The notes beneath the pieces were generated by a model. The model had not been told where the DNA came from. It saw nothing but the letters and a program-made list of their open reading frames with translations, and did no database searches. From Hyphochytrium catenoides (taxonomy: Eukaryota > Protista > Hyphochytriomycota), in NCBI GenBank assembly GCA_900088475.1, contig FLMG01001439.1:1-34573 (forward strand): 34,573 bases of DNA, in the 5' to 3' direction. This document shows positions 1 to 34,573 of the stretch, piece by piece (within the stretch, counting starts at the first letter, position 1; each line of letters starts with the position of its first letter). The translations under genes were made by a program, and so were the position numbers.

Positions 1-350
1 TATTGACCGACAAGGCTAATACGTAAAAGCCCTTTATTTTGTTCGAACCCCATATCTCATCCTGAGGTTTCCATAACTATAGCGCGGATCGTTTTGCCAA
101 GGACCGTTGTTGAGCGGTTTTAAAGGGCTCTTTCACACGGAAAGAGTTACCCCAGTAGTAGTCTCCAGTTATTTGTCATTTAGTTATCATTCGTTTGGGC
201 CATCCTCCTGTCCTCCTGCTTGTAAATATAAGAGTAGTGCAACGTTATGACAGTGAATGAAGGGCCTTCTTATCTGTACAACAGTTACGACTGTACGACG
301 AGAGCTGTGGCGTCTCTGTGCATATCCTCCACCAGCAGCAGACAATAATG

Positions 351-369
351 CGATGATGATGATGATGAT
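351..369. repeat. (GAT)n microsatellite
   Basis: gatgatgatgatgatgat directly upstream of the tandem duplication. Confidence 0.9.
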
Positions 370-378
370 TCTTACCTT

Positions 379-665
379 CTTCTAACTCATCTAGCGTGTC
401 CCTCTACTAGAAAAAGAATACTCCTGGCAGCCGAAGCGGTGAACGACCAGATGCCGAGCCTTGCGTAGTACTTATTATGAGGAGGAGGACTAGTATGAGT
501 CTGCCTAGACGACAGACAGAGTACCTTCTAACTCATCTAGCGTGTCCCTCTACTAGAAGAAGAATACTCCTGGCAGCCGAAGAGGTGAACGACCACATGC
601 CGAGCCCTGCGTAGTACTTATTATGAGGAGGACTAGTAGTATCGGTCTGCCTGCTGGACACAGAT
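379..665. repeat. Direct tandem duplication, period 146 bp (two near-identical copies)
   Basis: 'cttctaactcatctagcgtgtccctctactagaa.aagaatactcctggcagccgaag.ggtgaacgacca.atgccgagcc.tgcgtagtacttattatgaggagga' starts at both 379 and 525, with a few substitutions and small indels. Confidence 0.95.
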
Positions 666-2372
666 AGTGGTCTCTATAAAGAAGGGCCAGCCAGGGAGGA
701 CTAGCTAACTTTGAAGGATAATAGATGATAATAACCTCCAAGAAGAAGGTTATCTTGACGTTACTTCTTCTGCCTGTTGGTCCAACTAATAAAAGGATGG
801 AAAGGGAGGAGCTGCAGCAGGCCTCATCACCAGGTATTTATTGCACAATAATTACTCCTCCTGATCAAGTCAAATGCTACGAATATATTGTTGTTTGGTG
901 TTGCTTGGCTGTTGTCAAGAAGTGGGCGACCTAGTAGGAGCAGCAAGCGGACAACAGCAAGATAGAGAAGATTCCTCGTCGCAGAAGCAGTAAACTAAAG
1001 CAAGGACTGGCAACGTTCAAGTATGTGGTAAGGGCTCCGTCTATCCGGTTGTGGCTATTCCTCCTTTTTTACGCTAGTTGCCTAATGTTGACGACTTATT
1101 TATCGACTGCCCTACTATGATAGTAAACAATCTTCCGGTAGTCACCCATAATAGATAATCATGGTCGTACGGTTACTCTCTCCCTACTGTTATAATGTCG
1201 TCCTTGACACGCAGCAATGCTCCGCTGTCTTCTTGATGCTTGGCTGGTACGGTGGTGAGAGAGCTCTTTGCCTTCTTCTCTTTGTATTCGAGCTCCTTCA
1301 TCCTCCTCGTCGGCGGCCTACCTCCGAATCTCTTCTTCTTCGTCCGTTCTGTATGGCAGCAGAAGCCTCCAGCTAGTACCAGCAGCAGCGACAGCGCCAA
1401 CGCCGCTATGATGACGACGCTCTCACCCTTTCTCCCAGAAGGATTGCTTTTTTGCCTGCCGCGGCGGCGATTCACAGCTGGTTAAGTCATGGAGGAGGGA
1501 GCAAAAACAACAAGTAGACAAAGTGATGATGATGGTGGTGGTGCTTAGGGCGGGGAAGGATGAGCTGAATGAAGAAGAAGCTGGACGGTAAAGGAGAAGA
1601 AGAAGTTGGTAGTGCTGGTGCTAGTGAGATGCCACGCCACGAGCATATACTATCCCGCGGCAAGGCGCTGCGGCGGGCCGAGGAGCGAACAGTTATTGTC
1701 AGGAGATTAATCAGAAGAAGAGAACAAACCGAACCTAGCGAGATCTTCCTCTACTACAGGGATCATTAGCAACAAACGATGGAACGATATCCTCCACCAC
1801 GCCCGCCGTTGCCGCCGCCCAGCAGCAGCATCGCATTAAGGAGGAGAGAAATCCTGTTGCTACCATCATCGTCCTTCTCGCTTGGTTTTTGTTGTGCACG
1901 CAAATACGAAGAAATAACAGCAAGAAGCAAGCAAGGAAAGAAGAACGGTCAAAAAAGAAAGGCGAGAAGAAGACATCAGTAGGATGATGAAGATAATAGT
2001 AGCAACAAAGTATCATCATTATGAGACAGCAGCAGCGAGCGCCGCTGCCGTGCCGCTGCCGCGCAGCAACAGCAGAAGATAGTAGTAGATAGATAATAAT
2101 AACAAGATGAGGAGGGTCCATGCTCGTTCATCATTATCTATACACATCATCATCATTCCACAGCCTTAGAATCAAGTCATCTCTTCATCTAAAGCTCTAT
2201 CATTCATCAGCAGGGCAGCAGCACGCCTTCGCTCTACGAGACTATCTTCTTCATCATCTTTGGCTGTCGTCGTCGTCTTCGCCTTCGTCTTCTTCTACCT
2301 CCGGCCGCTCTGTCTTCCTCCTCCGATCCCGCCACACATCAGCATTAGAGTAAAGGGCAAGAAAAGAGCCAT

Positions 2373-3430
2373 CTATCTCTTGGCCAGATGCTTGATGACG
2401 CGCAAGCACGTTCTTTGGCAGGAGTCCCCAGACATATTTAGGCGTTGTATTTTGTAATATGCTATGTAAATGTTCAGATTAGCCCCAGATTCTAGGCAAA
2501 GCATGGATATCATTCCGAATATAGTGAAAGCTCCCTCCATGTTGGAGCATCTCATCAAAAGTGTGCCCTCAACGAAAAGCAGGGGAAACGTCGAAATCCG
2601 GTCTAAGATAGGCGCATCTTCGATGTGCAACTGGTAGGTTTTGGCTGCATCTTTCGAATAGCGATTGTGGGGGAGTTCTGTCTGTGGTTGTGGTGGTATC
2701 ACAAGGCATTCAAGGAACTGTCCCTTAACTTTTTCCTAAAACGCCATTTTGACCGTACCGGCTATCTCAGAGGAGGGCATTGCACTATGGCGGTTGGTTC
2801 TGTTGAGGAGAATCCAGGAGCTCACGGGGTAACGTTAACCAAACGAGACAGAGCGTAGGAGAGATACGGTTCTATTAGATGTGGTTAAAGGGAAGAACGG
2901 CCCTGTTCTGAAGCGAGAAAGAGATGCTGAGAGATAGACCACTGTGAAATGGAAAGAGAAACAGCCAAGCGAGACAGAGGCAAAAGACAGAAAGCGGAGA
3001 GGTACAGATAGAGAGACACAGCGAGAGAGAGAGATCATGGAACAGCAAAAAGAACAGAAGAGAGAGAAAGAGAGAGCGAGGAGAGAAAGAGAGAGAGAAA
3101 GAGGAGAAAGAGAAGAGAGAGAGGACGTGAGGGGAAAAAAGCGGGAGGAAAGAGAGAAAGAGAGAGGAGGACAGAAAGCTGAAAACGTATGTGGGTCTTC
3201 TTGCGAGACCGATGACAAATAATGAAAGAGATACCACAAACGATTAGACAGAGTGGACCGAGAGATGTGAAGCTGGTATTATAATTGCTAGAGGTTGAAG
3301 GAGGTGGACACAGAGTCAGAGGGAGTGCAGAGAGATTTTGTGGGCGAGACAGAGCGATGTTGGAGGAGCGGTTGAAGGCCCTTATGTACAAGGAGGCGGT
3401 GGCCGTTTACTTTCTTCGCATTCGCAGGCC

Positions 3431-3488
<58 letters not shown>

Positions 3489-4100
3489 GAGAGAGAGAGA
3501 GAGTGGGAGAAAGAAAGTAACGATAAAACATAGATAGCATAGGAGAGGAGACCAATTCTTCTACACGGATCCTGCCAGGAGAGAAAAGAGAGAGAGAGAG
3601 AAAAGAGACCAAAAGAGAAAGAGAAGACGTGGAGAAGAGGAGGCAGGTGGCACTATTGCGTGTCCACATCGTGGCCGCTGGATCCCTCTCATCAACATCA
3701 TCAACAACAGAGAGAGAGAGATGGGTTGCACTGGCTTTACACTGTGGAAGAGACGAAGAGGCAGAGCAAGTCAGGGTGATCGAGAGGTTGCAGCTGGCGC
3801 TTATTAGCACCACGATAAAGGACAAGAGGGAGACAGAGAGAGAGAGAGAGAAGGAGAGAGAGAAGAGACGAGAGACGAGAGACAAAAGCAGAAATAGATC
3901 AGAAAAGCGGCAGGTTTCGGGAGGGGCAGAAGCCTTCGTTGTGTCGCTTCAGACAAAAGCTTGACAGCTTTAAAGCCCATCTTCCTCTTCTGAACAAAGA
4001 GAAAGGAGAACGACAAGAATCTTCTGCTTTATCTACCATGCAGACAGAGGAGATGAGCCTGGGCACTAAGCATTAAGAACTAACTGCCAGGAGAGAGAGA
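2373..4100 (-). CDS. Possible multi-exon gene or pseudogene, product unknown; structure unresolved
   Basis: A non-repetitive ~120-codon minus-strand frame (2735->2373, EKVKGQFLECLVIPPQPQ...KHLAKR*) follows a 'ttttag' acceptor. Upstream, CT-rich tracts on the minus strand alternate with unique segments, as in neighbouring minus-strand genes. No consistent full model or recognisable domain could be built. Confidence 0.3.
3433..3502. repeat. (GA)n microsatellite
   Basis: Long, nearly pure GA run. The many similar tracts include 14335-14390, 20203-20242, 21400-21565 (CT) and 33620-33650. Confidence 0.95.
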
Positions 4101-4270
4101 GAGCTTGAGCTGCGTGGTAAGACTGAAGAGTCCACTTGAAGACGCGCATCAGCTTCCGCTTCCACGCGCAGTGCATCTCAATCAGAAGACTATCGGCTGT
4201 TCTCTCTCCTTTTTCTCTCTCTCGTGGGCGCGCCTTCGCTGTAAGGCACCGGTTCCTCCTCTTCTGAACT

Positions 4271-8075
<3,805 letters not shown>

Positions 8076-8556
8076 AAAGGCAGCTACTTCTGTGTTCCCA
8101 ATTTTTCAAATCTTCTTGCTCCTTCCTTCTTGTTTGATGGTGCGTTGGATGCACTATCCGCGGACTTGAGGCCATCCGCACAAAATTTTGTGTCCTACAA
8201 TCTCACTGCTTGTGACAGCAGTGGGCTTTCTTGCTATTCTTAAAACTACTTCAAACACGCTCACAAATAAAGATGGGCGCCACGATAAAGTGCCAGTTAA
8301 ACCATCAACTAGCAAGCGGTGGGTTTCGTTCTCAGAGGGAAGCTCTGTGTGCAATCGTATGGGAGGCTCCACACCTCTAACGTTGTTGGGCCCTCCATTC
8401 ACAGCTTATTTGAAGAACTTCATCTTCAGGTTTGTAAATCACCTCCTATGGAAAGAATAGCCCTACTTAGCTTTGGTCAACCATCTGTGACGAGACCAAC
8501 AGACTGCGCTTACCGCTGTCTCTCCTGGAGCCAGCTCCTGAGAGAAATTATCGGGC

Positions 8557-11500
8557 TTAATATTTGTGATTACCTGATGAAGAATAATGTCGATATCACG
8601 TCAAGGTTCCATCTGTGGGGCCTATGTCTATAAGCGATAACAAAACGATATTTTTACCTCCGGCATTTGTGACAAGTTGCAGGACCGCCTGCGAGGCTCC
8701 AAGGGTAGAGCAATAAACTCCTCCCGGCTCTTTGAAGGCTTCTCCAAAGTTGGGAAGAGCCGCTGAAAGGTCATTCTACGTAACGAATATTAGACGTGTG
8801 TGCCATTCAACCGAACCTCAATGAAAGACTATGCGGGATCAAAGCCAAACACTACCGCCGATCGTGGAGCTGCACTCTGATAAGTAAATATGGATACGAA
8901 AGGTTGCAGCACTTTACGCGCCTTACCTCCTTATCCCTTCTAAATGTAAAGTCATCTTTTTCCATGATGAGAACTCCTGCTCCGAGCTCTTGCTCGCCAT
9001 CGAGGTGAACATCTTCTGGATTTTTCTCTTGGTCGTTTGAGCATCGCGATCTAGTGAAGAAGCAAGGCAGAGATATGCAGATCAGCTAGACTGGGGAGGA
9101 GTCTTAGCAAACCTGCAATATGATGCAATCTCACCGGCATTATTGGAGTCTGCAATGAAGCGCTGAAGGGGGTAAGTAGAATCCACCAAGCTTTCTTGGT
9201 CCTTGAAGAGCTTGGCATGTTGTGCCTCCAGCGCGACGATGCGTGCCCTTTGTTCATCCTGACTGACGGAGGGGGCTAAGCCACTCTCTGCGTCATGGCG
9301 GGAAAGCACTAAATAAGAATTTGGACCAGTACAAGACTCGAACCGGAATGTCAGCAGGTAACTCTTAGAGGCCAATCAGGACGGCTTTGAAGAGCTACAC
9401 GAAGCTAGTGGCCCTTGAGACTCTAGAAGGAGGGGTTCTCACCTAGTTTCTTCGAAGCGGCCAAGGTCTCCTTTTGCATAGCGATGAGGGCTTCCATCTT
9501 GGCCTTCTTCTCCTTGATCTCCTGCTGTCTGGCTTCCTTATCTTCTTGTGCCCGCTGTACCCAGGTGACACAATGCAACGAACGTCGGCAAGCTGTCAAA
9601 GGAGCAGCAGAGATAAAGCATGTGAACCGCATTCCACAACCTGCAGCTTAGCTTTAAGCTCTTGATTCTTGCTTACAAGGGCATTGAGTTCGCCCTCTAG
9701 CTGATTTAGCTCCCTAACCACCACAAGCGCAATCATAGAAGGGCACTTAGTTGATCTCCCATATGATAAAATGTTATGGCGTGGAAGGACCAACCTCTTT
9801 TTCTCTTCAAGCTGTTTCTTAGCCTTGTTCACCTCTGCTAAACCTTGCCTAGGTGGGAGAAAAATGACTAAGAGGCTAGATGCAGTAACTCTCGGGGAGG
9901 AGGCTGCCAAGGAAATCAACGGCCCTGCTACCCAGCACATTGGAAGCGTTTTGCTGAGATATCCAGAGGGGATTAGCAAAGAGACGGAATAGCTAAGTGA
10001 AATGCAGCCCAATGGAGGAAAGCTGACATCAGAATAAGACTTTTAGATCTCTAGTACCTTTTGGCTAGAGCTAAAGCGTTCTCGGCATCTCGATATTCCT
10101 TCAGGGTCTCTGTTATCAGCTGGGCCACCTCCACCGGTCGCTTCACTACCTGCTCACAACGTCAGTGAAGTGGGCAGGATCTCAGCCAATCCGGATAAAC
10201 ACTCAGACGTGGAAAGGCTCTGTCCTCTATGCGCCCGTGCAGAAAGCAAAGAGTTGGGCCCATTCCAGAGCCTAGACATTCTAGAGGCCATAAAGGCTAA
10301 AAGGTACAGAAACAGCTTACCAGCTTTCTCTCGACTGTAATGGCCAGCTCTCCTTCTGGTATATCAGCGAAAATGTCACAGATTTCATCAAAGGTCTTTC
10401 CTTCAACACTTTCCAGGTTAACCTGCTTTAGCACATCTCCCGGCTTTAGAACCACGGGCCCTACGGGCACAAAATCCTCCCTGACTTCACTAATAACCAC
10501 TCTAGATTTGCCATTACTGTCCTGATGTTCAATCTGCAGGTGGGCGCCAGAACTGTTCTTCATCAGTGCTTGGCGGATGGTCTGAATGTAGGATTTAGTT
10601 CTCCAAACAGAAGGTGGTCGGCGACTGTTAGAAGTAACGGAGCTTATTGTCTCTTGTCCAGTTTGCTCTGAGTCGTTGTTCTCTTCGACGAGATCCTCTT
10701 GGTCGTTATCTTGGTTCTCTTGAAAGGCAGAGTCCTCCCCAGGTGGGTCGGAATCGGAAGCAGAGGCCGGTTTGTGTCTCTTGCCAGGTTGTTGTTCGAA
10801 GCAAGGGCTCGGTGGTCTCTTTTCGAGAGAAGACACAGCCTTCTCACCTTCTCCAGGTTGCTTCTCCGTCTGAAAACAGTTTAAGCAATGGTGTCACCTC
10901 AAGGAAAATGTCCGGAACACCGGTCCCAGGAGGGCAACGAAGGAGAATTTCGAAGCGACCCACTTGATCATCAAGCCAAGAACCTCTTCTTCCTTCTCTT
11001 ACTCTAACAGAGGTCGTCTCGGCTATAACTTCTTTTTTTCTCTCTAATCCTGGCTGCTTCTTAGACCCTGACCACAAGAGCTATTCCCTCTTTTCAAGTC
11101 ATCTCCCTCTTTTGGCACTTTAATCTACACTCTATTGATAGACGCATCTCCGAAACACCCTAGCATTCCACTTCAACTTAGGGCACCGCCTCTACAGCAG
11201 CCCTTACCTCTGCAAGTATTTCATTTTCAAGGGCGTCCAGTTCAACCTGAATCAGCTTCTTGATCTCCGCTTTCCTGCTATCCAATGCTGCGTGTCCTAA
11301 TTTCAGTGCTTTCTAGAAGGGAGAGGAATCATAAAAAAATAGTGGAATCAGTAAAACGTAGTTCAATCTTGATAAGAGAGAAAAGTTAGAGCGGCCTAGG
11401 AAACATAGCATAGGAAGAATGAGGCTAGTTCGCCAAAGAGAGGAGGGTAAGCAGGTGAGCTATAAACTCTCTCGGCAAGAGAAGGACTTCAGTGAAGAGA

Positions 11501-12445
11501 CTTCAGCCATGGTAAAGGCATTTCAGGGCCGAACCTCCACGTAACGTCGAATCTCCTTGGTAGAAACCTCCTCATTCGTGGGGTTTCGCAGAAACGTCCG
11601 TATGGCTTCCCGGATTTTTTTCTCTGATTGTTCTTTCGAGTCCCGTACTCCTTCTGCCATGCACTCAGCTTTTTCCATTATCCTACTTGAGGCTGCTGGG
11701 GACTTGGACCCCAAGTTAGCCAGTGAAGATGTCCCACTCGGGTACTCACTTCGCGACGCGACACCGGAGGCCTCCGCACTGAGATGCCTCGTGGTTGGAG
11801 AAGCTGCAAGCCTATCTGCTCCGCTACCGGCATGACCTTTGTAATCTCCTGCCTCAACAGACATACTGGAGCTATCAGTAACCGAAGAGCCACCGCTGTC
11901 CAATACTCCATCCTTTGTAGGCGGATCGACTTGCGCGGGCTCCTCTGGCGGCATGTTGACCTCCTGCGAGTTTTCTTTTTCCTTCAAGTTTGCAGTTGCA
12001 GGAGCTGCGTGTCCGAGTCCGCTTTTGTTTTTCGCCTTGGTATGAGCCTCCGCAATGCTGCCTGACTGGACTACATGGGCTTCCGCGTCTCCATTCAATT
12101 CTTCCTGAACTTGCCTACAGATTGTGAGAATAATGGCCTTGACGGGGTCCAATGATTTTAGAGGGAGGTTCATGTTTGCCTTGATAGAGACGTGGAACGT
12201 GAGAGACGCTAGCATGTGAATTTATCCGTAAACAGGTGGTCCGCACTAACCTCCATCATCCGCCGGATTTTGGTTGTCGAGATCTCGTTACTTGTCAATG
12301 ACTGGAAGACCTTCTCCACTTCCCGCCGCAAGACTGCATCGTCTGCCGCTGTTCCGGCTAGGAAAGTATGACAGGATGTTAGCTCTAACATATTCGACAG
12401 AGTAAGTCCTTCAGCTTCAAGAGGGAACTTACTGGGTACCCACAT
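8557..12445 (-). CDS. Multi-exon protein with two DEK-C-like domains, a PDZ-like domain and a C-terminal coiled coil
   Basis: DEK-C-like 1: DDAVLRREVEKVFQSLTSNEISTTKIRRMME|ANMNLPLKSLDPVKAIILTICRQV. DEK-C-like 2: SEKKIREAIRTFLRNPTNEEVSTKEIRRYVE|KALKLGHAALDSRKAEIKKLIQVEL. PDZ-like segment in exon 10869-10321: VVISEV...LKPGDVLKQVNLESVEGKTFDEICDIF...LAITVERK. Coiled-coil exons lie at ~10150-9190. The start codon and the last 2-3 exons are uncertain. Confidence 0.7.
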
Positions 12446-12740
12446 CCTTCTTATGCGTCTTAGTAGATGCTTTTCTGCCTAGTTCAGCCAAAATCTGCTG
12501 CCGGTCTTCAAAAACCGTGGATATATCGCTGCGGCCACACTGAGAGCTTAGCTATGACGAAACGAATCGGCGGCTGGGTGCCTTCTATAAACTATAAACT
12601 ATAGAGCAAAAGGACTAATGAGAGGATAGCACCAGTACCAATAATAAGGGCCCCACAAACTCTCCTTGAGGTTATTGTCCTGCCAGAAAAGAGTTCTGAT
12701 TTACGAAAAGAGTTCAGACTTCAGACGCAATTTCGATCTC

Positions 12741-12748
12741 GCGCCAAA
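12741..12748 (-). promoter_or_regulatory. E2F-consensus site (TTTGGCGC) ~300 bp upstream of the DEK-C gene
   Basis: The plus strand reads gcgccaaa, i.e. TTTGGCGC, matching TTTSSCGC. Function is not demonstrated. Confidence 0.3.
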
Positions 12749-13031
12749 ATTTATCAAGTTTTAGAAAACATCCATTTTGCAATCATTTGTAATTCCTTCA
12801 AGTACCAGCCCAACGATTGTATAGCGAACTACTTGAAAGATAGCAATAATGTTATTTATGACTTGTCGTTCTTATAACTTGTGAATAACTAGTTCCTACT
12901 TACAAAAGGCATAATTAAGTACTTGTACTTCCAATCACACTGTACTAACAAAGGCACTCGAAGCTGTTTGAAGCTGAACTCGGGCTGTCATCATCAGCAA
13001 ACCTCTCGGTTACTCTCTTTCTATAGAAATG

Positions 13032-13051
13032 TTAGGGTTAGGGCTAGGGTT
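13032..13051 (+). repeat. Short interstitial telomere-like repeat (TTAGGG)x3, one copy degenerate
   Basis: ttagggttagggctagggtt. Confidence 0.6.
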
Positions 13052-14334
13052 CACCTCGCTGCTCGCTCTGCTCTTTCTTTATCTTCTGGCCGGATCAAGT
13101 GAATGGAGACGGAGTAATGTTAGAGTAAAAGAAAGAGGTTTTTGATCACCGGCCGATTAAGAAGGCACTGAGAAAAGTGCAGGTGGGGAACCTAGATATG
13201 ATCTATCATAGGGACCATCTTCTGCTCTTGTACATCGCCAAGAGCTGTCTAATCAAGTGATAAGTCAAATAGTGCACGCACATCGCGTTCCACAGCAAAT
13301 GTAAGATCTGCGCTACTCCTATTTCTACAAAAAATCGCACCCTTCAAGACGTGCACCCGCGGCTGAGCCACCATCATAGGACTTTCACACTGGAAAAGGG
13401 GGACGAAGGATCTGGCGGGCAGATATTTACTGCACGTTTGGTTCTCGAAGAATCGCAGCCGCCATCATATTTGGAAAGATACATGCATAATAACGAAGAA
13501 GGACATTGTTGAGCAAGGGAAGGCTGGGTGGATCGAGGAATAGCTTCAGAGCGGGTGACTAAAGAAATTGCTTTATCCAGAACGGCAAAGACACCACCAA
13601 AGTAGAAGGAGAAAGGATCATGGCTGGGCCCACAAGAGCAGCGGTAACGAGCATCCAAAGTCGCGGAGAAGACAGAACGCGATTGTTGGTTACATTGTCC
13701 CTTCCTAATAACTTCATATTCTCTCTAATATAATAACCAATAAGAAGGAATAAAGCAAGAAGACGACGAAGCGGAGGAAGAAGAAGGGAAAGATAGAAGA
13801 AGGAGAAGAAAGAAGGAAAAATGAAGAGACAAGAGCTAAGAAGTCTGTGGACTGTTCAATAGCTGTCATCTGGGAAGATCTCTTTCTCTTTCTCTTCTTC
13901 CCTCATCATCATCAACAACTGGCAGCAATGAAACAAATGAAAGCTTCCTGGACAGTGACGTCTTCACCAATTCCCCTGCTTTTAGCTGTGGAAAGAATAG
14001 GAAACGTATATTGCCTCGCCTGAATCTTTCCCTGAGGGCTACATTCGGTACCTTATTTTTGGGTTCGATCGCATACCGCTTCCATATTATTATGAGCCAA
14101 TGTTAGGGATCATCACAGTTAATGTCCTGCCCCAGTAATACAGTTTGGTTACCGCTGATAACGGTGATCACAGAAATGCATGGAAACGTACAAAAAAGTC
14201 GGCGGAGGAGCAGCGGTCGGCGCCGCGCGCGGAAGCTGGAGATCATTATGAAGCGATCTTCAGGCCAGGAGCCAGGATCAGCGTGGAGACGGGAAGAGAG
14301 AGAAACAGAGACAGCCAGGCAAGAAAAGAGAGAG

Positions 14335-14368
<34 letters not shown>

Positions 14369-14792
14369 AGAAGGAGAGAGAGAGAAGAGAGGGCACAAGA
14401 TAGTGTGGAAAAAGGGATTGCGTCTGTGCCTCTCGCTCGTTTGGAGGGGCCTGAGCGTGCTTCTGCCTGGTCTATATCGGGATATATTATTGGTGGACAA
14501 AGAATTTAGCACGTTCACAAGGAGAGAGCAACGGCTGGGCTAACGAGGGACAGGAAAACAACCCACTTAAAAGTGTGGTGGCTGGGAATACCTCAGGTGG
14601 CGGCAGCTTCATCAAAACAGCAGTCTCGCGTGCCCCTATCAAGAGAAGAGAGACTTGAAGGGGACAAGCGGCAGATTGACGACAAACGGCATAGAGAGAG
14701 GAGAGACAGTGAGAAGCAGACACCCTCAAAGAGATACTGCTACTACCGCACCTACCCAAGCTACAACGCCTTACTGCATAGATTACGGAAGC

Positions 14793-17700
14793 ATGAAGGA
14801 AGTACCTCAGCCGCATGTGACTCCGAATGGCCCCGGCAAGGAGAGTACCTATAGACACAGTGCGCAGAGCAAAAGAGCAAAGAGAGACGGAGACCAAAAG
14901 CAGAGTGATACCAGGAGTTGTGCTCTCTGTCCGAACACCGCCGTGAGTCGGTGTAGCTCCTGCAGATCTGTCTTTTATTGCGGAAGGCAGTGTCAGGCGA
15001 GACACTGGCTTCAAGGTCACAGAGAGGAGTGCCACACGCAGAGAAACTCTGCTCTCTCGTCTTCCGCGCCGTCTCAACCTAAGGCATCAAAGGAGAACGA
15101 CAGTCCTCTTTTGTCTGTCTCCTCTTCTTCTACAAATAAAGAGCAAGACAGAGTGCAGGAGGGCAAGAAGAAGGAGAGAATGAAGACGAAGAAAAAGATG
15201 CAGAAGGACATGTCTTCTCCTACGCTAACCACTGCCTCCTCCCCTCCCTCCTCTAGCACTTTCTCTTCCTCTTGCACGCCCTCAATATCTCCCAGTGGCA
15301 CTCGTAACAGAAAGGAGAGAGAGCGAGAAGGGAGAAAGACCGCAGAAGACGAGAGGCATTTAGCAAGTGAGAGTAAGGCCAGGAAGGAGAAGATTGAGGA
15401 GGTAAGAGAGATCGGCCGAAGGAAAGAGATCCCTCCAAAGAAGCAGGAGAGGAGAGACAACAGAGAGACCAGTAGCCAGCGTCCAACCTCTTCGGAAGGC
15501 AAAGAGCAGAAGATAAAGACGCAGACTATGCAAACTGAGGGAAGACATAAGAACAATGGCATGAGAGGAAAAGGGGCCGGCCAGCGGTGGGTTCAAAAGG
15601 CACCACGACGGGAAGACCCCCAGACAAGCAGGGCTGAGACGGCAACACCAGCAGAGCAGAGCCATCGGAGTGTACAAAGAATAGAAGAAGTCCGAGGGCC
15701 TACTCCTCTTCAAAGATCAAATCCGGCATCTTTGTTATCAAGAGAGAGGGTGAAGTCCTTGGACAGTGGGCAGCGGAGGCGTGAGAAACAGGAATCGAAA
15801 CAGAAGAGAGTAGAAGAAGAGAATGATCCCTTCGAATCCCTTGTGAGCACAGCTTTAAGGAGAAGAAGGGCCGCGTCAGCGCCGTCCAATAGCGCTAAGA
15901 CCGACCCAGACGAGGAGAGAGAAGCTGGACTGCCGGTCGAGCAGACAGATAAGCAACTCGGCAGTGAGGATGGTGTAGATCCTATGGAGAGGGAGAAAGA
16001 ACTCTATGCACCATCGACTTCTACTGCTCTCCCACCCGCTGACGAGGAAATGAAGAAAGAAGACCTTGCGGCTGAGGTAGACGAAGAGAAATCTGACAAG
16101 AACGACTCATCTTCTCTCTCTCTCTGTGCGGAGGATGAGGATCCTAGTGCCCCTAACCTGGCAGAAGAAAGTGCCTCCCCTCTCGTCCCCTTTTCCGAGG
16201 CTAGAGAGGAGGAAGTCAGGGACGAAGAGAGAAGAGATAGTCACGCAGAAAAGGTACCGGAGCCACAGGTTGATAAAGAAAAAGAGATCCCGTCTCCAGC
16301 ACCTCCTCCTGTTCACTCTCCCAGGTACATCGTAACCGGTTTTCTTGACGACCCTCTTGCCTGCAAATCTGAAGAGGAAGAAGACCAAGGAAGAGACATT
16401 GAGGAGACATTAAAAGTGGAAGTAGAGATGAAGGCAAACGTAGAGACTGTGGAGCCGGAGGAGGCTGGTGCGGCAGCAAGGAAGCGAAAGAAGAAGAAGA
16501 AGAAGAGAGGAAAGAAGATTGTGAGGAAGACCATTCAATGGGGAGATGTGACGGTTCGAGAGTTCGAGAGAGTCAATGGAGGCGGAGGAGGTGTGCCGCT
16601 CTACGGCAGCTGGTCTCTTGGTTTGGGAAAGGCGAAGAGGAACTTCTCTCCTGGATCTGTTGATCAGGTGGAAGAGAGAAGGAAATGGGACCTGGAGAGA
16701 AGGGCCGAGAGACTCTCTCCTGCACTGAAGAAGCTCGCCAACGGGGAGACAAGGCAGTTTGACTACATAGTAAGCAAGAAGAACCCTCTTTTTGGCCCTC
16801 TTTTGGAAGGTGAGAGAGAGAAGCTTCTCGTGGAGAGCCTCAAGAAGCATGAGGAGCATGGAGAGACGACGGAAGCAGCAGTTCCAGGAAGAAGGAAAAG
16901 CCAGACCCATCGCTCTCCTTCTATTAGTGGTGAGAGCTTCGAACTGGGAGAAGTTGCGCTCGACGGAGGAAAGAGCCCAGAGGAAAGAGCAATGCGGGAG
17001 AGAGAGAAGGAAGAGTATGCCGAACTGCACTCTCTTCGAGAGAGTAGGAGAGAGCAGTCTGGCTGCTCCTGCAGCTGGAAGCAGACCAAACCTTCAAAGC
17101 TAAACCTGAAACAGCTGAGAGACGCTTTGAAGGCGAAGGGCCTGTCTACGACGGGCACCAAGGCGGACTTAGTGGCCAGACTCAAGGCAGAGCTTAGTAG
17201 TGCAGGTAGGGCTGACACGTATCCACGATCGTTGTATGAGCTCTTTGAAAGCTTTGGCTGGATCTTTCATGCTAGGTTATCTCTCATCTTATCCTTCTCG
17301 TTGTCCTTAGCACCCTCACTTTTGCCCTGTTTAGAAGTATTCTGGCTGTCCCTCTTCTCTTTCTCTCTCTCCTCTGTCGCTCTCTCTCGCTTCCTTTTCC
17401 TTCATTCGGTCTCTCGCCTCTCCCTCGTTCCTCTTCCACATCATGACCACCGTCCACTGTCAGTCCTTGACACACTCGACGCTCTACTTGTGTTGCAGGA
17501 AGCGATCAGACGTCTCTCTGTTCAGGAAAGGGCCAAGCCTGTGAATGTGAAGAGGCAGGCATTCCCTGTCATTATCTAGTCTGTCACTGCTGCCACGGGA
17601 ACACGCAGACCTGCAGCAATCCTATGGGACACTCGCACTACAGCGCAGAGAAGGTGAAGAGCTATAGAAAGTCAATCTTTGCCGCACTGAGGAAGAAGAT

Positions 17701-17848
17701 GGAGAAAGAGGAAGCGAGACATAACCAGGAAAAGCTTATGGAGAAAGACGGAGGACAGACGGAGAGCTTGCAGTCGAGTGGTGCGGGCTCTCTCTTCTCT
17801 CCTTCCGCACTTGTGAAGTCCCTGGCCCCTGCAGTGCTGGCGGCTTGA
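14793..17848 (+). CDS. MYND zinc finger + CSRNP-like (cysteine/serine-rich nuclear protein) domain with inserted SAP domain, ~920 aa, 2 exons
   Basis: Exons 14793-17205 and 17499-17848 (GT-AG, phase 1). MYND: CALC...CSSCRSVFYCGRQCQARHWLQGHREEC. Basic NLS: RKRKKKKKKRGKK. CSRNP-like motifs: KTIQWGDVTVREFERVNGGGGGVPLYGSWSLGLG, EREKEEYAELHSLRESRREQSGCSC, CECEEAGIPC...CHCC...CSNPMG. SAP: LNLKQLRDALKAKGLSTTGTKADLVARL. 14793 is the first in-frame ATG after the stop at 14568. Confidence 0.85.
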
Positions 17849-18015
17849 AGAGGAGAGGACAAAGAGGAAGTGTAGAGGGACCCATGGCACTTAAAGAAGG
17901 CGAGAGGAGGCTGTATGGTTGAAGAGAGAGACGAAGAAGGGGAGAGAGACGAAGAGACGGAGCTTGAACTGTGTAACATTATTGTTAGGGCTTTGATGAT
18001 AAATACGTGGTCCTT

Positions 18016-20199
18016 TTACTCGTAGACGATCTGCAGAGGAGAAAAGTGATGAGTCACCAACAACAGCGAAGAGAGAGAGAGAAAGATACAGAGAGGCAGA
18101 GACACGGAGAGAGAGAGAGGCTTTGTGGGGTGGGGGAAAGGTAGGAGAAAGGAGGAGAGGAGATAGAAAGAAGAGATAGGACCGACGCGGTGGTAGAAGA
18201 AGGTTGAATTGAAGGTCCTAAGAGGAACGAGAGTGCGAAGCAAAAGGTGAAACCTACGACGAGCCGGACAAGAGAGAGAGAGACCTAGAGAAAGCGCTCG
18301 GGCAGCCATACCATCTAATGGTAGAAGTGTTACTATATAGGGGAACAAAGTGACAGCCACAGAGAGAGAGAGAGAGAAAAGCTTACCGTTCCCTCGGGCG
18401 GTCTGCCCTCTGCTTCGGAGAGAGCACAGAGAGAAGTAACTCCTTTGAGCCCGCGTCCTACCTTGGAATTCATTCTCTGTCCCAAATAGTCACTGGAGGT
18501 CTCCTTGGCGTGCTCCCTCTCGGAGAACACCTTAATAGAAAGTGACGCATTAGGAGCTGACCTTATCTCTCTCTCTCTCACACTCTGTCTCTGTCTCTCT
18601 CCCTCGTTCTGTCTCTCCTCAACCGCCTTGTCTCTCTCTCTCTTCCCGGTCACTTTTGCTTCTACGGCTCCTAACTCCCTGGCCCTGTCTCTCTCACGGT
18701 CTCCCTTCGTGTGTCACGTTCCTCCCAAACGATTTTTACCTTATTGACCGTGTACTCAGGAGGAACGTTGAGCTTGACCTTGTGCGTGTGCTCCATATCT
18801 TCGTTCAGATGCTTCACCGTGTGCTTCCACCTGGAGACAGCAAAGGCAAGGAAGAAGTGAGAAAGAGGGAGTGTGTGAGAGAGAGAGAGAGAGAGATCAG
18901 GGAGCAGGTGATCATATAGAGGCCAAAAGGAGTAAAGAGAGCAAGAAGTCACACAACTATCTAAGGAGCAAAATCTCAGGAACTCCTAGAAAAGGGAAGA
19001 TGGGCTGTGGAGGAGTGAGAGACACAGAGGGACCTTGGGGAACACAGAGAGAGAGAGAGAGAGAGAGGGAGAAAACCGCTGAGAGAGAGAGTGAGAGAGA
19101 AACGGACAGCAAAGAGGGACGGGGACAAAAGTGTGATAGAGTAGAGAACGAGAGGGACAGAGACAGGGACAGATATCACACCGCCCGCAAACAGGAGAGA
19201 GCAGCGCCTGGAGAAAGAGAGAGGAGGATGTATGGCACCACCTCTGTGACTCCAGATGAACTTCTCTGTGCTTCTTCAGCTTCTGATTCTTTAGCCTCTC
19301 CGCCAATTGCTTGACCTCCTCGTCCTGCCGCTGGAGCAGCCTCTGTCTCCTCTTCGCTTTGACATCTTCAAACTCCTGGGATGAGAGCCGCAACGAGGAT
19401 CAGAGGAGCGAGCGATAGTAAGGGAGAGAAAGAGACTCCGTAGTCCAGGGAGGGGGAAGGCGCGCTAGCACAGCAAAGAAGTATGCAAAAGAAGTAGAAC
19501 GAACAGTCCCTCCCAGACAAACGATTGCAGGGTCAAGCGAAGAACAGATGAACAGGAAAGGAAGAAAGACGAAGAGACCGCGAGAGGGAGAGAAGGAGAA
19601 AGAGAGAGCTACAAGCTAACGACAGCAAAAATATAAAAGAGAGAGAGAGAGGCACNNNNNNNNNNNNNNNNNNNNNNNNNNNNNNNNNNNNNNNNNNNNN
19701 NNNNNNNNNNNNGAGAAGTAAATAACAAGCACCTTTTTCGCGCTAGCTATTTCTTGCCTTTCAAGCACTTCTCTCCTTCTATAGACAGCCTTTGCTTCCT
19801 CGTAGAATCTTTGAGCTGAAAGCTGTGCCTCACTATTCTTGAGCTCGAGCAGCAGAGGCGTCGGCTTCAGTGTGGGCTCAGGGAGTCGGCTCAACTCTTT
19901 CTCTAGCTTCTCTCTTTGAAAAGCATGAGTCTTTCTCAGTTCTCTCTCTTCCTCAACACACTCTTCTTCGGTCTGTCTCAGCCGAGTTAGTTTCTCTTCT
20001 TCAGCCTGTCGATAGATCACTTTGCTCGCTTTCTGGAACTGTTCTCTCTCTCCTGCTTGTCTCTCTCTCTCTGTCTCTTTCTGAAAGTCTTCGAACTCTG
20101 CTTGCAACTGCCGCAGAGTGTCACGATACTCACAGGCCTTGTCATATTTGCCTAGAGCATAAGAGAAGAGAGAGGGCTATTAGGTACGTTTCCCTGATC

Positions 20200-20245
<46 letters not shown>

Positions 20246-20495
20246 GGAAGAAGAAGAAGACGAAGAAGAGAAGAGAGAGAGAGAGAAGAGAGAGAAAGAG
20301 AGAGTCCATCTGTATAGGTAAGAAAAGAGAGAAGGTGTGTATATAGTTCAAGAGAGGTAGACAGTTATGGCAGACTGGAAAAGTAAGAAACGAGAGAGGG
20401 CAAGAGAGAGAAGGCGAGGAAAAGAGTGAGAGAAGGAAGAGAGATCACTTAGGACAGAAAGTGGTGATTCTCTTTAGTTGTCCCGGAACTTTGTT

Positions 20496-20532
<37 letters not shown>

Positions 20533-20819
20533 TCACACTTGTTCTCCTTCGTTTCTCTCTCTCTCCCTCCCTCCCGTCTCTCTTTCTTCTCTCTTCCCCC
20601 TCTCTTACATTCCGCTGTGATCCTTGCGAGTTCTGTCTCCATGGCCCCTGCGACGGTTTTATAGATGTTGACAAGCTCTCTGTGAGGCACGTGGTCTCCC
20701 TGTTTGAATCCATAGAGAGAGAGAGCCTCCTGCAAGCTCCGCACGGAGACCATCTGGCTGGCGACCAGGACCCGCCGAGGGGTGGGGAGACAGAGGCTTA
20801 GGCAGTCCTCCTCCGACAT
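18016..20819 (-). CDS. Coiled-coil protein with UVR-like motifs, function unknown (possibly ciliary/cytoskeletal), ~337 aa, 6 exons
   Basis: Exons 20819-20609, 20151-19733, 19375-19242, 18830-18740, 18530-18387, 18030-18016, all GT-AG and phase-consistent. Motifs: CKYDKACEYRDTLRQL and KPTPLLLELKNSEAQLSAQRFYEEAKAVYRR. An assembly gap lies in intron 2, so an extra exon cannot be excluded. Confidence 0.75.
19656..19712. other. Assembly gap (N run)
   Basis: 57 N next to a GA tract. Confidence 1.
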
Positions 20820-22016
20820 TTTGTCTCGCTCTCTCTTTCTCTCTCTCCCTCTCTCTCTCTCTTTTCCTGAGTGTGCCTCGTTCCTCCTAGGTCTTCTTAA
20901 TTTAGCTAGCCTCTTTTTTCCCTTTCGCCCCTTTCTCTCTTGTTTTGGTTTCTTGTCTCTCCTTTGCCTACTCGCGTCCTGAAGGCTTCTACAGATAGGA
21001 AGGCCTGCTCCGCTGCTTTAGGAAGGTGGAGTCGAGTTAGCTGGGTCACCAGAAGAAGAGAGAGCAGCGCCTGGGAGGAGAGAAGAGAGAGGAGACTCAC
21101 GGACCCATAGCATCGCCCTTTTGACTGATGATGAGCACTCCCGCTGACTCTGTGGTGAAAGCTCTGAATAGATCTCTCTCTCCCTCTCTCTCTCCTCGAA
21201 GTTTCCTGTTCTTCATTATGTTGTGTCTATCTTTACCCTTCCTCCATCCTCCTTTTTCATCTCTCCGTCTTTCCTTTCACTTTCCCTCTCTCTTCCTTCT
21301 CTCCTTCTCTTCCACTTGGTCTCGAAGACACGTTTTGCCCTCTATTTCACTCTTCTCTATTCTTGTCTCTCGTTTTCGTCTCTTATCCGCTCTCTCCTCT
21401 CACTCTCTCTCTCTCTGTCTCTCTCTCTCTGTCTGTCTGTCGCTCTCTGTCTGTCTGTCTGTCTGTCTCTCTGTCTCTCTGTCTGCATATCTGTATGTTC
21501 GTCTGTCTGTCTCTCTCTCTCTGTCTCTCTCTCTGTCTCTCTCTCTGTCTCTGTCTCTCTCTCTCACTCCCTCTATTTCCAGAGAGGAGTCAGAAAGTCC
21601 TGTAACGCCCAAACTGCTGATATGCTAGGCAGGCTGCTGTCTGATAACTACAAAACCATACAAAGCGTAATCAACGCAGAGAATCAATAATTGATATGGC
21701 GTTATTGCGCCGCTTCACATTTGTTTCCTCCTCGTCCTCTCGACGTAGAGCTCTGGAGCTTCATCAAGCCCGGAGATTATTGCGGATCAGAGCTCTTAGT
21801 TCGGAGGACAAGAGTTGATACTTAGTAGAAGACTGAAAAGGGAAGCAGAGGAAGGAAGAGAAGCGGAGTGGCTTCTTATAGGACGTTCAGGACCTACCAT
21901 TTACAGTCTGAGGACTGCCGATGCTTTTTGGCTTCGTAGACTTGTGGGCGTTCTCGATTGAGCTTAGAACCTTGGACTCCTAACATTAAGATTTCCATTT
22001 GAAGCATAGTTTCAAA

Positions 22017-22394
22017 ATGGCTCAGGTCTGTCAAACACACTTCTGTTTGGTGGATTTGGGTTAGGGTGAGCTAAGAAAATTTTTCTGTGATGCAGAATGC
22101 TACGAATGAGGTGGATGAGGTGATCAAGCAGCTGAAGCAGAACAAGGGCTTCAGTACTTACATTATTATGAACAATGACGGTACGGCTACGGAAGATCCA
22201 AGGGTTAGCTGTTGCTTGTCATTCGCTAATCTAAGTGCCCAATCCTCTATGGCTGTGAGAGTCTTCCTATATGTGCTGCTACGGTGCCGCTGTCACATTG
22301 TGCACTAGATTAATTCGCATGAATACCTCTCGTCAGTAGTTTTCTCTGTCTATCTCTGTCTTCATCTCTTTCCGCACCTTGTTCCCTTCTCTTG

Positions 22395-22428
<34 letters not shown>

Positions 22429-23141
22429 TTTTTGTTCTGGTTCTCTGTCACACCTCTCTCTCTCTTTCTCTTTCTGCTCCTCCCCTCCCTCATATAAGAG
22501 TTACCTCTACCTTTTATTAAGGGCCGCCCTTCGTCTTCTGAATCTCTCTGCCGCTTGTCATCCTCCCAGGCATTGTGGTCAAGTATGAGAACATGGACTA
22601 CAAGAAGGCAGTGCACTATGCTGCTGTGGTCCTGGATGTCTATCAGAAAGCCAAACCCGCAGTTCAGCAGCTTCTATCAGAGGGAGAGGTGCGCTACTTA
22701 CTATGTCGAGCCTTTGTTTCTCTTCATCAGTTCTGCGCAAGTTCTTTAGGGTCTTTAGAGGACTTTCTCTTTGAAGCTGTCTTCCCTGTCTTTCCTTTGG
22801 TCCTCTCCTAGCGTCCTGGAGAAATTTTTTGATGACCTTTTACTCCGCATTGCGGTCCGTCGCTAGAGTTTGGAAGCTCAGCTTTCCAAGGGCAGGTCCA
22901 TTCCTCTATCTTCTCTTTAAGCCCTTGCAATTCCTCGGCCATCATCACGCTCACGAGGTTTATGCTCTCTCTTTAGAATGAGGTAGAATCTGTTCGGCTG
23001 CGAACAGAAGCCAACGAGATCATCATCGCGCAACATGGCTCGTACACCCTTGTCGTTATCCAGGTGCCAGAGAGTAAGAAGGCCGTTGTAGTCAAACCGG
23101 AAGGGGACAAGGCTGTGGAAGAAGTGAAGGAAGCAACATAG
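22017..23141 (+). CDS. DYNLRB: Dynein light chain roadblock/LC7 family, ~125 aa, 4 exons
   Basis: Exons 22017-22025, 22096-22180, 22570-22688, 22977-23141. Translation MAQNATNEVDEVIKQLKQNKGFSTYIIMNNDGIVVK...HYAAVV...VESVRLRTEANEIIIAQHGSYTLVVIQ matches the roadblock pattern. Confidence 0.92.
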
Positions 23142-23774
23142 TCGGGGCCCCATGTCTTCTATTCTCATACTCTCTTGTTCTTTTCTCCCTCCCTCTCCAC
23201 TGTAAAGTCTCGCCTGCTTCTTCCGTATGGTTGCCATATAAGATATATAAAAGGAAGACGTCTTCAGCTCCATTTGTTGCTAGTAACCCACCGTTTCCAA
23301 CGTGGTAGCCTCTCATAGAGCAGTGAAGAGAGAAATGAGTAAGGATCCCGGCCATATCAAGTTAGAGGAGTTAAGCGAAGGGACTTGGGTGGACCAGGAG
23401 AGAGAGGACGAGGAGAGGATGGAGGAGCAAAGTCAGGGAAGAGTGAAAAGGCGCGGGTAGAAGGGGCAAAGCACTTATTTGCTTGCAGCATTACATCTCC
23501 TCCATACTTGAATGTCTCATAGAATTGTTTGGCCCCGGTCATCTCACATGTAAGTGAGCGGCTTACTTTCCGTGGACTCTTTCTACCGCAGGCTGTCCCT
23601 CGAAACGCCCCCTTTCCGCGTTATCACTTTTGCCCTCAGCCCAAATACATCAAAGCTTATCTTCTTGCATTGCCTCTCTACTAAGCCTATTGGCTCTGAG
23701 TTGCAAACGAGGAAAGAGAGAGACGCACAGGAGAGAGACCGGTGCCTATTCTTCCGTTTTACATTCACAATAGA

Positions 23775-24497
23775 TTAGGGCTTCTTGCTAGCACTGGTGT
23801 GCTTCTTGGCATCAGGAACCTTGAAAGAGACTGACCAGCAGCTCTTGCACATAAGGTCCACCACTTTGTCCTTGTTCTGATTATACTGCTGTCTGAATGT
23901 CCACATTGAGGCCAACGACGAGAGAGAGAAATTGATGAGAGACGGCGACAAATAAAGCGAGAGTAATGAAGAGTTAGGCAGTTAGTTAGGCATTATCGGA
24001 CAGGAAGGAACCACAAGACTGTAGCAGCGAGAGCCTCATGTTGGCTGGAGTTCTCCCTTTTGATCTTCTCTGCATCCCTTACCTCATTGTAGCCAGCTCC
24101 TGCTGGGTCTGCTGCTGCAGCTGCTTGCTCTCCGAGGAAAGAGCAGCCTACACGGGAAAAGCCAGAGGGATAAAATAGAGAAAGCAGTTAAGATGGAGAG
24201 ACGCGTGAGACTAGCCTCAATGGAAAGTCTTACGTCGTCTGAGGCAGCCTGAAACTTCCTTTCACACTGTGCGCGGTATTCCTTGATTTCAGTTTCAGCC
24301 TCCACCTTCGCCTGCTTCATTCGGTCGCCTCGTTCTTCATTATGGAGGTAAGTGAAGTGCATGGGAGGCCATTTAGCTCCAATCCTCAGACACCAATCAA
24401 TTGAGGAGATGATCTAACCTTGTCTCGACGCACTGACAATTTGTGAGGCCTTCTGCTCAGCAGCCATAAGCTCTTTGATACCTTGATGTCCGGCCAT
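23775..24497 (-). CDS. ATP6V1G: V-type H+-ATPase subunit G, ~120 aa, 4 exons
   Basis: Exons 24497-24419, 24334-24234, 24147-24083, 23892-23775. Translation MAGHQGIKELMAAEQKASQIVSASRQERGDRMKQAKVEAETEIKEYRAQCERKF...YNQNKDKVVDL. Confidence 0.95.
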
Positions 24498-25394
24498 CTT
24501 GAAGCGATATATAAATATATATCAGGGGCTAAAGGAGGAGGACGTCAGTTTATCTGTATGTACAAGGAATGCTGCAGAAGAAAAGAGAGGGTTGCTATGT
24601 ACATAGAGAGCACAGCGAGGGCAAAGGACTATCTTCCTAAACCGATTTGGCGATAGATCTTTGCCTGTTGGAAAGATTGTAGCCTCTTCACGACGCCGCC
24701 CTTGGAAGGCTTACCTAGACTAGATCTGAATATTAACTGCTAACTGGAAAAACCTTAATGGGTCGGCAACAGGCGTACACCTTGACGGATGTGTGTTAAC
24801 CTGTTTAAAGCAAAGACTACTCCGAACAAGCTCCTTATAAGCGCAGAAGAAGGTGATAGATTGCTGATGAAGATCTTTGTCTTTAGCGTTAGCATGCCAA
24901 AAGCCAAATCTGGAGCTTTCTTCAAGACTGTTGAGGTCAATCAAGTTAGTAATAATCATCCCTGGACAGTACCTCTAACGCTATTACAGCATATAGAGGA
25001 AGTGATTAGTAATAGGATAAGTCAACTAGCGGTTAGCGGCAAGGCAATAACGGAATCTTAACGGCTCTCTCGAAGTGGCTGACGGACCCAACAGCTGGTT
25101 CTGATCTTTGCACAATAAACTCTCTGATCGTGTCATCGTCCAAGCTCTGTCTGCACCTGGAGCTCTGCCTTTCCGTCCATTATCATCGCCACTTAGAGCC
25201 AGGTGCGTAGCATCTCACTACTAGCAGAGGGTGGCAGCACCTCCTCGTAACAGGTATCAATCTATTGTTAAGAAGGTAAGCGTGGGATATCAGTCAGCTG
25301 TCATGGCTCGCAGGCAAAGGCTGAACGCATTGGCTGTGGAATGTTCTAGGTAGTTCCCCAGGTATTTTGAGAGAGCTCTATCGTTGAGAAAACG

Positions 25395-25859
25395 ATGAAC
25401 GCTGGAAGAAAAGCAGCAGTCTCTGCAGCTAAAGCTGCTTCCAAAGCAGCAGAATCGACGACTCAAAATGCCTCGCAGACTAGAAGGAATAATCTTCTCC
25501 TGGCCGGCAGTCTGATGACCTTTGTCGGCTCCGTGTACTACTACTCGATATGGGCTGTCAAGAAGGTAGGCTGCGGCTCTTGTCAAGTTTCGTCTTTTTC
25601 CGCTTCCCTGTGGCTCTCAGCTCTGCGCTGGCATCATATTCCTCTGGATCTACCTACCACAACTTCCTGGGCGTTTGCGCTGTGCGCAACAGGGTGTGAC
25701 GATGTCTAATGCTCAACACAACCTTCCTAGGCCTCTAAAGAAGATTTCGGGGAGGAAGAGGATGTGGTTATCAATCTGAGGAAGAGTGGCCTTAAAGCCG
25801 ACGTGAGGTCAGAAAAGACAGCACTTCTTCTTACTGCTGATAGACCTATAATTCCGTGA
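25395..25859 (+). CDS. Small single-pass membrane protein, cytochrome c oxidase assembly factor 3 (COA3/CCDC56)-like, 2 coding exons
   Basis: Exons 25395-25565 and 25731-25859. RRNNLLLAGSLMTFVGSVYYYSIWAVKK|ASKEDF resembles the COA3 pattern (RN...G.....vY.Y.i.av.qedF). There is a probable 5'UTR intron at 25276-25361. Confidence 0.65.
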
Positions 25860-26387
25860 CACGCACTGCTCCTGCATTCTAAAGAGCTTGATCGAAATTT
25901 CTTCTCAGTCTCTCTCAATGTCCCTCATAAACGCTACATAGGGCGCCTGGTGAAAGAAGCTAAAGCGCTGCGATAGCTCATTGGGGCTTGGATGCTGAGG
26001 TGGAGAAGCAATTTATGATGTTAAAAACGTTCTCAGGTGCAGCCTTCTTAACATCGCCCACCCTGGGCCAGGGAGTTAGTCACTTGGAGGCCTCATAGGG
26101 ATGATAGCTCTGACTTCAGAAGCAAGGCAGAGAATAGGAAAGGTGACGGTGAAGAGAAGGACGCCAGTAAGCAGGCGGAGAAGGGGGCGATTGCATTGCT
26201 GAGCCCTACACATGTATAGGGTAATTGCTCGTTAGAGCAGAGCTCCTGACGGACAGTCTCTGCTAGAATAAATAGTCAACGGCGCTAATGAAGCATGCTA
26301 GTTCTGCAAGTGAAGTACATCGAGTCTCCTCGCAGGTGCTACTTTTGCCAGGCAGAACGAGGAGTGGAGGCGGCGAGCCTCAATTGT

Positions 26388-27087
26388 TCATGAGACCTGC
26401 CTTCCCCTTCCTTTAGTCTTTGTCTTGAAGGTAGATGCCACCTGAAGGGGCCAGAGAGGGTGAGAGAGTAGGAGGAGATGCAGCAAAAGCTCATTAGCAT
26501 CACATAGACCAACAAACGAAGTGCCCGAGTGATGGGCAATGATACGACCAGGAAAAATGTGGAGTTGCCCCAGTAGGATGGAAGGTTATCATTAGGACAG
26601 AAGGTTATCATTAGCCGGGCACCCAGCTCTTACCTCCTGCATCAGGCTACGGGCCCTATCCGATGGCGGCACTTTGATCAGGAGAAGGTTGTCCTTAGTC
26701 CTGTCAGCTTTCCTCCGCTCCTCAGCCGCGATAGCTTAGTAGCATAGACGAAGGAAAACCTTGTGAGGTGAAGCTGTGAAAGGTATTCTGGAAGCTTCAA
26801 TAAGACGAGGACAAGGACTTCGGGGCTCAGAAATAGACGATAGAGTGGAGCAGCAAGGATCGGCTTAGGATACAAAACGAACCTAGATAGTTCACTGATC
26901 TCTGCTTCTGAGTCTTCGGAGCTGAAGAGAGACCGGCCTTCATCTGTCTTTTCTTCTTCTTCTTTGATTGTGCCTTTGTCGAATCAGAATCAACCTTTGA
27001 TTTGCTTTTGTCTTTACTGGTAGAGTTGATCCTCAGAGATTCCTCCTCAGACCGCTTAAGAAGAGTCTTCAGCAGCTTTGAGGACAT
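26388..27087 (-). CDS. Small basic protein, AROS/RPS19BP1-like (tentative), ~119 aa, 3 exons
   Basis: Exons 27087-26883, 26734-26634, 26441-26388, phase-consistent. N-terminus MSSKLLKTLLK, a Lys-rich NLS, and EERRKADRTKDNLLLI. The family call rests on weak motif resemblance. Confidence 0.55.
26581..26614. repeat. Intronic 19-bp-period direct repeat (gaaggttatcattag x2)
   Basis: gaaggttatcattaggacagaaggttatcattag. Confidence 0.85.
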
Positions 27088-27676
27088 CCTGGCGAAGTCA
27101 GGTCCTCCTATAGGCCAAACGCCTTGCCTTCTCTTCTCTCTGTCTTCTGCAGTAAGCACCTGCCAGGCGCCCTGGCAGAGTTTTTCTTCTAATTATCGAC
27201 TCTCTCTTCTCTTGAACGACCGGCAGAAGGCAGTCAAAGGCTAGAACTATGTCTCTTCTGGAGCTCTGGAGCTCTGAGCAGCATTCTGAAGCTTCAATGA
27301 GAAAACCCAAACCGCTGGACGTAACTCTGATCCTGGAGGATGCGTGGGCCCGCCATAATGGGTTGCTCGAGCACTTACTCAGGTTCATTGTTGCTCTTTA
27401 AGGCAGTGATTTAACACTGAGATTCTGTTTTTGCGGGTAATAAGGGTTGACTAGAGTTCGTTAACCAGGTTTGAAAATCGCCAATCCCAGGAAGCTCCAG
27501 AATGAAAATCTGAAGCTTCAGATAGAGATCATCGGAGCCAAGCGCGCTATCACGCCTTATGTTCAAAGGAGGCAGAGCATCAAAGGACAGGAAGGTAGCA
27601 TATGGGTCATAGGTTATAGGGAAGAGGCTACGAGAGACTGATTGGAGTGCCCTTAGGGCATAAGACGTAGACTATC

Positions 27677-29922
27677 ATGGGAAAGTCCAAGGGACATCTC
27701 AATCCGGCGGATGCCTACCGGAAAGAACTCAAGAAGAAGGTGTGAGCCCTGCAAACTAGGCCTTGTCGTCTACCCTGCCTCCTTCTTCTTCCAAGCATGC
27801 ACTGGTGCACTGACGAGGAGGACAATGTAGGAGATCAAGAAGAATAAGAAGGAGAGGCAACAAAAGCGCGAGATGACCGGTTTCATCAAGAATCCAGACT
27901 CAATGAAGGAGGAAATAGACAAGATCACAGCTCTAGAAGATAAAGGAAAAGCAGACATTAAGCAGATCAAGAGGAAAGAGTTTGTAAGTGTCCGTTCCTC
28001 TCACTACAAGCCGGAGCTGACGTCCGTCTTTTTGATCCATCCTCTCTCTCTTTGTCCTCTTTCACTTTCGGTCTCATTTACAATGTCTTGCTTCTCGTTC
28101 CTGCTGCCCTGACACACACACACACACACACTCTCTCTCTCTCCCTTTCTCTCTTTCTGTTTCTCTCTCTCTCATTTTGCTATATCCTTCTTCTAACAGT
28201 TGCTGGAAGCCTACGCCGCAGTGCTCAGAACTAAGAAGACTGTGAGTATCAGAGAGAAGGTCTACATAAGTTGAGAAGATGATGTGTTAGCGCCAGGCGA
28301 GAAGAGCAGGAAGAAAGAGTAGAGAGAAAGCGACGGAGTGAGCGCGTGAAATAGAGACTGTGAATCAGGAAGAGTGACAGAGAGAGAGAGAGAGAATAGA
28401 GAGAACTAGAGAAGTGAGGGAAGGCCGGAAGGTAATNNNNNNNNNNNNNNNNNNNNNNNNNNNNNNNNNNNNNNNNNNNNNNNNNNNNNNNNNNNNNNNN
28501 AAGCAGAGAGCACGTCGGCGCCTCCTCTCTCTGCAGAGCCTTATGCAGCTCAAGCCCCTCGGGTAGGGCAAGAATCCACTTATAGTTCGCCTCTGTCTCT
28601 CTCCTGCCAACGTCTTTCCTGTTTGCTCAACCTTCTCTCCCGTACTCCACGCCGCACGTCTCAATGCCTATAGTACGGCATTCCTTTTCTCTCTCTCTGT
28701 CTCGTTCTCGTCTCCCGCTCTTCCCTCTCGGCCTCTCGCTCTTCTCTCCCTCTGCCTCGCTTCTGCCTTCTCTCCTATTCTCTGTTCTGTGTACATTCTG
28801 TCTTTGCTCTGTCTGATTTCCCCTCGTTTAGAAGACGCTCAATATTCTCCCTGCCTATCATGTTATCTTCTCTTGTCCCTGACTAATTCACTCTATCTGC
28901 TCCTGTTAATCTCTTGTCCCTTCCTTTCTCTCCCTCCACTCTATCTCTCAAAACTTTCACACTCCTAGGGCGTCGGACACTATGGCCCGGGGCCCGCTTA
29001 CTATGGAATAACTCCTGGCGTGCCTCCGCCGCCGCCGCGAGGTTTCTCCCCTGGTCTTCCGCCGCCGCCGCCGCCTAGAGGCTACCCACCGGGGTTTCCG
29101 CCCCCACCACCTCCACTTGGAGGGCCATTTCCTCCTCCTCGTGCCTTTGCCCCAGGCTTTCCTCCGCCTCCTCCTCCTCCGCGACCGCCTCTCGGCCCTG
29201 GAGGCTATACGCCTCCGCCACCACCTCGAGGATTGCCGCCCGGTGTGCCTCCTCCCCCGCCTGGACCTCCGCCGCTGGGAGCTAGAAGGGAACAGACACC
29301 ACTTGGAGCCTTTCCCTCAGCAGGTTGAAAAAGCGATAGTCTATTCGTGTCCCCTGTCTCTGCTCACCTCCCCACTGTTGGTTGCTCTTATTCTTCTTGT
29401 GGGATTCTCTGTGTTTCTCTCTCTCTTTGCTTCTGGTTTCCTACGTTTGACTGCGTTCATTCTTCCCCATCTCTACTGTTTTGCGACGTTTCTCTCTTTT
29501 CCTGCTGTTGAAGAAGAGCTTAAGAGCTTTTCCCCGTGTGATTGTTCGTAACCTGTTCACTAACTGTTCCTCTGTCTCGCTCCTTTCATTTGCCAACTGC
29601 TCTAGGAACTGCCACTTCTTCGCACCCATCAGAGCCTAGAGCCGTCCCCCGTCCTTCGCTCTCTCTCGCCCCATCACCAATCCCTGCCAAGCCATCACCC
29701 GCTATTACGACGGACAAAGAGCTGGTCTCTTTAGTGCCTGCCGCTCTCCGCGTAAGACGGTCACAACCAGCAAAGAAGACATCAGTCAAAACCGCTTCTC
29801 TTTCTTCCTCTTCTCCCTCCCCAGCTCCTGTCCCTGCCGCACCGACAACATCATCTTCGTCATCTGTTAGCTCACACTACGATGCATTCATGGAAGAGAT
29901 GAGAAAGTTAGGTGCGCTCTGA
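27677..29922 (+). CDS. WBP11: WW domain-binding protein 11 (splicing factor) homolog
   Basis: N-terminus MGKSKGHLNPADAYRKELKKK|EIKKNKKERQQKRE. Poly-proline exon 28969-29323. C-terminus LVSLVPAALRVRR...YDAFMEEMRKLGAL*. Exons 27677-27739, 27831-27983, 28200-28240, an exon ending ~28562 whose start lies in the gap, 28969-29323, 29606-29922. Confidence 0.92.
28437..28500. other. Assembly gap (N run) inside WBP11
   Basis: 64 N. Confidence 1.
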
Positions 29923-30215
29923 ACCGGCCCGGGAGCTAGTATTTAGGGTTATTTATTCAATGTCTTCCTTTGTAAAATGGGGTTTAACGAGAGAATGACA
30001 CAGTTCGACCGCTGGCTGGGGTCTGACAAGTAAAGACTAGCGTTATTCCTCTCACGCAATTCTTCCCGCTATGAAGGGAAAGCCCATGAGGAATGGGAGA
30101 AAGGAGAGAGGAAAGAGATTGATTGCCTTACTTTCCCCAATATGTCGAGGATTTGCGATGGTGTTCGCGAAACGCAAGGAGAGAGAGAGAGAGAGAATGG
30201 CTTGCAGTGGGAGGA

Positions 30216-33200
30216 CTAGTGATCAAGCAGCTGCTCCACTTCCCTAATGTATCCTTCCATGGCCCATTCTCGTGACAAACCCTGGTCAATAAAGCAAAGA
30301 TAAAGGATTTTGTGAGAGGAAGAGAATCTTGAAAAGGCTAAAGGTTAGAACAGGATCAAGAGAGTCAAGACAATGAAGCGCCGCGCAGAAAGAGATGGAT
30401 AGGAGGGGAAGTAGCGAGAAAAGAAAGAGACAGAGCGGCTGACCTTCAAGCTATCCCAGGCGTCCCACTTCATTCTTTCTTTAGGAGCGAACATTCCTGG
30501 CCTTCGTCCTTGACAATCGCCAACCGTCGCCTATATAAAGGCGTTATGCCATGGAATTGGGGCCCAAAAGAAGGTGGAAAGGAAGAAAGAAGGGGCACAG
30601 AGAAGGGCTTCCATATAAAGACAATATTTGAATAATACAAAGAAGGTCATACTGAGTAGAGAAGAAGAAGTGTGACAGAAAGCAAAGCAGTAACTCGAGA
30701 AGAGAAAGAAAGTCTTAGAGTCGGGGCAGTACTACCATCTATAGAGTAGTGCTATATGAACAGCAGAGGGAGAGGAGAGCAGACACGGGGAGAGGGAGCA
30801 AACACGGGGAGGGAGAGAAAGAGGATAGCGGGTTCAGGCAGCGCACCTGCTTGTACAATCCATACAATCGGAGCAACACTTCTGCTGGCGGTGTCGGGCC
30901 ATTTGAGCGCTAGATGGGAACGATACCATGAGAACCCAGGCTTCCTGGACTGTCTCCAAAGAGGTATATGGGAAATGAAAGGCGCCAAGGGCAGTACCAG
31001 AAAAGAGAAAGAGCGGTAAACCGAAGAATGAAGAGCCAGAGATAATAGCCAAACTCTCCATGATCCCTCGTAGAAAGACATCTTTATAAGCCGTCTTCCA
31101 AGGGAATAGAAGCTCAAAAGAAAGAGCTTGACTGCAGACTGAGCTTACAAGGAGAATAAGAAGAAGAGGAGAGCTGTGCGCATCAAACAGGCTCTGGCAG
31201 GCAGAAAAGAGAGAGAGAGTGTGCGTGTGTGTTACTTGTCCTTGTGGGAGAGAGAGTAAGAGAGAGGATAAAGCCAGAACAGTGCTATGGAGAACGTAGG
31301 AGAGAGAGAAGAGTGGACCTTGACCCTCTCTGCAGCGTCCTCAAAGTCGTCTTCTAGTGTCCTCTGTCCTGCTATGACGACGTCTTCCACCTGCTGCCCC
31401 ACCCAGAGTTCTCCCTCGCCCTGATGTACCAGGTTTTGCCCCATAAAGACCTCTCCTGCGAACTCTCCAGCCAAGCCTAGTGCCTCGCCCGTCCTGCAGT
31501 GAAGCATATGTGGTGAGAGGGAGAGAGAGAGACAGAGCGGAGACAGAGAAAGAGACAGAAAGGGAAAAGTGTGTGTGTGAGAGAGACAGAGGCCCTGTTA
31601 CCTAAAACGTAGATGCGGTCAGAGGAAGGCAAGGCCATGGTAATAATAATCACATTTTGGGAAGAGACCCGCCACACGAAGAAGAAAGAGAGAGAGAGTA
31701 GCAAACAGTAAAAATAGAACAGTGAAGAACAGCCAAGAAAGGAAGAAGAAAGCACCTGAATTCCTTTAGAACGCGAGTGACGTCCACGCTTTGGTCCTTT
31801 TCTCCTCTCTCTTGATCAATCCCAGGCACAGAGCAGCGGCTGCACGGCTTAACCACAGAGAACGAAAGAGGGCCAATGCGAAGGCGCTTCCACGTATCTT
31901 CAGAGAAGGGAGAAGATACTCCTTTTACGACAATGCTAGAGTGGAGAGAAGAAGAGAGACGAGAGCCAAAGAGTTAGAGAGAGACACACACCCTGGCACA
32001 GCAGGGTGAACGGCCGAGAGAGGAGATAAAGAGGAGAGGAGAGGGAGAGAAGGAGAAAGAGAAACACTACTATCCGTGTCCAGGAGAAGTCATTCTACAG
32101 AGCCACACTAAGCTCGCAGAGGCGTCCTTAAGAGAAGCAGCGCCAGCCCTTCTGCTGGCGCTGGAAGGAACAGTCACGAAGGAAAGAGACTGAGTGGGAG
32201 ACTTTTAGTAAGGAGTAGGAGACCGTACTTTGGTCTAAAACGGTAAGGCGTGAGAGAGCACTGGCCTTTCCGGTTGAACTCATCGACGGACTCCTCAGAA
32301 AGTATCAAAAACGGAAAACCGTCCGCAAAACCTAAGCAATGAACGGTGCGGGAAAGAAGAGGAAGATGAGACAGCGCAAGCAGGGCAAGATTCCGCAAGT
32401 AGCCCAAGAACTTAGGAAGAGACAACACGATGCAGGAGACGAAATCGTAGAGAGAGAGAGAGAAAGAGAGCCAGCGACAGAGACACGAAGAATAGCAAAG
32501 AGATAATGAAGAGGTAGCCACAACGGTCTATGTTCCAGACATAAGACAGACGCAGGCCGAGTAGCGAGGCAACTATTAGAAGCAAGAAGAAAGAGCCATT
32601 GGGCCCGCGGACAACACCTTTTATCCCCAGAAAAGAAGCAGAACGCGCACAGCGAAGAGTAGAGTCACCAACTAGACAACCAAAGAGACTGAAGAGAGAG
32701 AGAGAGTCATGGCTACCTTTCCCCCAAGAAAAAAAGAGACAGTAAGGAAGAAAGGGGACTCAGACCTGTCTCTCCTTGAGGCGGCCTCTTGGCGTCTGTG
32801 GGGCGTACAAACCGTGGGTCAAACCTCACAAGGCGGCACCCTTCCGCCCACCTTCTGCCCTCTTCCCCGTCACTCTCTCTCTTTCCTCCACTTAAGAACG
32901 ATCTGAACCACTCTGCGGCTCTCTCTCCCTCATCGATAGCCTCGCATTCGTCTTTCCAGACTTTGACCAGACAGCAGTTGTCGTCTGTGGGCGGGGAAGG
33001 ACGGAGGATAAGGGGCTCTTGACCTGGGGCTCTAAACGTTATGGTCTGAGCCGGAAAGAGAGAGAGAGAGAGAAAGAAAACAAAAAGAAAGAATGGTGTT
33101 AGCTTCGAAACTGCAAAGAGAGAAACGAACTTCGTTCAGTAGACAACGGGATCTTAGAGCTGCTCCTGCTGGTGGTGACAAAGAGCGAGTAGAGACACGA

Positions 33201-33615
33201 GACAGAGAGACCCAAGGAGCGATAGAGAGACCCAAAGAGCGATAGAGAGACCCAAAGAGCGATGGAGAGAGGACAGATAAGCAAGCGTGCGCGCGAGAGA
33301 GAGAGAGCGAGAGAGAGAGAGAGAGAGAAAGAAAGAAGGCAGAGAGGAAATACGTGTGCTCTTGTCTCTCTCTTCTTCCTCACCACTTGGCCATCATCTT
33401 CTTCTTCTATGGAGGGCTCGATCAGCGCCATCTTCGGTAGTTTCCGCTGTGTTAAGAAGCGATAGTTGCTGTCCACCAGCAACCACTCCCGGTCGTACTT
33501 TAGTCCTCGCTCTAAGAGAGACGGAAGACGAGAAGAGGAAGAGAACACACGGGTGAGAGAGACAGACAGAGAGAATTGGAGAGTGAGGAGGAAGAGAGAG
33601 TAAGAGAGTAAGAGA

Positions 33616-33653
<38 letters not shown>

Positions 33654-34171
33654 TAATAGATGGACAAAGAAGCCCTTAGCCGACTAAAGGGGAGGACCGA
33701 GGTGACGCTGACATGGGAAGAAGAGAGACAAATGGAAAGCGGGAGACGGAGAAGGAACTTAGGAAAGTAGGGAGTTAAACAGAGACATGGCAAGAGAGAA
33801 GAGAGACCGGGAGGGAAGGACTGGCGGCTCTTACTTGTCACCTCAGCGCGCTGCAGCTGTATCCCCTTCGCTGACTTCAAAGGGTAGATCCAAAGCTGAG
33901 AGAGAAAGGGACCATCTTGCCTCTCTCCCTGGACCATCTCTCCTTTCTCTTTACCTTGGTCTGCAGGATCTGCCGTCTCTCTCTGTTGCTCTTTGTCTCT
34001 CCTCTCCACATCAAAGGAAGAGATGACGTTTCTCTTCCTCGGTACATGGAGAGAGGCATCCAGCTGGTGCTGGTCCTTAGCAATGAGGTAGGAGCGAATG
34101 ATGAGAAGAATTGCAAGGCCTCCGAAGAGAGAGAGAAAGAGAATGGCGTTGTCTGTCGCCACATAATGTCC
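30216..34171 (-). CDS. mARC/MOSC-family molybdoenzyme (TM-MOSC_N-MOSC) fused to a C-terminal acyl-CoA-binding (ACBP) domain; 5' end not resolved
   Basis: Exons 34171-33835, 33511-33384, 33045-32766, 32331-32229, 31935-31756, 31493-31319, 30909-30847, 30530-30444, 30281-30216, all GT-AG and phase-consistent. TM: AILFLSLFGGLAILLII. MOSC motifs: LWIYPLKSAKG, DREWLLVD, FLTQR, AAEWF, FADGFPFLI, RFRPNIVV, FSEDTW, KPCSRC, FMGQNL. ACBP motifs: FEDAAERVK, LYGLYKQATVGD, PGM, KWDAW, GLSREWAMEGYI. Confidence 0.9.
33204..33263. repeat. Intronic 20-bp minisatellite x3 (agagagacccaaagagcgat)
   Basis: Three adjacent copies with one substitution. Confidence 0.92.
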
Positions 34172-34573
34172 CTGCAAGATGGAAACAGTTGTGCGTGGAT
34201 GTATTAGACACATAAATAAGAGAGAGAGAGATATATAAACCCCAAGCAGAGACAAAACACTGGGTGGAAGAAGGGGACAGGAGAGAAAGCAAGAGAGAGA
34301 GAGAGAGAGAGAGAGAGGGACCAACATGTCCAGCATAAAAGTGGAGGAAAGACAAGATAGGAGGTGGGACCTTTTCAGACAACAGGACAGAAGCTGCAGA
34401 AATGTGGCTTGGCGCCAGAGAGTGCTCAAAGAGAGGCGAATGGCTGAAGATGATGAGAAAGAGAAAGAGAGAGAGAGAGAGAGAAAGAGAATCATTACGC
34501 TACCCCTAAAAAGAAAGGCTTTCCCAGAAGTTGTCCCTGGAACTGCGGTCCGACCTCTAAAGTTTGGCGGTAC

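What the first reader, a model, noticed from the sequence alone, without database searches (positions are those of the whole stretch)
30216..34171. mARC/MOSC molybdoenzyme fused to an intact acyl-CoA-binding (ACBP) domain
Seen: the end of MOSC (GQNL...GELWVGQQV) and the first ACBP helix (LEDDFEDAAERVK) lie in ONE exon (31493-31319) with no stop. Three small phase-0 exons (30909-30847, 30530-30444, 30281-30216), invisible in the ORF track, complete the ACBP domain with its ligand-binding residues (LYGLYKQATVGD, KWDAW, AM..YI). The Mo-ligating Cys motif (PCSRC), RFRPN and an N-terminal TM anchor are retained. Known: mARC/YcbX enzymes reduce N-hydroxylated substrates with cytochrome b5/b5 reductase, or with a fused ferredoxin in YcbX. 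Human MTARC1 variants influence liver fat by an unresolved mechanism. ACBP domains bind long-chain acyl-CoA. I do not know of a MOSC-ACBP fusion. Inference: this is a Rosetta-stone link suggesting that a membrane-anchored Moco reductase acts on, or is regulated by, acyl-CoA/lipid species.
Basis: partly seen in the sequence, partly recalled or inferred. Interest (0 to 1): 0.9.

Follow-up and report, generated by a model that had tools for sequence, protein, structure and literature searches.

The report
mARC-type molybdoenzyme fused to ACBP domain
One nine-exon protist gene appears to join a membrane-anchored, mARC-like molybdenum reductase to a complete acyl-CoA-binding domain, a combination I could not find in any other organism or paper, which gives a testable physical link between this enzyme family and lipid metabolism, though no RNA data were available to prove the join.

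Summary
On the minus strand, nine GT-AG exons (34171/34213 to 30216) give one open frame of 472 aa, or 486 aa from the in-frame ATG at 34213. The order is hydrophobic N-terminal anchor, MOSC_N, MOSC, a linker of about 6 residues, then ACBP. Exon-by-exon Pfam hits run in order and meet exactly at exon borders (MOSC_N 4-26/29-65/68-117; MOSC 6-39/41-86; ACBP 17-32/33-61). The MOSC part aligns end to end with 265 homologues and keeps 44 of 49 strongly conserved residues, including both Cys of PCSRC. The end of MOSC and ACBP helix 1 share exon 6, and no in-frame Met lies between them. All introns are 67-80% pyrimidine on the sense strand; all exons, the three small ACBP exons included, are 34-56%. 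Two independent DNA runs confirm the assembly. No RNA run was listed, so splicing is inferred. None of the 265 fetched MOSC homologues (best 45% identity) nor the 49 fetched loci carries ACBP. No paper pairs the two domains, and a 2023 mARC review does not list this architecture. Verdict: probably a real, lineage-restricted new domain architecture. The functional inference rests on one lineage, in a genome where the scan has noted other ACBP fusions on other DNA.

The parts
34172..34213 (-). Possible 5' extension with the nearest in-frame start codon (ATG 34213-34211). The alternative is a splice acceptor at 34172/34171 with an unseen upstream exon.
   Evidence: The frame stays open upstream of 34171 (ORF 33512-34495). 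Translation from 34213 is given. The start is not established.
33835..34171 (-). Exon 1: hydrophobic anchor (A23-I44, 34147-34082), a charged spacer of about 60 aa, and the first MOSC_N strand (LSQLWIYPLKS from 33904).
   Evidence: (best 19-residue hydropathy windows at residues 21-26). Pfam MOSC_N positions 4-26, E 6e-4. Donor gtaaga.
33384..33511 (-). Exon 2: MOSC_N middle part.
   Evidence: Pfam MOSC_N 29-65, E 4.9e-9. Aligns in order with homologues.
32766..33045 (-). Exon 3: MOSC_N end plus the inter-domain linker.
   Evidence: Pfam MOSC_N 68-117, E 6.8e-5; alignment A1.
32229..32331 (-). Exon 4: MOSC start (FADGFPF ... RFRP-).
   Evidence: Pfam MOSC 6-39. RFRPN is completed across the exon 4/5 border.
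31756..31935 (-). Exon 5: MOSC core with PCSRC (31847-31833).
   Evidence: Pfam MOSC 41-86, E 4.9e-9. CSRC aligns with CSRC of human mARC1 structures 6FW2/7P41. 1108 library hits at E<=0.001.
31319..31493 (-). Exon 6, the fusion exon: last MOSC strands (to about 31376), linker IAGQRT (31375-31358), ACBP helix 1 LEDDFEDAAERVK (31357-31319).
   Evidence: One frame, no stop. The MOSC part aligns to the C-termini of homologues. DNA contigs of two runs span 30827-31505.
30847..30909 (-). Exon 7: ACBP helix 2 (..LLRLYGLYKQ), phase 0.
   Evidence: Pfam ACBP 17-32, E 0.01. tag acceptor and gt donor. 48% pyrimidine against 67% and 72% in the flanking introns.
30444..30530 (-). Exon 8: ACBP loop and helix 3 (ATVGD...KWDAW), phase 0.
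   Evidence: Pfam ACBP 33-61, 36.5 bits, E 5.6e-9. 17 solved ACBP-domain structures at E<=0.01, best 7e-7.
30216..30281 (-). Exon 9: ACBP helix 4 (..AMEGYIREVEQLLDH) and stop TAG (30218-30216).
   Evidence: Too short to score alone. Assigned by position, frame and the A-x-x-x-Y-I pattern.

Best explanation
This is a single protein-coding gene of a stramenopile-like protist. It encodes an N-terminally membrane-anchored mARC-type MOSC_N-MOSC molybdenum-cofactor reductase whose last beta-strands run, after a linker of about 6 residues, into a complete four-helix acyl-CoA-binding (ACBP) domain. Shown: the frame, the exon structure, the domain identities, and retention of the family's conserved residues in both halves. 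Inferred by homology with mARC: the enzyme sits on a membrane with its catalytic part in the cytosol, binds Moco through the CxxC cysteine motif, takes electrons from cytochrome b5 and NADH-b5 reductase, and reduces an N-oxygenated substrate. Inferred from the fusion: the ACBP domain binds long-chain acyl-CoA next to the catalytic domain. My preferred reading is that it couples the reductase to the local acyl-CoA pool as a sensor or tether. For example, it could gate how much of the shared b5 electron supply this enzyme draws, relative to acyl-CoA desaturases. I rate direct catalysis on acyl-CoA itself as less likely.
For: Nine GT-AG exons give one 1419-nt frame. Exon-wise Pfam hits are in order and abut at exon borders. 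The MOSC part aligns end to end with homologues at E about 1e-60 to 1e-75, and every exon junction falls on conserved motifs. 44 of 49 columns conserved in >=80% of 192 homologues are kept, including DR, FRPN, ED-W and C-R-C. CSRC aligns with human mARC1. ACBP exon 8 scores above the Pfam cut-off and hits solved ACBPs. The Y-K-Q, K-W and Y ligand-site motifs are present. No in-frame Met lies between M374 (inside MOSC) and M449 (inside ACBP helix 3), so a complete ACBP can only be made through exon 6. Introns are 67-80% pyrimidine on the sense strand and exons 34-56%, the ACBP exons included. Differences from the contigs of the two DNA runs are 12 synonymous to 4 non-synonymous in exons, and all 6 indels are intronic. 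Contigs of both DNA runs cover the fusion exon together with exon 7 and intron 6; the X1 contig also covers exons 5 and 4. The closest homologues also carry N-terminal hydrophobic anchors. Published background: the b5R/b5 relay feeds both mARC1 and stearoyl-CoA desaturase (PMC13655723), and the mARC-lipid link is unexplained (PMC10637980).
Against: No RNA run was listed and no spliced read was seen, so the use of introns 6-8 is inferred. No relative with the same fusion was found, so there is no evolutionary conservation of the join. The closest MOSC homologue is only 45% identical, so close relatives were simply not available to test. Helix 1 and helix 4 of ACBP have no stand-alone statistical support. 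The start codon is unproven. The functional coupling is speculation from architecture.
Confidence: 0.75

Rival explanations
1. Alternative products: the main mRNA retains intron 6 or ends in it. That gives a MOSC-only protein ending 32 residues after ...ERVK at the stop at 31232. The ACBP exons would be joined only in a minor isoform, or used from an internal promoter.
For: The exon 6 frame does stay open for 29 codons into intron 6 (ORF 31232-31507). The donor gtccac is weak. No RNA data exclude this.
Against: ACBP helix 1 is kept in frame inside exon 6 and would be pointless without exons 7-9. There is no in-frame Met to start a complete stand-alone ACBP. Other donors in this gene are equally weak (gtctga, gtacgg, gtgctt). 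Intron 6 has intron-like composition and carries frame-breaking indel differences (+1 at 30927, -3 at 31084).
Confidence: 0.15
2. The ACBP exons are a decaying remnant of a former neighbouring ACBP gene and are no longer expressed. The in-frame helix 1 is a coincidence.
For: Only one sequence difference lies in the ACBP exons, and it is non-synonymous (W to G at 30266). There is no conservation in other species.
Against: All three small exons keep an open frame, canonical splice sites, phase 0 and the ligand-site motifs. Exon 8 alone scores above the Pfam cut-off. The profile positions abut exactly at the exon 7/8 border.
Confidence: 0.06
3. Assembly artefact: two unrelated loci were joined in the window.
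For: None found.
Against: Contigs from two separate DNA runs (2011 and 2017) are colinear with the window across 30827-31505. The X1 contig continues to 32620 and the X2 contig to 31835. The join itself lies inside one exon.
Confidence: 0.02

Closest known systems
Eukaryotic mARC / ARC (MTARC1, MTARC2, plant and Chlamydomonas ARC)
   Same: N-terminal hydrophobic anchor, MOSC_N plus MOSC, the conserved cysteine motif, and the FRPN and ED-W motifs. Presumably the same cytochrome b5 / b5 reductase electron supply.
   Different: Known mARC proteins end after the MOSC domain. This one carries a C-terminal ACBP domain. The 2023 JBC review of the family lists no such architecture.
Bacterial YcbX (MOSC_N-MOSC-[2Fe-2S] ferredoxin) and YiiM (MOSC plus a C-terminal three-helix domain)
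   Same: An extra small domain is fused directly to the C-terminus of MOSC. This shows that the position tolerates a partner domain close to the active site.
   Different: The partner there is an electron carrier or a three-helix bundle. Here it is a lipid-ligand-binding four-helix ACBP. Architectures as described in PMC10637980.
Multi-domain ACBP proteins (ECI2/PECI = ACBP + enoyl-CoA isomerase; ACBD4/5 membrane-anchored; ACBD6 with ankyrin repeats)
   Same: An ACBP module joined to an enzyme or a membrane anchor, where it is thought to supply or sense acyl-CoA. PDB matches include ACBD4, ACBD5 and the PECI ACBP domain.
   Different: In those proteins ACBP is usually N-terminal and the partner acts on acyl-CoA. 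Here it is C-terminal and the partner is a molybdoenzyme with no known acyl-CoA chemistry. The comparison of architectures rests on my own knowledge.

Membership tests
mARC-like MOSC proteins (MOSC_N + MOSC) | MOSC_N beta-barrel domain | tested here: met
   Pfam PF03476 positions 4-26, 29-65 and 68-117 on exons 1-3, in order. Exon 2 alone scores 36.5 bits against a cut-off of 25.
mARC-like MOSC proteins (MOSC_N + MOSC) | MOSC domain with the conserved cysteine that ligates Mo | tested here: met
   PF03473 positions 6-39 and 41-86. C328 and C331 sit in columns that are 99-100% Cys in 192 homologues. CSRC aligns with human mARC1.
mARC-like MOSC proteins (MOSC_N + MOSC) | Family-wide conserved residues retained (likely active enzyme) | tested here: met
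   44 of 49 columns conserved at >=80% are identical. The five differences are conservative or peripheral (I/L, V/L, F/L, P/M, M/F).
mARC-like MOSC proteins (MOSC_N + MOSC) | N-terminal membrane anchor | tested here: inconclusive
   A hydrophobic 22-mer lies at residues 23-44 counted from ATG 34213, and homologues have similar anchors. The true start codon and the target membrane are unknown.
mARC-like MOSC proteins (MOSC_N + MOSC) | Moco binding and b5/b5R-dependent N-reduction | not testable with these tools
   Needs recombinant protein.
ACBP domain (PF00887) | Profile match above the curated cut-off | tested here: met
   Exon 8 alone scores 36.5 bits against a cut-off of 28.3. Exon 7 adds 16.4 bits on the adjoining profile positions. 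The whole spliced domain could not be submitted, because it has no reference.
ACBP domain (PF00887) | Ligand-site residues (Tyr/Lys of helix 2, Lys of helix 3, Tyr of helix 4) | tested here: met
   LYGLYKQ, KWDAW and AMEGYI are present. Exon 8 aligns residue for residue with rice, yeast and bovine ACBP structures. Which residues bind ligand is from my knowledge of bovine ACBP.
ACBP domain (PF00887) | All four helices present | tested here: inconclusive
   Helices 2 and 3 have statistical support. Helix 1 (exon 6 tail) and helix 4 (exon 9) fit by position and pattern only.
ACBP domain (PF00887) | Binds acyl-CoA | not testable with these tools
   Needs ITC or a binding assay.
Single fused gene product | One mRNA joining exons 5-6-7-8-9 | not testable with these tools
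   No RNA run was listed. The runs that hold the locus are genomic DNA with no joints.

The most novel reading that the evidence does not exclude
The fusion records a real functional coupling that also holds, unfused, in animals. On this reading mARC-type reductases work on or are gated by the long-chain acyl-CoA pool. Either acyl-CoA controls their draw on the cytochrome b5 electron supply shared with acyl-CoA desaturases, or they reduce N-oxygenated acyl derivatives such as fatty hydroxamates formed from acyl-CoA. This protist protein would then be the first natural handle on why MTARC1 variants change liver fat.
Probability: 0.15. Interest if true: 0.85.

Novelty: new variant of a known kind. 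Interest (0 to 1): 0.6.

Why it matters
The link between mARC enzymes and lipid metabolism is an acknowledged open question. The 2023 family review asks whether mARC homologues of algae, plants or bacteria are also tied to lipids (PMC10637980). MTARC1 is also a drug target for fatty liver disease. A natural protein that joins a mARC-type catalytic core to an acyl-CoA-binding module makes one hypothesis directly testable: does acyl-CoA change the reductase activity or partner choice of a MOSC enzyme? It also adds a domain architecture that published surveys of MOSC or molybdoenzyme fusions do not list. The weight is limited, because the fusion was seen in one lineage only, without transcript proof, in a genome that seems to attach ACBP to several unrelated proteins.

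Tried and rejected
RNA evidence: the search for RNA runs listed none. A search of any kind listed only genomic DNA runs and tiny runs that do not hold the locus. Laying them gave no joints.

The window's own annotated protein: a search with the 327-aa open stretch around exon 1 found nothing.

Fusion relatives:
- Exon 5 against 1.84 billion representatives gave 1108 hits. None of the best 150 has ACBP.
- A profile of five homologues plus the window's exons gave 6091 hits, of which only the best 120 are shown. None has PF00887 or an ACBP match.
- The fusion exon alone found nothing in the protein collection or in metagenome contigs.
- Exon 5 fetched 48 metagenome loci. The only ACBP-like hit (L018) lies antisense inside a GTPase gene of a high-GC bacterium and is spurious.
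- The contig of the closest homologue (P0152, 45% identity) has no ACBP.
- The Atlas feature search with exon 6 returned noise.

Short ACBP pieces (exons 7 and 9, and the exon 6 tail) are not detectable alone against the PDB.

Not done: Pfam, homologue search and AlphaFold on the full spliced protein. A spliced sequence has no reference and long sequences may not be typed, so the geometry of the ACBP pocket relative to the Moco site is unknown.

Rejected: assembly chimera, and a stand-alone ACBP gene starting in intron 6. The ATGs there open other frames or non-ACBP peptides (my reading).
Full report
**What is in the sequence.** I read the minus strand from 34573 to 30000 and assembled the exons by their borders. 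This gives nine exons:
- 34171-33835
- 33511-33384
- 33045-32766
- 32331-32229
- 31935-31756
- 31493-31319
- 30909-30847
- 30530-30444
- 30281-30216

Every intron starts with GT and ends with AG. The joined coding sequence is 1419 nt, in one frame, and ends at TAG 30218-30216. Exon 1 as given has no in-frame Met. The frame stays open upstream, and the nearest ATG is at 34213, which would give a 486-residue protein. Residue numbers below count from that Met. The start is not proven.

**Domain identities.** A spliced protein has no reference, so I scanned each exon separately against Pfam. The hits are in order and meet at the exon borders:
- MOSC_N profile positions 4-26 (exon 1), 29-65 (exon 2) and 68-117 (exon 3)
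- MOSC 6-39 (exon 4) and 41-86 (exon 5)
- ACBP 17-32 (exon 7, E 0.01) and 33-61 (exon 8, 36.5 bits, E 5.6e-9, above the 28.3-bit cut-off)

Exon 8 alone also matches 17 solved ACBP-domain structures (rice, yeast, bovine, ACBD4, ACBD5, PECI), best E 7e-7, at chain positions about 34-62. Exon 5 aligns its CSRC with the CSRC of human mARC1 (6FW2, 7P41). Exon 9 and the last 21 residues of exon 6 are too short to score alone. I assign them to ACBP helices 4 and 1 by position, frame and pattern (A-M-E-G-Y-I; F-E-D-A-A-E-R-V-K).

**The MOSC half is a complete and probably active enzyme.** Run locally, the spliced model aligns end to end with full-length homologues, for example residues 90-379 of the 472-aa model against 7-265 of a 268-aa protein, at E 1e-60 to 1e-75. 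In a MAFFT alignment with five eukaryote-type homologues, each exon piece lands in order and each junction falls on a conserved motif: T-K-R-G-L, FADGFPF, RFRPN|IVV and KEFR|TG. I also aligned 192 homologues of 255-380 aa. Of the 49 columns that are at least 80% conserved, the model matches 44. These include D133-R134, R149, R250, D266, F294-R295-P296-N297, E309-D310, W312, C328, R330, C331 and R357. The closest homologues also start with a hydrophobic anchor, like the A23-I44 stretch here.

**The join.**
- Homology to MOSC proteins ends at about V395/V396 (WVGQQVEDVV, 31405-31376).
- Six residues follow (IAGQRT).
- ACBP helix 1 starts at L403 (31357) and fills the rest of exon 6.
- The in-frame Mets are at residues 1, 93, 154, 374, 449, 456 and 473.

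No translation start can therefore give a complete stand-alone ACBP. Only the fused frame supplies helix 1 and helix 2. If intron 6 were retained, the protein would end 32 residues later at the stop at 31232, carrying an orphan helix 1.

**Independent support for the exon-intron model.**
- On the sense strand all eight introns are 67-80% pyrimidine, and all nine exons are 34-56%. Exons 7, 8 and 9 (48, 36 and 38%) sit between introns of 67, 72 and 75%.
- Contigs of two DNA runs from 2011 and 2017 are colinear with the window across 30827-31505. The X1 contig continues to 32620 and the X2 contig to 31835, so the locus is not an assembly chimera.
- These contigs differ from the window at about 1% of sites. 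In exons the differences are 12 synonymous to 4 non-synonymous.
- All six indels lie in the predicted introns, including a +1 at 30927 and a -3 at 31084 in intron 6.
- The one difference in the ACBP exons is W to G at a position I believe to be variable (30266).

**What is missing.** No RNA run was listed for the locus. The second search listed only genomic DNA runs and tiny runs that do not hold the locus, and no joints were seen. Splicing of introns 6-8 is therefore inferred, not observed.

**Is the architecture found elsewhere?**
- Exon 5 against 1.84 billion cluster representatives gave 1108 hits at E<=0.001. None of the best 150 has an ACBP motif.
- A profile of five homologues plus the window's exon pieces, run against 5.8 billion proteins, gave 6091 hits. 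The best 120 all carry only PF03473 and PF03476, and none matches the ACBP part by phmmer. Only the best 120 could be inspected.
- The closest homologue is 45% identical (P0152, a Logan contig), and its contig has no ACBP.
- The best named relatives are stramenopiles (Thraustotheca, Aphanomyces, Tribonema, Ochromonas). This fits earlier scan notes that call the genome a stramenopile.
- The fusion exon alone found nothing in proteins or metagenome contigs.
- The 48 metagenome loci fetched with exon 5 contain no real ACBP. The single hit, in L018, is antisense to a bacterial GTPase gene.

Within what I could inspect, the fusion is unique to this lineage. However, no close relatives of the organism are in the collections, so conservation could not be tested.

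**Literature.**
- No paper in the library holds both 'MOSC domain' and 'ACBP', nor ACBP together with domain architecture and molybdenum.
- A 2018 survey of molybdoprotein domain fusions does not mention acyl-CoA binding (PMC6147048).
- The 2023 JBC review lists the known MOSC architectures: YiiM 3-alpha, YcbX ferredoxin with or without FAD, mARC with a TM helix, MOS with NifS, and rare MoaB or XdhC fusions. ACBP is not among them.
- That review states that the mechanism linking mARC to lipid metabolism is unknown. It asks whether homologues in algae, plants or bacteria are also involved (PMC10637980).

**How it most likely works.**
- Shown: one frame, two intact domains, a short linker, and conserved catalytic and ligand-site residues.
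- Inferred from the mARC family: membrane anchoring with a cytosolic catalytic part, Moco bound at the cysteine motif, electrons from b5/b5R, and reduction of an N-oxygenated substrate.
- Inferred from the fusion: acyl-CoA is bound a few residues from the end of the MOSC barrel. This is the same position where YcbX carries its ferredoxin, so a C-terminal partner can plausibly reach the functional face.

I favour a sensor or tether role, in which acyl-CoA tunes activity or the use of the shared b5 supply. I rate acyl-CoA as a substrate lower, because no MOSC chemistry on thioesters is known.

**A caution on specificity.** Other unchecked notes of this scan report ACBP inside RIC1, ACBP fused to a fatty acyl-CoA reductase, and ACBP paired with a pseudo-acyl-CoA synthetase, all in the same genome but on other DNA. 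So the scan has noted ACBP fusions here before, but not this one. ACBP may be a mobile module in this lineage. That weakens the specificity of the Rosetta-stone argument. On the other hand, at least one of those partners uses acyl-CoA.

**Verdict.** This is a new variant of known kinds: a new architecture built from two well-known domains. It is probably real (about 0.75) and of moderate to high interest, because it makes the mARC-lipid question testable in a natural protein.

Noticed in passing
window 30216-34171 (all introns of the gene): Introns are strongly strand-asymmetric: 67-80% pyrimidine on the sense strand, full of CT microsatellites, against 34-56% in exons. This could serve as a cheap cue for exons and strand in this genome.
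   Followed up: partly
window 34164-34162 and 34213-34211: The ATG at 34164 inside exon 1 is out of frame with the MOSC reading frame and opens a 95-aa ORF, 33877-34164. The only nearby in-frame ATG is at 34213. The true start, or an upstream exon beyond the window end, is unresolved.
   Followed up: partly
window 30000-34573 versus runs X1 and X2: About 1% single-base differences and six small indels separate the window from the contigs of the two DNA runs. This points to heterozygosity or a different strain. One difference changes W to G in ACBP helix 4 (30266).
   Followed up: partly
window 14655-17579 (+): A 974-aa open frame carries a MYND zinc finger (residues 89-126) and a SAP domain (814-844). 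It matches another note on this window (s1-360191).
   Followed up: no
window 29542-29922 (+): A convergent open frame ends 293 bp from the ACBP stop. It is Ser/Pro-rich, ends ...YDAFMEEMRKLGAL, and has no Pfam hit. It leaves little room for a separate ACBP promoter on that side.
   Followed up: no
proteins P0001 (611 aa) and P0034 (674 aa): Two database proteins carry two full MOSC_N-MOSC units in tandem.
   Followed up: no
proteins P0190, P0207, P0219, P0226 (Saprolegniales): The oomycete MOSC proteins have an N-terminal extension of about 160 residues with no Pfam domain on record.
   Followed up: no
L018 8498-8608: A weak ACBP-like tblastn hit next to a bacterial MOSC gene lies antisense inside a 364-aa GTPase-like gene. 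It is a false lead.
   Followed up: yes
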